Shown here: piece by piece, positions 1-64,000 of the stretch
How the letters are laid out: the number at the start of each line of letters is the position of its first letter
How positions within the stretch are numbered: position 1 is the stretch's first letter
NCBI GenBank assembly: GCA_965197525.1
Contig: OZ240211.1
Location: 1,024,001 to 1,088,000 of the forward strand
From: Nitrosopumilus sp.
Lineage (GTDB): Archaea > Thermoproteota > Nitrososphaeria > Nitrososphaerales > Nitrosopumilaceae
Reading direction: 5' to 3'
DNA: 64,000 bases
Notes under the pieces: model-generated
Seen by the model: only the letters and a program-made list of their open reading frames with translations
Database searches by the model: none
What the model was told of the DNA's origin: nothing
Made by a program: the position numbers and the translations under genes

Positions 1-2
1 CA

Positions 3-1331
3 GGCAAGACCATACCCCAGATAAGAACGAAGTCTACAAAAGAGGTTCCACGGGATTACTCACAGCGAGAGTACGAAACGAAGCAGATCTGGCACAAGAG
101 ATCAGATCTCATAGATTATCTGGCAGTGGAGATGAAAGTAGGAAGCCATTATTGTGGTTCGAATAGAAGATCGTCTGACTTTTACAATCTAGTAGACCAA
201 GAGATTGCCAAGCTGCGAAGAAAGAAGGGCATAGTCGACTGGGCAAGTAATAGCCGGACCGGCATATTCAGGCTTTCGTCTGATGGACAGATGATCAAAA
301 AACCGGTCATGGATTTGGGAGATGCCCAAGTTACAAAGTCCACAAACACTGATGAGCGTTCTCTCAAGGAGACGTTCATATCCATACTTACACATGGTAA
401 AAAGGACAACACCTACAAGTTTGCCCTCGCCAGGGCGCTAATTGAATACTGTAGAATGAACCCATCCGGAACGGCCGCGTACGACATACCATACAGCTAT
501 TTTGCAGACAAGTTTCTAGAATACTATTGGCATCAGGAATGTAAGTACAGAATAAAGCAAGACTTTAAGACAAAGAGTACACCCAAGGTCATACAGGCAA
601 TACGGCACGTCTTCAAGGACAATTCCTACGGTAGTTTTGAGATGGTCAACGATGAGGAGAGACAATTAGGCAGAGACATGATAATGAAAACCGTCTTCGG
701 CCATGCCAGGTCAAAGACGTCTCTGGTCATCCCTAGATTCCAGAATGTCTCAGAGGGAAGCGGCTCCACACTGAAAAGACTGCTCTATGAGTATGACGAC
801 GATGCCAAGATTGTCCGCCTCAGACCGGAGACGTTTGAATTCTTCAAAAGCAACCACAGGATCCTCTCGATGGCAGTCCTCTCAGAGTGGGCCAAGTTCC
901 TAGAGAGAATCAACAAATCACTTCCCATGCTGGTAGCCAAGATAGAACAGGATGAGATGCACCGCGAATCTCTGGTCAAATACAGAAAGATGTACCTAGA
1001 GTACGCAAGCCACTGCTTTTACTGCGGGGACAAGCTGGAGACCAGTCACATACAGGTGGATCACTTTCTTCCCTGGTCATACATATTTGAAGATCAGCCA
1101 TGGAATCTGGTACTTGCATGCAGCAGGTGCAACCTCAAAAAGAGCGCATCTCTCCCACAGGAAGACTTTCGGGAAGAGATCATCAGAAGAAACAGCAAGT
1201 ATCGTGGACAGATACAGGAATTAGACCGTTCACTTAGAATCATAGACACAAGGCTTGGCTGGGAGAAGGAGATAGAAAACCACTATACTACCTGTAAGGA
1301 ATACGGTTTTGGCATAGTCAGACTGCCGTGA
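3..1331 (+). CDS. HNH endonuclease with N-terminal wHTH-like region, 5' partial
   Basis: Frame is open from base 3, upstream of the ORF-track start at 126. C-terminal CFYC..VDHFLPWS..WNLVLACSRCNLKK HNH motif; NTYKFALARALIE N-terminal motif. Confidence 0.8.
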   Translation, partial: GKTIPQIRTKSTKEVPRDYSQREYETKQIWHKRSDLIDYLAVEMKVGSHYCGSNRRSSDFYNLVDQEIAKLRRKKGIVDWASNSRTGIFRLSSDGQMIKKPVMDLGDAQVTKSTNTDERSLKETFISILTHGKKDNTYKFALARALIEYCRMNPSGTAAYDIPYSYFADKFLEYYWHQECKYRIKQDFKTKSTPKVIQAIRHVFKDNSYGSFEMVNDEERQLGRDMIMKTVFGHARSKTSLVIPRFQNVSEGSGSTLKRLLYEYDDDAKIVRLRPETFEFFKSNHRILSMAVLSEWAKFLERINKSLPMLVAKIEQDEMHRESLVKYRKMYLEYASHCFYCGDKLETSHIQVDHFLPWSYIFEDQPWNLVLACSRCNLKKSASLPQEDFREEIIRRNSKYRGQIQELDRSLRIIDTRLGWEKEIENHYTTCKEYGFGIVRLP

Positions 1332-1449
1332 TGTGCAAGAGGTTGTCGCCATTCTGCAGTGTCATAGCCTGATGCGATTGCGACTTTTTTGTAGAAGGAT
1401 ATAAACCAGACACAGTTAGTTTTTCGTAACTACTCATGTCATCTCCTAG

Positions 1450-1560
1450 TCTGAGCATAACTACAATCTACACAGATCTGCCAATAGTCACCGACATTGC
1501 GAATATCAGTGACTTCTGTAATTCTGAGCATAACTACAATCTACACAGATCTGCCAATAG
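1450..1560. repeat. Two perfect 38-bp direct repeats with a 35-bp spacer
   Basis: TCTGAGCATAACTACAATCTACACAGATCTGCCAATAG at 1450-1487 and 1523-1560. Confidence 0.9.
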
Positions 1561-1647
1561 GAACGGATCAGGAGAGGCGGGGACAGTTACCAATAATGCG
1601 TATACTGACATAACAAGACAGAGACAGAAAATTACACAAGTATAATA

Positions 1648-3393
1648 TTACCAGTACTTGGCTTTAACAGTCTCAATAACTCGTTCGTGCTCTTTGCTCT
1701 TTCTGCGAGCATATCGCTCCATTGCACCTAACGGAACGCCACCAAGGGATCTGGCGATTGCATTAAAGAAATATCTTTGTGGACCCTTAGAACCAGTCTT
1801 AGTCATGAATTTTTGAATGCCGTACTTGAAGTTGTGCTGCCATGTCTTGTACAAAACACCCAACTGAGCAGGAGTCATCTCATTTCCAATATGGAAAAAG
1901 TCAGACTTTTCAAGCAAGCCGATTGGCACGAATGTTAATGCAGTAGCCGTAAACATGGAGTCAGGCTGTTCACACTCCAACTCGTTAATCAATCGTATAG
2001 TCTCCCATGAATCCTCAGGCGTTTCATCATTATCAAGGCCCATTATCAAGGTAAATGCAGGAATCCAGTAATCTTGATTCAAGGTCTTGACACCCTCTTT
2101 TACCACCCAGTGCCATTCGCTTGGAGAGTATGGTGCAAGTTTTCTGTCTGCATACTTTTCAATCAGCCTAAGACTGCCGGTCTCAAAACCAGCTTGGATG
2201 CCTATCATGTTGTCAGGACCTGCGTTTATAATTCGAGACAGGTTAGGAATCAGTTTTTCATCGGCGATTGCGCCAGCTAGTGTGCCATGAGTTGGATTCG
2301 TATGTTCGACACCAGTTGACATGATTGCAGTAAATAGCTCCTCTAAGGCCTCTCGGTTAGGCTCCATACCTTTGGCAGTTCTAGGATCCATTCCATAAAC
2401 AAAGATATCATCACTGTGAATCCATGCTGATGTGGAACCGCCTTTCTTGATGTTGACTTGGATCTCCTCTTTGACTTTTTCTGGTGAATAGTATCGCAAT
2501 GAGCGCAGTGTTACATCGCAGAATTTACAACCTCGTCCACAACCACGCATTACCTCAACCATACCATGCATGCTAGGCTCTATGATGTTAGGAATCTCTT
2601 CAAGATCAGGTCTGTCCCAAAAGTTAACAAATCTTCCGTGAAGTTTTTTGCCATTTCTCTCAAATTCTTTAATGTTAACTTTGAAATCACTTCTCTTTCT
2701 AAACGGATCCATATTTTCAAAGTCACCGTTAATCAGATAGTTAAAGAATCGTCCTGCATGTCCATCGATCTCTGGTGCAATTCCACCTAGCTCACCTTCA
2801 AGAATTGCGTAAATTCCAAACTCTTCAATCTTTTCTGGATCATAGTTGTACTGCCATGTCCCAGATGCACCAGATATTACTTTTGCTTTACTTCCAGTCT
2901 TTTCTTTAGCAGCTTTAATTCTGCGATGGAGTTCTGCATTATAAAATTCGTCATAAGATGTCTGTTTTCTACCATAAGTAAATGTCATGGTGACAGGTCC
3001 CATTCCAAGTGGATCCATCTCGTAGGTTCCAACTGCCAGTGTGTCAGGTCCAATGAATTTCTCAATGTGATCAGGATGCGCAATGACAACATCCTGTCTA
3101 CTAAACCCATCTCGCAACAGACCGGCTTCTAATTTGCGCAACCCATAAGGTGCATAATTTGCAACGCCATTTGTGTGAGGAATATAATTACAGATAAAAT
3201 CAAAGAGAATCTTAGGAGTCACCTGATTCCCTAGAATCTTGTACCAGAAACTCTTCTTATCCCTATGAGGGTCAAGTGCCGGAGCACATCCAAAAAACGT
3301 GGCAAGAGACAGTCCCCTATAAGGAGACATTAGTGTTCTATCAGCTGTTAGTACTATCTTGGGATTGCTCATTCCTTTATGAAAATAATCCAA
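1648..3393 (-). CDS. B12-binding-like/radical SAM domain protein
   Basis: EVMRGCGRGCKFC CxxxCxxC motif; 581 aa. Confidence 0.85.
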   Translation of the reverse strand: MDYFHKGMSNPKIVLTADRTLMSPYRGLSLATFFGCAPALDPHRDKKSFWYKILGNQVTPKILFDFICNYIPHTNGVANYAPYGLRKLEAGLLRDGFSRQDVVIAHPDHIEKFIGPDTLAVGTYEMDPLGMGPVTMTFTYGRKQTSYDEFYNAELHRRIKAAKEKTGSKAKVISGASGTWQYNYDPEKIEEFGIYAILEGELGGIAPEIDGHAGRFFNYLINGDFENMDPFRKRSDFKVNIKEFERNGKKLHGRFVNFWDRPDLEEIPNIIEPSMHGMVEVMRGCGRGCKFCDVTLRSLRYYSPEKVKEEIQVNIKKGGSTSAWIHSDDIFVYGMDPRTAKGMEPNREALEELFTAIMSTGVEHTNPTHGTLAGAIADEKLIPNLSRIINAGPDNMIGIQAGFETGSLRLIEKYADRKLAPYSPSEWHWVVKEGVKTLNQDYWIPAFTLIMGLDNDETPEDSWETIRLINELECEQPDSMFTATALTFVPIGLLEKSDFFHIGNEMTPAQLGVLYKTWQHNFKYGIQKFMTKTGSKGPQRYFFNAIARSLGGVPLGAMERYARRKSKEHERVIETVKAKYW

Positions 3394-3422
3394 CGATTAA
3401 TTTTAAACCTTACGTGCTAAAT

Positions 3423-4244
3423 TCAGTAATTTTCGAGAATTCCAGCCTTATTTCTATGAAAATAGCCAAATTCCTTGTTTGCAGACAGATGCTGACCGTC
3501 AAAGACGGTTCCGTCACGGCATACCAAGTCCTCACCGGTACAACAACTTCCGCATATCCCTACACCACATTTCATCATTCGTTCAAGACTAGCTTGAACA
3601 AAGATATTTCTAGAATGAGCAGATTGGACAATTTTGTGCATCATGATTTCAGGACCGCATGTATAGATGCCGTCATAACTAGTAGTAGTTGTATCGACTA
3701 ATTTTTCAACCAGATCAGTTACAAATCCCTTTTCACCGTAACTGCCATCATCTGTACAAACAGTTACGCGATGATGTACATTACGTTTGAGTAGACTGTT
3801 TGCCAAATCTTCAAAAAACACCTCTTCTTTTGATTGGGCTCCAATTAGGACAGTGACGTCGTCTGAGGGTTTTACAAAGGTAAGCAATCTCATCATAGGA
3901 ACAAGACCCGTTCCTCCGCCAACTAACAAAAGCTTTCCTTCTTTGAGATCAAACGAATTTCCATACGGACCACGGATGCCAATCTGTTGACCTACTTTGG
4001 TGTTAAACAGACCAGTGGATGCAGGACCATGACGTCTTACAGTAAATGCAGCTTTGCCAGACTCTTGAGATATCATCACACTCATAGGTAACTCGTTGAT
4101 TCCAGGTATCCAAACCATTGCGAATTGTCCTGGAAGAACAGCAGACATAACTGCATCTGAAAATACCAGAGTCCGAACAGTAGGAGTCTCATCAATTACC
4201 TGTTCAATTGTAACCATTGTGGGATGATTATTGTTTCTTTGCAA
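3423..4244 (-). CDS. pyrK: Dihydroorotate dehydrogenase electron transfer subunit
   Basis: RGPYGN, GGGTG, CGP and MKCGVGICGSC [2Fe-2S] motif; adjacent to pyrD. Confidence 0.92.
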   Translation of the reverse strand: MQRNNNHPTMVTIEQVIDETPTVRTLVFSDAVMSAVLPGQFAMVWIPGINELPMSVMISQESGKAAFTVRRHGPASTGLFNTKVGQQIGIRGPYGNSFDLKEGKLLLVGGGTGLVPMMRLLTFVKPSDDVTVLIGAQSKEEVFFEDLANSLLKRNVHHRVTVCTDDGSYGEKGFVTDLVEKLVDTTTTSYDGIYTCGPEIMMHKIVQSAHSRNIFVQASLERMMKCGVGICGSCCTGEDLVCRDGTVFDGQHLSANKEFGYFHRNKAGILENY

Positions 4245-5139
4245 GACCTACCATATCCGTTATTGTAGAATGATTTTTTCGCTCCATATAATCTAAAATT
4301 CCGCTGTTAATTTCATCAAATACATCAATCCAATTATCACCTATGGCACTTCCAAGCTGAACAGCAGAGGCGCCGGCTAAAAAGAATTCCACTGCATCTT
4401 CCCATGTGTATATACCGCCACATCCTATTATTGGAACGTCGTATTTTGATGAAATTTCATAGACGCACCTTAGTGCAATAGGCTTGATTGGAGTACCAGA
4501 TAGCCCGCCAAATCTGTTACTAAGTATAGGACGTTGGGTATCAACGTTGATTGCCATTGCACGAACGGTGTTAATGGCAGTGATTGCATCTACCCCGGAA
4601 TGTATTGCGGCCTCTACGGTATCAAGATAATGACTCGTACCCAAGCCTACTTTGGCAATTACAGGAACGTCAGAGGCATTCTTTACATCAGATACAATCT
4701 TCTTTACCAATTCAAGGTCGTCACCAACTTCCAAGCCAACTTTGTCGACGTGGGGACAGGATAGGTTTAGCTCATATGCCATAACATTACAATCTTTGAA
4801 TTCATTTATCATCATCTCAAAATCTCCAGGTATAGAACCTACCAAACTCACTATTATCGGAACATCTTGGTTTGGTTTTATCATCTTGGCAAAGTTTGGT
4901 GCGCCAGGATTTGACAGACCTACTGCATTTATCCAGCCACCGTTTTTTAAACCTAGTATAGTTGGATTCGGATAGCCGTCCCAAGGCTCAGTACTGATGG
5001 ATTTAGTTACAACAGCTCCTGCACCTGACGCGTAGAGTCGTTTAAACACATCTAGTGATATCCCTAAAATTCCAGACGCCAACATTACAGGCCTGTCTAA
5101 CTGAATTGGTCCTATGAGAGTTGCAAGACTGGGTTTCAC
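4228..5139 (-). CDS. pyrD: Dihydroorotate dehydrogenase family 1B catalytic subunit
   Basis: LASG, VVTKS, NAVGLSNPG, ELNLSCPH, AINT, GGLSG, GCGGI motifs. Confidence 0.95.
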   Translation of the reverse strand: MKPSLATLIGPIQLDRPVMLASGILGISLDVFKRLYASGAGAVVTKSISTEPWDGYPNPTILGLKNGGWINAVGLSNPGAPNFAKMIKPNQDVPIIVSLVGSIPGDFEMMINEFKDCNVMAYELNLSCPHVDKVGLEVGDDLELVKKIVSDVKNASDVPVIAKVGLGTSHYLDTVEAAIHSGVDAITAINTVRAMAINVDTQRPILSNRFGGLSGTPIKPIALRCVYEISSKYDVPIIGCGGIYTWEDAVEFFLAGASAVQLGSAIGDNWIDVFDEINSGILDYMERKNHSTITDMVGLAKKQ

Positions 5140-5186
5140 TTTGATTAATAAGATTGCATTTGAATATAACAGTTGATTTAGGGTAA

Positions 5187-6755
5187 TTATATACCTAGGT
5201 TACGTTTCTGCACCAAGGTTTTTTTCTGACAGTCCAACAAATCATTCACAGCTTGGTTCTTGCCGTCTTTTTTAGAAACAACATGGTGTAAGCCATGTCT
5301 TGATTCTTCTGTCTTGTGACGATAGTCCCTACCGCCACTAATAATACTGACACTATTAGATGTGCCATTTTTATTAGCTAAAATAATATTTTCCATGCTG
5401 TCACACCTGTAGTTTCCATATCTGTCTACAAGCGGGAGCCTTCGTATGCACGGAAGTCCGTAATGTCTGATGTTTGTGCCGGCGTTATCGTCTGCATCGC
5501 ACAAAAATCCACAGTATACGCATTGAAACACATCCCTGGTAGTTCTAGAGTTGCTGTTGATCATATTGCACTTACTACACGTTATGCTGGTATAATGTGG
5601 AACAATCTCAAGCGTTTTGGTTCCGTGGTTTTCGGCAGTCATTTTTATTCTATCCCCCATTCTTCCCATACCTGCCCCGTAAATCTCCCTGTTAAGGCCG
5701 CTTTTCCGCTTTTCATTTTTTGCAGTCATATTGCCAATGTTTAGTTTTTCCATGACTATCACTCCTGTTCTCATCACAATCTGTTTGGCAAGGAAATTAT
5801 TGTGCTCGGTTCTTCTGTTGTTGAGTGTTTTCTTCATCCTCTTCAGTTTGCGATCCTCTTTTTTCCATCTGTTACTATGCAGTTTGTGGCCGTCTCTTTT
5901 TGACTGTTGTTCTGAGACTACATCGTCTTTTTTTCTCCTACAGGAATAAGGTGTCCTGTAAAAATCGGCATTTATTCCGTCATGAACGATTAGGGATCTC
6001 TTAACCCCCATGTCTATTCCGCATACGACTGTACGATCCGTATTTTTAGGTCTCTGTATTTTTAATGTCAGATGGATCTCAAACGTGCGGTTCGAATCGT
6101 TTGTATTGACAGTGATTTTTTTGGTGTTCTCTACAAGCCTGTATGATACAATGTTGGTCTGGTAGAACTTGTTGGTGCTGTTTTTGTCTTTTTCACATAC
6201 CATCTGCTTTGGAAGATTATTCAAAGACGACAACAGCTCCACCTGACCCATACCAGGCAGGTTCATGTACAGTTTTTTCCACTTTCCCATCCTTAGCGAG
6301 GGATGCTTACCGTTTACTGTTATGGATGCATGTTTTGCATTTTTGGCGTTTCTGAACAAACTGTTTCTGTCAATCCATTTGTTTGGTTTGAGATTTTTAA
6401 ATGACGTGTGCCAGTTGTGGTTCTTGCCACCAGTCTTTTTTGCCCAGTTTCGTACTCTGCGTTTTTTTGCGCAGGATTTCAAATGTTTGTCTGCCGTATC
6501 ATGCCCCTGTTGGAACGCAGTTGTTGCCACATTGGTGTGATATCTGTTGCTCCATGGCATGGTGTGATGTATGTCAGTAATGGTACGGCTTGTCTTGATT
6601 TTGTCATATTTTTCAACCAGTCCTGCCTCTACGCCCATGTTGAAAAAATACGTCTGAAAGTTTGCAATCCTGCGTGCCTTCAATGACAGTTCTTTTGTCT
6701 GCCTTGGTTTTACAATCACTGTTCTATAAATAAAATCTTCTATATCTTTTTCCAT
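5187..6755 (-). CDS. tnpB: TnpB-family RNA-guided endonuclease, about 522 aa
   Basis: RuvC-I GIDMG, RuvC-II VMEKLNIGNM, TSITCSKC..FQCVYCG zinc finger, RuvC-III DADDNAGTNI. ATG 6755 lies 20-29 bp behind a TTATATATAA box; the ORF-track ATG at 6830 is outside the element. Confidence 0.9.
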   Translation of the reverse strand: MEKDIEDFIYRTVIVKPRQTKELSLKARRIANFQTYFFNMGVEAGLVEKYDKIKTSRTITDIHHTMPWSNRYHTNVATTAFQQGHDTADKHLKSCAKKRRVRNWAKKTGGKNHNWHTSFKNLKPNKWIDRNSLFRNAKNAKHASITVNGKHPSLRMGKWKKLYMNLPGMGQVELLSSLNNLPKQMVCEKDKNSTNKFYQTNIVSYRLVENTKKITVNTNDSNRTFEIHLTLKIQRPKNTDRTVVCGIDMGVKRSLIVHDGINADFYRTPYSCRRKKDDVVSEQQSKRDGHKLHSNRWKKEDRKLKRMKKTLNNRRTEHNNFLAKQIVMRTGVIVMEKLNIGNMTAKNEKRKSGLNREIYGAGMGRMGDRIKMTAENHGTKTLEIVPHYTSITCSKCNMINSNSRTTRDVFQCVYCGFLCDADDNAGTNIRHYGLPCIRRLPLVDRYGNYRCDSMENIILANKNGTSNSVSIISGGRDYRHKTEESRHGLHHVVSKKDGKNQAVNDLLDCQKKTLVQKRNLGI

Positions 6756-6774
6756 CCAGTTAATAGTCTGTGTA

Positions 6775-6784
6775 TTATATATAA
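6775..6784 (-). promoter_or_regulatory. Putative TATA box for tnpB, internal to the cassette
   Basis: TTATATATAA 20-29 bp upstream of ATG 6755; archaeal spacing. Confidence 0.55.
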
Positions 6785-6866
6785 TTGACGTATAATGTAA
6801 TCCAAGTATGTAATTCCCTGATTTAGGCATGGTACTTTTTTAAAGGTGGTTTAAAAGTAATTAGGT

Positions 6867-8162
6867 ATGTATTCTGTAATATTAACAGAACTAGGGATTT
6901 CTGTATTCAATGATGGAAAGCTAGACAAGGCATTTGCATTCTCAAACGCAGTAAAAGAGTATCTTTTAATAAAAAACAAGGAATCAAAACTCAACGAGCT
7001 TGTAAACTATCTAACAACGCTTCAGAGAGGAGTGTCAGTTAGTGATGAATCATTACTTGCGATTTTAAAAAAACATTCTATTGACTGTTACATTATGGAC
7101 GCATCAGAGTTGGAGACTGTTCAGGCATCAAAACCTCAGATTATTGTTGATTCGGGTTTTGCCTCAAACATGCAAGATACGCTTGGAAAACTCAGAGGAT
7201 TTGCATTAGAATTATCATCCTCAAAAGTCACAGAGATATCAGAGAGTCCCGATTTACACATAATTCAAGCAATCAACTCTTTAGACGAGGTTGACAAGAT
7301 TATAAATCAGCTCAGCTCAAGACTAAAAGAGTGGTACGGGTTGCATTTTCCAGAGTTGGAGAATGTGATTGATAGCATTAATGGATATGCACAAATAGTA
7401 ATGGCAGGCAAGCGAGAGTCATTAACAAAACAGGTTTTTGAAGATGCAGGGTTTCCAGAAACAAAAGTAGAGATGCTGGTGCTAATCTCATCGAAGAGCA
7501 GAGGAGGAGATATCTCAGACATTAATTTGACAATTGTACAGTCAATTGCAAAGCAGATTTTAGACTTTCATGATTTGCGTAAGAAGCTTGAAGATCATGT
7601 AGAGTCAGAGATGCAGAGAATTGCACCCAACCTCACAATAATACTGGGAGCAGCGGTAGGCGCAAGAATGTTGGGAAGGGCAGGCAGCCTAAAGAGGTTG
7701 GCGTTGCTTCCTGCAAGTACGATACAAGTTTTGGGAGCAGAAAAAGCGTTGTTTAGATCGCTAAAAACTGGAGCCCAACCGCCAAAACATGGATTGTTGT
7801 TTCAACACGCAGCAGTACATGCAGCTCCTAGATGGCAGAGAGGAAAGATTGCACGTGCAGTCGCTGCAAAGACAGTGATTGCTGCAAGGGTAGATGTGTA
7901 TGGAGAAGGAGTAAACAGTACGTTGCTTGAAAAACTCAACATACGAGTAGATGAGATTAGTAAAAAGTATGAGAATCCAACGGAAAAAGATATCAGACAG
8001 CCGTCATCTCAGCCTATGTTCAAGCGCGGAGATAGAGATGGGTACAAGGGCAACAGGGAAGACAGGGATAGGTTCAGAACCGGTAGCAGAAGAGAGAGCC
8101 GAGGGAATAACGAGAGATCAAATTCAAAGAAGAAGAAGAGAAAGAAGTTTGGAAGAAGATAA
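6867..8162 (+). CDS. nop5: Box C/D RNP protein Nop5 (Nop56/58)
   Basis: WYGLHFPEL, IAPNL, ASTIQVLGAEKALFR, PKHG motifs; precedes fibrillarin. Confidence 0.95.
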   Translation: MYSVILTELGISVFNDGKLDKAFAFSNAVKEYLLIKNKESKLNELVNYLTTLQRGVSVSDESLLAILKKHSIDCYIMDASELETVQASKPQIIVDSGFASNMQDTLGKLRGFALELSSSKVTEISESPDLHIIQAINSLDEVDKIINQLSSRLKEWYGLHFPELENVIDSINGYAQIVMAGKRESLTKQVFEDAGFPETKVEMLVLISSKSRGGDISDINLTIVQSIAKQILDFHDLRKKLEDHVESEMQRIAPNLTIILGAAVGARMLGRAGSLKRLALLPASTIQVLGAEKALFRSLKTGAQPPKHGLLFQHAAVHAAPRWQRGKIARAVAAKTVIAARVDVYGEGVNSTLLEKLNIRVDEISKKYENPTEKDIRQPSSQPMFKRGDRDGYKGNREDRDRFRTGSRRESRGNNERSNSKKKKRKKFGRR

Positions 8163-8823
8163 TCAGTCGTTTTTTTGGATCAAGTCAGAAGGACAAAAGA
8201 AACTAGCTACAGAAAACATGGTGCCAAGAAATCACGTCTATAAAGAAAAACTAGTCATTAAAAAAAACACAGAGTACAGACTGTGGGATCCGTTTAGAAG
8301 TAAGTTGGCAGCTGCCATAATGAATGAACTGGAATATTTTCCGTTTAAAAACAAGACCAAAGTCCTGTATTTGGGAGTGTCAACTGGAACCACAGTCAGC
8401 CACATATCAGATATTGTAGGTCCCAGCGGAGTAATCTTCGGAGTAGAGCATGCAAGCAGGGTTGCAAGAGAGTTCTTGGATAGAGTTGCATCACATAGGC
8501 CAAATATCGTTCCAATTTTACAAGATGCGAGAAAACCAAAAGAGTATTTTGCAGTATTCGGAAAGGTGGATGTGATATATGTGGATATTGCACAACCTGA
8601 TCAAACTGACATTGCAATAGAGAACTGTGAGATATTTTTAAAGAAAGGAGGATACTTTTTCCTAGTAATCAAAACAAGAAGTATCGATGTCACAAAAGAA
8701 CCAAAAAGAGTTATTGATCAAGAGATTCGAAAACTAAAAACACGATTCGATGTTTTGCAGACTATAGATTTGCATCCTTTTGACAAAGATCATGCAATGG
8801 TAGTTGCAAGATATAAAAATTAG
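8149..8823 (+). CDS. flpA: Fibrillarin-like rRNA/tRNA 2'-O-methyltransferase
   Basis: YRLWDPFRSKLAAAI, VLYLG, DIAQPDQ; probable TTG start 8149 overlapping the nop5 stop. Confidence 0.93.
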   Translation: MEEDNQSFFWIKSEGQKKLATENMVPRNHVYKEKLVIKKNTEYRLWDPFRSKLAAAIMNELEYFPFKNKTKVLYLGVSTGTTVSHISDIVGPSGVIFGVEHASRVAREFLDRVASHRPNIVPILQDARKPKEYFAVFGKVDVIYVDIAQPDQTDIAIENCEIFLKKGGYFFLVIKTRSIDVTKEPKRVIDQEIRKLKTRFDVLQTIDLHPFDKDHAMVVARYKN

Positions 8824-9443
8824 ACACTGTTCATTATTCGTATAACAGGTTTCCAACTTTTACGTATAAAATTAGGCATGATACGGTTTTGATTATAAAA
8901 CATGGTAGTAAAATTCACAGTTTTTGCATCAGAGGGATAACCGCTTCCAAGATTATTGTAATCTTTTCTTAATTTCGTTATTGCCCTATCACGCGTTACT
9001 TTGGCAAGAATAGATGCTGCAGATACCACTACAAACCTACTGTCTGCGTGATGATACGATCTAATCTTGTAGTTGCCAGATAGACTAGAGATCTTTCGCC
9101 CAAATCTCAACGGGTTAACATCACATGAATCAACATAGGAGACATCAGGATGCAGTTTTGAGACAACCCTTGCCATGTATTTTGCCTCTAGATCGTTTAG
9201 GCCGTGTTTTTTAACACTAGCGTCAATGGAACGAGGAGGAATCCTTACAACATGATAATCATCAACAGTGCGGATAATTTTTTTGTAAAAGTACTCACGT
9301 AGTCGTGGAGAGAGTTGTTTTGAGTCTTTAAGACCAAGTGAGGATAGTCTCTTCAAGTTTTTCTTATCTATTGAGACCCCAGCTATAACGAGAGGGCCAA
9401 GCATGGAACCTCTGCCCGCATCATCAACGCCACAAATTTGCAC
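8820..9443 (-). CDS. rnhB: Ribonuclease HII
   Basis: CGVDDAGRG, LKDSK, AASILAKV, GSGYPSD; probable GTG start 9443. Confidence 0.95.
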   Translation of the reverse strand: MQICGVDDAGRGSMLGPLVIAGVSIDKKNLKRLSSLGLKDSKQLSPRLREYFYKKIIRTVDDYHVVRIPPRSIDASVKKHGLNDLEAKYMARVVSKLHPDVSYVDSCDVNPLRFGRKISSLSGNYKIRSYHHADSRFVVVSAASILAKVTRDRAITKLRKDYNNLGSGYPSDAKTVNFTTMFYNQNRIMPNFIRKSWKPVIRIMNSV

Positions 9444-9503
9444 GAATTTTATCTCAAGACACAAGTATTAAACCGTTAGACAATTGAAGAGAGTGAAAAA
9501 CAG

Positions 9504-10655
9504 TTGAAAATTCCTGACGAAACGCTACAAGAGATAACAGAAGGCACGACAAAGATTTTGGTTCCAAAAAAATCAATGACGGATATAGTGCCTCCAAAAA
9601 AACCAGCGTTCTTTAATCCAAGAGCAAGGGTAAACAGAGACATATCAATAGTTGCGTATGCTGCATTTCTTGACAAGTTTAAAGGACCAAAAATCTTCTT
9701 AGATGGACTATCAGGAATCGGTCCAAGAGGGCTACGAGTTGCAAACGAGTTAAAGAAGATTGAAGAGGTAACAATCAATGATCTAAATCCATCTGCACTT
9801 AGAATTGCAGAATATTCAGCAAAACTCAACGGATTAAAAAATATAAGGTTCTCTGAAAATGAGATATGCCGATTTCTAAGCAGCCATGCAAAGAAAGGAG
9901 AGCGAGGCTCAATAATAGACGTTGATCCATTTGGTTCTCCTGCACCGTTCTTTGACTGTGGTATAAGAGCAACTATGCACGGTGGCATACTGTCTACAAC
10001 AGCAACTGATCTTCAAGTGTTAAACGGGTTATTTCAGGATGCGTGTAAGAGAAGATACGGAGGTACGCCAATCAGAGTAGAATATGGAGACGAGATGGCA
10101 ATTAGGTTAATTCTTGGCTGTCTTGGAACAACATCTGCAAGACTGGGAGTTACAATGATGCCATTGTTTGTAGAAAGCGAGATGCACTACTATAGAACAT
10201 ATGTCAAGATTCTAAATCGGCCAGACCAACAAAACAATCTAGGATACATCCTTCATTGTAAAAACTGTAAACACAGAAAGGTTGGACTGCAACAAGATCA
10301 AGAGTGTGAATTGTGCAAGTCAAAAATCAGTATTGCAGGACCGTTATGGATTGGGAAGATTTTCGAGAAGGAATTCATTGAATGTATGTTGCTACAGGTA
10401 CCTAACCTTCAAGTGGATAAGGTATGTAAAAAAACACTTGACAAATGTCTTGAGGAATCTGAGATGCCCGGAACATACTTCACATTAGATGAAGTGGCAG
10501 CAGAAATGAAAGGATCACCTCCAAAGTTAGAATATGCAATATCAGGTTTACAAAAAAATAATTTTCAAGCAAGTGTTACATCTTTTAGTCCAACAGGATT
10601 TAGAACCAATGCCAACATTGATGAGATAATCCAAGTTTTCAGGACTGTCCAGTAA
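9504..10655 (+). CDS. trm1: tRNA (guanine26-N2)-dimethyltransferase Trm1
   Basis: FFNP..NRD, DVDPFGSP, TATD, GPLWIG, SPTGFRTNA. Confidence 0.93.
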   Translation: MKIPDETLQEITEGTTKILVPKKSMTDIVPPKKPAFFNPRARVNRDISIVAYAAFLDKFKGPKIFLDGLSGIGPRGLRVANELKKIEEVTINDLNPSALRIAEYSAKLNGLKNIRFSENEICRFLSSHAKKGERGSIIDVDPFGSPAPFFDCGIRATMHGGILSTTATDLQVLNGLFQDACKRRYGGTPIRVEYGDEMAIRLILGCLGTTSARLGVTMMPLFVESEMHYYRTYVKILNRPDQQNNLGYILHCKNCKHRKVGLQQDQECELCKSKISIAGPLWIGKIFEKEFIECMLLQVPNLQVDKVCKKTLDKCLEESEMPGTYFTLDEVAAEMKGSPPKLEYAISGLQKNNFQASVTSFSPTGFRTNANIDEIIQVFRTVQ

Positions 10656-11241
10656 AGCCCAGACAGACATAGTATAGCTCACTGCTCTGTTTTCTACTAG
10701 CCTTGGGTTTTGTAAGATTAATTCTTAGAAATTTTTTCTTGACATAGTCTTTAAACTCCATGGAGTATTCACCGTCAAATATCTTGAAAATCGCATTTCC
10801 TTTATGTGCTAAAACTTTGTCCATAATTTTGGCGCAACTGTAGTTCAAAGAGATCTGCTTGGCATGATCAACTGACCAATTTCCACTAACCTGAGGAGAA
10901 AGATCACAGATCACAGCGTTGACTTTGCGCCCAAAATAAGACATTATCTCGTCGACTACGTGTTCACAATCATCAATATCCTCTCGAATGATGTAGGCAT
11001 TCGGAATCTCTTCTACATATGATAGGTCAATGCCCATCACACGCCCTTGATTTCCCACTAGCTTTACTGCCATTTGGGTCCACCCGCCGGGAGCACAGCC
11101 AAGATCCAAGACGTTGAAACCCGGTCCAACTATACGATATGACTGATTCAATTCTTTTAACTTGTATGCAGCACGACTGCGATAACCTTGCTCATGTGCT
11201 AATTTGCGATAATAATCCTTACGTGCATCTATGAGTTTCAT
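10639..11241 (-). CDS. rlmE: 23S rRNA 2'-O-methyltransferase RlmE/FtsJ
   Basis: GYRSRAAYKL, LDLGCAPGGW, KPKASR..SSELY. Confidence 0.95.
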   Translation of the reverse strand: MKLIDARKDYYRKLAHEQGYRSRAAYKLKELNQSYRIVGPGFNVLDLGCAPGGWTQMAVKLVGNQGRVMGIDLSYVEEIPNAYIIREDIDDCEHVVDEIMSYFGRKVNAVICDLSPQVSGNWSVDHAKQISLNYSCAKIMDKVLAHKGNAIFKIFDGEYSMEFKDYVKKKFLRINLTKPKASRKQSSELYYVCLGFTGQS

Positions 11242-12458
11242 TTAGACTTCACAGGTTTTTTCAGTTCAAGAATTACCCAATCTTCAATAAGTTGACAAGT
11301 TTTAGGGCTTATCTCACCATCAAGCGAGCATTTTTGCTCTACAGGACATACTAGACATGGTGCATTCTCAATGGATTGTGTACTAATTGGTGTCTTTTTT
11401 AAAATTAATTTATAGGTCCAACGATTATTCTCAAGAAGCTTTTCTCGTGTGATTGTCCCCATTCTTTCAAGTTTTAAGGCTAAGCGAGAACCATCACGAC
11501 CTGTAAGTTTGAGTTTCTTCCACAACTCAGTTTGAAACATTCCACTAGATTCACGTTCTGCAAGAATGTCACAGACCTTGTTTGTCAACCGTTCCATGTC
11601 AACTTTTTCAATTTGAAAGTTTTCGATCTCTTCATCAGAGAGCTGTTCTTCTAGCTCTTCTTCTAGTGTCTTTTCAGCTTCTCTTTTAGCATCTGCCAAT
11701 TCTTGTTTAGTTAATTTTTTTGCTTTAACAGGCTTTTCTGGCGTTTGAGTAGATTTTTTGGCTGTTGTTTTTTTGGCGGGTTTCTTTGATTCTGCTTTTT
11801 TGGTTTGTTTTGGTTTTTTAGTTGGTTTTGATGAAGAAGATGTAGATTTCTTTGATTCTGCTTTTTTGGTTTGTTTTGGTTTTTTAGTTGGTTTTGATGA
11901 AGAAGATGTAGATTTCTTTGATTCTGCTTTTTTGGTTTGTTTTGGTTTTTTAGTTGGTTTTGATGAAGAAGATGTAGATTTCTTTGATTCTGCTTTTTTG
12001 GTTTGTTTTGGTTTTTTAGTTGGTTTTGATTTAGATTCTTTGCTTGTAGATGGTGATGTAGTAGATTTTTTGGCTGTTGTTTTTTTGGCGGGTTTCTTTG
12101 ATTCTGCTTTTTTGGTTTGTTTTGGTTTTTTAGTTGGTTTTGATGAAGAAGATGTAGATTTCTTTGATTCTGCTTTTTTGGTTTGTTTTGGTTTTTTAGT
12201 TGGTTTTGATGAAGAAGATGTAGATTTCTTTGATTCTGCTTTTTTGGTTTGTTTTGGTTTTTTAGTTGGTTTTGATTTAGATTCTTTGCTTGTAGATGGT
12301 GATGTAGTAGATTTTTTGGCTGTTGTTTTTTTGGCGGGTTTTGTTGTAGTTTTTGATGAATCCTGTGCACTCTGTGATCTGGTTAACCCAATAGGATCAG
12401 CTGTAGCTGAGTCCTTACCTATACTACTACCGGTCAAAGCATCTCTTTTCTGTACCAC
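11238..12458 (-). CDS. TFEbeta/RPC34-like protein (wHTH + Cys4 Fe-S motif) with long Lys-rich repeat N-terminus
   Basis: GMFQTELWKKLKL..LERMG wHTH and APCLVCPVEQKC..ISPKTC..IEDW C-terminal motif. Confidence 0.75.
   Translation of the reverse strand: MVQKRDALTGSSIGKDSATADPIGLTRSQSAQDSSKTTTKPAKKTTAKKSTTSPSTSKESKSKPTKKPKQTKKAESKKSTSSSSKPTKKPKQTKKAESKKSTSSSSKPTKKPKQTKKAESKKPAKKTTAKKSTTSPSTSKESKSKPTKKPKQTKKAESKKSTSSSSKPTKKPKQTKKAESKKSTSSSSKPTKKPKQTKKAESKKSTSSSSKPTKKPKQTKKAESKKPAKKTTAKKSTQTPEKPVKAKKLTKQELADAKREAEKTLEEELEEQLSDEEIENFQIEKVDMERLTNKVCDILAERESSGMFQTELWKKLKLTGRDGSRLALKLERMGTITREKLLENNRWTYKLILKKTPISTQSIENAPCLVCPVEQKCSLDGEISPKTCQLIEDWVILELKKPVKSK
11749..12340 (-). repeat. Higher-order coding tandem repeat
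   Basis: 7 copies of KPTKKPKQTKKAESK, 5 KSTSSSS linkers and 3 KPAKKTTAKKS blocks, apparently identical at DNA level. Confidence 0.92.
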
Positions 12459-12514
12459 TATATATCACCATATCTCTTGATTCATTTTCTTATCTATCAA
12501 TCTCTATTTCATTC

Positions 12515-12967
12515 CTATTTAACAGTAAATAATCCTCTTCCATTAATCATATCTAATTCTTTTGAAACGATTTCTACAACTAATTCATAAGAACCAGGCG
12601 TCTGGACGACTTCAGAAAATTCTAGTGGATGCATCATATCTGGTGCACTAACACATTGATCAAAAAATCCATTCTGAACTACTACAGTATCACTTGTAGT
12701 ATCATAGATTGTGACATATATATCTCCACAGCTAAATGATGGATGAGCAATTTGCAATGCAATCTCTACTGGTTCTGAGGTAGTGTACTCTTCAGATAAT
12801 CCAATTATTCCAACTAAAGTGTCAGATGTAGAGTGTCCACTTCCAAACTGCCACATATTTAATTCTCTGCCAGGTTGCTCAACTATACCGTTTAGCACTA
12901 CAGCACCCAAAAATATTGAAAAGATTACAGGAAGCACAAATACAACAAAAACTCTCATAGTAGCCAT
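12515..12967 (-). CDS. Hypothetical membrane-anchored protein
   Basis: N-terminal hydrophobic helix; 150 aa. Confidence 0.65.
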   Translation of the reverse strand: MATMRVFVVFVLPVIFSIFLGAVVLNGIVEQPGRELNMWQFGSGHSTSDTLVGIIGLSEEYTTSEPVEIALQIAHPSFSCGDIYVTIYDTTSDTVVVQNGFFDQCVSAPDMMHPLEFSEVVQTPGSYELVVEIVSKELDMINGRGLFTVK

Positions 12968-13069
12968 TTTACTTTAAGTGACATAATTCCCTTATATCTA
13001 TTTAGTAAAATCTGTCAAAGGTAAGTGTTTGACGAATGAGTTAAATCGTAGTCAACTAAGTATTGATAG

Positions 13070-15163
13070 ATGAGGCTTAGAAAATTCAGAGTAAAGGCAT
13101 ATCGTTGCATTCATGATTCAGGAGAGATCACGGTAGGTGATCTAGCTGCCTTTGTGGGAAGAAACGAGAGTGGAAAGACCACAATTCTTCAGGCATTAAC
13201 ACTGTTAAACAAAGATGAAAAAGTCTCAGAGTTAGATCTTTGTGATGAGATGGTCGAAGAGTTAAAAGAGGAGGTAAGATTAGCAGAAGGGGAATTTGAG
13301 TTAAACCAGCACGAGCGTAATATAATTAAACAAAAGTTTCCAGGTTTAGCGGACGTTAAAAAAATTAAGCTAGTGCGAACAAATCAAAGCCCAAAAATCC
13401 AGTATGAATTTGAAGATATTGAACTCGATGAAAGTGAGAATGCAGGGATCAATTCTTGGGAGAATTTCACAAGGCAGATATTTGGATTCTTAGATACCAT
13501 TCCAAATCACTTGAGAATACAAGTAGATACGAGCTTCTTTGATGGCGGTGTTCCAAAAAATCAAGAGGTATTTGAGAGAGAGATGGCAGAATTTAGCAAT
13601 CGTTTTCATGTACTGGCTACTCAAGAACGTAGGGTCATTGAAGAATGGGAAAAGATCTATCAAGATCCTGAGAATCAATTCACAAATCTTCTAAGCGGCA
13701 GTAGTGAAAAGACAGCATTACAAAATTTTGTTGCATCAGAGTTGCACCCACGATTTGTCTACTTTTCAGATTACAAGAAAATATACGGCAACATCAACCT
13801 CAATGAATACATCAGAGAGACAACTGGTGAGCGTGGAGATTCAATCGAGTATATTGAAGAGTTTGACAAGGCAGAGACGGTAAGAAACCTCTTTTATTTG
13901 GCAGAGCTGGACATAAGAGAACTAGATAACGTAAAAAATAGTCCGTCAAAATGTATCAAGCTGCTCAACACAGCAAGTAGCAGATTATCTAAAAAACTGA
14001 ATCCCGCATGGAAAGGAGATCCTATTTATGTTGATTTGAGGTATAATCCGGGTAATATAATGAGTGTAGTAATTTCAGATGTTCATAGAGATGGCACTAT
14101 TACAAATACAGGGCTATTAAATAGAAGAGCAGAAGGTTTCAAATGGACATTTTCGTTTATAGTAAACTTTGCAGCAGAGACACAGAGAGCAGAACTAAAA
14201 GAGGCAATACTGCTTTTAGATGAACCAGCAAGAAATCTTCATCCTACTCAACAAATGGGAATCTCAGAGTTGCTGAAGAATTTGGCAGGATCAAACCAAG
14301 TTTTGTATGCTACACATTCGCCATTTATGATATTTGATTATACTCCAGGTAATCTGCTGGTCGTAGAGTTGGATAAAAGAAAACATCTCAGTAGGATATT
14401 TTACGACTACTGGAATGCTGATGATAAGACACTGACACCGGTTTTGTATGGGTTGTGCAGAGGACAAGTTGAGTCTATTGTAGACAGAGCGATTGGAGCA
14501 AACTCTAGACCAGTAATAATTGTAGAGACAATGTCTGATTCTATGTATCTGAACGCATTTGACAAATTATTACAAGATCCAAACATATCAATGAATCCAC
14601 TCAATGTTGTTGCAGCGCATAGTAAAAATTCGGTTCTCCCGCTTGCGATATTTTACAGGAATCACGGTTACAAGACATTTATCTTGCTAGATAATTCAGA
14701 AGAGTCAAAACATATTACAGCACAGCTGAGTTCGAATGATTTTTCAAGATTTCAGATCATCTTCTTTGAGAAAGAAGGAAAGAAGATAGACTCAATTGAA
14801 GAATATATGACTCTGGAGGATTATGTGTATCCAGTGAATCAAACGTATGAGATAAAGTTAAGAGATGAGGGTTTCTCAAACATTACGCCCCAAGACGTAT
14901 TGGTAAAAGACGGTAGAGGAATGTTAGATAAATTAAATAGCATATGGCGAGATAATGCAGAGAACGACTGGGGCGAATTTAACAATGAAGATATTACAAG
15001 GTATATTTGTGAAAAGATCGCATTAGGAGAGACTGATTTTATATCAGATAAGACAAAAGACCAATTCAGAACACTATACCGACTAATTGCTGAAAGAATA
15101 AGACAATATCAAAACATCTCTACAAAATCGGAATTGGATAAATTTCAAAAAGGAGATGGGTGA
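13070..15163 (+). CDS. ABC/AAA ATPase with TOPRIM-like C-terminus (OLD-family-like)
   Basis: Walker A GRNESGKTT, Walker B LLLDEP, NLHP, THSPF; VIIVETMSD and LLDN. Confidence 0.75.
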   Translation: MRLRKFRVKAYRCIHDSGEITVGDLAAFVGRNESGKTTILQALTLLNKDEKVSELDLCDEMVEELKEEVRLAEGEFELNQHERNIIKQKFPGLADVKKIKLVRTNQSPKIQYEFEDIELDESENAGINSWENFTRQIFGFLDTIPNHLRIQVDTSFFDGGVPKNQEVFEREMAEFSNRFHVLATQERRVIEEWEKIYQDPENQFTNLLSGSSEKTALQNFVASELHPRFVYFSDYKKIYGNINLNEYIRETTGERGDSIEYIEEFDKAETVRNLFYLAELDIRELDNVKNSPSKCIKLLNTASSRLSKKLNPAWKGDPIYVDLRYNPGNIMSVVISDVHRDGTITNTGLLNRRAEGFKWTFSFIVNFAAETQRAELKEAILLLDEPARNLHPTQQMGISELLKNLAGSNQVLYATHSPFMIFDYTPGNLLVVELDKRKHLSRIFYDYWNADDKTLTPVLYGLCRGQVESIVDRAIGANSRPVIIVETMSDSMYLNAFDKLLQDPNISMNPLNVVAAHSKNSVLPLAIFYRNHGYKTFILLDNSEESKHITAQLSSNDFSRFQIIFFEKEGKKIDSIEEYMTLEDYVYPVNQTYEIKLRDEGFSNITPQDVLVKDGRGMLDKLNSIWRDNAENDWGEFNNEDITRYICEKIALGETDFISDKTKDQFRTLYRLIAERIRQYQNISTKSELDKFQKGDG

Positions 15164-15243
15164 GATACAAAAATTGCTTATAAAAAACACGAAACAAGAT
15201 AGTACAAATATGTGTAGGAGTATAGGTAAATGAGTGATGCTCA

Positions 15244-17439
15244 ATGATGTATGTGAACAGATTTATCACTACTGCGACTATGACTATTACCACTAAACGA
15301 ATTCTTATTTCAGCAGCGGTGCTACTAGTGATGTTTTCATTCACATTAACGATATCTGAGCCTACAGATGCGTATGCTGAAGGAGCTACAATGACAAGCA
15401 TTGCACTAGAAGAGACGATAGTATTGGAACTAACAAATGATTCAGATGTGGGTATAGTCATGTTAAGAATTTGGCCTGAACCGGACTTTAATTTTCAATC
15501 ATTCAAGACTGAGAGAGGATGGGCAGGGGTAAAGAATTCGGTGGGCGTAATTATATTTACAACAACAGAGCCAATAGGACCTTCAGAGTCAGTAAAGTTT
15601 GGAGTAAAGACGGACAGACCTATTCAAAATATCAATTGGAAGGCATTAGACGGCCAAGAAAATATCATAGGTCTAGAGAAACTATTCCTAACTCAGATGC
15701 CTACAAGTGGTGATAAGGATACGCAGGATCCCATAATACCAAATAAACAGGTAGAACAAGGGGTAACTAGCGAATCAACGTTCAGAATAATTCCAGAGAG
15801 ACCAAATGTTGGCTCACCGATTAGAGTAACAGGAGAAGAGTTTGGTCCATCAGAAAAGTTTTCTTTTCATATTAATGACAAACAGATTGGTACCTTTACT
15901 ACAAACGAAGATGGTAACTTTATGACCACAATGAAGATTCCTGATGATCAAGAGGCAGACAGAACAGAGTTCATAGTAAGAGATCAAGAAGGAGAGGAGA
16001 AGACCTTGAGTATCAGGATAACTGATGTCCCTGACAGAACTGTTCCCTCACATAGCATTCCGCTTACGATAAATGGAATTCCAAATGTTGTTTATCAAGG
16101 CGACCTTTTGAATATTTTTGGAACCGGAAACCCCGGCAGTGCGATAACTGCGATAATCACTACGCCTACAGGTGAGATTATCAATTCTAGAACAGCAGAG
16201 ATAGATAGCAAGGGGGACTGGAAGATAGATGAGCCGGTAATTGTATCAGCAGATAGTCAATTTGGCTTGTACACTGCAACAATTACTGACGGACGAGAAA
16301 GTAAACAAATTACATGGACCGTTGAATCAGATAAGAAGATTCTCATCCAGCCAACTAATATAAGATTTGAACGGGGAGATACCATATCATTTAATGGTAC
16401 GGCAGTACCCAACAAACCAATTGACTTGACATTAGAAGATCCTCTTGGAACAGAGATTGGTTCAAGGATCATACAAGTAAATAATGCAGGTGATGTGACA
16501 GTAGAATTTCCAACTATACCAAGCATAGATGAAGGAACGTATACATTGATTGCGGTTCAAGACGGACGTACAGAGTTTGTTTATGTAGGAGTAGGAGAGT
16601 TGCCAGTAACGCCAATCAGATTTGAGTTTGATAAACTAAATTATAAAAAAGGAGATACGGCAATAATCACACTATCAGGCAAGAAATCAGATACTATTGA
16701 TTTGGTGATAATTGATACGTCTGATAGGCCAAAAGGAAATTCGACATCAATTAAATTGCAGTCAGATGGACGTGCAACGCACGGTATAAAATTAGATGAC
16801 TATAAAACCGGAGTGTATACTGCAGTTGTCAGCAAGGGCGGCACCCAGAGTGAAAAAACGTTCACAGTAGGCCTAAAGACAACATTTGGAGAGATTGACA
16901 TAAACACCACAAAGACAGAGTATACTAAAGGAGACCCAATACTGATTTTAGGAAGTGTGGATGGTCCTCATGCTCTTCTTACAATAAGCATGATAAACCC
17001 TGCAGGGGAGACAGTAAAGAGTATAGAGACGTTTTCAGATTTAAATGGAAAGATATCTGATGATTCGTTTAGAATTCCAGTAGATGCGGAGATAGGAGAG
17101 TGGACAATTAAAGCACAAGGCGCATCAAGTTTCCATAATGTTAGTATTCAGGTACAAGCGGATATTACAGAAGGAGTAGTAATAGATGTAAGAGATAGTG
17201 ATTTATCTACAGGACAGAACAGAATTATAGATATTCATGTATCTGGTGCAAAAGACAAAGTGCGCATGGAGATTATAGCAGCAGACGGCGAGGTGGTAGC
17301 CATACTAGAAGGGAGCATAACTAATAACGGCGATCACGCTCAACCATGGTCCATTCCAGATAATATTGTACCTGGAACATACAGGATCACAGTCACAGAT
17401 CATCGCACCAGTAATGAAACAACTTTTGAGATTCAATAA
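15244..17439 (+). CDS. Large exported beta-rich (Ig-like repeat) protein
   Basis: Signal-peptide-like N-terminus; repeated G-x-Y/W-T beta-strand modules; 731 aa. Confidence 0.7.
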   Translation: MMYVNRFITTATMTITTKRILISAAVLLVMFSFTLTISEPTDAYAEGATMTSIALEETIVLELTNDSDVGIVMLRIWPEPDFNFQSFKTERGWAGVKNSVGVIIFTTTEPIGPSESVKFGVKTDRPIQNINWKALDGQENIIGLEKLFLTQMPTSGDKDTQDPIIPNKQVEQGVTSESTFRIIPERPNVGSPIRVTGEEFGPSEKFSFHINDKQIGTFTTNEDGNFMTTMKIPDDQEADRTEFIVRDQEGEEKTLSIRITDVPDRTVPSHSIPLTINGIPNVVYQGDLLNIFGTGNPGSAITAIITTPTGEIINSRTAEIDSKGDWKIDEPVIVSADSQFGLYTATITDGRESKQITWTVESDKKILIQPTNIRFERGDTISFNGTAVPNKPIDLTLEDPLGTEIGSRIIQVNNAGDVTVEFPTIPSIDEGTYTLIAVQDGRTEFVYVGVGELPVTPIRFEFDKLNYKKGDTAIITLSGKKSDTIDLVIIDTSDRPKGNSTSIKLQSDGRATHGIKLDDYKTGVYTAVVSKGGTQSEKTFTVGLKTTFGEIDINTTKTEYTKGDPILILGSVDGPHALLTISMINPAGETVKSIETFSDLNGKISDDSFRIPVDAEIGEWTIKAQGASSFHNVSIQVQADITEGVVIDVRDSDLSTGQNRIIDIHVSGAKDKVRMEIIAADGEVVAILEGSITNNGDHAQPWSIPDNIVPGTYRITVTDHRTSNETTFEIQ

Positions 17440-17464
17440 ATAATATCAAACAATTTTATTTCCC

Positions 17465-17995
17465 TTGGACTGGTTTGATATTGTGAATCTGAAAGATATA
17501 ATAAAAGAGTATCAAGATTTTCCAAAAAAAGGCATATTATTTAGAGATTTTAGTCCAGTGCTAAGAGACCCAACAGCACTATCATTTATTGCAGATGAAT
17601 TTACCAAGCATTTTGATCCAAAAGATGTAGATATGTTTGTAGGAGTCGAGTCACGTGGGTTTATTCTAGCATCGATTTTAGCCTCAAGGTACAACAAGGG
17701 CATGGTAATGATTAGAAAAGCAGGCAAGTTACCCGGAGAGACTGCAAAGATATCATATACCATAGAGTATGGAGAAGATACGATAGAGATTCAAAAAAAT
17801 ATAATCAGAGACGGGGAACGGATAGTCATATGCGACGATCTGCTTGCAACCGGCGGAACTGCAAAGGCTACTGCTGAACTAGTCGAAAAGGCAGGTGGAA
17901 GTATTTCAGGCTTGTTGTTCATAATCGAGCTGACAGAACTTGACGGAATCAAAAAAATTGACAACTATATTTGCAAATCATTGGTGAAATACTAG
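17465..17995 (+). CDS. apt: Adenine phosphoribosyltransferase
   Basis: [33 protein letters not shown]; start may be GTG 17483. Confidence 0.95.
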
Positions 17996-18786
17996 TGGAC
18001 AAAGACGTAGAGATTGGGATATTTGGCGGAACCGGAATCTATGATCCAGGCTTATTGGAAAATTCGCATGGGATAGACGTGGATACGCCTTTTGGAAAGC
18101 CCTCAGATACAATAACAGTTGGAACCTTTAACAAAAGAAAGATTGCATTTCTTCCAAGACATGGGAAGAACCATACCATTCCACCACATATGATTAATTT
18201 TAAAGCAAATATTTGGGCATTCAAAGAACTCGGAGTTACAAGAATTATAGCACCGTCAGCAGTAGGAAGCCTGAGAGAAGAGTTAGAACCAGGACATTTT
18301 GCACTGCCTACACAGTTCTTAGATTTTACAAAATCAAGGGATGGTTCGTTCTCAAAAGAAGGTCAAGTTATTCATATTTCAGTTGCAGATCCCTTTTGCC
18401 CAGAACTGCAGTCATCAGTACTAAAAGTAACCAAAGCCCAGGATATGAAGATGCATACGGATTGTATATATGTCTGCATTGAAGGTCCGCGGTTCTCAAC
18501 TAAAGCCGAATCAAAATTTTTCAGGCATCTAGACGCTGATATTATTGGAATGACGCTTGTACCAGAATGTCAGCTGGCAAGGGAGGCACAGATGTGCTAT
18601 GTATCCATCTCGACTGTTACAGATTATGACGTCTGGGCAGAAAAACCAGTGACTGCAAAAGAAGTCTTAGAGACACTCTCAAAGAATGTAAAGAAGACAA
18701 AACAGGTACTAGCACAGCTAATAGATGTAATTCCTGAGAGTAGAGGTTGTGCATGTTCTAGAGCTCTGGATGATGCAGAGTTCTAG
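17995..18786 (+). CDS. mtnP: S-methyl-5'-thioadenosine phosphorylase
   Basis: GIFGGTG, FLPRHG, SAVGSL, EGPRFST.AE, GMT..PE, VTDYD. Confidence 0.93.
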
Positions 18787-18802
18787 TTAGGTAGTCAGTC
18801 AG

Positions 18803-19090
18803 TTAGTCATCAACAAACGATTCTTTTTTCAATCCTTTTGGAAGAGTCAGGTCACCTTGCAGCAGTTTTTTCTGCAGCGACATGACAACATCATCAACAT
18901 CATAACCTAATTTTTTCAGTTCGTTTTGGGTGGTATCAGACAGTTTTGCGCCAACGTTCTGCCCTCCTATTCTTCCAAATGCAATAGCAGTAAAGCGAAA
19001 TTTGTGAACATCATCTACAGTAAAACTACCAGTAATCTTGGCTGCCATCTGGCTCCCGTGAACATTATTAATGTGAATTAGAATTTCCAT
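18803..19090 (-). CDS. Conserved hypothetical protein
   Basis: 95-aa ORF, operon-like packing. Confidence 0.65.
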   Translation of the reverse strand: MEILIHINNVHGSQMAAKITGSFTVDDVHKFRFTAIAFGRIGGQNVGAKLSDTTQNELKKLGYDVDDVVMSLQKKLLQGDLTLPKGLKKESFVDD

Positions 19091-19097
19091 ACCAAAG

Positions 19098-19535
19098 TTA
19101 GATCTCTACTGCTCGGTTGATATTATCATCGATTAAAAAGCTCCAGTGTGTGTCGTCCTTAATTTTAAAATTATCAACATTCAAAGAGAGTACTTTTTCA
19201 TCCAAGCATTCATGCTTGAGCTGTCCGTCTTGCTTTAGTTTTACCAGCTTCCACTTGTATTTGCTTTGTTGCAGTTTGCATACAGACACGGCCCATTTTG
19301 CATCAGGGTCTATCTTTGGCATTCCTACCAAATCTGCAATCTCTTCAATGCCTAGCTGTTTCTCCTCGCAGAATCGCTTTTTACAGACGCCGCACCGCCA
19401 CACATCAACTGAGCCGATGGTGCGTTCGTCAATGTTGATATTTACTACGCCATAGTAGACCGGCTGATGTTTACAAGTTTCAGTATCCAATGTTGTAAAA
19501 CCATCACTAGTATTATTTAGTCCTTGCATCATCAT
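19098..19535 (-). CDS. Hypothetical Cys-containing protein
   Basis: CKH..CGVC motifs; overlaps the upstream gene. Confidence 0.65.
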   Translation of the reverse strand: MMMQGLNNTSDGFTTLDTETCKHQPVYYGVVNINIDERTIGSVDVWRCGVCKKRFCEEKQLGIEEIADLVGMPKIDPDAKWAVSVCKLQQSKYKWKLVKLKQDGQLKHECLDEKVLSLNVDNFKIKDDTHWSFLIDDNINRAVEI

Positions 19536-19869
19536 AGGGTTTCTCCAAGATTACTCCGATGTTATCAACTATACTGTTACGTTTGAAAGTTATATTTCGG
19601 CGTACGCATACTCGTCTATACATGTTAACTGCAGTGAATCTAGGATGCATGGCCTCAAACTCAGTCTCTGAGATATCTATGAATGCGCCTAGTTCTACCA
19701 AGTCTTGTGAGGCTTTTTTGGCAGTATCGGCAGATATCTTTAATCTGTCTGCAATCATTTGAGGAGACATTTTTCCATGGCACGTAACTAACAGATACAC
19801 TTTGGCTTGTACAGGTTCTAGATGAACCTCACTGACTAGATCGTCCTCAACCCTTTGAAGTAAAGACAT
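19513..19869 (-). CDS. TrmB-like wHTH transcriptional regulator
   Basis: QAKVYLLV..GKMS..IA..L.I…L.ELG pattern. Confidence 0.65.
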   Translation of the reverse strand: MSLLQRVEDDLVSEVHLEPVQAKVYLLVTCHGKMSPQMIADRLKISADTAKKASQDLVELGAFIDISETEFEAMHPRFTAVNMYRRVCVRRNITFKRNSIVDNIGVILEKPYDDARTK

Positions 19870-19962
19870 ATCTTTGATGTGTTAGAACGCCATAAAACAT
19901 TTTACAAGAGGACAGAGCTATTTTTCACCGGTATTTTTGAGATTGGCAAAGAAGAATGCGGT

Positions 19963-20280
19963 TTATCCGCCTAACACCTTGGCATGCTCATATCCTTTTA
20001 GAATCCACTTCATAGCACTTGCTGTGGTGGTGATTTGTTTTGAGTCAATTTCAATCCATCCCATCTTGGCACCATGAGAAAATGGTTGGATTGCATTTGA
20101 CTTGACTGCAATCTCCTGTTGATCTTTAGGGAGTCTAACGATGATTTGCTGAGTATTCTTGTTGCTGAATCCAACAAAAAATTTCTTGTTTATTGAAAAA
20201 CATTGATAGCCAAACATGGGCCTAGTTGTCACATATTCCATAGATTCGACTTGTTTTTTGATTGGAACGTAACTATTCAT
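19963..20280 (-). CDS. TfoX/Sxy N-terminal-like domain protein
   Basis: RPMFGYQCF..NKKFFVG and GWIEID..WI motifs. Confidence 0.6.
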   Translation of the reverse strand: MNSYVPIKKQVESMEYVTTRPMFGYQCFSINKKFFVGFSNKNTQQIIVRLPKDQQEIAVKSNAIQPFSHGAKMGWIEIDSKQITTTASAMKWILKGYEHAKVLGG

Positions 20281-20493
20281 TTATGTCCTCTTGGTTTGTA
20301 AATAAAGCAGAGTATTATATCTATAGATACTAGCACGTTGTTGCAGACTCGTAGCATTTCATGTTAATGCTCAATCAAGGAGTAAAGAGGATAATAAAAA
20401 ATTGAGAATGTTCTAAAAATGAAACAACCAATATGTAATTACCAACAATAACAGCAACAGTAACAACAACAACAGCAATAATAACAGCAAATA

Positions 20494-20712
20494 TTATTTT
20501 TTCACTAGTATTTTTTTAGAGATCTTCAAAGAGAACCCCATGGCGATAAAATGAACAACTCCTCCCAAAATTATAGCATACCAAATATTATCAAGAATAC
20601 TCCAAGCAATAAGAAATGCAATGATGGATGGGATGGTAATAATAACTGCGATAACTGTTCCTCTTATGGCGATTTGACTTATTGAAAGTTTGGATGAGTC
20701 ACTCTCAGACAA
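20494..20712 (-). CDS. Small membrane protein
   Basis: Two hydrophobic helices. Confidence 0.65.
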   Translation of the reverse strand: MSESDSSKLSISQIAIRGTVIAVIITIPSIIAFLIAWSILDNIWYAIILGGVVHFIAMGFSLKISKKILVKK

Positions 20713-20760
20713 CAGCGAGAAATATCAAAAACGATAATAAAAATCAAAGATACTTTATAT

Positions 20761-21243
20761 TTGGCAGACGTTGATTTTTACTGTTTGGCAAGTTACAAGG
20801 GTACATATTCAAATGAACAGTCGTTAAATTTGGTAATACCTATTATCATAATCCTGTTTTTGGGGCTGATTTACATGATGACACAGAGGGCAGATTCAGG
20901 ATTTGCGAGTTTTATACTAATTGGTGCAGCAGCCCTTACAATGTTTTACTGGGCTAGAGTATTAAAAAAGATAGCAAAGGACAACAAACCACTGTACACC
21001 CAAGCAAGAGAACAAGAGACAAAAAATTGGGTTTATGACCTGATTAAAGGAGAGGCAGAGTTTGTATTTGTAGCCGAAGTTCCAGGACCTGAAGATAAGA
21101 TTGCAGTTAGGTTGGTAGACGGAATTTTGTACATACGCGGGACATACGGATTTGCAAAAGAGATTCCAATAGAAGGTGCCAAAGACATGCAGATATATGA
21201 CTTTAAGTATAGAAACGGCGTGTTGACACTACGCATAAAATAA
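20761..21243 (+). CDS. Hsp20/alpha-crystallin-domain protein with N-terminal TM helices
   Basis: FVAEVPGPED and FKYRNGVLTLRI; true start may be later. Confidence 0.75.
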   Translation: MADVDFYCLASYKGTYSNEQSLNLVIPIIIILFLGLIYMMTQRADSGFASFILIGAAALTMFYWARVLKKIAKDNKPLYTQAREQETKNWVYDLIKGEAEFVFVAEVPGPEDKIAVRLVDGILYIRGTYGFAKEIPIEGAKDMQIYDFKYRNGVLTLRIK

Positions 21244-21268
21244 TAAAGACAAAAATAAAAATAAAAAA

Positions 21269-22378
21269 CTAGAGACTTTTTGCCAATTCTAATTTTTGGG
21301 GCAGGTATTTATCAGTGATATTAGTAAGGCCGTACTTTGAGAAAGCCTCCAACTCTGCTTTTCTCTTTAATCGTAAAAATACATCTAGTTCTTTTTTCCA
21401 TATTCCGTCTTGGTATCGTGGATCTTTTTGAAGATCATAACATCGCTTTATGTCAGATTCAGTCATTGGTATGGTAGGGAGTTTATATTTTTCAATGTCA
21501 GTTGCCCATACACCCACCCACTTTGCATCAGGTACTGTCAACTCTCGTAGATGGGCAGCATTGGCAGATCCAGATTTTATAACCATGGCAATATGTTCTC
21601 CATACACATCACCGTCAGTCAATACAATTACAGGCAAGTTCATCTCGTCGTGTAGTCGTTTGAGCAGAGTTCTAGTTGAGCGAGGTGCTTGCCCTCCTGT
21701 GTTAATTATAATTGATTTGAATTTTTTATCGACTTGTTCTTCAACGAATCTAGTAAATAGACCGCCTTTCTCTATTGCAATAACTATTTCTGCACTGGTA
21801 TCAACTAATTCGGCAGTAGTCAAGCTAGGACCAATAGAGTATCCATCAGGATGGTTGGACAGATTCATGCGTTTGCCCTCGTACCCTGGAATAGTATACT
21901 CTATGTTTAGATCACCGAAAATTGAGCTTCGTTCTTCAGGAAATATGTGAAAATCTTCTCGAGGCTTAGATGTTACAGCCTCCAAATCTACAATAATGTT
22001 GTCTGACTCTGATTGGTCATCAAACTCAATTGCAAATGCTTGTGAAGAGTAATAGACGTCTCGTAGAGTAGACGACTTTTTTTCATGTGTGAGCCTATTT
22101 GCAAAGAATGCAAGCCACATCAGCTGTGTAAATGAGCGTAATTGGGCAGAGTTTCTCGAACTTCTCAGAGCAGTATTGTCGCCTAGAATGTACTGTCTGA
22201 GTGATTTATCATAAACGATGTTACCTACTGATCTGCTAGGTATTGAAAATTTGGGAAACTGTCCATTATCTAAATCCTCATATATTTTTGCGCCGTGACT
22301 CTTTAACATATTAAGAATATTCTTTTGCTTCTCTTCTGCTTTTTTACGGCGTTCTTTTGACTTTTTACTTCCGTTCAA
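21269..22378 (-). CDS. top6A: DNA topoisomerase VI subunit A
   Basis: STLRDVYY, AIEK, GGQAPRSTR, TDGDVYG, KAELEA. Confidence 0.96.
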   Translation of the reverse strand: MNGSKKSKERRKKAEEKQKNILNMLKSHGAKIYEDLDNGQFPKFSIPSRSVGNIVYDKSLRQYILGDNTALRSSRNSAQLRSFTQLMWLAFFANRLTHEKKSSTLRDVYYSSQAFAIEFDDQSESDNIIVDLEAVTSKPREDFHIFPEERSSIFGDLNIEYTIPGYEGKRMNLSNHPDGYSIGPSLTTAELVDTSAEIVIAIEKGGLFTRFVEEQVDKKFKSIIINTGGQAPRSTRTLLKRLHDEMNLPVIVLTDGDVYGEHIAMVIKSGSANAAHLRELTVPDAKWVGVWATDIEKYKLPTIPMTESDIKRCYDLQKDPRYQDGIWKKELDVFLRLKRKAELEAFSKYGLTNITDKYLPQKLELAKSL

Positions 22379-24500
22379 CGTTGGTTTGCTCCTTTTTTAC
22401 TGGGATTAATGTGGTTTGTAATGTTTTGGCAGGTTTCTTTGTTTTGGACTGTTTGGATTTGCTTGATTTTGATGATTTTTGGTGTTTTACAGTGTTGGAT
22501 GTTTGTGGTGTTGCTGTTTTAGGTGTTGCTGTTTTAGGTGTTGCTGTTTTAGGTGTTGCTGTTTTAGGTGTTGCTGTTTTAGGTGTTGCTGTTTCAGATG
22601 CTGTTGTTTCAGATGTTGCTACTACTGCCGCTATTGTTTTTGTCGGCGTCACAGATTGTTGTTTCATTAGCGTGTCTGCGTTTTGAACTTGTAATATTTT
22701 TTGATAATCAGGTTCTTTTTTCTTACCTGCAAGCTCAGTACAAAACTCTGCAATTAATGGAATGTATTTTGCGTAAAGATTAGCTCTCTTTTTTGCCATA
22801 TCAGCTTGGCCTCTCTTTGACATGTATGCTGCTAATTTTCTTGAAAGGAATTGGAGACCTAGTCTTAACTCTCGTTCTATCTCTGGTCTGTCAGCAACGT
22901 TCTCTTTACCTGCAGTCTTGTACGGAATACGCGTAGAGCAAATATGAGATACGATAATGAACGGAGGTTCACCTTTTACTTTGTATCTGCCCCAGTCAGT
23001 ATCGTGAACTACCTTTAGCACTACATCACTGCCCTCATCATATAATAAAGGAATCCTATTGGCATATCTGTACACATGTGGGCCGCCAGATTTAATATCG
23101 CCACCGTATGCAATACCCATCTCCACTATAAATGGAAATCCGGAATAAGCAGATGCAGGACGTTGCACTACAGCTGCAAAATCAGGATTAAAGAACTTTT
23201 TTATCCCTTTCTCCAAAGGTGTCTCACCTAAAGGAGCAAGACAACTGTGATCAGGTGCTAGAAAATCTTCAAATTTTTGGAGCGAATCACTAAGATTGAC
23301 TAGCTCTTGATTAGTCATAGTGCCCATTCGTTTTTCAGGCTTGAATCCGGTAAATTCAGCAAATCGTAGCGCAGTTGTAGGACCTACGCGCTGAAACCTC
23401 TTTGTCAGAAACGTGGTAAGGGATTCGCCTTGGACAGTATTGGTTAGCTGCTTAAAGTACGTACTTTGGTGGTCAAGTTCTATTGATTTTGATTGAGAGT
23501 CACCAAAATCCCAATAAGATAGCGTTTTATTTTTCATGTCGATGTCCTCAATTGCGATTTTACGTAGTTTATCAAAATTCATCTTTAGGAATGACATCAA
23601 AGATATAACAACACGAACCTGACGAGGGAGGTTCTTCCATCTCTTACTTGCTTTGGCCATTATTGCTGTAAACCCAAGATTCTTGGCAGACAGTCCCAAA
23701 TCTTTTCTGACTTTTTCTATCATTGCATCATCAATAGTTGGAATCTCAAACTGCGATTCTACGATCATTCGTCGTATTCTCTCAACATCTATACCGTGTG
23801 GATGAGGTTTGATTATTGTAGGAGGAGGAGGGATGTCTTTGACAAATCTCGGATGACTGAATCTCTGTCCTTTGGGATCATCGAAAGTTATAGAGGCATA
23901 AGGGGTAATCAGAGAGGTCTCATAGACATAGTCACGTATCTTGTTACCGGCCTTTGAATAGTCGCCCTCAAGATATATGCTGACAGAGAGTCCTGGCTTG
24001 GTAGCTTTTTTGGTGATATGTTTTTGAATGATGGGCTTGTTTTTTTGAATATCAAGTAATAACTCAAACTCGTCTTGTGTCTTTCCGTCAACAGAACTTT
24101 TTACAGTGACCGGTTTGTTGGTGGTAATCTGTCCATACAGTATAGCCATGGTAGCCCCCAATCCAAACATGCCCCTTGCTTGTTTGAGGCCAAACTTTGA
24201 TCCGTATAACACGGTGCCAAATGCAAGTGGAATGTGTCCTGCATCTACACCTGGACCGTTATCTTTTACAGTCAAGATATAGGTTCTGGGATCAGGTTTT
24301 TCAGGATTGACAGCTTTGATTGTAAGATGTACATCAGGCAGAATGCCTTTTTGATCACAAGCGTCTAGCGCGTTCTCTACAAACTCTCTTACTGCTGTGT
24401 ATAAAGATCGTGTAGGATTGCTAAATCCGGCAAGATCACGATTACTATAAAAGAATTCACTTGGAGAGATTTGGTTAAACTTTTCTTTAATGGAGGACAT
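22365..24500 (-). CDS. top6B: DNA topoisomerase VI subunit B with low-complexity C-terminal tail
   Basis: EFVENALDAC, DNGPG, GSKF..ARGMFGLG, RYANRIPLLY. Confidence 0.96.
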   Translation of the reverse strand: MSSIKEKFNQISPSEFFYSNRDLAGFSNPTRSLYTAVREFVENALDACDQKGILPDVHLTIKAVNPEKPDPRTYILTVKDNGPGVDAGHIPLAFGTVLYGSKFGLKQARGMFGLGATMAILYGQITTNKPVTVKSSVDGKTQDEFELLLDIQKNKPIIQKHITKKATKPGLSVSIYLEGDYSKAGNKIRDYVYETSLITPYASITFDDPKGQRFSHPRFVKDIPPPPTIIKPHPHGIDVERIRRMIVESQFEIPTIDDAMIEKVRKDLGLSAKNLGFTAIMAKASKRWKNLPRQVRVVISLMSFLKMNFDKLRKIAIEDIDMKNKTLSYWDFGDSQSKSIELDHQSTYFKQLTNTVQGESLTTFLTKRFQRVGPTTALRFAEFTGFKPEKRMGTMTNQELVNLSDSLQKFEDFLAPDHSCLAPLGETPLEKGIKKFFNPDFAAVVQRPASAYSGFPFIVEMGIAYGGDIKSGGPHVYRYANRIPLLYDEGSDVVLKVVHDTDWGRYKVKGEPPFIIVSHICSTRIPYKTAGKENVADRPEIERELRLGLQFLSRKLAAYMSKRGQADMAKKRANLYAKYIPLIAEFCTELAGKKKEPDYQKILQVQNADTLMKQQSVTPTKTIAAVVATSETTASETATPKTATPKTATPKTATPKTATPKTATPQTSNTVKHQKSSKSSKSKQSKTKKPAKTLQTTLIPVKKEQTNVERK
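22507..22594 (-). repeat. 15-bp coding tandem repeat (TATPK)n, about 5.9 copies
   Basis: GGTGTTGCTGTTTTA x5 plus a partial copy. Confidence 0.93.
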
Positions 24501-25059
24501 CTTGATCCTCCCACAATTGCATCCGTCCTATCTTGTCTCTTCTGTTTGCAGCCTCCAGTTTGGTATATACCGGGCCGTGCATGCTGCCATGAGATATAGA
24601 GGATATGGCATCAGCTACCAGTCGTAATTTATTGGCATTGCCAATGATTGATACAGTCTTTCCATAAACGGAAATATGTGTACGGCTAAGATTTTCAATA
24701 TTTTGTCTAGAACGCCCCCCTTCGCCAATAATCCTCCCCTTTATTCTCTCTACATTAGCACTAGACTTTCCAGCAAACTCTCGCAGATCTATAACGTGTA
24801 ACGTGTTATCACCTTGCAGCAGAGTCATAGCATTCTGAGGTGAGAATCCTCTCCCTATAGCAGTAACGATCTCGACTGCTTTGAATGGTTGGGTCTCTTG
24901 TATGTCACCCTTTGACCTGACGTAGATCTCACCTGTACTGCCATCGATATCCAAGGTAACATAACACTTGGACTCTATATCCGATTTGACGTTTCCTGAC
25001 TTGCCAATCAGAGCACCAATTCTGTCACCAGGTATTCGAATTAATTTCTCAAAGCTCAT
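24487..25059 (-). CDS. KH-domain ribosome biogenesis protein Dim2/Pno1
   Basis: RIGALIGK and RIKGRIIGEGG KH motifs; next to Rio1. Confidence 0.9.
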   Translation of the reverse strand: MSFEKLIRIPGDRIGALIGKSGNVKSDIESKCYVTLDIDGSTGEIYVRSKGDIQETQPFKAVEIVTAIGRGFSPQNAMTLLQGDNTLHVIDLREFAGKSSANVERIKGRIIGEGGRSRQNIENLSRTHISVYGKTVSIIGNANKLRLVADAISSISHGSMHGPVYTKLEAANRRDKIGRMQLWEDQDVLH

Positions 25060-25841
25060 TTTATTATATCCTCATATATCGCATCATTTGTATCATTAAT
25101 AGAAACTGCCCTTTTTTTAAAGAATCTCACAATATTACGAACGTCTCTTTTAAGAAACTCCAAAGCGTTTGGATGCCTGATATCAACCCCTGAGGCTAGA
25201 TCAAATACAACCAAACCGTTATCAGTCTTGAAGATATTGTACTCAGAGAAATCACCATGTACTAATTTTGCTTTGTGGTATAGATCGTGTAAAAGCGATA
25301 TAGCCTGTCTGTAGTCATCATCATCTACTTGCGAATGCAACAAAGATTTGCAAGGAACGCCTGTGCTGCTGCCTACAAACTCCATAGCAAGAACGTTATT
25401 TTTAAGATGCAGTGGCTGTGGAACTGGAATGCCGGCACTGTAGCATTGAGACAAGTTACGAAACTCTTTTCTTGCCCACAAATAAACTAAATTTTTAGTG
25501 CCTTTTCTGAGATGAGAAAATCTTGGGTCTCCTGTGATGTATCCCTCACGTTTTTTAAAGTTAGAGGTAGACACCAGATAAATTTTCAAAGCAACATTGG
25601 TATCATCGTCTGCGACGCCCCAAAAAAGAAGAGATTCTTTTCCGGCACTAACTGCACCATTAACATATGCAATAACGTGATCGTTTATCATTTTGTACAA
25701 AGTCATGACAGTTGGCTTGTCTAAAACCTCGTTGACGACTTTGCCTTTTTTAAAACCATCGTCTAACCGTTTTCGTTTTGCTTTTGAAATCAGTTTGTTA
25801 TCTAGCTTTGATTCTAGTTTTTTACTAATGGTGTCAGTCAT
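25056..25841 (-). CDS. rio1: RIO1-family Ser/Thr kinase
   Basis: SAGKES, WARKEFRNL, HGDFSEYNI, FDLA. Confidence 0.92.
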   Translation of the reverse strand: MTDTISKKLESKLDNKLISKAKRKRLDDGFKKGKVVNEVLDKPTVMTLYKMINDHVIAYVNGAVSAGKESLLFWGVADDDTNVALKIYLVSTSNFKKREGYITGDPRFSHLRKGTKNLVYLWARKEFRNLSQCYSAGIPVPQPLHLKNNVLAMEFVGSSTGVPCKSLLHSQVDDDDYRQAISLLHDLYHKAKLVHGDFSEYNIFKTDNGLVVFDLASGVDIRHPNALEFLKRDVRNIVRFFKKRAVSINDTNDAIYEDIIK

Positions 25842-25925
25842 ACAAGATATTCATCGGTAGTATCTAAAATAGATTTGTATACGGCGTAATAAACAATACA
25901 TCTATAATAAAAGATCAGAATACAC

Positions 25926-26222
25926 TCATGTATTAAAAACGATGAGAAACGGAACGTTAGAGATTAACTTGACTGCGTCTTTTGAACCAATTCCTAGTTT
26001 GAGGGACAGATCAACAGTACGTTTTCCAGCCATATTGATAATCGCGGAATTTTTTAGCAAGGCTTCGGCTTGATCTTGCTCTACGAATGTTCCGCCATAG
26101 TATGATTCACTAATATGCATGGTTAAATCGTCTTGGGTAACCTTTTTTCCCAGCAGATCAGCGTCACATATGTTAAGCATCACAGTCTGCTGATAGTCTG
26201 TAACTTTGACTGAGAATAACAT
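25926..26222 (-). CDS. DUF424 family protein
   Basis: ICDADLLGK..FYGG-like..INMAGKRTV; ATG 26222 overlaps the aIF2beta stop. Confidence 0.8.
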   Translation of the reverse strand: MLFSVKVTDYQQTVMLNICDADLLGKKVTQDDLTMHISESYYGGTFVEQDQAEALLKNSAIINMAGKRTVDLSLKLGIGSKDAVKLISNVPFLIVFNT

Positions 26223-26644
26223 TATGCATATTTGCCCTTTAGAGTGGATTTTGCACCGCAAGCCTCACAGATTAGAAAGGATATTCGGTGTTCTTTGAGA
26301 ATTTTAGTGTCGGGGCTCTTGCATGTGGGGCATTCAAGGTAATCTTTGACATAGATTTGGAACAGTCTTGTAAAGTCATCAGGGGCACGCCTGCCAACAA
26401 ACATGGCCTTCTCGCCTAGACGCTCTGCTGGAACTGCGAACTCTTTTGAGAGATACTGGAGAACTTTGTCAGGATCACGCCTGAGCACTTTGGGAAAGTC
26501 TGAAAAGTTTCTCAAAAAAGTCTTTTGGCCCTCCCACATTACATCAACAACTGGGAGCTCAAATCTAGTTTGAGATTCTTTATTGGTATCGCCCAAGTTT
26601 TTTTGAATTCGTTTAAGTAAATTCTCGTATTCTGCTTTTGTCAT
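26222..26644 (-). CDS. eif2b: Translation initiation factor 2 subunit beta
   Basis: RNF, YLSKE, CPTCKSPDT..CEACGA. Confidence 0.95.
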   Translation of the reverse strand: MTKAEYENLLKRIQKNLGDTNKESQTRFELPVVDVMWEGQKTFLRNFSDFPKVLRRDPDKVLQYLSKEFAVPAERLGEKAMFVGRRAPDDFTRLFQIYVKDYLECPTCKSPDTKILKEHRISFLICEACGAKSTLKGKYA

Positions 26645-26705
26645 TAAAAGATAGTGTATGGTATACCCTATATGGGTTTTGAAAAATAGAGAATGTGGAA
26701 ATGTT

Positions 26706-26858
26706 CTAACTTTCCTGCTTTTTCATAATTCGGTTAACTCTAGTTCCACAAACAGAGCATGTACCTTTCATTGCAGGACGTCCGTTCTTGAATGTAGTCT
26801 CAACAGGATCTTTGATATCAGTTTTTGCTCTACATTTTACACAATAGGCTTGAACCAT
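26706..26858 (-). CDS. DUF5679-like small zinc-ribbon protein (50 aa, not in ORF track)
   Basis: Manual translation MVQAYCVKCRAKTDIKDPVETTFKNGRPAMKGTCSVCGTRVNRIMKKQES. Confidence 0.8.
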   Translation of the reverse strand: MVQAYCVKCRAKTDIKDPVETTFKNGRPAMKGTCSVCGTRVNRIMKKQES

Positions 26859-27102
26859 TATGGAGTTTCTTGAAAAGGGTATTATATAGAAACATATTAA
26901 AAATTAATTAGCTATATGCTAAATATACGTAAATGTTTTTTAGCGTTACAAAGATAAAATATAATAAGAAGTTCCGAAAACAGACGCCTTTTTGAATGAT
27001 TATTAGAAAATGTATAGAGTATGTGGTTTTTTCTGATAATTGCTTAATAAAGTATAATTTTTGTGTCAGCAATTATAAACTACTCTGTAGTAAATAAACA
27101 AA

Positions 27103-27609
27103 ATGGCATCAAAGAAGGGAATAATAGTAACGGTAATAATTTTAGCAGCCATTACTGGTGCAAGTTTTTCGTTATGGTTTATCCCACAGGATGTAGAGAC
27201 AACATTTGTTGTCTCAGACTATGAGGGCTATTTGGATGGAGTAAAAAACATTCACGAGGTTTTAATCGAAGCAACTGACATAGAATATCAAAAGCTACGT
27301 CAAGGAGATATCGCCCCACAAGAGTATATCGCATCAACCCAAATAACAACCACGCAAGTGACTGCACAGATAAGTGAATTTGTAACATCAAAGCCATCAG
27401 AAGCATGGCAAGAGAGCTACATCAGTTACATGGAGGGTATGCGAAAGTTCAACGAGTATGTCGGGGAGACCATAGTACTAGCAAACTTGATTGAAGGACA
27501 GGGGGGGACACAGGAAGATATTGAGGAGACTATCAAAAGGATAGAATCGCTAAAAACAGAATCAATAGAGCTGACTCAGCGCTCTGATCTATTAAGACCC
27601 ATACCATGA
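27103..27609 (+). CDS. Hypothetical membrane-anchored protein
   Basis: N-terminal TM helix; helical body. Confidence 0.7.
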   Translation: MASKKGIIVTVIILAAITGASFSLWFIPQDVETTFVVSDYEGYLDGVKNIHEVLIEATDIEYQKLRQGDIAPQEYIASTQITTTQVTAQISEFVTSKPSEAWQESYISYMEGMRKFNEYVGETIVLANLIEGQGGTQEDIEETIKRIESLKTESIELTQRSDLLRPIP

Positions 27610-27702
27610 TGAATGACTGCCGGTGGTGGTAGCCTCAAAACCGAGATTTACTAATCAGAATTGTTGGAAACCATTAAAAAGTAATTTCGGCATATAGACA
27701 TA

Positions 27703-28851
27703 ATGTCTCAACGCACAGATAATAAAATAAAGAAAAAAGTTGACGTGTCAACTACAAACAAGTTACTAGTAATCTGTATTGACAGGGATAACGATGTTGG
27801 AGAGAAGGCAGGAATTCTTACGCCGGTTATAGGCAGAGATGCATGTATTGAAGCAGCACAGAGATTAGCGTTAGAGGATCCAGAAGATGCAGATTCAAAT
27901 TCCATCTTTGCTGCAATAAAGACGTATGAGGATCTAATAAGCAAAGGATATCAGGTTGAAGTAAGTACAGTTGCGGGAGTTAAGAAACTAGGTGTACAGG
28001 CTGATGAAAAAATTCTAAACGAGATAAAAAAAATCTTGGAGATATTTTCTGCAGACGGTGCAATTATAGTTTCTGACGGGGAGAGCGATGAGAGCGTCAT
28101 TCCAGTGATTCAGAATGTTTTGCCGATAGTGTCTGTGCAACGTGTGGTGATAAAGGTAAACAGAAGTGTAGAGTATTCGTATGCAGTATTTGGAAAATAT
28201 CTAAAGATGCTTGTGTATGATTCTAAATATTCAAAATTCTTTTTAGGACTTCCGGGAATTCTTTTGTTGATAGGCGGGGTAGCTACAATATTTGGTTATA
28301 CTGCAGAAATATTTGCAGTGCTTGTGAGTATTTTAGGGGCAGCATTTTTGATCAGAGCATTTGATGTCGACAAGATATGGTCGCGATGGGCAAAGCCGAC
28401 ACCTATGGGTTTTGTTAGAATGTTTACAATGGTAGCAGGAGTGTTGTTGATTCTCTCATCAGTACCGTCAGGCGTTAATGCAATAGATACCAAACTATTA
28501 GAAGCAGATACAGAGTTGATTACAAAGATTACAGACCAGGTGATCATAGGACAGTTCGTTGCAGGGGCACTACCAATTTTATGGATGGGACTAGGTGCAA
28601 TATTTGCAGGAACTCTGCTCAGTAATTGGATTGGAGGAATTCCACGACAGATTAGCGATATTCTAAGAATCGTTGTATTGGTAGCGCTGTATCCTACTGT
28701 ATCACAGTTTACCAACATTATGATTTATGATGAGAACTCGTTTACCTTGGTTCCGCCACTACTAGCAGGATTGGCAATAACAATAGTTTCTGCCACGATT
28801 CTCTTCAAAAAGTACAGAAAACACAAGGATCAAGAGATGATTTCAGATTAG
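27703..28851 (+). CDS. DUF373 family membrane protein
   Basis: LVICIDRDNDVG, DPEDADSN, SDGESDE, QRVVIK. Confidence 0.85.
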   Translation: MSQRTDNKIKKKVDVSTTNKLLVICIDRDNDVGEKAGILTPVIGRDACIEAAQRLALEDPEDADSNSIFAAIKTYEDLISKGYQVEVSTVAGVKKLGVQADEKILNEIKKILEIFSADGAIIVSDGESDESVIPVIQNVLPIVSVQRVVIKVNRSVEYSYAVFGKYLKMLVYDSKYSKFFLGLPGILLLIGGVATIFGYTAEIFAVLVSILGAAFLIRAFDVDKIWSRWAKPTPMGFVRMFTMVAGVLLILSSVPSGVNAIDTKLLEADTELITKITDQVIIGQFVAGALPILWMGLGAIFAGTLLSNWIGGIPRQISDILRIVVLVALYPTVSQFTNIMIYDENSFTLVPPLLAGLAITIVSATILFKKYRKHKDQEMISD

Positions 28852-29016
28852 AACTAGTCTACGCCTGCCTGACAGACCGTACTAACAAGTATGTTTTGAG
28901 AATTTGTCTATAGTTAGCTGATCGCCTAGATGACATGAGGCCAGGTGGCCCATGCTGGAATCCATATCTGAAAAACACTGATAACTGATAGCTGTTAGAC
29001 AATATGATGATAAGAC

Positions 29017-29808
29017 GTGAACAAGATTAAAGATGCGGTATTTCAGTTATCAGGGCTCTATAAGATATATGGCAAAAGATTGGAGAGCGAGATTCAAAAC
29101 GGAGACATCCCAAACCATGTTGCATTAATTTTAGATGGAAACAGGAGATGGGCTAAGCGACATCTTGCCATGCCAAAAAACGGGCACTGGAAGGGAGCTG
29201 ATGCAGTGGAGAATCTCCTTGATTGGTGTGAGGAGTTTGACATTAAAATTATCACTCTTTATGCACTGTCTGCTGAGAACCTAAACAGAAAAGATGAAGA
29301 GTTGGAGTATCTTTATGAACTGATTCGTATGAGACTAGAGAAGCTATTCAATGATCCAAGAATCCACAAAAATAAGATGAGGGTCAAAGGCATAGGAAGA
29401 ATAGAACTGCTACCAGAATCAATTAAACAGATTCTAAAGCGGTTAGACGAGGTAACAAAAAATTATGACGGGCATTTTCTTAACATCGCACTAGCATATG
29501 GTGGACAGTACGAGTTAGTAGATGCCGTAAAGAAGATAGGAGAAAAGATAAAAGACGGATCGTTGAATGTAGAGGATATTAGCAAAAAAGAGATCGAGTT
29601 AAATCTATACACATCATATCTGCCACAATCTTCACCGGATATGATTTTGAGGACATCAGGAGAGAAGCGATTGAGCGGATTTCTCATGTGGCAGAGCGCA
29701 TACAGTGAGTTGATTTTTATGGATATTTTTTGGCCGGAATTTAGAAAAATAGATTTAATGAGGGCCATTAGAACATATCAAGAAAGAAAGAGAAGGTTGG
29801 GAAAATGA
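29017..29808 (+). CDS. uppS: cis-prenyltransferase (UppS family)
   Basis: ILDGNRRWA, S.EN, RTSGEKRLSGFLMWQSAYSE. Confidence 0.95.
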   Translation: MNKIKDAVFQLSGLYKIYGKRLESEIQNGDIPNHVALILDGNRRWAKRHLAMPKNGHWKGADAVENLLDWCEEFDIKIITLYALSAENLNRKDEELEYLYELIRMRLEKLFNDPRIHKNKMRVKGIGRIELLPESIKQILKRLDEVTKNYDGHFLNIALAYGGQYELVDAVKKIGEKIKDGSLNVEDISKKEIELNLYTSYLPQSSPDMILRTSGEKRLSGFLMWQSAYSELIFMDIFWPEFRKIDLMRAIRTYQERKRRLGK

Positions 29809-30233
29809 TTGAAGAGACATCTGCAGGAGTTGTGCTGTTTAGGACAGAAGGGACAAAGAAACTGTTTCTGTTGTTGCATTATCCATCAGGACATTGGGAT
29901 TTTGTAAAGGGAAAGATAGAAAAGGGAGAGACTTCGCGTCAGACGGCCATTAGAGAAACGCAAGAAGAGACAGGGATTACAGACATTGAATTTATAGAAG
30001 ATTTTGAGGAGTGGATCAAGTACGAATTTCAATATCAAGGGGAGTTAGTCTTCAAAAAGGTAGTATTCTTTTTAGCTGAAACAAAGAACAAAGACGTCAA
30101 AATCTCACACGAACACCTAGATTACGTCTGGGCAAGTTATAATCGGTCAATGAAGAGAACTACATTTGTCAATGCAAAGAAAGTGTTGACCAAAGCGCAG
30201 CAGACGCTACTTTCCAATGCTGGCCAGCTGTAA
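29805..30233 (+). CDS. NUDIX hydrolase, Ap4A hydrolase-like
   Basis: HWDFVKGKIEKGE..AIRETQEETG, LSHEH-like. Confidence 0.88.
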   Translation: MIEETSAGVVLFRTEGTKKLFLLLHYPSGHWDFVKGKIEKGETSRQTAIRETQEETGITDIEFIEDFEEWIKYEFQYQGELVFKKVVFFLAETKNKDVKISHEHLDYVWASYNRSMKRTTFVNAKKVLTKAQQTLLSNAGQL

Positions 30234-30950
30234 CTGTTTTGCCACATCAACAGGACTATCAGAGTTTAGGATAGTTCTGCCAACTATCAGATAGTTGGTC
30301 CCAGAGGAGATGACTGCAGTTGCACTGCCGCCTTGAGTGCCTACGCCGGGTGAGTAGATGCTCAAACGCTTTTTTGATTTTTGGGAGCAGTATCGAATTA
30401 TGTCAGGGAACGTGGCTCCAACTATGATTCCGTCTGCTTTTGCGTCCAAAGCCCAGTCCAGAAATAGCTGGTATAGGTGCTGTCGTCGCTGATTTACCAT
30501 AATTTTCATATCGTAGGATAGTCTGGCCTCTGGTGCACTCATGTGACATAAAGTTACAACTCCTTTGCCGTGCCTGTGAGCAGACTTTACCAGATTCTTT
30601 AGACTATCAAGACCCATTATTGGATTTACAATTACAGCGTCAAATCCTAAATCCCACAGATGCTCTGTAGTTACCTTGTTTGTGTTTCCAATATCGTTTA
30701 GCTTGATATCAGCGATGGCCTGCAGCCCGTATCTGTGAGCTGTTTGAGTGATTTTGAGTATCTCTTTTTTACCTAATGGGAGCAAGAGATGAAAATTTAG
30801 TTTGATTCCACAAAGATACGGATGCAGCTGTTTGATATTCTGAATCGTCTTTTTTTGCAAATGTTCTACTGAAGCGTCGTAGTCATTGGCAAGAATGACT
30901 TTGCCGTTGGTCTTTGAGATGCGCGATAGTCGGGTCTTAAAATGAAGCAT
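30207..30950 (-). CDS. pyrF: Orotidine 5'-phosphate decarboxylase
   Basis: ADIKLNDIGNT, SPGVGTQGG, IVGRTI. Confidence 0.93.
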   Translation of the reverse strand: MLHFKTRLSRISKTNGKVILANDYDASVEHLQKKTIQNIKQLHPYLCGIKLNFHLLLPLGKKEILKITQTAHRYGLQAIADIKLNDIGNTNKVTTEHLWDLGFDAVIVNPIMGLDSLKNLVKSAHRHGKGVVTLCHMSAPEARLSYDMKIMVNQRRQHLYQLFLDWALDAKADGIIVGATFPDIIRYCSQKSKKRLSIYSPGVGTQGGSATAVISSGTNYLIVGRTILNSDSPVDVAKQLQLASIGK

Positions 30951-31075
30951 GATCAGCTAACAAACAAGTCTCTTTTAACTTTATTATTTTGATTAGGTAA
31001 TTGAAAAGCTCTTGAGATTGAACAGTATAATAAATTTGGTTTAAAGTATACAGATCAGGCGTTGTGAGGTCTTCT

Positions 31076-32077
31076 TCATCTTCTTCTATCAATGACATGA
31101 CTGATTTCAGGACCTGTTCCAATTATGGTAACAGGCAAGTTTAATCGGTTCTCAATATTCGCAATGAATGCTTTTGCATCATCAGCTAGTTCGTCAAATG
31201 CAGTTTTTTTGGCACAGTCTGGAAACAGTACATCCAATTTTGTCACTGCAATCTGGGTTGCACCATTAAGCATAATTGAACGTCTAGCCAGATCAAAGTC
31301 AAAGTCAGCAGCACGTCTCTGACGACCCGTAACGGTGCCAAACTCTGACCAACCCTTCTTCTCTGCATCCTCTAATGTCAGTTCGTTTGCAAGAGGGCCT
31401 GTTCCAACACGAGTAACATAAGACTTGAAGACGATTATAACCTCATCTACCCTAGTTGGTCCAAGTCCAATATCAGCGCATATTCCTGATGCTGTGACAT
31501 CTTTTGATGTCACATAGGGATATGTCCCGTGCCACAATGACAGAAACGTTCCCTGAGTACCCTCTACTAGGACAGATTCGTCATTATCAAGTGCGGTGTT
31601 TATCTCCAAGGGAACGTCAGTGACAAGCGACGATAATGAATCAAAGTCCTTTGCCAATCTCAAGACTCGCATGGCCCTATCGGCATTTGCAGGGCCCGTA
31701 CCTGAACCGGTGCTGCCAATCTTATTTTTTAACTCGCCCTTTGAGTCTCGTGACAGATGAGTCTCTTCAATGACTCCACAGTGCTTGTCAATAAACGAGC
31801 GTCCTGATACACCAAAATCTGAGATCTCTTTATTTAATACATCAGGATTGATGACAACGCCTGGTCCTATCATCACTTTGGAATCTTTGTTTAAAAATCC
31901 GCTTGGAAGCATTCGTACTTTGTATACAGTGTCACCATCCTTTATTGTATGTCCGGCATTGGGACCTGCGCCCCCGCGTACTATTATCTTTGGATTATCT
32001 TTAATTGCAAGGTAAGAGATTATCTTTCCCTTGCCTTCATCGCCAAAAAATCCCCCAACAACTACAGTTGATGTCAT
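31076..32077 (-). CDS. purA: Adenylosuccinate synthetase (short archaeal type)
   Basis: GDEGKGK, GPNAGHT, EGTQG, TVTGRQRR. Confidence 0.96.
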   Translation of the reverse strand: MTSTVVVGGFFGDEGKGKIISYLAIKDNPKIIVRGGAGPNAGHTIKDGDTVYKVRMLPSGFLNKDSKVMIGPGVVINPDVLNKEISDFGVSGRSFIDKHCGVIEETHLSRDSKGELKNKIGSTGSGTGPANADRAMRVLRLAKDFDSLSSLVTDVPLEINTALDNDESVLVEGTQGTFLSLWHGTYPYVTSKDVTASGICADIGLGPTRVDEVIIVFKSYVTRVGTGPLANELTLEDAEKKGWSEFGTVTGRQRRAADFDFDLARRSIMLNGATQIAVTKLDVLFPDCAKKTAFDELADDAKAFIANIENRLNLPVTIIGTGPEISHVIDRRR

Positions 32078-32155
32078 ACTGTGGAATGACAATCTCGTTT
32101 ATTTATTCTAAAGCGTTTTGAATGATTTTATATCCAACTAAATTCAAGTGAATCA

Positions 32156-32617
32156 ATGTCAGATGAGAATTTTGCAGGAAACATCATAATTAACCTGGCC
32201 AATCTGCCTGATTTTCTAAGAAACCCCATCTTAAAGAAGAGGATGGTAGAATTCTTTGCATTACCTGAGTCAGAGAAGATGGAGGTGATCAATAACGCAT
32301 TAGAGGCGGGACCTACCATCCCGTTTCCAAACTTTGCAAAACTGTTCAAAACATGGCTTTTAATTTTAACAACGCTGTCTGCAGAGCAAAGATATGGATT
32401 ATTTTCAGCATATATAACACAGGTAGCAAAGGCGCCTGAGAAGTTGATCAAATTTCACATAGACGGGATTCTTGGAATATTTTTAGAGTTAGAAGACAAT
32501 GAAAGAGAGATTCTTGCAGATACAATCAAAAAGATAATAGATGATCTTGACGAGGACTCAAAGAGAAGAATCCTGATAGTTGTACCAGATAATGCTAAAA
32601 AGCACTTGAGATTCTAG
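32156..32617 (+). CDS. Conserved hypothetical protein
   Basis: 153-aa helical ORF. Confidence 0.7.
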   Translation: MSDENFAGNIIINLANLPDFLRNPILKKRMVEFFALPESEKMEVINNALEAGPTIPFPNFAKLFKTWLLILTTLSAEQRYGLFSAYITQVAKAPEKLIKFHIDGILGIFLELEDNEREILADTIKKIIDDLDEDSKRRILIVVPDNAKKHLRF

Positions 32618-32988
32618 GCGTTGGTATTATTGCTACCGGCAGTATCAGTGTCTGTAGTGTCACTAGTGGCGGCATCTGTTGTTGCAGCAACGTCAGCTGC
32701 AGTAGAGACGCCTGCGGGAGGTTCGTCAGGCTTTCTGTTATCCTCGTTTGTATAATCAATTATCTCACCTTCTGGAGATAACACACCTACAAAGATCTTT
32801 TCGTGTTTTTTTAGTAATTTTCTATGATCAAGCATTGACATGTCTAATTTCATCTCATTCATCACCATTATTTGATACTCCTTCCACTCAGCCCAGCACT
32901 TGTTACAGGTGGGATATTGGGCAGCAACAACGCCCAACTGCTCGTCATCGGGGATCGAATTTTTACATTTGGTACAAGTGCGGCTCAT
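32614..32988 (-). CDS. Fe(II)-trafficking/oxidative damage protection protein, YggX-like
   Basis: CWAEWKEYQIMVMNEMKLDM motif. Confidence 0.8.
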   Translation of the reverse strand: MSRTCTKCKNSIPDDEQLGVVAAQYPTCNKCWAEWKEYQIMVMNEMKLDMSMLDHRKLLKKHEKIFVGVLSPEGEIIDYTNEDNRKPDEPPAGVSTAADVAATTDAATSDTTDTDTAGSNNTNA

Positions 32989-33186
32989 AATGATTGACAA
33001 TAATAAACGCTTTTTATCTTTTTGTCAAACGTTAAAATCACCTTGATGGAATGGCTATCCGAGTATGATGCCTCACATGCGGCTGACAATAATCAACATG
33101 TAACGCTTGATGCTACTATCTAACAGAAGATTCGTAGATTCTAAGAAGAAATAACTAGAAGGTACAGTGATCGGATGCTGCGATTC

Positions 33187-33234
33187 ATGGTATGGTATGG
33201 TACGGCACGGCACGGCACGGCATGGCACGGCATG
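33187..33234. repeat. Intergenic pentamer microsatellite (AYGGY)n
   Basis: ATGGT x3, ACGGC x4, ATGGC, ACGGC. Confidence 0.85.
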
Positions 33235-33301
33235 ACAACATCTGACTAAATGTACGACCTGAGATGATCATAGGATTCGATACAAACTACGTGAAGATGT
33301 G

Positions 33302-35065
33302 TCAAGCCACTATAACACCCAGTCGAATCAGAAATTGTATTGTTTGTATGAAAACATCATCGTCATCTAGTGTACCGTCTGCCCACCATCCTGCATTGGT
33401 CCTAACCCAGTCAGGAATAGCAGATAAGTTTGAAGGAGATGAGGAAACATCAGTCTCAGGAATATGTATAATGTTATTCGCAATTAAAAATTGGATCCCC
33501 AAGATAAAGGCATCATCATCGAGCGTACCGTCGGCCCACCATCCTGCAGCAGTCTTAACCCAGTCAGGAATTGACGGTGCTAGTGTGTCTTGTGGCAGTA
33601 TTAAAGGAAAGCCATCACTAACTTTTAGAAACGCCGATCCTGTTCCAGAGTACTTTGACGTATAATCAAACCCAACGCCATATACTAGGACATCAACTCT
33701 AATTGTATCCGGGGATGGAATGTAGATGTTTTGAATATCTGACCCTTCAGCTGCTACAATTCCCAGAGTTATTGTACTGTCATCGTATCCATTTCGTGCT
33801 ATCTCTTGGCCGGATTCATCAAAGACCGTGTATGCATATCTTATATCGGTAATCGGTTCTCCATATTCATTGAAGAATGCAAATTCAAATGGGATCTCTT
33901 GATCCACACCATACGAACCATCATATGAAATAGTTACGTTGGTGGGAACCCGTTCAAAGTTTTCTGAATCGACAAGATAAAAATCAGCAGATATCATCTC
34001 AACTTCAACAAATGGAACAAATTTTAGATTCATTATCTTACTTTCATAGTTATCAGGGCCAAGAGATTCGTTGATTCTGTCTAATTCAGCGTTTGCTAAA
34101 AGAAGATGAAAAATATTAGTTACATCGTTGTTGTATGGATCAACTAGTAATGTTCTTTGACTAGTTTTTACACCATTCACATAGCCGTGGATCTGTTTGT
34201 CTTCAGCAAATGGCGCAAATGATTTTGGAACTCTGACCTCCTCACGAACTAGCCTGACTTTATCGATGTGACCTGGATCCCAATCAAATGGCATATCAAA
34301 ATTAATAGAGTTATCTGTTGTATCAAAATGGAAATTTTCAACATCATCATAATACGTCTTGACAACTATTGGTATTTCTTCTGCGTCTTCAGTTTGAATT
34401 AGAAAGTCATATTCCTGTGAGATAGTAACAAACACGTTGTAGCTTAATAATTCTGTAACCAGTGTACGAGGACTGTGCATACCATCGATATCTATCCTGA
34501 TGTTGTATAAACCACCTCTGTCAAATATCGGTCCTGTAATACTAGGCATTTTGCAGACATCAAGATTATCGTCATTGCATTGAATGCCAAACACGTAAAG
34601 TGCGCCCGGTGCTAAAGCATGTTCAGATCCGTCATAAATGGTGCATCGCCACAGATCAGATTCGTTACAGTCGGATTGAGGACTAATCTCGATGTATAAT
34701 TGACCATCATCATCGTAAAATAAACTTCTTGCAAGTAAGTCTTGGTTCTTCCAAATTTCGACACGATATGTCACTTGTTCCAAAGTTGTGTTAGTAAGAG
34801 TATCAAATAACCTAACCTTCAAAATAACGTCGTCAAAACTATCGACTGCAAGATAATCCGGGAAGGTACGAACGCTCACCGTGACTTCCATCCCATCATA
34901 ACTTATGGGTTCGGGAAGACTTATGTAATCTCCAGGGTGATGTCCAAAGGCTGCGGGAAAAACAACAGAGATTGCAAAAACGCCGATTGCAATAACGCCA
35001 AGCAGTCCAGACACATAACGCAATAGTAAAACTAGACAAAGATCATATTTAAGAATGGTATTCAA
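33302..35065 (-). CDS. Exported protein with two C-terminal IPxWV..AGWWADG repeats (thaumarchaeal surface-protein module)
   Basis: Signal-like N-terminus; IPDWVKTAAGWWADG and IPDWVRTNAGWWADG. Confidence 0.8.
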   Translation of the reverse strand: MNTILKYDLCLVLLLRYVSGLLGVIAIGVFAISVVFPAAFGHHPGDYISLPEPISYDGMEVTVSVRTFPDYLAVDSFDDVILKVRLFDTLTNTTLEQVTYRVEIWKNQDLLARSLFYDDDGQLYIEISPQSDCNESDLWRCTIYDGSEHALAPGALYVFGIQCNDDNLDVCKMPSITGPIFDRGGLYNIRIDIDGMHSPRTLVTELLSYNVFVTISQEYDFLIQTEDAEEIPIVVKTYYDDVENFHFDTTDNSINFDMPFDWDPGHIDKVRLVREEVRVPKSFAPFAEDKQIHGYVNGVKTSQRTLLVDPYNNDVTNIFHLLLANAELDRINESLGPDNYESKIMNLKFVPFVEVEMISADFYLVDSENFERVPTNVTISYDGSYGVDQEIPFEFAFFNEYGEPITDIRYAYTVFDESGQEIARNGYDDSTITLGIVAAEGSDIQNIYIPSPDTIRVDVLVYGVGFDYTSKYSGTGSAFLKVSDGFPLILPQDTLAPSIPDWVKTAAGWWADGTLDDDAFILGIQFLIANNIIHIPETDVSSSPSNLSAIPDWVRTNAGWWADGTLDDDDVFIQTIQFLIRLGVIVA

Positions 35066-35486
35066 TTATTTGAGTTGACAATGTAGGACACACCGTCTAG
35101 GGCAACTTGGTCTTATCTTGTAGACCTGTCAAACTACAAAAAGATGAAAGCGAGTCAATGTGTGTCGAATCAGTATGAGCGTACATGCGCCAAAATGACT
35201 CTGTAACAAAATCCGCCTCACATAGATGAGTTCTTTCTGGTTCTAATCCACAAAGTACACCATTTCCTGGATTACTGTATTTTATTCATGTAGATGATAG
35301 ACGCACAATCACAATGTAAAGTAAGAACAAAACTGTGTAGTTTTTTAAAGTTCATTACGACAATAATGAAATTTACGCTCAAACTTGTATCTCTCATAAA
35401 ACATAGTAATGATTGGTCAATATCTTGTGCGTAGATACTAGCTTGCCTTAAAAAAACTACAGTTACAATAATAATAATAATTACTT

Positions 35487-35717
35487 GTGATATATGGTAG
35501 TATGAAGATCAAGTGTCCAAAATGCAACGAGGATGCAGAGCTTGCAATGGATTACTCGGAAGTAAAATGCGGCTCTTGTGATTTGGATATGAGTTATGGG
35601 GAATATGTAAAATTTGTAGCCCATAATGAGCCAACATACTCGGATATTTTGGGAGATTATGCAGGAGGAGGTAGTACAGAGGGTCAGTCTACAGGTTCGT
35701 TAGATGAATGGGATTAG
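35487..35717 (+). CDS. Small zinc-ribbon protein
   Basis: CPKC..CGSC; likely start at M6. Confidence 0.7.
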   Translation: MIYGSMKIKCPKCNEDAELAMDYSEVKCGSCDLDMSYGEYVKFVAHNEPTYSDILGDYAGGGSTEGQSTGSLDEWD

Positions 35718-35776
35718 TCTATAAACACATCGTCCATCAGGTTAAAATAATTAGTTCTACATATTTCTAAACGTCA

Positions 35777-36418
35777 TTGGAATTTTTACTAGAGAATATC
35801 CTCAACTTGGTCGGATTTGTAGTAGGATTAGCTATAGGAATAATGGCGCTGATTGGATTTAGAAATACCGGCAGCCCAACACTGTTTAGATTAACGATTG
35901 CGTTTTTTTCGATAAGTGCAGGATTTTGTGTTATTTGGATAGGATACGTGTTAGAAGACTTTGTGATACAATCAGGTAGCATTGAGAAATGGATTCAAAC
36001 TTTGGGGATTGTAATTCAGACAATAGGATATTTTTTCATTGCGTTTTCACACAGCATAAAATCATTCTTCCCAAAATCCAGCTACTTTAGATCGGTGGGA
36101 ATTCTTCCCTTGTTTCTTGTTTCTTCAGTGCAGTTGGAACACATATTCAGATCTGTGTCGTTTATTTTGCTAGCGTATGGCGCAATTGAAACAATGCTGT
36201 CATATATGGAGAATAGAAACAAGGGGGCAATTTCAGTAGCTGCCGGATTGGGACTTTTGGCATTAGGAGAATTTTTGGGATGGTACTCGTTTGTGTTCCC
36301 AGAGTCAGTCCTGTATTCTGCATCAATGATAATAAAGATAGCAGGATTGATAGCACTGTTCATACCAGTAAGCAAAGTGCCACTGACTAGGATAAAATTT
36401 GATGACGATCTAAAATAA
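35777..36418 (+). CDS. Multi-pass membrane protein
   Basis: About 7 hydrophobic segments. Confidence 0.75.
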   Translation: MEFLLENILNLVGFVVGLAIGIMALIGFRNTGSPTLFRLTIAFFSISAGFCVIWIGYVLEDFVIQSGSIEKWIQTLGIVIQTIGYFFIAFSHSIKSFFPKSSYFRSVGILPLFLVSSVQLEHIFRSVSFILLAYGAIETMLSYMENRNKGAISVAAGLGLLALGEFLGWYSFVFPESVLYSASMIIKIAGLIALFIPVSKVPLTRIKFDDDLK

Positions 36419-36540
36419 TTTTTAGATTAGGCTCAAATTTTAAAATAATGTAAGGTTTGTCAAATTCTTTTATCTTTTTTGTATATTGGAAAAGAGTATT
36501 CACCTAACAAAGAAATTTTCACAACATGATAATGGTGTAA

Positions 36541-36828
36541 ATGGCAGAATATAGAACACATATGCAAATTATTGGCGATATCCTGACTACCACAAAGGAT
36601 GACCTAAGAGATGAAGAGGGTGCCACAGTTACTTTTCTTATCAGAAAAGCAAATATTTCACACTCTAGAATTTCAAGAATCTTAAAGACACTAGTTTCAC
36701 AAGGACTGTTAGAACGAAGAGAGAATCAGGGATCAAACAAATACAAGATCAGCCAGTCAGGTAGAGAGTTTTTACAAGCATACTATGCGTTTACACAATT
36801 TGCAAACAACTTTGGATTAAGCATCTAA
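36541..36828 (+). CDS. Winged-helix regulator
   Basis: YRTHMQIIGDIL..ANISHSRISR..L..YKIS..G; paralog of 50612..50893. Confidence 0.8.
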   Translation: MAEYRTHMQIIGDILTTTKDDLRDEEGATVTFLIRKANISHSRISRILKTLVSQGLLERRENQGSNKYKISQSGREFLQAYYAFTQFANNFGLSI

Positions 36829-37629
36829 AGACAAAGTTAACAGATAATAGAATAATGAATAGTGAATGATAGTGATTATAGTGAATCATGATAGTGATCA
36901 ATCGTCATCATCGTAAAAGGGAGCATCTTAACCATCATCATCATCATCTAGATTGTCATCAAAGTCATCTTCAAAATCATTATCCAGATAGTCAGGTAGC
37001 GACATATTATGTCAATAGCTGCGATACTGTAAAAACTTTGTTAAACAAAAATAAGGCATAGAGATAAAAATTTCAAATAAATGTATGGGTGGTGATATTA
37101 CTCAGTCAAAATTGTGTAGGTGTTTTATACAAAAAGCAGTTAGAAGATTGACGCCAAAGATATGTAACAGCAATAGTGACATGATCAGCAAAATATAATG
37201 TAATGTAAGCGAATGCAAAATCATAAAGGCAGTGCTGCATGATTTTGTACGTGTTGTATGACTAATACGCATTGCACATATTACTAAACTAATTTGCAGT
37301 GTGCGTTCATAGAAAAAATCCATATGCATCAAAGAACTTTCCTATCAAAAGACACAGCTGTGGTTTAAGAGAACCTTCATGTTTGAGAAAACATGCGATT
37401 ATCAAAACTTGTCAGGGTATAATTTAACAAAGAAAGCACATCTGAGTTGAATCTCATAACTGATTTTGATTAGAGAAAGAGGAAGAGAGATGATGGTGCC
37501 ATTTACAGCACAAAAGACACCCTTGTTTTCAGCATTGTTTTTTGAACAAACCAGCACATCTACGATTTGCACTACATTTTAAAGACTAGCCTCAAAAAAG
37601 CAATAAATTACTATGAAAACGATGTAAAC

Positions 37630-39001
37630 TAGTTTGTTTCATAACATGCCACAGTTCTGACCCGATTGTATAGCATCTAGCCCATACTTTCATCATACCA
37701 TTGAGATCACCCTCTGAGTTATGTCTACGAACTGGTTGTAGCGCTGGATCTTTAACGCTATCTCTTGAATAATGTTATCCATTGTTTTTGCCCTTACCGA
37801 ACTTCCAAATATTCTCTTGAACGCAGAGAAGAATATCTCCACCTGCCATCGGGAACCGTATTCCGCACGTTTTTTCCACTCGTTTTGGTTTTCCGCACGT
37901 TCCTTGATATCCATCTCATGGAATTTGGCAAGGCTTGTAGTGCCGCCACCCAGCTGGTCAAGCGCTGCAATACCGCGTTCCCTGCTTATCCCCATTGCCT
38001 TGTATTCTGCATTGCGTCTTATCCTGATGATAGGTGTAATGCCGTACTCTTTGCATATCTGAAAATTCTCCCTGCTGTCATATCCTGCATCTGCCTTGAT
38101 CTTAATTTTAACATGATCTGGCGGTGGCCCAGTACCTGCAGCCATTACTGTTGCGCGTCGTACATCTGGATCTATTCCCTTGTTCCTCAGTGCCTGTCTT
38201 ATCAGGGGCTCGAACTGTGGGGAATCACCAATCTTTTCGTCAGTTACCGTGAATCCAAGCACCCGCATGGTGTCCTGCTGTATCATGACACTGAGTCTTA
38301 TGAAACCTGACTTGGTCTTTATCTTGTATTTGTATCGTATGTAGTCGCCTTTGGCAGACGGGGACATGCCTGTTCCATCTATGATGATCTGCAACACACT
38401 GTCTTTGCTCCTGACGGTTATGGTTCTGTCTGTAATGGATGTATCAAGACTCTTCGTTCTTCTCCACAGGGTAACGTGATCAGGTGCGTTTTCCTCACCC
38501 AGTGCAGCTATTGCCATTCCTTCCACACATCTGAATGCAATGCCCAGCTGTAGACGTATTCCGATTATGGCCATTATCAGGCACTCTGGATAGATGAACG
38601 GATGACCGTTTTTGCCTGCATTCATCCGTTTAAGTTCATCTACCATGTTGTCAGGAAGAACCAAATGTATCATCTTTCCTCGTTCCACATATCTTGCATC
38701 ATTTTGCGCATGGCTCATGTGTAGCCGCGATTTTTGTTTGGTTCTGGTACCATCATGCGTCATACCCGTCTACCTCCAGAACGCAGCACATAACTAATTT
38801 CGATTAACTTGCTGGAGAAAAGAAACTCACACGTAACATTAAATTGTCTTCCTGTGAAATATGGTTGGTGCGGATATCCTTTCACGCTTGTCGTTGTAGA
38901 TGCTGAAAGGACCATTAGCTCCAGATCTTTAAATGCAGTGGCAGTTAATCTGCAACTTGAATATCTATGACACTGTTTGTGGCAGGTTATGAAACAAACT
39001 A
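37630..39001 (-). mobile_element. IS5-family insertion sequence, intact
   Basis: 24-bp TIRs 37630-37653 and 38978-39001 (1 mismatch); TSD ATGTAAAC at 37622-37629 and 39002-39009. Confidence 0.92.
37693..38763 (-). CDS. IS5-family DDE transposase
   Basis: IDGTG, ADAGYDS, RWQVEIFFSAFKR triad. Confidence 0.9.
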   Translation of the reverse strand: MTHDGTRTKQKSRLHMSHAQNDARYVERGKMIHLVLPDNMVDELKRMNAGKNGHPFIYPECLIMAIIGIRLQLGIAFRCVEGMAIAALGEENAPDHVTLWRRTKSLDTSITDRTITVRSKDSVLQIIIDGTGMSPSAKGDYIRYKYKIKTKSGFIRLSVMIQQDTMRVLGFTVTDEKIGDSPQFEPLIRQALRNKGIDPDVRRATVMAAGTGPPPDHVKIKIKADAGYDSRENFQICKEYGITPIIRIRRNAEYKAMGISRERGIAALDQLGGGTTSLAKFHEMDIKERAENQNEWKKRAEYGSRWQVEIFFSAFKRIFGSSVRAKTMDNIIQEIALKIQRYNQFVDITQRVISMV

Positions 39002-39121
39002 ATGTAAACAACTCTGTTTCCTAAGTTACATGCAACACAGGCCACCATCCGAGTGATTTTGCTTATGTCATTGCCTTTCCTCCTACACTGCGGTCTTTGT
39101 GGCGGGTTTTAGACTGATACA

Positions 39122-40281
39122 CTATCTTTGGTGTGCCGTTCCGTTCTCAATTGCCGTATCGATCATCTGATTGTACAAACACACCTTTCCGTATATCTCC
39201 GTCTTGACGTTTTCCCACTTTCGTGCCATTATAGACTCCCCTAATACCCGCTTGAACGTAGAGAACGCAGTCTCTACTGTCCACCTGTCGTTGTATCCTG
39301 ATTCCCTGCGCCACATATTCTGCCGTTCCTTCTTTTCCTTGCGCGTAAGATCTGCAAACTTGTGTTCTGACTTTTTATCTATACCACTGATTCCGGTTCG
39401 CATTAATTTTGCTGGAAACGCAAACGGATGCATGTCTCTTTTTATCTATATGCTCAAAACTGCCAAGCTGCTCGAACCCAGCCTTTTTGCGGGACATGCA
39501 TCCGTTTGCGTTTCCAGCAAAATTAATGCGAACCGGAATCAGTGGTTTAATCTCGTTTTTGTTGCAGTAGTTGTAAATATCTCGTGTATCATACGCACCA
39601 TCGGCACCTTGGTATCAGTAGATGTCTCCACGTTTGATGATTTTTCTGCGTTTGCAAAAGCTTGTTCCACTAGTTCTTCAAACTGTGGGGAATCTCCACA
39701 CTTGTCGTCAGTTATGACCACTGCATAGATCTTCTTGGTTTTAGCATCTACACCGACATGCAGTTTTATGAATCCGCGCCTCACTCCCCACTTTTCTGCC
39801 ATCCAGTCGCCGCGGTTTGTAGGCTTGAGCCCGGTTGAATCAAACGCAAACAAGCTTATCTCGGTTCTCGTTTTGCCGTCTGTAAACCATGCAGCAGTAG
39901 TGTTACCGCTACCGTTGTCATCTATTGTACAGTTGAGTTTTGTCATCTTTTCTGAAATGCCGAGTATGTAGGCGCATTTTCCTTGCCGACGATTGCCTCT
40001 GCCACACCCTCCAACTGTCTGTACGGGATACCTGTGGCGTTTCGGAACAGAACAGCTGCTGCAACGCATGCGTCTGAGAATGTAAACGGGTGGCCTACCT
40101 TTCCACAGTTCATCTTATCAAGCCCCTGCACCATGAGCTCCTCGTTTATCTGAAGCATAAACAACTTGCCGCGATCTATGTATTTGCGGTTATCATACTG
40201 GAGTCTGCATTCGTTTGAACTGTAAGATTTTTTAGTACCATGCTTGCCTAGTTTGTCTGGAGAGGATGTGTTTTTGGTCAT
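39122..40281 (-). pseudogene. IS5-family transposase pseudogene
   Basis: FDSTGLK..KLHVGVD, ADGAYD and RWTVETAFS are split across frames; 1-bp frameshifts near 39947 and 39607 plus a 67-bp insertion at 39371-39437. Confidence 0.88.
39383..39546. repeat. Perfect 54-bp inverted repeat with 56-bp loop
   Basis: 39383-39436 is the exact reverse complement of 39493-39546; 13-bp direct repeat CTTTTTATCTATA at 39371-39383 and 39438-39450. Confidence 0.93.
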
Positions 40282-40449
40282 GATTGATAGTCTGATTGAC
40301 AACGCACCTCTCTGTTCAATACAGTTTTCTATTGAAAGTGTTTGATACAACGTTCAAATTCAGTTGTTCTATGCCTAATCTGATCTGATTTTGGATTAGT
40401 TAGGCGTGGTTGATGATAATTAGGAAACAGAGTTATGTAAACAGCACAC

Positions 40450-40479
40450 TTATAAAGTAAAGTACCGTACTATACGGTA
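40450..40479 (+). promoter_or_regulatory. radA promoter: TATA box and palindromic operator-like site
   Basis: TTATAAA 40450-40456; TACCGTA-N3-TACGGTA 40463-40479 ending on the A of the ATG. Confidence 0.6.
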
Positions 40480-41636
40480 TGGTAGAAGATTTAAGGCTTG
40501 ATAGTTTGGAGGGCGTAGGTCCTGTAACTACAAGAAAACTATCTGATGCAGGCATCCATAACGTAATGGATCTCATCGTAAGAGGTCCTGTTGAAATTTC
40601 AGAGATAACTGGAATGGAAAAGGACACAGCTGAGAAAATTGTCAATAAAGCTCGTCAACACCTAGTTGAAGGAGGATTGATTGGCAAAGATTTTGTCAGT
40701 GCAAGTGAGATCTACAAACAGCGACAAAATATCGGTAAAATTACAACCGGTACAAACTGTCTGGATACGTTATTTGATGGCGGCATAGAGACCCAAGCAT
40801 TAACAGAAGTTTATGGAGAGTTTGGTTGTGGTAAAACTCAATTTGCTCATACATTATCTGTAATGGTTCAAAAAAGCAAAGAAGAAGGAGGTCTTGATGG
40901 TGGCGTGTTATACATTGACACTGAGAATACTTTCAGACCTGAAAGAATCGTATCCATTGCCCAAGCACACGAGATGGAACCAGAAAAGGTTTTAGATAGA
41001 ATCATAGTTGCTCGTGCATATAACAGTGCACATCAGACATTGATTTTAGAAGAAGCGGGATCAATAATTGAGGAGAACAATGTAAAACTAATTGTAGCCG
41101 ATTCTGCAGTTGGTTTATTCCGTTCTGAATATCTTGGAAGAGGTACGTTGTCAGTTAGACAACAAAAGTTAAACCACTTTGTTCATCTGCTGTCAAGAAT
41201 TGCAGAGACATACAACTGTGCTGCAGTTGCAACAAACCAAGTTATGGCATCACCTGATGTGTTTTTTGGAGACCCAACAAGACCTATCGGTGGAAATGTA
41301 GTTGCGCATACTAGCACCTATAGAATCTACTTTAAGAAATCAGGTAAGAAGAGAATCGCCAGAATGGTTGACAGTCCTCATCATCCCGAAGAAGAAGTAA
41401 TCTTTGCACTAGGTGAAGCAGGTGTTATTGATCCTGAAGACGCAGATAAGAAACCAAAAAAGAGCGCAGCAGTTAAGAAAACAGCTGCTAAAAAGACAAA
41501 GACATCAAAAGAAGAGAAAGAAGTAACAGCAGAGACACCAGAAGTTGAGGTTACGCCAGAGACACCAGAAGTTGAGGTTACGCCAGATAGCAGCAGCGAT
41601 GCTGAATCTGACGATTTAGAACCAGTAAAAGAATAA
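40479..41636 (+). CDS. radA: DNA repair and recombination protein RadA with charged C-terminal tail
   Basis: GEFGCGKTQ, YIDTENTFRPER, RSEYLGRG, GGNVVAH; 27-bp tandem duplication at 41530-41587. Confidence 0.96.
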   Translation: MVEDLRLDSLEGVGPVTTRKLSDAGIHNVMDLIVRGPVEISEITGMEKDTAEKIVNKARQHLVEGGLIGKDFVSASEIYKQRQNIGKITTGTNCLDTLFDGGIETQALTEVYGEFGCGKTQFAHTLSVMVQKSKEEGGLDGGVLYIDTENTFRPERIVSIAQAHEMEPEKVLDRIIVARAYNSAHQTLILEEAGSIIEENNVKLIVADSAVGLFRSEYLGRGTLSVRQQKLNHFVHLLSRIAETYNCAAVATNQVMASPDVFFGDPTRPIGGNVVAHTSTYRIYFKKSGKKRIARMVDSPHHPEEEVIFALGEAGVIDPEDADKKPKKSAAVKKTAAKKTKTSKEEKEVTAETPEVEVTPETPEVEVTPDSSSDAESDDLEPVKE

Positions 41637-41718
41637 ACCCTTCTCTTTTTCTCTTATTTTTTTTATTTTTGTAGTATTGATTAAATTATAATAACATTTG
41701 AAAACTTACCAATACATC

Positions 41719-42813
41719 ATGACAGACCTCTATCGTTTACTTCCAGAAGAGATGGAGCAGCTGGTAATCAAGATGGGTTACCCCAGATACAGGGCAGATC
41801 AAATTCTATTACCATTGTATTACAAGTTTCCTAAAGAGATCTCAGAGATTAAACAACTACCAAAGAAAATGCAAAAAGATCTAGAAGATTTGGGTTACAC
41901 GATAGGATCATCAAAAGAGATTCATCGTGTTGTAAGTGAGGATGGAGATACGACAAAATTGCTGTTGGCGTTGAAGGATAATGATAACACAGATGAGGAT
42001 GGAGATAATAACGACAGATATGTTGAAGCTGTCCTGATGCAATATGACGCAACAAAGATTGGAGGCCGTCGCAGATCAACAATCTGCGTGTCCACTCAGA
42101 TTGGATGTGCAATGAAATGCGTGTTTTGCGCAACAGGTCAAATGGGTTTTGAAACGAATCTGAGAGCAGAGCATATTGTATCACAAGTGATTCATTTCGC
42201 AGAGTTGCTTGAAGAACGCGGCGAACACGTAACAAATTTGGTCTTTATGGGGATGGGAGAACCGATGGCAAACTATGATGAGATGATTAGAGCTGTAAGA
42301 ATCCTAACGCATGATAGGGGATTTGGATTAGGTCAGCGACACATAACAATATCCACTATTGGAATAAAATCAGGAATAGACAAACTAGCAAAAGAAGACC
42401 TGCAGATTGGTCTTGCAATATCATTACATGCGCCAAATAACGAGTTACGTAAGAGGCTGGTTCCTACTGCAAGTATGAACTCTGTTGAGGAGATTATAGC
42501 ATCAGGAAGAGATTATTTTAAAAAAACTGGCAGGCGTGTGACATTTGAGTATGCCTTGATAAAGGGAATAAACGATTCACAGGATATAGCAACACAGCTG
42601 GCCAGACTTTTGAGAGGAAATGGATCACATGTAAACCTGATTCCTATTAATCAGACGGCCGGTGACTTTCAGCGACCGACAAAGAAGAGTATCGCAGAGT
42701 TTGAGCGAATTCTGCTAGATGCAGGCGTGAACTGTACAGTTCGTGTAGAGAAAGGAACAGAGATCTCAGCTGCTTGCGGTCAGCTTCGGACAGATGTAGT
42801 GGCTAACTCTTAG
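41719..42813 (+). CDS. rlmN: RlmN-family radical SAM RNA methyltransferase
   Basis: CVSTQIGCAMKCVFC, MGMGEP, ISLHA, EYALI, ISAACGQL. Confidence 0.92.
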   Translation: MTDLYRLLPEEMEQLVIKMGYPRYRADQILLPLYYKFPKEISEIKQLPKKMQKDLEDLGYTIGSSKEIHRVVSEDGDTTKLLLALKDNDNTDEDGDNNDRYVEAVLMQYDATKIGGRRRSTICVSTQIGCAMKCVFCATGQMGFETNLRAEHIVSQVIHFAELLEERGEHVTNLVFMGMGEPMANYDEMIRAVRILTHDRGFGLGQRHITISTIGIKSGIDKLAKEDLQIGLAISLHAPNNELRKRLVPTASMNSVEEIIASGRDYFKKTGRRVTFEYALIKGINDSQDIATQLARLLRGNGSHVNLIPINQTAGDFQRPTKKSIAEFERILLDAGVNCTVRVEKGTEISAACGQLRTDVVANS

Positions 42814-42946
42814 ACTTGGGTTGTAAGATTAATGGACTGATCATGATATAGGTATTTGAGCTTGTTATGTTGAAAAAGCCACAACCTCTACAATGTAATT
42901 AGAATAAATACACAAATAATAATTAAAAAACAGAGTAGGAAAAATA

Positions 42947-43564
42947 TTGAGAGTAAACTGCAACAAAGAAGGAGTCAGACAGGCCGTAAAAGTGATCAAA
43001 CAAGGTGGAGTGACAGTATTTCCAACAGATACAGTATACGGAATAGGATGTGACCCATACAACAAAAGATCAGTAGAAAGGATCTACAAGATTAAATCAA
43101 GGGATGTATCAAAAGCCCTACCAGTATTAGCATACTCTGAGCAAATAGCTGCAAGAATTGTGGATTTTGACAGCGCTACTAAAAGAATTGTTAAAAAATT
43201 TTGGCCAGGTCCGCTAACAGTTATTCTAAAACTAACAGATGAAACGATTAGAGAATCACTGAACTTGAAAGACAAGATTGCAATAAGGGTACCCAACTCC
43301 AAATGTGCATTAGAGCTGCTAAAAGAATGTAATTTTCTTGTAGGAACTAGTGCAAATATTTCTGGAGGCCCACCGTATACTAATCCTGATGAATGCTTCA
43401 AAAATTTACATGATTATGATATTTTTGTTGATGGGGGAATAATTCCAGGTAATGCAGAGTCAACGATAATTGAGATAAAAGAGGATGGTGATGGTGATGG
43501 TGAGAGAATTGAGATGATTCGACAGGGCGCTGTGAGCAAAGAGGAGATTGTAGAATTATTATGA
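42947..43564 (+). CDS. Threonylcarbamoyl-AMP synthase Sua5/TsaC
   Basis: FPTDTVYGIGC, FWPGPLT, TSANISG. Confidence 0.93.
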   Translation: MRVNCNKEGVRQAVKVIKQGGVTVFPTDTVYGIGCDPYNKRSVERIYKIKSRDVSKALPVLAYSEQIAARIVDFDSATKRIVKKFWPGPLTVILKLTDETIRESLNLKDKIAIRVPNSKCALELLKECNFLVGTSANISGGPPYTNPDECFKNLHDYDIFVDGGIIPGNAESTIIEIKEDGDGDGERIEMIRQGAVSKEEIVELL

Positions 43565-44085
43565 ATTTGATAGTTACGTGCGCTAGACATCTTGAATCAG
43601 ATACAGAAGATGAGCTATTGGATGTTTTAGAAGAGTTAGGAGATGCAGATGCCAAAGTCTCAATTACAAACATGTCAGGAATTGTAACAGTAGAGACAAG
43701 GATTGATCCTATCGAAGTCGTAAGAAAGATCAAAGAGAAGATTCTAGATGAACCATGGAGTATTAGATACTGTCTGAGAATCATACCAATACAAAAGGTC
43801 ATCAGAGCAGAGATTGAAGAGATAGAGCAGAGTGCTACAGATTTGGCCAATAGCCAGATTTCAGATGATGAGACATACAGAATACTAGTTGAAAAAAGAA
43901 ATTCAAATATGTCAAGTCAGGAAATAATTACAAAGATAGCAAATAAAATAAAAAACAAGGTATCACTAGAATTGCCTGATAAGACTCTCTTGATTGAAAT
44001 TTTAGGGAATGTTGCAGGCATCTCTGTACTAAAAAAAGATGATATACTAAGCATGGAAAAAATTAAGCGAAGTATGTCAGAGTAA
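43561..44085 (+). CDS. THUMP-domain protein
   Basis: YRILVEKR..KVSLELPD..IEILG. Confidence 0.85.
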   Translation: MNLIVTCARHLESDTEDELLDVLEELGDADAKVSITNMSGIVTVETRIDPIEVVRKIKEKILDEPWSIRYCLRIIPIQKVIRAEIEEIEQSATDLANSQISDDETYRILVEKRNSNMSSQEIITKIANKIKNKVSLELPDKTLLIEILGNVAGISVLKKDDILSMEKIKRSMSE

Positions 44086-44850
44086 TACTGCTGCCTTTTC
44101 CACTAGAATATCTTCTAGAGGATTTTTTGAGTATATAGAACCAAGATGTTTTTTCGTTATTTTGAAATGTTTTTTCAAGTACAACTCGTGATTTTTGGAA
44201 AACAGGTTTGCAGATAATGGTAACAGGTCATTGTATAGCAAATTCAGAGTTCTTTTATTTCCAATTGCAATTAGAATAAAGTTAGTTTTCGGCTTGATGC
44301 CTGCATTTTTTATGGCATTAGAGATTTGTGTAGTTAGTGCAAAACGCATAAGGATATCGGTCTCAAGTTTGTTTGAAAGTAAGATATTATTTTTTTGAGA
44401 TTCAAAAGATAACGAAAGGATTTTTTGTAGATGATAACTGTTTAAAATCAGGTTACTTGATACGGCTTGAAGTAAGATTGTGGGATATCTGTTTCTCAGA
44501 TTGTCGAGGAAATGGACGTCAGTTGATAGCTGACCTTTAATCTCAGTTACTTGGATCTGTTTTCTTGCATACGTGAAAGTTAATCTTTTTGATGCACCAC
44601 CATGTATGATTGGAATGATGCTTACCAGATCGTTATTTTTGATTATTGTGGATCTTCCATTCATGGCAGATGAATCTGCACCATTTATTGCAATTAGAAC
44701 ATTGTCAGTATCAAGATTAGGAGAATCAAGAGGTTTTAGTTCTAAAAGTAAGTTGATTAATTCTTGAATAGATATGTCAGATTTGTCAATCTCTAAATGT
44801 TCAGTAGGAAATGATTTTTTGGCCCCGCCAACAAATTTTACAGTAAACAT
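44077..44850 (-). CDS. ThiS/MoaD-like ubiquitin-fold domain fused to KEOPS subunit Cgi121
   Basis: N-terminal VLIAING..DLVSIIPIIHGG; C-terminal LETDILMRFALTTQISNAI..G. Confidence 0.8.
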   Translation of the reverse strand: MFTVKFVGGAKKSFPTEHLEIDKSDISIQELINLLLELKPLDSPNLDTDNVLIAINGADSSAMNGRSTIIKNNDLVSIIPIIHGGASKRLTFTYARKQIQVTEIKGQLSTDVHFLDNLRNRYPTILLQAVSSNLILNSYHLQKILSLSFESQKNNILLSNKLETDILMRFALTTQISNAIKNAGIKPKTNFILIAIGNKRTLNLLYNDLLPLSANLFSKNHELYLKKHFKITKKHLGSIYSKNPLEDILVEKAAVLL

Positions 44851-44894
44851 GTCTATCTAATGCAAAATTTACAAATTAATATTTAATTTACTAT

Positions 44895-45668
44895 TCATTC
44901 AGTTGCTGGTGCGGGTTCAGGTTCTTCAGCTGCCGGTGTTGGTGCTGGTGCGGGTTCAGGTTCTTCAGCTGCCGGTGTTGGTGCTGGTGCGGGTTCAGGT
45001 TCTTCAGCTGCCGGTGTTGGTGCTGGTGCGGGTTCAGGTTCTTCAGCTGCCGGTGTTGGTGCTGGTGCGGGTTCAGGTTCTTCAGCTGCCGGTGTTGGTG
45101 CTGGTGCGGGTTCAGGTTCTTCAGCTGCCGGTGTTGGTGCTGGTGCGGGTTCAGGTTCTTCAGCTGCCGGTGTTGGTGCTGGTGCGGGTTCAGGTTCTTC
45201 AGCTGCCGGTGTTGGTGCTGGTGCGGGTTCAGGTTCTTCAGCTGCCGGTGTTGGTGCTGGTGCGGGTTCAGGTTCTTCAGCTGCCGGTGTTGGTGCTGGT
45301 GCGGGTTCAGGTTCTTCAGCTGCCGGTTCGCCCACAGTAGCAATTTCATCTGTCGATACAGCATTATCATCATTCGTTGACTCTACAACGGTTTCATTAA
45401 TCGATTCTTGAACGTTATTACTTGGATCAGATTGTTCTTCGGCTTGCTGCTCAGCTTTTGAGGCTTCAATTCTATCTTGTTTGATCTTTTCTTCACGAAT
45501 CTCTTTTTTAGTATATTTTGTAATGTATCCAGCAACTTTATTTTTTAACTTTTTAGAGCGTACAATAGAAATTTCGTCTAAAACTTTTTTATTTTCAGCA
45601 AAATCTTCTCCAAAACGTGATTTGTGTACAGCGAGAACTTTGTTTGAAAGGCTCTTTATTCTATCCAC
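44895..45668 (-). CDS. rps17e: 30S ribosomal protein S17e with long acidic Pro/Ala repeat tail
   Basis: DFAENKKVL..SKKLKNKVAGYIT; probable GTG start 45668. Confidence 0.9.
   Translation of the reverse strand: MDRIKSLSNKVLAVHKSRFGEDFAENKKVLDEISIVRSKKLKNKVAGYITKYTKKEIREEKIKQDRIEASKAEQQAEEQSDPSNNVQESINETVVESTNDDNAVSTDEIATVGEPAAEEPEPAPAPTPAAEEPEPAPAPTPAAEEPEPAPAPTPAAEEPEPAPAPTPAAEEPEPAPAPTPAAEEPEPAPAPTPAAEEPEPAPAPTPAAEEPEPAPAPTPAAEEPEPAPAPTPAAEEPEPAPAPTPAAEEPEPAPATE
44905..45327 (-). repeat. 39-bp perfect tandem repeat, 10.8 copies (AAEEPEPAPAPTP)
   Basis: GCTGGTGCGGGTTCAGGTTCTTCAGCTGCCGGTGTTGGT units over 423 bp. Confidence 0.95.
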
Positions 45669-45693
45669 TCCTACGATGTTAGGTGTGCTGTTT

Positions 45694-46485
45694 TTATATG
45701 TTTGTAAGAAATGAGTTTGAATTGCGTTCCAATAGAGACGCCATCTCATCAAATGACTTGCCTAAAATACTTGCTGCACAAAAAATCACACTAGGTATAA
45801 AGCTGATTTGTGCAGGCTTTGCTTCAAAACATCTAGAAAACCTTACAGGACCGTCAGTTTCAACCAAGATTTTTGACTCGTCGGTTTTGGACAGCAAAGT
45901 CTGCTTGTCATTTGCGTAAATCATAACCGGTCCATATGATACAAAAAACTCCATATCCATTGCTTTTTGAAGTTGTTTCTTACTACCATCAAACCAATGA
46001 AGCAACGCATGTTTTGTATTATAAGAGGTCATAATTTCAAAGACATCATCAAGACTTTTTCGTGAATGAATTGATATGGGTTTGTCAAATTTTTCTGCCA
46101 GGGATAACAAAGTTTCAAACACGTGACGCTGTCTTTTAGGGATACCATTACTATCGTCATTGTTATAGTCATTACCGCTGTCATGATCTCGAAAGGTTGG
46201 ATCTAGTCCAATTTCACCTATGCCAGAAATAGTACGATGATTTTCTTCAATTAAATTAACGGTATCTTCAAGCACGTCATTTGCACATTCGGGATGAACC
46301 CCAACAAAAGGCAGGATCAACTCACTTGTGCGTGCAAGCTCTAGAGTTGCCAATGAATTCTCATAATCCATGGATACACAACATGCTTTAATTTTTAAAT
46401 ATTCCATCTCATTTAAGATGGATTCCATATAAGGACGATAGACCGGATCGGACAAATGTATGTGAGAGTCAAAATACCAAGTCAA
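45694..46485 (-). CDS. tatD: TatD-family hydrolase/DNase
   Basis: DSHIHL, GEIGLD, IHSR, HWF, ETDGP. Confidence 0.92.
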   Translation of the reverse strand: MTWYFDSHIHLSDPVYRPYMESILNEMEYLKIKACCVSMDYENSLATLELARTSELILPFVGVHPECANDVLEDTVNLIEENHRTISGIGEIGLDPTFRDHDSGNDYNNDDSNGIPKRQRHVFETLLSLAEKFDKPISIHSRKSLDDVFEIMTSYNTKHALLHWFDGSKKQLQKAMDMEFFVSYGPVMIYANDKQTLLSKTDESKILVETDGPVRFSRCFEAKPAQISFIPSVIFCAASILGKSFDEMASLLERNSNSFLTNI

Positions 46486-46581
46486 TTCCTCATAAAACTA
46501 GAAACTAGTCTGTATAAATCGATTCCTTTGTGATATTTTTTTACTCAATGCCTTTTTTCAGAAAAAATTAGAGCAAAAATC

Positions 46582-46803
46582 ATGAAATCATCAGAATTGG
46601 GATTATCAGCAATGTATAGAATTTTGAAGAAGGCCGGAGCAGAGAGAGTCAGTGATGAATCAGCAGATGAGCTACGAAGAGTAATCGAAAATATGGCAGA
46701 CAGTATTGCTAAAAGTGCAGTAGAGATGGCAAGTCATGCCAATAGAAAGACGGTAAAAGGAGAAGATGTGAAACTGGCTTCAAAACCATTTAATAGATTC
46801 TAA
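46582..46803 (+). CDS. Archaeal histone (HMf-like)
   Basis: RILKKAGAERVS..A..HANRKTVKGEDV. Confidence 0.93.
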   Translation: MKSSELGLSAMYRILKKAGAERVSDESADELRRVIENMADSIAKSAVEMASHANRKTVKGEDVKLASKPFNRF

Positions 46804-46983
46804 CTGTGCCTGTTTGATAGAATTCCTAAAACGAGTAGAACAAGCAACGGATGATGAGGATGGTTGGCAATGCCTAGTATTCTAAGACGGTATTTATCAT
46901 CTAAATATTTAAAATAATACTAACCAAGTCAAGACGCTAGCATACTTTGCAGACAAAAAATAAATGCAGATAAGATGAAAGTA

Positions 46984-48076
46984 TACTGATAATCAAAAGT
47001 TTATCGGTATGTAAATTTTACCAGACCACAAACCGTATTGGTTACATCATACCAAACTTATGTATGGACACAAAACCCGAAGATCTCAAAAAAGCGTACA
47101 AGAAGGAAAAGGACATCAGAATCAAAGTTAGAATGGTTGCAGTCAACATGGTCGTCTTTAACAACGAAAGCATTACGCATACGGCAGATTTGCTCATGCA
47201 ATGTCCTGATTGGGTGTCCTCGTGGGTCAAACGCTTCAAGGAAGAGGGCCTAGAAGGCCTCCGGGATCTTCCCCGCACCGGACGGCCGCCCAAAGTGTCA
47301 CTCAAAGAGATCAACGGAATTCTCTCAAAGACAAATTACATCACTACACCGAAGATACTTCATGAAGACATCCACAAAAAATATGGGATAAAATACCACA
47401 TGACATCTGTCAGAAGAATACTGCAACGCTGTAACATGTCTGCCAAGACACCGCGACGTGTACACGTCAACAGAGCAAACATGGATGATATACGTAGATG
47501 GCAACGCAACGCAAAAAAGCACATTTCACGCCTGACAAAGGAGGGTTTTACCATCCTAATACAAGACGAGTCAATCTTTACCCATGATCCTATTACTGGT
47601 GTCAAGTACTGGTCATTGAAGGGAGAGCGGATCACAGTCGGATACAATGGGAAACATAAAAAATCCATAGTGTACGGAGCGATTACAATTGATGGACGAA
47701 GGTTATTCCGTACATACGACAAGTTTGACAAGGAGACGTTTCTTGCATATCTCAAGGAGTTACATCGACGTTTTGGACGAATATTGGTAATAACAGACAG
47801 TGCACGGCAACATACTGCATTTATAGTAAATGATTTTGTATCACAAAACAAGGATGTAAGAATGTTATACCTGCCGACTGCAACACCAGAGCTTAGTGCC
47901 ATTGAAGAGTACTGGCATCAGGCAAAACGTGACATATTGGTATCAGAATATTATGCCACGTTTGAGAATATGCGTCATGTGTTATCACAATACATCAGGA
48001 CATCAGGACCAAGGCTTGACGTGATGAGATATATTGGCAGGAATCCCTGATCCCGATAAACTTTTGATTATCAGTA
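46984..48076 (+). mobile_element. IS630-family insertion sequence
   Basis: Perfect 24-bp TIRs TACTGATAATCAAAAGTTTATCGG at 46984-47007 and 48053-48076, flanked by TA at 46982-83 and 48077-78. Confidence 0.93.
47064..48050 (+). CDS. IS630 transposase
   Basis: HTH, GRPPK, QDES, TDSARQH, PELSAIEEYW. Confidence 0.92.
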   Translation: MDTKPEDLKKAYKKEKDIRIKVRMVAVNMVVFNNESITHTADLLMQCPDWVSSWVKRFKEEGLEGLRDLPRTGRPPKVSLKEINGILSKTNYITTPKILHEDIHKKYGIKYHMTSVRRILQRCNMSAKTPRRVHVNRANMDDIRRWQRNAKKHISRLTKEGFTILIQDESIFTHDPITGVKYWSLKGERITVGYNGKHKKSIVYGAITIDGRRLFRTYDKFDKETFLAYLKELHRRFGRILVITDSARQHTAFIVNDFVSQNKDVRMLYLPTATPELSAIEEYWHQAKRDILVSEYYATFENMRHVLSQYIRTSGPRLDVMRYIGRNP

Positions 48077-48188
48077 TAATACCATGTGAGATTTTACAAC
48101 TCTTGGAATTTATGCTAAAATATACAGGCCTCAGAGCAATAATACAGAAATAGATAAAAAATATTAACATCGTCCAACAAAATAGGGC

Positions 48189-48728
48189 ATGGAACCAGAT
48201 TATCACACCATGACAACAGATCTTTTAAACTCTGGAATGGGAGATAGTGGCAGGTTAAGATTCATTTTAGAATGTATTGCAAAGAACAAGCCGCTGTACA
48301 GGACAGACAGAATATTTCTAGAATCACTAAGTAAAACACTAGAATTAAAGATTCAAAAACTAGAGAATAAGACACAAAAAACCAGCAAACAAAAAAAGAT
48401 TACAAAAACATCTAGGAAAAATACAACCACGACGGCAAAAAAGGAATCAAAGACAGAGAAAGTAGCAACAACCACCACTACTGCAAAAAAGGAATCAAAG
48501 ACAAAGAAAGTAGCAGAAGAGACTGTGACTGAGCCTAAAACTACAAAAAAGATTATCGATGATGTTGATACGGGAAGGGATGACAAATCAAGAACGCTGA
48601 TCTCTGATGAATATCTAGACAAGCACATAGATCAGATAGATGACAAAAGAAAGCCAAGAAAAGTACCACCAGAAGAACCAGTCAGGGAGAGGAAAAAATC
48701 TTTCTTGGGAAGACTGTTTTCAAGATGA
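48189..48728 (+). CDS. Hypothetical protein with Lys/Thr-rich insert
   Basis: 179-aa ORF; 33-bp imperfect duplication at 48435 and 48483. Confidence 0.7.
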   Translation: MEPDYHTMTTDLLNSGMGDSGRLRFILECIAKNKPLYRTDRIFLESLSKTLELKIQKLENKTQKTSKQKKITKTSRKNTTTTAKKESKTEKVATTTTTAKKESKTKKVAEETVTEPKTTKKIIDDVDTGRDDKSRTLISDEYLDKHIDQIDDKRKPRKVPPEEPVRERKKSFLGRLFSR

Positions 48729-48807
48729 TGATGATAGAATAGACATACAATCCAAGATACTGCGTTTAATCTAAAGAGTTTAATTATTCATTTTGTGTTT
48801 TTAAAAC

Positions 48808-48879
48808 GGTGCGGTGGCAGAACGGTTATGCGTGAGCCTGCAAAGCTCATACAAGGGGGTTCGACTCCCTCCCTCACCT
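48808..48879 (+). tRNA. tRNA-Cys(GCA)
   Basis: Anticodon arm TGAGC-CTGCAAA-GCTCA; T-loop TTCGACT; discriminator U; one C:U mismatch in the acceptor stem. Confidence 0.9.
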
Positions 48880-48882
48880 TTT

Positions 48883-49341
48883 TTACTTGACAACCACTTG
48901 ACCATACATCCAAGGATGCAGAGTGCAGAAATAGTCATAGGTGCCTGCATCATCAAAAGTAAACGTAAAGGAGTCATACGGATCCATATATCCGCTATCA
49001 AATAATTCAGTAGGCACGTCATAGCTGCCAGAAGTGACACTATGAAACGCTGAATCCTCATTAACCCATGTAATTGGTTTGCCTGACTGAATAGTAATCA
49101 CAGATGGTATGTAGCACTGACCAGTCTCCTCACATCCAGGTCTAGAGGCTTTTGTGGGCATTACTACATCGCTTGTAGTAATTGGTTCAACAGATTCCTT
49201 TTGCACTACGTTTACTTTTTCTTTTTCTGCTTCTTCGTCTGCTAGTCCGGCATACTCTGGAATCGCTATACTAGCAATTACAAGTAACATCACTACAGTT
49301 ACTCCAGTGACTATTCCTACAGCAGTTATTTTCGTTAACAA
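48883..49341 (-). CDS. Plastocyanin/azurin-family blue copper protein
   Basis: HSVT..YFCTLHPWM type-1 copper ligands; N-terminal TM helix. Confidence 0.92.
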   Translation of the reverse strand: MLTKITAVGIVTGVTVVMLLVIASIAIPEYAGLADEEAEKEKVNVVQKESVEPITTSDVVMPTKASRPGCEETGQCYIPSVITIQSGKPITWVNEDSAFHSVTSGSYDVPTELFDSGYMDPYDSFTFTFDDAGTYDYFCTLHPWMYGQVVVK

Positions 49342-49488
49342 TATGTCATCATCCCAAAACGTATGATAAGACCATCTAACTATCTAAATATATAACATTC
49401 AAAAGAACTGCAAACACAAATCCCCGTACCGGATACGTATAACGTCAACTATGAATAAACAGAATGCAGAGTTAATGAATATTCCAGA

Positions 49489-49692
49489 ATGTTTTTTATA
49501 TTGATTAAAAAAACAAAAATCGTTTTGGGAACGAAAAAAAAGTGCGTGATTTGTAACGAGCAGATAGGATTTCATTTCAAGGCCATGCAGGAGTGGAAGA
49601 TAGAGGGATTGATGTGTGGAAAATGCTACTCTAAAAAACTCAACGAACACTATCCAGGAGAGCATACTCGGGTAAACAAACACTTGGATTAG
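49489..49692 (+). CDS. Small zinc-finger protein
   Basis: CVIC..CGKC. Confidence 0.6.
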   Translation: MFFILIKKTKIVLGTKKKCVICNEQIGFHFKAMQEWKIEGLMCGKCYSKKLNEHYPGEHTRVNKHLD

Positions 49693-50324
49693 TCTTCGGC
49701 TTCGTCGTCGTAGTCTTGTTGTTGTTGTTGTTTTTGCTGTTGTTTTGATTTTGAGAATTTATTCACATTAAGACAGTTCCAGACAAGGGGATCGTCTTTT
49801 AGATCACTCTCTTGTAGAAATTTAATGTTGGTAACTGTTTTTTTTCGTTTTAGCAAATTTAGTTTAAAACTAGAGAATTTTTTACAATCGCATTTGTTAA
49901 ACAGACATACATCACCGTCACCTTCGTCATGATCCCGAGCTTCATGACTGCAGTCACATACAGCATCCTTTTTTACATCATCAAGTGACTGCTTTGTATA
50001 TACTCCCAACCTAAAGTATGCCTCACCCCCGTGACCTTCTTTGAATCGCTGATAGTGTTCGGATTTTGGCAACTCTTTGAAGAAAAACATATTCGTATCA
50101 GGTCTTTGTGAATCAGAACCTATGATAAACCAATATTTGTCACCTGTCTCAAGAAATCGAATTTTAATTGATGGGTTAACCCAAGGATGAATAACATCAT
50201 GCCAAATGTGGGTAGCTTCTTTTCTGTCAGTAAATAATGGAACTATGTTCATTCGCAAGTCATAGTACCTATATGCAACACCAATAAAGTCATCAAACCA
50301 TGATATAGAGGAATGCTGAGACAT
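49689..50324 (-). CDS. Conserved hypothetical protein
   Basis: 211-aa ORF with CDCSH..H..C..CDC cluster. Confidence 0.7.
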   Translation of the reverse strand: MSQHSSISWFDDFIGVAYRYYDLRMNIVPLFTDRKEATHIWHDVIHPWVNPSIKIRFLETGDKYWFIIGSDSQRPDTNMFFFKELPKSEHYQRFKEGHGGEAYFRLGVYTKQSLDDVKKDAVCDCSHEARDHDEGDGDVCLFNKCDCKKFSSFKLNLLKRKKTVTNIKFLQESDLKDDPLVWNCLNVNKFSKSKQQQKQQQQQDYDDEAED

Positions 50325-50611
50325 TGTACAAAGTTAGACAGAGAGATTATTTATCTGATCTGAATTAAGCAGACATAGTCAGAAAGACAGATAGTGTGGA
50401 AATGATTAACTGCAAGTTGATTTGAAATGACGGCAAGCGACATGGTTTCTGCAGATGTAACAATAGCAGTAGTATTAGTATCTGCATATGATTGTCCCAC
50501 TGCATACCCCAGAGGAACCAGACCAAACAAACATGCAGATTTCAAATAAAATATACAAAAGCGTACAGATACAATCTAAATATTTATAACGTTGTATAGG
50601 TTAGACGGTAT

Positions 50612-50893
50612 ATGACTACCTATAGAACTAGTATGCAAATTGTTGCAGATTTACTAACTGTTACACAATTATCTGGTCAAGAAGGTATCAAGACAACATC
50701 ACTTTTACAAAAGGCGAATTTATCACACTCTAGGCTGGCAAAATTCTTGGAGAATTTGACAGGCGCAGAACTAATCAACAAGATAGAGTATGATGGCAAG
50801 AACACTTTTGTGATTACTTCGAAAGGTAGACAATACTTGGAATCTTACAAGAACTTTTCTAGTATTGCCCAATCATTTGGATTGGAACTATAA
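50612..50893 (+). CDS. Winged-helix regulator
   Basis: YRTSMQIVADLL..ANLSHSRL..ITSKG; paralog of 36541..36828. Confidence 0.8.
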   Translation: MTTYRTSMQIVADLLTVTQLSGQEGIKTTSLLQKANLSHSRLAKFLENLTGAELINKIEYDGKNTFVITSKGRQYLESYKNFSSIAQSFGLEL

Positions 50894-50982
50894 AAAACGT
50901 CTACTGTCTAAATTATTTTAATACAGACCTCTAGTTTTTCCTGTATATTTTGGGTCTAGCATCAAGAAGCCATAATACAAGA

Positions 50983-51195
50983 TTATTTTCTAGACCTTCT
51001 TTTAGCATTTGCTCGCTCTCTTGCCTTCTTTTCTTTGTAACCGTTGTAAAAGACAATTATCACAATACCTGCAAGTGCGCCATAAAATAATTCAAGTCGT
51101 GGCGGATCTTTGAGCTCTCCAGTAGTGGGTTCAATAAAGGCTATAGGAATGCTGCCAACCATAAAGATCAAGAGCACGACCAAGTATTTGTCCAT
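50983..51195 (-). CDS. Small membrane protein
   Basis: Two hydrophobic segments and a basic tail. Confidence 0.6.
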   Translation of the reverse strand: MDKYLVVLLIFMVGSIPIAFIEPTTGELKDPPRLELFYGALAGIVIIVFYNGYKEKKARERANAKRRSRK

Positions 51196-51240
51196 GGACT
51201 ATCTAATTTACAAAACCATATATCTTTTTGATTTCACAAA

Positions 51241-51573
51241 ATGATAGAAGGTAAACATATGGCAAAGGCATTAGAATTGATAGGATTGGGTCTAGTAGCG
51301 ATAATGACGCTAGGTTTTGTAGGTGCGTTTGAACCATATGGAGTAAAAAATGGACTATCAGAATTGTTTTGGGGCTGTGCAGGCGGCACATTATTGATAA
51401 TCATATACAGAAAGATGCAAAGAAAGAGAGAGAAGAAGAAGAAGAAGAAGAAAAGAGATAGAAGAATGAGGACGTATAACACCAAGTTTATGCGATATTG
51501 TATCAAAAAATATTTTGCTAAACAAGACGACTGCATCAGAGATATAATTTTGCAAGAATTGAAGATGGTTTGA
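51241..51573 (+). CDS. Hypothetical membrane protein, possibly decayed
   Basis: Two TM segments and a poly-Lys tract. Confidence 0.35.
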   Translation: MIEGKHMAKALELIGLGLVAIMTLGFVGAFEPYGVKNGLSELFWGCAGGTLLIIIYRKMQRKREKKKKKKKRDRRMRTYNTKFMRYCIKKYFAKQDDCIRDIILQELKMV

Positions 51574-51884
51574 TTACAGATAACGCAAATAGACATGCTG
51601 TCAAATAACCAAAAAAATGCAAATTCTAAGTCAATGAATCATTTGAATATGTTTTTGGTGTAGATTGTGTCCAGTATTAAGAAAAAAGAAGAGAATGGTA
51701 TTACACAATTACCAATAGACATGTCTATAAAGGACAATATCACAGAATAATATGGGAGTATTTGAGCGAACAAACAAAACGATGGTGGGAAGGTCTCGGA
51801 GAAGAACTAGAGATAGACATTGAGACATTAACTGACAATCACAACTCTCAAGAACTGTCCAAATAATTTTAAAAATAATTATAA

Positions 51885-51958
51885 AGCCTTGAACGGGATC
51901 TGAACCCGTGACCTAACGCTTACGAGGCGTTCGCTCTACCGAGCTGAGCTACCAAGGC
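51885..51958 (-). tRNA. tRNA-Thr(CGT)
   Basis: Minus strand GCCTTGG..CAAGGC acceptor; anticodon arm AACGC-CTCGTAA-GCGTT; T arm ACGGG-TTCAGAT-CCCGT. Confidence 0.92.
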
Positions 51959-52009
51959 ATAATCGATTAAATCCATCAGAGTTAATAAAAAGCCTTTCAG
52001 AGTGATATC

Positions 52010-53338
52010 ATGAAGAATACGATCTCAGGAGTCAGAGGAGTGTTTGGAGAGGATCTGAATTTAAAAGATGTGCTAGAATTTTCCAACAACTTTTCATCGT
52101 TGATAGAATCAAATAGATGCGTTATTGGCAGAGACACAAGACCCACGAGTCAGATGATACAAAACGCTGCAAGTGCTGCGTTGATGAGAAACGGGATTGA
52201 TGTATTTGATTTGGGAGTGGTGCCAACACCCATAGTTTTCAGACAGGCAAGGGGCTTTGGGGCAGGACTAGTAGTTACATCATCGCACAATCCCATACAA
52301 TGGAACGGAGTCAAGTTTGTAGTTAATGGAAGGGGAATCAATGAGGCTGAACTAGAGCAGGTTACTAGGCATCAGAAAGTGTCTGCATCCCGTATAGGTA
52401 TTGAAGAAGAGATACCGCTGTCATCATCGTTAGCATCCTATGTAGAGGACGCAAAGAAAGTCATAGGAGGGAGTATTGAGAGTCGCCCAAAGATAGTGGT
52501 GGATTCAGGCGGAGGTGCAGCAAGTGTGTTTGCTCCCAAACTATTAAGGGAGATAGGATGTGATGTGACTACAATTAATGATACGTTAGATGATGCATGC
52601 TCAAGAGGTCCCGACCCAACAGCTGACAAGCTATCAGAGTTAGTTGCATCTTCTTCATCTTCAAACAATATGGATATAGGATTCGCATTTGATCTAGACG
52701 GGGACAGACTAGTAGTAGTAGATCACGGAACAAAGCAGACACCAGACGTCACACTAGGACTGGGCGTTGCAAAATCTTTGGAGCTTGGATACAAGAATTT
52801 TGTTCTAAGTATAGATACAAGTGTTGCAGTTGAGAAATTCATAAAAGAGAGAGGAGGCACAGTGCAAAGATCCAAAGTGGGAGAAGCAAACGTAATAGAG
52901 TTGATGCTAAGAAATGGCGCCCAAGCCGGAGGAGAGGGAAGCAGTGCCGGTTTTATTTTGCCAGAGTTTAACTATTGCAGAGAAGGAATTCTCACAAGTG
53001 GATTGATTGCATCCATGCTAGGTACTCCCAGGTACGAAGAGATTACAAGTTATATGGATGGCTATCACATACAGAGAACAAAAGTCCGAGTGAACTCTGC
53101 TTTTCATGATGCAGTTATGGACAGTGTTAAAACAAGATTTGCAAAAGATTACTCTGAAACAATAACGCTTGATGGAATCAAAGGAATTGCAGACGAGGAT
53201 AGCTGGGTGTTAATCAGAAAGTCAAACACAGAAGACATCATAAGGGTGTCTGCTGAATCAAGTGACAAAGAGAGATGCAAAAAAATACTCAAAGGTGTAA
53301 CAGAGATGGTGAACCAATGTTATGAGAAAGTTAGATGA
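52010..53338 (+). CDS. Phosphomannomutase/phosphoglucomutase family
   Basis: SGVRG, GRDTR, TSSHNP, FDLDGDRL, GGEGS, RKSNTE. Confidence 0.92.
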   Translation: MKNTISGVRGVFGEDLNLKDVLEFSNNFSSLIESNRCVIGRDTRPTSQMIQNAASAALMRNGIDVFDLGVVPTPIVFRQARGFGAGLVVTSSHNPIQWNGVKFVVNGRGINEAELEQVTRHQKVSASRIGIEEEIPLSSSLASYVEDAKKVIGGSIESRPKIVVDSGGGAASVFAPKLLREIGCDVTTINDTLDDACSRGPDPTADKLSELVASSSSSNNMDIGFAFDLDGDRLVVVDHGTKQTPDVTLGLGVAKSLELGYKNFVLSIDTSVAVEKFIKERGGTVQRSKVGEANVIELMLRNGAQAGGEGSSAGFILPEFNYCREGILTSGLIASMLGTPRYEEITSYMDGYHIQRTKVRVNSAFHDAVMDSVKTRFAKDYSETITLDGIKGIADEDSWVLIRKSNTEDIIRVSAESSDKERCKKILKGVTEMVNQCYEKVR

Positions 53339-54281
53339 GAAAGCAATAATTGAGATTTTGCAGGATAAGCTAGGCAACAAAGACTGGATTGCAGAAGATG
53401 TAGAGGTATGTGACTTTGGTAAAACAAGGGTCATAGTAAATACTGACACCCTAGTTGAGAGTACAGATATCCTGCCATCAATGAAGTTGGGACAGGCTGC
53501 AAGAAAGAGTGTCGCAGCATGCATCAGCGATTTTGCAGCCAAGGGTGTAGCCCCCAAGTACGGTGTCATCTCGGTGAACCTGCCTGCAGGCGTATCACGC
53601 TCAGATATCATCGAGATTGCAGCAGGTCTTAAAAAAGCATGCAAAGAGTACGATATCACAATGTTGGGAGGAGACACGAACCAAGGCAAGGAGGTTGTGT
53701 TTAACGTGTGTGTCTTTGGTGTGACTGACAGAATAGTCACAAGAGGAGGTGCAAAAAAAGGAGATACCATATTTGTCACAGGACCGTTTGGGTATACAGC
53801 AGCAGGACTGGACATACTGCTGCATGGTAAAAAAATAGCAAAAAAGACAAACTTTGTAAACAAAGCCATTAGGGCAGTTATGAGGCCGAAACCTCGGCTG
53901 GATTTTGGCATAAAAAACAAGAGGTATTTTTCAGCGTCAATGGATTCAAGCGACGGGTTATCGACTACACTGGCAGAGATGTCAAGGTGTAGCAAGAACA
54001 GATTTGTAGTAAGCGACATACCAGCTAGAAAGGACTTGAAGGATTTTGCACAGACACGCAAGATGGATTTGGATAAACTTGTGTTTGATGGAGGAGAAGA
54101 GTACGAGTTTGTGTTTACGGTGCCGCAGAAATACAAAGGTGTGATCAAAAAAAATGCCAGAGTGTTAAAGATTCCAATTATGGAGATAGGGTATGTAACG
54201 GCAGGGAAAGGGGTTTTTGTGTATAGGAACGACGGGAAGATGATGCCATTAAGAGATCAAGGATGGAAGCACTTTAGTTAG
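53322..54281 (+). CDS. thiL: Thiamine-monophosphate kinase
   Basis: SDFAAKG, GGDT, MDSSDGL, GGEEYE, GWKHF. Confidence 0.92.
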   Translation: MRKLDEKAIIEILQDKLGNKDWIAEDVEVCDFGKTRVIVNTDTLVESTDILPSMKLGQAARKSVAACISDFAAKGVAPKYGVISVNLPAGVSRSDIIEIAAGLKKACKEYDITMLGGDTNQGKEVVFNVCVFGVTDRIVTRGGAKKGDTIFVTGPFGYTAAGLDILLHGKKIAKKTNFVNKAIRAVMRPKPRLDFGIKNKRYFSASMDSSDGLSTTLAEMSRCSKNRFVVSDIPARKDLKDFAQTRKMDLDKLVFDGGEEYEFVFTVPQKYKGVIKKNARVLKIPIMEIGYVTAGKGVFVYRNDGKMMPLRDQGWKHFS

Positions 54282-54638
54282 CTATTCGCCAAATGATAGT
54301 GATGTAGTACGGTCAACGTCGTTTATAATGCTAAACAGCGAATCAGCAGGCAAGGCAGATACACATTGCGTCATCCATCTCCCATCTAGTTGCTGGAACT
54401 CTTCTAGAATGTCGTCAGGCAGTTGATCTAGGGCTGAGTCAGGATATGCTGCATGTAGCTTGTATCCTTGGTTTGCAATCTGCTGGCACATCTCTTCTTG
54501 TGGAGAGAGTACCGAATTACTAACAGGTGCAAGAAACTGGAATGCAAGAGAACCAAGCAGGGCTACCCCAACTGCAGTTATTATTACGGGTACAACGATA
54601 GAGGCCACCTTTATGTATAGAATAGAGCCGTATATCAA
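54282..54638 (-). CDS. Hypothetical membrane-anchored protein
   Basis: N-terminal TM helix; two Cys. Confidence 0.6.
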   Translation of the reverse strand: MIYGSILYIKVASIVVPVIITAVGVALLGSLAFQFLAPVSNSVLSPQEEMCQQIANQGYKLHAAYPDSALDQLPDDILEEFQQLDGRWMTQCVSALPADSLFSIINDVDRTTSLSFGE

Positions 54639-54998
54639 TAGTTGTAAATTTCAAGACATGTTATAGTTTGGAATAATGTTTATGAACTGCGGTATATGTC
54701 CACTAGAACTGTTTTTGTGTTTCAACGCTTGAATAATTAATAATTACACACAGGTTAAAAATACAATAAATGAAATCAAGGAATATCCTTTAGAAAACCA
54801 AAATTAAAATTAAAACGAGAGCATGTAACAGAGCATTCCCTTCACTACCCCATTCAACATGTCTCTAGTAGTACGAGTGCACTACATATTATCATATAAC
54901 ATGATTGAGAATATAAGCGATCGTCATCTCAAGCAAACAAACCTGTTATAAAATTAGATACAACTAGCTCAAAATATGAGAAGAAATTTAATCATCTG

Positions 54999-55664
54999 AT
55001 GCCGATTCAGACTATGACAAAGGCAATAGTCTTGGGAGGCTCGCGAGGCATAGGCAGGGCAATAACCAAAGCATTGCAGTCAATTGGTATTGATACTGTC
55101 ATCTCTACATCAAAAAGTGACATTGACACATCAGATATCACAAGCGTCAAAAACTTTGTAAAAAAGCACGGTCAGACAGACATCCTAATCTTAAACACAG
55201 GGGGACCGCCTCCCAAAGAATTCTCAGACGTGACAGAACAGGACTGGAATACGTATCACAACCAGTTGTTTTTGGGATTCTGTATCATATTGCAAAATAT
55301 CAAAATAAACGATGGAGGATACATCTTTCTTATCAGCTCAAATGTAATCAAGGAACCGAATCCAAACTTGGTGATATCGTCGGCGTATCGTACTGCATTT
55401 GCACACGTATTCAAAATACAAAGCAAACAGTACGCGAAGAAGAATATCAGTTGCATAAACATTGCACCAGGTCCAATAAACACAGATAGGACACAACAAC
55501 TAATAGACGACATACCAAAATACATCGACACACTTCCAATGAAACGGTTAGGAGAACCAGAGGAGATAGGTAACTTTATCAAATCAATAGTTCAAAACGA
55601 CATAAAATATTTGACAGGTGTTACAATAAACTTTGATGGCGGAGTCTCAAACCACATATTTTAA
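54999..55664 (+). CDS. Short-chain dehydrogenase/reductase
   Basis: GGSRGIG, NTGGPPP, NIAPG, DGG. Confidence 0.88.
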   Translation: MPIQTMTKAIVLGGSRGIGRAITKALQSIGIDTVISTSKSDIDTSDITSVKNFVKKHGQTDILILNTGGPPPKEFSDVTEQDWNTYHNQLFLGFCIILQNIKINDGGYIFLISSNVIKEPNPNLVISSAYRTAFAHVFKIQSKQYAKKNISCINIAPGPINTDRTQQLIDDIPKYIDTLPMKRLGEPEEIGNFIKSIVQNDIKYLTGVTINFDGGVSNHIF

Positions 55665-55666
55665 AA

Positions 55667-56380
55667 TTATTTTCTAAATTCAACGTTTGGTGTATTGCTA
55701 TTATGATTATGATCATCGCAGTTCCCGTGAGCATTATGTTGTTGTTGCTGTTGTTGCTGCCCATCAATAACTATCAGACCACCGTCGCGCAACTGCTGTA
55801 ACAGCTGCAAGACCTCTTTCTCCACCTGGCTTCTTTGCAACCCGGTCTGTTCTGCAAAGATTTGTACCAGCTCTGTCACCTTGCGTTGTCCATTACAAGA
55901 CTTCCAGAAATCAACTATTGCCTGATTTACCATAAATCCTTGTTCATGCTCGTTTGCAAGAACCATGGAACCGTCCTCCTGTCTTACCAGCTTTCCTACA
56001 CCTTGGGGCAGTGCAGTCTCGTAATTGATTGGGGCAGGTGTGTTACCACTGTTCATGTTAGTGCCCATATTCTTTATCTTGATCTTTGCCTCTTCTGACA
56101 TCTTGTCCATCGACCATGCAGGTTCCCAGACAATCTCAACGTTGACATTGTTTACACCTGGAACTTTTTTGGCAAAGCGTGTTGCGTCCTCTACCAACGT
56201 CTCATGCAAAGGACATCCATGAGTAGTCATAGTCATCTTGATGTTGACGTCGTTATTCTCTGCAATATCGATTCCGTAGACGAGACCCATCTCTACGATA
56301 TTCAAGGGAACTTCAGGGTCCATACATTGTTTCAAGGACTCTTCTATTGCCTGTGGAGAGACTGTACTGCTACTACTCAT
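55667..56380 (-). CDS. SufT/DUF59 Fe-S assembly protein fused to a PqqD-like domain
   Basis: DPE..NIVEMGLVY, MTTHGCP, VWEPAWS; C-terminal VNQAIVDFWKSCNGQRKV..L.DGGLI. Confidence 0.82.
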   Translation of the reverse strand: MSSSSTVSPQAIEESLKQCMDPEVPLNIVEMGLVYGIDIAENNDVNIKMTMTTHGCPLHETLVEDATRFAKKVPGVNNVNVEIVWEPAWSMDKMSEEAKIKIKNMGTNMNSGNTPAPINYETALPQGVGKLVRQEDGSMVLANEHEQGFMVNQAIVDFWKSCNGQRKVTELVQIFAEQTGLQRSQVEKEVLQLLQQLRDGGLIVIDGQQQQQQQHNAHGNCDDHNHNSNTPNVEFRK

Positions 56381-56419
56381 ACTCTAGATTGCAGCTTGAA
56401 AAACAATAAAAACTTTCTA

Positions 56420-57484
56420 TTAATTAGCTTGAAATAATTTTAAGAGGGATTCAGTGTATGGTGCCCGCACGACGCCCTTTTCAGTAATAATGCCAGATAT
56501 CAAGTCAGGAGGAGTCATATCAAACGCAGGATTAATCACAGATACACCATCAGGGGCCGTATGAACATCGCCAATATGGGTTACCTCCGTTCCTTTGCGC
56601 ATCTCTATGACGACATCGTCTGCATCAGTCTCCATATCAATGGTGGATAATGGAGCAGCTACATAAAACGGGATATTGTGTGCGTTTGCAATCATGGCTA
56701 CCTGGTATGTTCCAATCTTGTTAAATACATGGCCTGTTCTCACTATTCTATCAGCACCAACGACTACCTTGTCTACAAGGCTGTTTGCCATCGTATAACC
56801 AACTGCAGTATCAGGAATTATACTGACATCAAACCCGTCGTGTTTTAACTCAAATGCAGTAAGTCTGGAGCCTTGTTGAACAGGTCTTGTTTCAGTGGCA
56901 ACAACCTTGATGTTCTTTCCGCTAGAACGTGTTGCGCGTATAACTCCCAAAGCGGTGCCATATCCCACGGTGGCCAAGGCGCCTGCGTTGCAATGTGTCA
57001 TAACAGTATCATTATCATCGAACAGCTCAGAGCCATGCTTTCCCATCGTCATGTTGATTGTAACATCCTCTTGCGCCATCTGGATGGATTTTGCAATAAT
57101 CTTTTGGATGACCTGCTGCGGGGTATCGCCGGTAGCAGGCGCTGTTGCAGTATCCATAATCTTTTGGAGGCCCCATGCCAAATTTACAGCAGTAGGTCGT
57201 GTTGCAAAGAGTGTATCTTTTGCAGTCTGCAAGTCCTCAAGCAGTGCATCCTTGGTCTCAGCGGTACTTTGTAGTGCAGCTAGTGCCATCCCAAATGCTG
57301 CAGACACTCCTATTGCAGGTGCGCCCCGGACTACAAGGGTCTTGATTGCCTGTGCCACCTCTTGGTATGTGCTGTACTCTACAAACTCTAGCTTGTTTGG
57401 CAGCTTGGTCTGATCTATCATCACTACCTTGTTGTCTCTCCATTGTACCGTCTTCAAAAAAGAGTCAAAGTTGTTATCGTTCAA
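56420..57484 (-). CDS. mtnA: S-methyl-5-thioribose-1-phosphate isomerase
   Basis: VRGAPAIG, RPTAVNL, THCNAGALAT, ETRP..QG, NPAFD. Confidence 0.93.
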   Translation of the reverse strand: MNDNNFDSFLKTVQWRDNKVVMIDQTKLPNKLEFVEYSTYQEVAQAIKTLVVRGAPAIGVSAAFGMALAALQSTAETKDALLEDLQTAKDTLFATRPTAVNLAWGLQKIMDTATAPATGDTPQQVIQKIIAKSIQMAQEDVTINMTMGKHGSELFDDNDTVMTHCNAGALATVGYGTALGVIRATRSSGKNIKVVATETRPVQQGSRLTAFELKHDGFDVSIIPDTAVGYTMANSLVDKVVVGADRIVRTGHVFNKIGTYQVAMIANAHNIPFYVAAPLSTIDMETDADDVVIEMRKGTEVTHIGDVHTAPDGVSVINPAFDMTPPDLISGIITEKGVVRAPYTESLLKLFQAN

Positions 57485-57593
57485 TGATCCGTTTATTTTG
57501 TATCCTTATATAAAGCGAATTCATCTGTTTGTGTAAAGGTGCCATACAAGGTTGATACGTTTCAGGTATAGAGCACATCCGGAATTACTAATA

Positions 57594-58613
57594 TTATTCG
57601 TTTAACTTTTCTTTGATAAAACTGATAGAATCAACCGGCGAGGGGTCAATTCCTGACAGTATTGCCTTGTAGATACTGGTATAATCCAAAAAATAGATCA
57701 GGTTTACAAGTTTTGATAGAATGCTGCCACTAACAGAGTGTACAGTCTTGTAACCTATATGATTCTCGTTAAAATAGTCCTTTATGACACGGCACCTCTC
57801 CTTGGTCTTTACGTAGTCGTCCTGTCCCTCAATGAGTATAGGCTGAACAATGGACGGTCTCTCCCAGGATACGATTCCGTTATGGCACGACTCTATGATA
57901 TTCTCTGTGATTGCATGCATCTTTACATTCTCTTGCATAGAGTTCTTGAACCGGATGGCAGCTGCCTGGAGTCCTGAAGGATAATAAATTAAGGGAATGC
58001 CGGTTATTGACTTTGCCAGATTAATTGCAGGGTTACTGTCAGACAGATCCTGAGAAGAGATGACCTTGTTTTGGCGCTCCAGCTCTGATAGGGACTCGTA
58101 TACATCATCGTCGTTTAGATGGATAACCGGTTTTAGTGTTTTTAGCATTGTAAACAGGAATGATACAAACGACGCCCTAGGGGAATGGGTTTTTGGGACG
58201 TATCTGAACTGTAATGAGTGCTCTTGGGAGTACTCTTGCATCTTTCCGCCCGACGAGAATGCGACCACGTTTGGACATTTGAGACTTTGTGATGATTCCA
58301 ACACCGTCATGACTTCTTGCGTATTGCCTGACACGCTAGTTGCAATTACCAGCGTGTTTGAATCAACGGTCTTTGGTAACAGGTATCCCTTGATGACTGA
58401 TGTGTGAATGCTAGTCTTTGATAGTACGGATGCAATGATATCACCTAGCGTACCCGAACCGCCCATTCCAGCAAATACGATGTGGTTGATACCATCAAAA
58501 TCAACTTCGTCATTTGGTGCCTCAAATGCTTTTCGTGCAATCTGCGGCCACATGTCATACACTTTGTACATTCCTTGGGAATCGTACTTTTCAAGTGTAG
58601 GTATGTCAAGCAT
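57594..58613 (-). CDS. Bifunctional phosphoglucose/phosphomannose isomerase (SIS)
   Basis: GMGGSG, SVSGNT.E, PRAS, EN.K, E.CHN. Confidence 0.88.
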   Translation of the reverse strand: MLDIPTLEKYDSQGMYKVYDMWPQIARKAFEAPNDEVDFDGINHIVFAGMGGSGTLGDIIASVLSKTSIHTSVIKGYLLPKTVDSNTLVIATSVSGNTQEVMTVLESSQSLKCPNVVAFSSGGKMQEYSQEHSLQFRYVPKTHSPRASFVSFLFTMLKTLKPVIHLNDDDVYESLSELERQNKVISSQDLSDSNPAINLAKSITGIPLIYYPSGLQAAAIRFKNSMQENVKMHAITENIIESCHNGIVSWERPSIVQPILIEGQDDYVKTKERCRVIKDYFNENHIGYKTVHSVSGSILSKLVNLIYFLDYTSIYKAILSGIDPSPVDSISFIKEKLNE

Positions 58614-59079
58614 GATATTGTGTCTATTTTGAGGGGTTATAAGTGAAATTCAATAAAATTTGTCTGTATCTTTCTATTTTCTCCAAAATATATTCAAGAC
58701 CAGCAACTGGCTGACGATTGCAAGATAGAGGAATCCCACAACAATCAATCCTACTTACAAATCAGGGAGGATTTCGAGGATTCTTCTGAGAGGAAGGTGG
58801 GCAGGGATTCCAAAGTAGGCAATACAGCAGACACTGAAGAAACAGAAAACACGCCTGTGATTAGAGATCAGGTGAGCGTACAGGTGTACTAGATGCTGGT
58901 TAGGCAGTCCATCACCGTGTGAACATCATCAACACTCCAACTAGTACAGTAGTATTGATTTGTAAGACCTCAAAAGATTCTAGCCCATTTATCGAAATTT
59001 AAGGAGAATTGAGTAATATGAATTAGTTAGCGGAATAAACATTGTAGAGTTTGAGTCCAACTTAGAAACATGTATATGA

Positions 59080-60069
59080 TTGACAGTAAAAATACGAATT
59101 GAAGTTATAGTGGAGCATTCTGATCTTGTAGTACAAGAATTGATTCGTATTACCATGCAAAAGCTTTCTGCCAAACAGAGTTATCCATATATCAGTGCAA
59201 AAAAAATTCTGAAAATATTGTTCCAGGTAAAAGAGCAGTTGCCTGACAACAACCCACTGAAAAAACATTTGGCATATTATTGGTATAGAGATGGACCGTA
59301 CTCTGATGTGATCGCTAGCAACATAGACGTTCTCAAGAAAGAAGATAAAATAACCGAACATGTAAAGAGCAATAAAAAAACATATGTGTACAAGATTGAT
59401 TGTAGACATGTCCCTATAGTAAAACAAGATGAAGATATTGGAATAGTGCGAAAAAAGATAGGTGAAAAAGTAGACGAATTTATCAATATCGGAGATACTG
59501 TTAATGATATCTATGATGATGCGCCATTTAGATGGTATAAAACATATCGACTGACCTTTAGATCTCACTTTGAAGATTTTTGTAAAAATCAACCGACTGA
59601 CAGGACTGCCAGATATACCAGCGACAATATTCTAAACGAACTTGATGATGTAGTGCTTGATTATCCTGCAGAACCCCGCTTCATAGAGCTCCGTCCGATT
59701 GTGATGGATTTTGCAAAAATACTTGGTGCATTTTTACTTTCAAACGCCTATTTGAAACATAATGACAAGTTAGACATCCTTCAAAATTTATGTTGTAGAA
59801 TATGGGAGGTGTTTGCATACGGAGTACGGTTGGAATGCCACGATAGTTATTACAACGATCGTATAAATGAGTGGCAGCGCATATATGAGAATAATCTAGC
59901 GAGATTAGACGGCGATATACAAAATTATCAAAAAACATTTGACAAGATTTCTGTTGATACTCGCAAATTTGCTCCAGATATTGAGGACATAATATTGCAT
60001 CCAGAACGACACACGTTCACACCACTTGTTCTAGACGATTTGTTCAATAATTCCAACACATCCTCTTAA
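59080..60069 (+). CDS. Putative Panacea (DUF4065/SocA)-like antitoxin with C-terminal extension
   Basis: KKILKILF..YYWYRDGPYSDVI resembles the Panacea GP motif; directly upstream of a RelE-like gene; start may be 59110 or 59155. Confidence 0.5.
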   Translation: MTVKIRIEVIVEHSDLVVQELIRITMQKLSAKQSYPYISAKKILKILFQVKEQLPDNNPLKKHLAYYWYRDGPYSDVIASNIDVLKKEDKITEHVKSNKKTYVYKIDCRHVPIVKQDEDIGIVRKKIGEKVDEFINIGDTVNDIYDDAPFRWYKTYRLTFRSHFEDFCKNQPTDRTARYTSDNILNELDDVVLDYPAEPRFIELRPIVMDFAKILGAFLLSNAYLKHNDKLDILQNLCCRIWEVFAYGVRLECHDSYYNDRINEWQRIYENNLARLDGDIQNYQKTFDKISVDTRKFAPDIEDIILHPERHTFTPLVLDDLFNNSNTSS

Positions 60070-60070
60070 A

Positions 60071-60352
60071 ATGACAGAATGGAGCGTTGAAAAAAGTGAG
60101 CTTGCAGAAAAGCACATAAAGAAACACAGTCGAGATGCTCAGTTTCAAAAGGCTTTAAAACAGTGTATAAAAACTCTAAGCCAGGCAGAAGATCCGAAAC
60201 GATTTGGAGATCGAAAACATGGAAGATACAAGAATGTGTATGGATACAAACTTACAAATTCACTACGATTACTATACAGCGTAAATTATAATGATCACAA
60301 GATTCAATGTATTGACATTGGAGATCACAAACAGGTATATGGAAAAGACTAG
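60071..60352 (+). CDS. RelE/ParE-family toxin
   Basis: 93 aa; AEKHIKK..L..P...G..K…YKL…RLLYSV..IDIGDHKQVY. Confidence 0.8.
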   Translation: MTEWSVEKSELAEKHIKKHSRDAQFQKALKQCIKTLSQAEDPKRFGDRKHGRYKNVYGYKLTNSLRLLYSVNYNDHKIQCIDIGDHKQVYGKD

Positions 60353-60832
60353 TAAAAACGTAATTGTTAACCACGTCTTCGCATATGTTATGTATAGACA
60401 TCCTCAAAACGTCTACGCATTGCATTCGTTACATGACTTGGTATTCTAGTAGGACATTACCATTGGATGATTTCTCAGATGACTTAACTTCACGATACAT
60501 CAAATACACGTCTGCAATTAGAGTAGTTCAAAGACGAATCTAATCTTTGAAATTCTGGCATAAAATAAATATTTAAAAAAAAATAAAGTGCCCTACATAC
60601 TAGTACTTTCTTTTTTCATGGTAAAGCATTGGACCTCTATCGTCGTCGTCATAATCACGTTCACGAATAATACGAGGATACCAACCACTTGTTTGACTTT
60701 GTAACACGGTTTTTTGCATACTGTACGTTCAAAGATATAGGTATTAACTATAATTTTGTTAATATCATTAATAATACTAGTTTAGTTTATACAATTAATA
60801 ATATTAAAATAAATGATATCTGAGGATTAGAC

Positions 60833-61567
60833 ATGACTGACAATCTTAGAATTCACATAGTTCCGATAGGGTATGATACCACAAGGGTTACAGAACCGCT
60901 GATAAGCAAAAAGGCAGACAGGGCTTATTTTATCCGACATAGTGGGGATGAGGAGTCAAGTTACTATGACTATATCAAAAGAGAGCTGGATGGCAAGGGA
61001 ATTGAGATTCGCGAAGAGTTCGTTGATATCTGGAACCTGTTTGAATGTATTCAAAAATTCAAAGAGATTGTAAGTCGCGACCATGGGAATCATTTCTATG
61101 TCAACGTGTCTACCGGCTCTAAAATTACTGCAATGGCAGGAATGTTGACATCCATGCTGACATCAGATGTCGAGCCGTATTATGTCCATATAGTGTACTC
61201 GCCTCAAAAGATCAAAAAAGAGATCAAGGGGGATACAGTAAAGAAGAGTAGTGAGCTGCCTGTGTTTGGGATAAACCAGCCTCCTGAAGAGTATCTGGCA
61301 GTGTTAGGGTTATTAGATGAACAAGAGGGCATGAAGAAGTCAAGACTGATTGAGAGTTTGGAGGAGCAAAGGATAATCGAGCAGAGGGATACTAGTAAGA
61401 CAGAGTTCTCAGAGCATGCAAAGCACAGTCAGTTGCGTGCAATGCTTGACCCGATGGAGAGGGTTTGGAAGTTTGTAAAGATCGAGGGAAAGGGTAAGAA
61501 GAGTAGGGTAAGGAGAACACCGCAGGGAAGTTTTGCGTTAGAGATGTTTGGTAAAACAAATGTTTGA
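60833..61567 (+). CDS. DUF6293/HFX_2341-like CARF-like + wHTH regulator
   Basis: IHIVPIGYD, FYVNVSTGSK; C-terminal wHTH ending RVRRTPQG. Confidence 0.75.
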   Translation: MTDNLRIHIVPIGYDTTRVTEPLISKKADRAYFIRHSGDEESSYYDYIKRELDGKGIEIREEFVDIWNLFECIQKFKEIVSRDHGNHFYVNVSTGSKITAMAGMLTSMLTSDVEPYYVHIVYSPQKIKKEIKGDTVKKSSELPVFGINQPPEEYLAVLGLLDEQEGMKKSRLIESLEEQRIIEQRDTSKTEFSEHAKHSQLRAMLDPMERVWKFVKIEGKGKKSRVRRTPQGSFALEMFGKTNV

Positions 61568-61590
61568 GATGCAGAATTTGGTATTACATA

Positions 61591-62675
61591 GAGTGGCGTC
61601 ATTAAGTCTTTGCAATTGCTTTTCTGAACATATACTGTTCAATATTCTGATTGAATGTAGCGGTTCTTAGATATATCATTGCGGCTCGTGCACGGTCACT
61701 AACATGTTCATGGTGTTCATACATGAAAGGTTGAATCTTTAACTGGTGCCAACATTCTTCAATTGCATTAAATTCAGGACATCCTGTAGGCAAATACATT
61801 ATTCGCAGTCTAGAACTGTTTGCTTTTACAAATTTTTTAAACTTTTTTGTTTTATGTTGGGGTGCTGCATCCATTACAATGGCTACCTTGTCAGATAGTT
61901 CCAATAGTTTTTTGACAAATTTGAGAAACGTCGGACCGTTGAATTTTTTTTTCTGTAAAAAATATTGATGTGAGTCTGATATTGCACCATAAATTACACG
62001 TCTCTGATGATCTCCAAAATAAACTCGGAGTATTTTTTGACCCACCGGCGACCATGGACCGCGCTTTGTGACATAGTCATGCATCAATATTGATTCATCC
62101 TGTACATACAGCTCAAAACCGTCCCGTTTTACGCATGAAATCCACCGTTTTAGGGATTTTTGCCACTCTTCTATCTGTTCACTAGATGCCTTGTTTTTGT
62201 GTGTGGAATCAGGTACCTTTGGAGTAAAGTTACGACGACGCAATATGTCACGTATTCCAGATTCGGTGTATTTTACTCCTGTATCTTTTTTTATTTTATA
62301 TACAAGCTGCTTTGGAAAAATACCGTTTTTGACATTTGTTAAAAATTCTGTAATCTTATGATTGGCTATTTTTGGCGGGCGTCCAGATCTTGGTTTCTCA
62401 TACAATCCTACAACTCCAAATTCTTTAAATCGCATAACCCAATTTTTAATTGTGTTGTAAGATTTGTAAAACAGCTGTGCGATTGTTGAAATCGTTTCAT
62501 CTTCCTCTACGACATTTAACACTGCAAGCATTCGTTCTTTTGCCTTTGAGTTTAATTCCCTCTTATATACACATATTAATTCCACATTCTGGTTTTCCAC
62601 GATGGGCGATAAATGTTTCAAGCTATAAATGTTTCTAGTGTTTTTGAAAATTGCAAAGACTTTTTGACGTCACTC
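61591..62675 (-). mobile_element. IS630-family insertion sequence
   Basis: 27-bp TIRs 61591-61617 and 62649-62675 (3 mismatches), flanked by TA at 61589-90 and 62676-77. Confidence 0.92.
61602..62621 (-). CDS. IS630 transposase
   Basis: GRPPK, QDES, MDAAPQH, PEFNAIEECW. Confidence 0.92.
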   Translation of the reverse strand: MKHLSPIVENQNVELICVYKRELNSKAKERMLAVLNVVEEDETISTIAQLFYKSYNTIKNWVMRFKEFGVVGLYEKPRSGRPPKIANHKITEFLTNVKNGIFPKQLVYKIKKDTGVKYTESGIRDILRRRNFTPKVPDSTHKNKASSEQIEEWQKSLKRWISCVKRDGFELYVQDESILMHDYVTKRGPWSPVGQKILRVYFGDHQRRVIYGAISDSHQYFLQKKKFNGPTFLKFVKKLLELSDKVAIVMDAAPQHKTKKFKKFVKANSSRLRIMYLPTGCPEFNAIEECWHQLKIQPFMYEHHEHVSDRARAAMIYLRTATFNQNIEQYMFRKAIAKT

Positions 62676-62800
62676 TAAGAAGATCAAAAATAGAGATGTA
62701 AAACAAGAGACGATGTATTGTCATTTGAAGTAATTAGATATGTGTAGAGTTATCTGTATGTAGTCTGTATCATTTTTTGCAACATCAATGTCAGCAAATA

Positions 62801-63025
62801 TCATACCGGGTTGTTAACAGTATCTATGTTTGCATATCTAATAATCTTTCCAGAGTTTGCATCTATTTGCATTTCTTTGAGATGCCGGCTCAAAAAACCA
62901 ATATCAAAGATAATGCACCAGATATTATTTTTCAGACTTGATGACTCCAAATTCATTGTGCTATGACGGTCTTTTAGAAACTCTTCTGCGATTTGTACTG
63001 CATTTTCCAGATCGTATTGTACCAT
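62801..63025 (-). CDS. PepSY-like small protein
   Basis: AVQIAEEFL..W…IDANSGKII; probable ATG 63025. Confidence 0.55.
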   Translation of the reverse strand: MVQYDLENAVQIAEEFLKDRHSTMNLESSSLKNNIWCIIFDIGFLSRHLKEMQIDANSGKIIRYANIDTVNNPV

Positions 63026-63325
63026 AAATGAAACCATGACATGACAGAATAAATTCTTTGTTTGAAACCGGCAAATCCAAATGCGGAATTTATCCGTTTC
63101 AAACATATCAAAACCGTAAAGATGTAAAGCCTTCGGCTAGTATGGAATCCAACCTTTAATCAAAAAACTACCCAATTGCAAAAATACCAGATCTGCTCCC
63201 AACACCAAGAATGCCTGGTGTCTAGAAAACACGAGCCATAATATTGAATTCTTTGATCACATATTATTTGAAGTAATCTCTCCCACAGCCATATCGCCAT
63301 TCATAAAGCTGTATTTTTTTATCAA

Positions 63326-64000
63326 ATGGTAAAAAAACGATCTTTTGCTGTTTTTAAGAATAGACCCGGTCGGAAAATCAATGGCAGACAGTTCCTTCTT
63401 TTCCTTGAGACTACCGGAGACATACAGTATTTCATATCCACGGTACTACAAAAAACCCTTGGACTAACTTCAAAAAGGGCAGATTCGATTGCAGAATCTT
63501 TTCCATCCGTAGAATCATTAACATAAACAACTTGCCGCGATCTATGTATTTGCGGTTATCATACTGGAGTCTGCATTCGTTTGAACTGTAAGATTTTTTA
63601 GTACCATGTTTGCTTGGTTTGTCTGGAGAGGATGTGTTTTTGGTCATTTGGTAAAAAAACGATCTTTTGCTGTTTTTAAGAATAGACCCGGTCGGAAAAT
63701 CAATGGCAGACAGTGAGACTACCGGAGACATACAGATCACTTAATCTTTTCCATCCGTAGAATCATTAACATCATTTGATCATAATACGAAAAATCTGAT
63801 CACAGCAGATGGTAAGGAGATCAAGCTGAATAAACAGAGAATAGAACATCTGGAAAAAGTCAAAGCCATAATTAACCCCAAAGCGGATCTTGCAGAAAAC
63901 TGGATAAGGTTTACCGCACACCATAGTACAAGCAAATTCATGAAGAACATATCAAAATTGAAGCTTGATGACATAAACATGAATCCATTTCTCATAAAAG
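63326..64000 (+). pseudogene. Disrupted HhH-containing, restriction-endonuclease-like gene (3' partial)
   Basis: 5' part 63326-63526 and 3' part open 63745-64000 join at a duplicated SFPSVESLT; KLKLDDINMNPFLIK resembles EcoO109I/PmeII-type N-termini. Confidence 0.45.
63522..63647 (-). mobile_element. 126-bp fragment of the IS5 transposase 5' end
   Basis: 123/126 identical to 40156-40281; starts at the transposase ATG. Confidence 0.92.

Follow-up and report, generated by a model that had tools for sequence, protein, structure and literature searches.

The window analysed here is a 64,000-nucleotide stretch of a Nitrosopumilus genome. Between its divergent pyrD and nop5 genes lies a 1637-bp element (window positions 5182-6818) that carries a single gene, tnpB. 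The host genome, called G000 below (other G numbers denote comparison genomes), is complete, with a size of 2.21 Mb and a GC content of 39.6%; insertion sequences are very abundant in it, and sequencing runs tie it to sponge samples. The features of the locus are as follows:

4228-5139, minus strand: pyrD (DHO dehydrogenase), flanking gene
5174-5181: left 8-bp target-site duplication, TGATTTAG; present as a single copy in relatives and in a related strain
5182-5206, plus strand: terminal inverted repeat (TIR) on the tnpB 3' side; contains the final tnpB codons and the stop
5187-6755, minus strand: tnpB, 522 aa, sole gene of the element; stop codon 5187-5189 (inside the left TIR), ATG 6753-6755
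5228-5338, minus strand: conserved structured RNA, read as an omega (guide) RNA scaffold; overlaps the tnpB 3' end
6774-6786, minus strand: putative archaeal promoter, an AT-rich, TATA-like box judged from sequence only; located between the TIR and the tnpB ATG
6794-6818, minus strand: TIR on the tnpB 5' side; minus-strand reading GGGAATTACATACTTGGATTACATT
6819-6826: right 8-bp target-site duplication, TGATTTAG
6867-8162, plus strand: nop5 (Nop-domain protein), flanking gene

The TnpB protein contains the Pfam domains OrfB_IS605 and Cas12f1-like TNB. Its RuvC triad (D248, E336 and D422) and its CxxC...CxxC zinc finger (C393, C396, C412 and C415) are both invariant in nine diverse relatives, with identity down to 22%, and five or more of the genomic copies have an open tnpB frame. 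The mechanically called open reading frame starts at an ATG at 6830; we rejected this start and place the true one at 6753-6755.

The 25-bp TIRs are imperfect: 19 positions out of 25 agree between 5182-5206 and 6794-6818 read as its reverse complement, with transitions making up five of the six mismatches. These values, given in the preliminary description, held on re-reading, and none of 200,000 random 25-mer pairs with equal spacing in the same window reached 19 matches (mean 6.5, maximum 17). Only the window copy has a T at the third position of its left end; the other copies have GGG, and their left-end consensus is GGGAATTATATACCTAGGTTAC. The exact 8-bp duplication that had been reported at both flanks is indeed present there.

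A search of the genome for more copies, as the preliminary description had proposed, returned about seven further copies and two miniature elements. The further copies are 94-98% identical to the window element, with alignment limits at exactly 5182 and 6818, that is, from TIR to TIR, and each intact one is flanked by its own exact 8-bp repeat; the repeats found are ATTGAATT, TTTTTTTA, AATTGATT, GTTAACAT, TTGATTAC and TTCAGTAG. One copy is interrupted by a 16.8-kb insert, and its halves were paired through their common repeat, TTCAGTAG. A 386-bp miniature derivative with an internal deletion has kept the ends and bears the duplication GTTAACAT, and a second miniature, 165 bp long and with related ends, bears TTTCATAT. 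At least eight independent insertions were found, with a different exact 8-bp duplication in each. TTGAT-like strings occur within several of the duplications.

The preliminary description had also proposed that removal of 5182-6826 restores a compact 82-bp spacer between pyrD and nop5. This reconstruction is matched by 27 genomes of the same genus, in which an uninterrupted pyrD-nop5 spacer of 78-85 bp is collinear with it, and by an empty site in a DNA contig from a strain that is ~94-95% identical, in which 5176 is joined directly to 6823. In the same sequencing run of this strain, the element (96% identical) is found at another locus with the duplication CATATGGC. Window positions 5182-6818 are confirmed to be a mobile element that generates 8-bp duplications.

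A conserved RNA structure at the 3' end of tnpB

We aligned the last 260 nt of tnpB from eight relatives with 42-98% protein identity. This region contains nucleotide blocks that are conserved beyond the need of the protein, and synonymous-codon identity rises from ~0.5 to 0.72-0.84 across the last ~65 codons (5190-5393). RNAalifold places five helices with 32 pairs on the eight sequences; pairing reaches 95% of cells, and compensatory changes occur in 10 of the pairs. None of 500 shuffles equalled the observed pairing, the covariation score or the count of compensated pairs, and pairing fell to 28-44% in controls with slid partners.

We read the last ~110-180 nt of tnpB as a predicted guide-RNA (omega RNA) scaffold in the canonical OMEGA layout. 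From its last helix to the end of the element there are ~46 nt, TIR included. The 386-bp derivative retains just 73 nt on this side, so the scaffold is absent from it. An Rfam scan of 5000-7000 gave no family above noise, and a search for related loci with the closer alignment gave one match, an irrelevant bacterial locus. In the only RNA-library run, which is available as contigs, the best-covered piece consists of the tnpB 3' end and a flank, with the limits that such contigs hide RNA ends and strand and that DNA carry-over is possible.

IS1595-type ends in the archaeal family

The ISNwi1-like group of IS1595 is characterized by 8-bp duplications, GG-starting ends of the form ggnnatTAT, a zinc-ribbon DDE transposase and passenger genes. 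GGGAATTAT fits what we take to be the end consensus of this group. Searching for IS1595 transposases across the whole archaeal family, we found seven loci in three genomes (G373, G386 and G142) at which the exact terminal 13-mer of the cassette, GGGAATTATATAC, precedes the transposase start by ~35-40 nt. Both ends of a 2046-bp element in G373 (locus L119, positions 354-2399) are GGGAATTATATACAATAGTGACGT, and its duplication is TTTGGTTT; it encodes a 318-aa transposase with DDE_Tnp_IS1595 and Zn-ribbon domains, beside which lies ~1 kb of passenger DNA. Two loci of G386, L112 and L118, hold copies of a 2131-bp relative that are 99.9% identical to each other and have differing 8-bp duplications. 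The resemblance extends beyond the 13-mer: the left TIR of the window element agrees in 20 of 22 nt with the end beside the IS1595 transposase gene in L100, and 23 nt of TIR are shared between a miniature element of G235 and the IS1595 end of L113. The assignment of the ends to the IS1595 type in the preliminary description is thus borne out by the exact 13-mer and the 8-bp duplications of IS1595 elements in related genomes. In L119, moreover, the order is TIR, TATA-like box and transposase ATG, and in the cassette it is TIR, TATA-like box and tnpB ATG, which suggests that tnpB stands in the position of the transposase.

The same ends also bound other tnpB genes. Within the archaeal family, GGGAATTATATAC and 8-bp duplications delimit tnpB-only elements whose TnpB lineages are 25-30% identical. 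A second family in G000 includes a 1350-bp element (genome positions 1984842-1986191) with the same end motif, a TnpB that is 29% identical and a duplication that matches at seven of eight positions. Further tnpB-only units with GGGAATTATATAC ends and 8-bp duplications were found in three other complete genomes from two genera and in metagenome contigs, with TnpB proteins of 440-564 aa as their sole gene products. Per genome, the 13-mer occurs 8-44 times, compared with 0-1 occurrences of a reversed control. The tnpB frame of most such units terminates within the TIR (..TGT ATA TAA TTCCC). Ends of the GGGAATTATATAC type are older than any single tnpB lineage. The preliminary description had envisaged a TnpB captured by a DDE element and moved in trans; the IS1595-type ends support this idea, and the sharing of ends by lineages only 25-30% identical shows that the association is not a one-off.

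A transposase with the same ends, which the preliminary description had suggested looking for, exists in related genomes; none was found in G000 itself. The two IS1595 genes of G000 (genome positions 338467-339324 and 615163-616173) both lie without GGGAAT ends. The second of these has an open frame and is 69% identical to the matching-ended transposase of L119; it is located directly 3' of a tRNA-Leu gene, and its inverted repeat is weak and different. In G000, no transposase gene was found between or adjoining GGGAAT-type ends, and all sites with at most two mismatches to the 13-mer enclose tnpB or a miniature, or are orphan ends. The orphan ends GGGGATTATATACATGGGTATAC, located ~0.95 kb upstream of IS1595 copies (genome positions 614150 and 1395933), were not counted as IS1595 ends, because the intervening DNA differs between the two loci and in one of them includes a tRNA-Leu gene.

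Among the other genomes with cassettes, G265 gave no IS1595 match. In G151, the cassette copies are 99.5% identical, and IS1595 is represented only by a broken IS1595/IS6 chimera. A 339-aa IS1595 type in G235 was rejected as a matching-ended partner, its ends being unrelated.

Possible routes of mobilization

We consider it likely that the element is a non-autonomous OMEGA cassette with TIRs of an IS1595 subgroup, moved, whether by cut-and-paste or by copying, through an IS1595-type transposase that is encoded elsewhere. The cassette would comprise tnpB and the guide-RNA scaffold behind a promoter adjoining one end. The transposase, supplied from elsewhere, would bind the GGGAATTATATAC ends, and staggered 8-bp cuts in the target at insertion would have given rise to the TGATTTAG duplication between pyrD and nop5. 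The guide RNA may read through the 3' TIR (past 5182) into the flank, in which case the guide would consist of the duplication and the adjacent DNA. TnpB probably aids the persistence of the cassette, for example by cutting empty alleles. We infer both the transposase acting in G000 and the role of TnpB for the element.

It is unlikely that the cassette is moved instead by IS6-like SWIM-DDE transposases, which make 8-bp duplications too. Genes of this kind (DDE_Tnp_IS240 and SWIM) are present in all four cassette genomes (G000, G151, G235 and G265), including those that have no intact IS1595 gene. Another tnpB-only family of G000, with ~30 members, has GGTTCTGT ends that match those of an autonomous IS6-like element at genome positions 746475-748444. 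However, all IS6-like elements with definable ends in the four genomes start with GGTTCT, of which only the GG is common to GGGAATTATATAC, whereas the cassettes have 13-23 nt in common with IS1595 elements.

Insertion sites bear on a further alternative. With 22 insertions arranged in the orientation of tnpB, position -1, immediately 5' of the duplication, was G in 13 of them and position -2 was T or G in 18; position 1 of the duplication was T in 13. No mirror-image signal was found on the 3' side of the 22 sites, and no fixed TAM-like pentamer upstream of the duplications, only this weak one-sided G/T signal. Because orientation should make no difference to a transposase that works on symmetric ends, the modest signal hints at a TnpB-linked (TAM-like) filter that may act on which insertions persist.

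The one-sidedness of the signature relative to tnpB might also be taken to indicate that the cassettes spread without any DDE transposase with matching ends, through a host or unlinked enzyme or through TnpB itself, for instance by RNA-guided breaks repaired from a cassette template. We regard such a route as rather improbable. It would accommodate the ~80 end-motif sites in four complete genomes that enclose no transposase gene, as well as the near-identical cassettes of G151, a genome lacking an intact IS1595 gene. Yet the combination of symmetric TIRs and 8-bp duplications of variable sequence is the classic mark of DDE transposition, and there are IS1595 elements that bear these ends. A guide that derives from the former flank, moreover, cannot on its own direct insertion to unrelated new sites, and a one-sided signature is equally expected if TnpB only filters the insertions that persist. 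The stronger proposal that TnpB and its guide RNA drive the copying of the cassette without an IS1595 transposase with matching ends, or even have a part in processing its ends, instead of riding as passive cargo, appears very doubtful to us, although two complete genomes, G151 and G265, hold cassettes and no intact IS1595 gene.

Several other routes of mobility were searched. Y1 (HUH) TnpA (PF01797) was not found in G000, G151, G235 or G265, while control genomes gave matches, and no serine recombinase or resolvase (PF00239) was found in G000. Searches for IS256 and ISL3 were negative, and no IS605-type ends were found. Elements of the IS1341 group of IS200/IS605 insert 3' of a fixed motif of 4-5 nt and have neither TIRs nor a duplication; IS607, whose TnpA is a serine recombinase, lacks both as well. 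With TIRs and duplications present and neither Y1 TnpA nor a serine recombinase found, the ends are not those of IS200/IS605 or IS607, in agreement with the preliminary description. An ordinary IS200/IS605 element of the IS1341 type, to which tnpB-only elements usually belong, with a TIR and repeat arising by chance or from a conserved target motif (as the TTGAT-like strings in several duplications might suggest), has a negligible probability and is refuted by the different exact duplications of at least eight insertions, by the empty sites and by a TIR match far beyond chance in the control; nor was Y1 TnpA found in the four genomes.

Relation to known TnpB systems

TnpB is the ancestor of Cas12. 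Its partners IS605 and IS607 excise scarlessly, and TnpB cuts the emptied site, upon which the transposon is copied back. What benefit TnpB draws from, or confers on, DDE transposons that duplicate their target is a question that has now become testable. The resources include many insertions, empty sites, miniatures, four or more deep TnpB lineages that share one end type, and autonomous IS1595 relatives. With these it can be asked whether the one-sided G/T signal is a TAM, and whether homing works where a single copy of the duplication is retained at the site. The archaea concerned are mesophilic and marine, and would also be a source of compact, intact pairs of TnpB and predicted guide RNA.

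To our knowledge, none of ISL2, IS630 and IS1031 is expected to make 8-bp duplications. These are the partners listed in a 2026 review (PMC13565253), and IS630 is a DDE partner of TnpB in the main text of Altae-Tran et al. 2023 (PNAS, PMC10691335). That text describes six DDE-associated TnpB branches, DDE-1 to DDE-6, in which inverted terminal repeats are present; it also describes solo TnpBs whose ends are near-identical to those of transposase-bearing copies, implying mobilization in trans. As in these branches, TnpB lies inside TIRs in the cassettes, with the tnpB 3' end near the end of the transposon. The cassettes differ, on comparison with the main text, in their IS1595-type ends, in that no element with both a transposase and tnpB was seen here, and in the presence of several deep TnpB lineages within one archaeal family; they could still equal one of the six branches. 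The general idea of DDE-associated TnpB with solo copies moved in trans was thus already published in 2023; an IS1595 partner was not found named in the main text of that study, and our literature search for a link between TnpB and IS1595 returned incidental co-mentions only. Our reading would extend the list of TnpB-carrying DDE families by IS1595. Compared with the ISNwi1-like group of IS1595 itself, the window element shares the 8-bp duplications and GG ends, but it has no transposase, and its cargo is a nuclease with its predicted guide RNA.

Fanzor1 in eukaryotic DDE transposons (Bao and Jurka 2013, PMC3627910; Saito 2023; Jiang 2023, PMC10530073) offers a comparable arrangement, with a TnpB-family nuclease between TIRs and target-site duplications and a guide RNA towards the transposon end. 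The cassette differs from it in being archaeal, in having the RuvC-II glutamate in the canonical position and in belonging to another transposon superfamily. The prokaryotic parallel to Fanzor drawn in the preliminary description holds as a likeness but not as a novelty, since the six DDE-associated TnpB branches are known (PMC10691335).

With IS1341-type elements the cassette shares tnpB as the sole gene and a predicted omega RNA scaffold that overlaps the tnpB 3' end; those elements have no TIRs, make no duplications and depend on Y1 TnpA, and the window element differs in all three respects. The GGTTCTGT-ended (GGTTCT) family of the same genome has the same design as the cassette, but differs in its TIR, in the presence of its IS6-like partner and in its smaller TnpB of ~370-400 aa.

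Miniature derivatives and interrupted copies of the cassette

Two miniature derivatives of the tnpB cassette (L018) each carry GGGAAT/GGGGAT ends and an exact 8-bp duplication:

genome 562158-562543: miniature derivative, 386 bp
genome 891809-891973: miniature derivative, 165 bp

The longer one retains 313 bp of the 5' side and just 73 bp of the 3' side, and is therefore devoid of the guide-RNA scaffold, the structured RNA that overlaps the tnpB 3' end. The shorter one is hardly more than the element ends.

One tnpB copy is broken by a 1.3-kb insertion sequence (genome 1331426-1332729; locus L006), which encodes a 417-aa DDE_Tnp_1 transposase and has CAGTAGTCGGAAATGTAC ends; another copy of this insertion sequence adjoins the 386-bp miniature element. 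Outside the window, an IS-rich insert of ~16.8 kb (genome 33774-50590; loci L003 and L011) splits one element copy between the tnpB start and the 5'-side TIR. Element bases 1578-1583 are carried on both sides of this insert and may represent a 6-bp duplication.

In sponge metatranscriptome run X1, the contig with the best coverage on window 5185-5367 spans the tnpB 3' end and runs on for 254 nt into DNA that flanks another copy. Read-through into a guide would fit this, but contigs are informative on neither strand nor RNA ends.

IS6-like elements and a tnpB-only family with matching ends

Genome-wide, ~30 further tnpB-only elements of 1.2-1.3 kb encode TnpB proteins of 370-400 aa and are bounded by TIRs of the GGTTCTGT type and by 8-bp duplications. 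The matching autonomous IS6-like SWIM-DDE element and example copies are:

genome 746475-748444: autonomous element, duplication CTATTGTG
genome 616697-618028: tnpB-only copy
genome 479412-480617: tnpB-only copy (locus L016)

Two diverged SWIM-DDE genes of the IS6-like kind, at genome 583854-585988 and 1596155-1598627, are each single-copy, and no recognisable TIRs were found at either. Beside each lies a conserved neighbour of 317-324 aa of uncharacterised function, with which it may form a domesticated or immobile transposase pair.

IS1595 genes, orphan ends and other repeats

Orphan GGGGATTATATACATGGGTATAC ends occur at genome 614150-614182 and 1395901-1395933, both lying upstream of a copy of an IS1595 transposase gene, at a distance of ~0.93-0.98 kb. 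This spacing recurs at the two loci, and the intervening DNA is unrelated between them, with a tRNA-Leu gene in one.

In G151, a complete genome of the same family whose cassettes are 99.5% identical, locus L050 (G151:C1:115500-117800) contains a 376-aa open frame (437-1567, minus strand). Here an IS1595 transposase N-terminus of ~200 aa, with 58% identity to L119, is fused to an IS6-like HTH region, making this a chimeric and probably dead gene.

In several genomes, genes or fragments of DNA methyltransferases (N6_N4_Mtase) recur next to IS1595 elements and TnpB cassettes:

locus L100: 2031-2738
locus L089: 5738-6463
locus L093: 1-319

By self-BLAST, window stretches 33374-34821, 37626-40434, 44904-45327, 46981-47452 and 61581-62678 also recur elsewhere in the genome and are probably other insertion sequences.

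Follow-up and report, generated by a model that had tools for sequence, protein, structure and literature searches.

The stacked locus upstream of radA

Upstream of the DNA-repair gene radA of this Nitrosopumilus genome, which consists of a single contig of 2.21 Mb with 39.6% G+C, two different insertion sequences, here named IS1 and IS2, are stacked on each other. The features of the locus are listed below. All coordinates refer to the window, i.e. the whole stretch of 64,000 nucleotides that was analysed, unless genome positions are indicated.

37622-37629: first copy of the target-site duplication, ATGTAAAC, promoter-distal
37630-39001, minus strand: IS1, IS5-family element of 1372 bp
39002-39009: second copy of the target-site duplication, ATGTAAAC, between IS1 and IS2
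39010-40434, minus strand: IS2, IS5-family element of 1425 bp
39380-39549: 57-nt inverted duplication inside IS2, 98% complementary, with a 56-nt loop
40435-40442: third copy of the target-site duplication, ATGTAAAC, promoter-adjacent, -44 to -37 from the radA ATG
40443-40448, plus strand: 6-nt spacer agcaca at the BRE position, -36 to -31
40449-40456, plus strand: radA TATA box, CTTATAAA, -30 to -23
40463-40479, plus strand: palindrome TACCGTACTATACGGTA, a candidate operator, between TATA box and ATG
40479-41636, plus strand: radA, 385 aa, with the Rad51/RadA Pfam domain (E 4e-87)

The order at the locus is ATGTAAAC - IS1 - ATGTAAAC - IS2 - ATGTAAAC, followed by the radA promoter, and the ATG of radA at 40479 is found 36 nt past the third ATGTAAAC. 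Direct reading of the sequence confirmed the claim of an earlier note on this DNA that two different IS5 elements occupy an identical 8-bp target before radA; they also share one orientation, as had been stated there, both transposase genes being located on the minus strand. The distance of 7 bp between the target and the TATA box given in the same note becomes 6 nt here, and the sole difference is the assumed start of the TATA box. As such the 8-mer is not rare, with five copies in the window where 3.6 are expected. However, the odds of every additional match of ATGTAAAC at an IS boundary are about 1 in 65,000, and therefore the presence of three copies at exactly the four IS boundaries is not a matter of chance.

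Two lineages of the IS5 family

Both elements possess perfect terminal inverted repeats, of 16 nt in IS1 (ends TAGTTTGTTTCATAAC / GTTATGAAACAAACTA) and of 15 nt in IS2 (ends AACTCTGTTTCCTAA / TTAGGAAACAGAGTT), and a TGTTTCnTAA core is common to the ends of the two. IS1 encodes an intact DDE transposase of 356 aa (37693-38763, minus strand). The transposase gene of the stacked IS2 is split into three ORF pieces (39122-39433, 39539-40069 and 39943-40350), being disrupted by the 57-nt inverted duplication, which is absent from other IS2 copies. Searched with the NCBIfam IS5 model NF033579, for which the cutoff is 140 bits, the IS1 transposase scores 155.2 bits and that of an intact IS2 copy 200.6 bits; the Pfam profiles DDE_Tnp_1 and DDE_Tnp_1_5 match the transposases as well. 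Because both pass NF033579 and share only 34% identity, we regard IS1 and IS2 as two lineages of one family. This agrees with the divergent transposases and terminal repeats around a common core described in the earlier note. The assignment to the IS5 family is based on a DDE transposase above the cutoff together with terminal inverted repeats and flanking duplications of mostly 8 bp. Among archaeal members of this family the ISH1-type elements with 8-bp duplications (ISfinder groupings) may be comparable, the points of agreement being the 8-bp duplication and the archaeal host.

A second full copy of IS1 is found at genome position 1422683-1424054. It shows 98.5% DNA identity and encodes an identical protein, and having an altered left tip and no duplication it is uninformative on targeting. 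Intact copies of IS2 (1363 bp with a 408-aa transposase) are present at genome positions 77289-78651, with the transposase at 77344-78567, and 935705-937067. The stacked IS2 is 97% identical to these siblings and 100% identical to a 358-bp fragment elsewhere, so that the divergence among copies of IS1 or IS2 does not date the insertions. The other IS2 copies in the same genome are flanked by the duplications TCGTGTTA and TAACAGTT.

Target sites are defined by position and not by sequence

Relatives of IS2 with 70-75% amino acid identity are found in the genomes G018, G002, G160 and G185, the last of which belongs to a different genus. Their duplications, of 8 bp and sometimes 7 or 9, are unrelated in sequence. 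For a census of target sites we used 41 distinct full copies from seven genomes, 30 of the IS2 clade (from these four genomes and the genome studied here, G000) and 11 of IS1 and its relatives. No consensus could be found in the duplicated 8 bp across the 41 copies, and because duplications elsewhere have none, the sequence of ATGTAAAC is not the recognition signal, which is where we depart from the idea of an 8-bp target recognised by its sequence.

A different picture is obtained when the surroundings of the duplications are considered. Empty sites were reconstructed and compared with the TATA motif YTTAWAWA ([C/T]TTA[A/T]A[A/T]A), a match being defined as 7/8 or better. At 20 of the 41 sites one side of the duplication is followed, after exactly 6 nt, by the start of such a motif, while each of the remaining offsets within 0-39 is represented by two sites at most. 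At random intergenic positions of this genome a match at offset 6 occurs in 1.6% (binomial P ~3e-25), a comparison in which some of the scored data had also served to define the motif; among the sites looked at after the motif had been fixed, four out of 13 match. The earlier note had proposed strong directed targeting common to both IS lineages, and had suggested a genome-wide census of duplications to look for a consensus and for promoter bias. The directed targeting stands and is tied to promoters, and from the census comes a clear promoter bias at offset 6 and no sequence consensus.

Next to duplications of 7 or 9 bp the distance of 6 nt is kept on the side of the promoter, and therefore the promoter-side cut is the anchored one. 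The elements are found in either orientation relative to the promoter. Because about half of the copies have no TATA motif at 6 nt, the offset rule is a strong preference and not an absolute one.

Which lineages keep the offset

The offset-6 rule is followed by the IS2 clade and by a 1470-bp family in G145. The same offset, on thinner data, is seen for IS1, for two partial IS1 copies (c and e) and for a 51%-related family in G018. In the IS1 lineage proper three out of eight flanks match, including the copy at radA, most of these flanks being one-sided. Three related IS5 families of the same genus served as negative controls, namely those in G167 (1141 bp), G149 (1461 bp) and G152 (1012 bp), and in all three the offset of 6 is absent. 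The G167 elements have similar ends, and the duplications in G152 are 7 bp long. In the transposase tree (midpoint root, basal support weak) the G167 family is nested as the sister of the IS2 clade, and this nested position suggests a loss of the targeting habit.

An 18-nt pattern of the IS2 end found 59 loci in metagenomes, 57 of them chance matches, and the two real ones were excluded as IS2-clade copies since they are too distant (~50% identity to the IS2 transposase). For a G002 copy without duplication, the reading of its flank as the ortholog of a wHTH regulator was dropped, as the ORF is TnpB-like.

Are the targeted boxes promoters?

The 6-nt spacers between duplication and TATA box were compared with the generally known BRE consensus. 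In 26 oriented sites the first spacer position is a purine in 22 and the fourth is A or T in all 26, and spacer positions played no part in the selection of the sites. Judged by its sequence the spacer looks like a BRE.

Further evidence comes from the genes downstream. The ATG codons of ORFs of at least 60 aa peak at 36 nt from the duplication (eight sites, the radA site being counted twice, for IS1 and for IS2). Across the genome, and independent of the insertion sites, TATA motifs are most frequent at -30/-29 relative to the ATG. Such a geometry of leaderless promoters has been reported for Thaumarchaeota (PMC6028130). An ORF start 22-37 nt downstream is present for 14 of the 20 targeted boxes, compared with 11% of intergenic TATA-like 8-mers (P ~1e-9); in other words, of the ~9300 intergenic TATA-like 8-mers in G000 only 11% are promoter-like, versus 70% of the targeted boxes. 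Target choice in these elements is therefore fixed and promoter-anchored.

How the promoter is recognised is a separate question. The transposase could read BRE/TATA-like DNA or its bendability directly and cut at a fixed distance without any host protein, which would explain the stacking likewise. There is indeed a clear sequence pattern around the target. C is enriched at a distance of 2 nt outside the duplication on its distal side (17 out of 26 sites), which speaks against guidance by a host factor alone, and it is over-represented at the first TATA position relative to the promoters of the genome; both suggest some direct contact with the DNA. However, a direct readout does not easily account for the preference of promoters over the many other TATA-like 8-mers, nor for the same offset in lineages with unlike terminal repeats and transposases only 34% identical, nor for two sites which have a poor TATA match and still an ATG at 36 nt. 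We consider it possible, but rather doubtful, that the DNA is read in this way. For the same three reasons, the preference for promoters, the offset shared by transposases with unlike ends and the ATG kept at 36 nt where the TATA box is weak, we infer that the guide is most likely the bent complex of TBP and TFB with the promoter, or a contact with it, comparable to the role of TFIIIB for Ty3.

The radA promoter as a repeated target

All 74 other Nitrosopumilaceae radA loci with 75 nt upstream have a conserved TATA box, and their promoter regions are highly conserved and carry no insertion. Therefore the empty radA site is the norm, and the empty alleles which the earlier note had suggested looking for in relatives are found in every one of these loci. 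For this species itself, neither an empty allele nor one with a single IS was found in a metagenome scan with a 28-mer made of duplication plus promoter.

The radA ortholog of G018 (88% amino acid identity) is preceded by an IS2-like copy with the same offset. Because the duplication of this copy (TGCGGTCA) differs and its orientation is opposite, the insertion is an independent event. The radA promoter has thus been hit three independent times in two species, by IS1 and IS2 in G000 and by the IS2-like element in G018. When scored with a weight matrix that was derived from the sites other than radA, the radA site ranks only ~2959th of 4.4 million positions. The three hits are therefore not explained by a match of the DNA alone, and the idea that radA is simply the best DNA match was ruled out.

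Since the radA site is an ordinary match at the level of DNA, one could assume that radA or its regulon is targeted specifically, in the sense that promoters with a TACCGTA operator are preferred, for example through TBP/TFB held in place by a repressor or through an induction of transposition along with the regulon. Besides the three hits at radA, the second G018 copy also adjoins a promoter with TACCGTA repeats, and only about four promoters of the TACCGTA type exist in G000. However, the operator is found at none of the 25 sites of G002, G160 and G185, the numbers are small and the role of the operator is putative, so that we regard such specific targeting as unlikely. The hits at radA would be compatible with TBP/TFB complexes that persist for long at promoters under operator control, or with transposition induced by damage, although both ideas are speculation. 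As a tentative proposal, the clade might recognise the TBP/TFB-promoter complex, integrate at its upstream edge and favour long-lived complexes such as those of the radA regulon.

A model for target choice and stacking

In the explanation that we favour, this IS5 clade probably selects its targets by their position relative to the archaeal core promoter and not by the sequence that is duplicated. The promoter-side cut would be made 6 bp upstream of the TATA box, which for a leaderless gene corresponds to the border of the BRE on its upstream side, at -37/-36, and the second cut would follow at a distance of 8 bp, in some cases 7 or 9, in the upstream direction. Such an insertion spares BRE, TATA box and gene and regenerates the arrangement of duplication, BRE and TATA box beside the promoter. 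The site thus remains a valid target, and when another element inserts by this rule the 8 bp are duplicated once more, so that three copies of ATGTAAAC result. The safe harbour assumed in the earlier note fits here, as BRE, TATA box and operator are left intact.

Under this rule the promoter-proximal IS2 would have been the second to arrive. The state of the elements speaks against this order, IS2 being a decayed copy and IS1 intact. A composite of IS1 and IS2 that moved as one unit was rejected, since in that case the 8 bp between the elements would differ from those at the outer ends.

The earlier note had also considered that the end of the first element guided the second. In this case the transposase of the second would dock at the resident terminal repeat via TGTTTCnTAA and cut at the junction of IS and flank. 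The core is indeed present in the repeats of both elements, and one IS2-like copy in G018 lies 1 nt from a 130-bp MITE-like element with a related end. However, among more than 40 insertions only one or two are found next to another element, the left end of IS2 matches only 4/8 as a surrogate of the TATA box, the radA site fits the TATA rule unaided, and the radA promoter of G018 was hit with no resident IS. Guidance by an IS end is thus not needed, finds little support and appears improbable to us. That the stack is a one-off of random insertion, of which only harmless intergenic copies survived, can practically be dismissed: surviving IS copies are generally enriched between genes, but selection can produce neither a peak at a single nucleotide (20 sites against two at most, P ~3e-25) nor three identical duplications, and the frequency of ORF starts behind the targeted boxes (14 of 20 versus 11%) contradicts it too.

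Comparison with known targeting systems

The yeast element Ty3 integrates at the start sites of Pol III by means of TFIIIB, a factor that includes TBP as well as Brf1, the homologue of TFB. Like Ty3 and TRE5-A from Dictyostelium, the elements described here would insert position-specifically at an initiation complex that contains TBP, and thereby find a safe harbour by genes. Ty3 differs in being a eukaryotic LTR retroelement with an integrase, and the dependence on a factor is experimental there, whereas here it is inferred.

Among bacterial elements TnGBS, ISLre2 and ISKra4 are known to target sigma-A promoters, where they insert upstream of the -35 box at a distance of 15-17 bp, and it has been proposed that they contact the initiation complex in a way similar to Ty3 (PMC3942029). 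These are also DDE transposons; their insertions keep a constant distance to the core promoter on its upstream side, spare the promoter and produce a duplication without consensus, and their members with symmetric ends insert both ways. Differences concern the distance and the type of promoter (here 6 bp before an archaeal TATA box), as well as the orientation, since most TnGBS and ISLre2 members insert one way and the elements studied here either way. Moreover, their transposases are Mutator-like (p-MULT 3/4), in contrast to the IS5/DDE_Tnp_1 transposases found here, which have no Mutator-like match. Because of these Mutator-like transposases the TnGBS group represents the same strategy and not the same family. 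For IS5 of E. coli, hot spots before glpFK, flhDC and fucAO have been described as single sites that depend on DNA structure and selection (PMC5493358, PMC11894529). In the literature on archaeal and thaumarchaeal IS elements we found no promoter-anchored insertion for archaea or for the IS5 family.

Significance

Published cases of promoter-anchored transposition concern a small number of Mutator-like elements in bacteria as well as retroelements in eukaryotes; here it is statistically clear in ammonia-oxidising archaea, with a precision of a single nucleotide at the edge of the BRE. The accumulation of different transposons before one gene, all with the same duplication, is easily understood on this basis. 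The finding suggests that the eukaryote-like TBP/TFB platform can guide the landing of archaeal transposases. In addition, it offers a way of mapping promoters in uncultured archaea from sequence only, and it bears on how the IS-rich genomes of Nitrosopumilus tolerate their load of IS elements. The repeated hits at radA, beside the conserved palindromic candidate operator, may indicate that Thaumarchaeota have a DNA-damage regulon. If recognition of the TBP/TFB complex proves true, it would represent a prokaryotic counterpart of the targeting of Ty3 by TFIIIB, transposition would be linked to the response to DNA damage, and promoters would act as reusable pads on which stacks of IS elements are built.

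Target sites of the IS1- and IS2-related elements

Base preferences were counted in 26 oriented target sites. In 17 of these sites a cytosine stands 2 nt past the duplication on its distal side, and C as the first base of the TATA box is commoner in the targets (13/26) than in the promoters of the genome (38/197). Both preferences may be the trace of direct contacts by the transposase.

Genome G151 harbours two copies of an IS1-related element, L168 (C1:680904) and L169 (C1:686661), separated by 5.7 kb. They share an identical 8-bp duplication, their flanks are mutually reverse-complementary, and the target carries TATAAACC at offset 6, i.e. behind a 6-nt spacer. The element has apparently inserted twice into one target that lies within an inverted repeat.

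Structure of individual copies

The second full IS1 copy of this Nitrosopumilus genome (L006, genome C1:1422683-1424054) has no target duplication and its left tip is changed (TAGGTG in place of TAGTTTG); it may be the product of recombination between copies. The flank of IS1 fragment e (L015, genome about 1892733-1892790) is a tandem array with at least three copies of the 16-bp unit GTTATATAACACAAAT.

The transposase gene of IS2 in the window contains a duplication which is absent from both intact IS2 copies (n=2):

Window 39380-39549: 57-nt inverted duplication, arms 98% complementary, 56-nt loop

In genome G018 the duplication of an IS2-like copy is followed, after 1 nt, by a MITE-like element (L027:2490-2630, about 130 bp) whose ends GACTTTGTTTCTTAA / TTGGGAAACAACGTT are related to those of IS2. 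This may be a second stack, and an older one, at the promoter concerned. An IS2-like copy in genome G185 is split (L178:1335-1455) by another MITE, about 130 bp long, whose ends are AACTTTGTTTCCCAA.

The radA promoter

The palindrome TACCGTACTATACGGTA occupies the interval between TATA box and ATG at radA as well as at two further promoters of the genome, and a fourth promoter carries a copy with one mismatch:

Window 40463-40479: TACCGTACTATACGGTA, radA promoter
Genome C1:569187-569203, minus strand: TACCGTACTATACGGTA, other promoter
Genome C1:1773949-1773965, minus strand: TACCGTACTATACGGTA, other promoter
Genome C1 about 405273, plus strand: copy with one mismatch to TACCGTACTATACGGTA, fourth promoter
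Genome C1:568837-569187, minus strand: 116-aa winged-helix gene, belongs to one of the two other promoters with TACCGTACTATACGGTA

The motif is kept in about 80 radA promoters of Nitrosopumilaceae. The winged-helix protein could be the repressor, regulating its own gene.

In relatives (radA loci L082-L160) a conserved block, about TTTACGATCA, is located some 50 nt 5′ of the radA ATG. Its counterpart here, at about 37575-37621 of the window, now lies 2.8 kb off, beyond both IS elements. The displacement of this TTTACGATCA-like region by IS1 and IS2 could have altered the regulation of radA.
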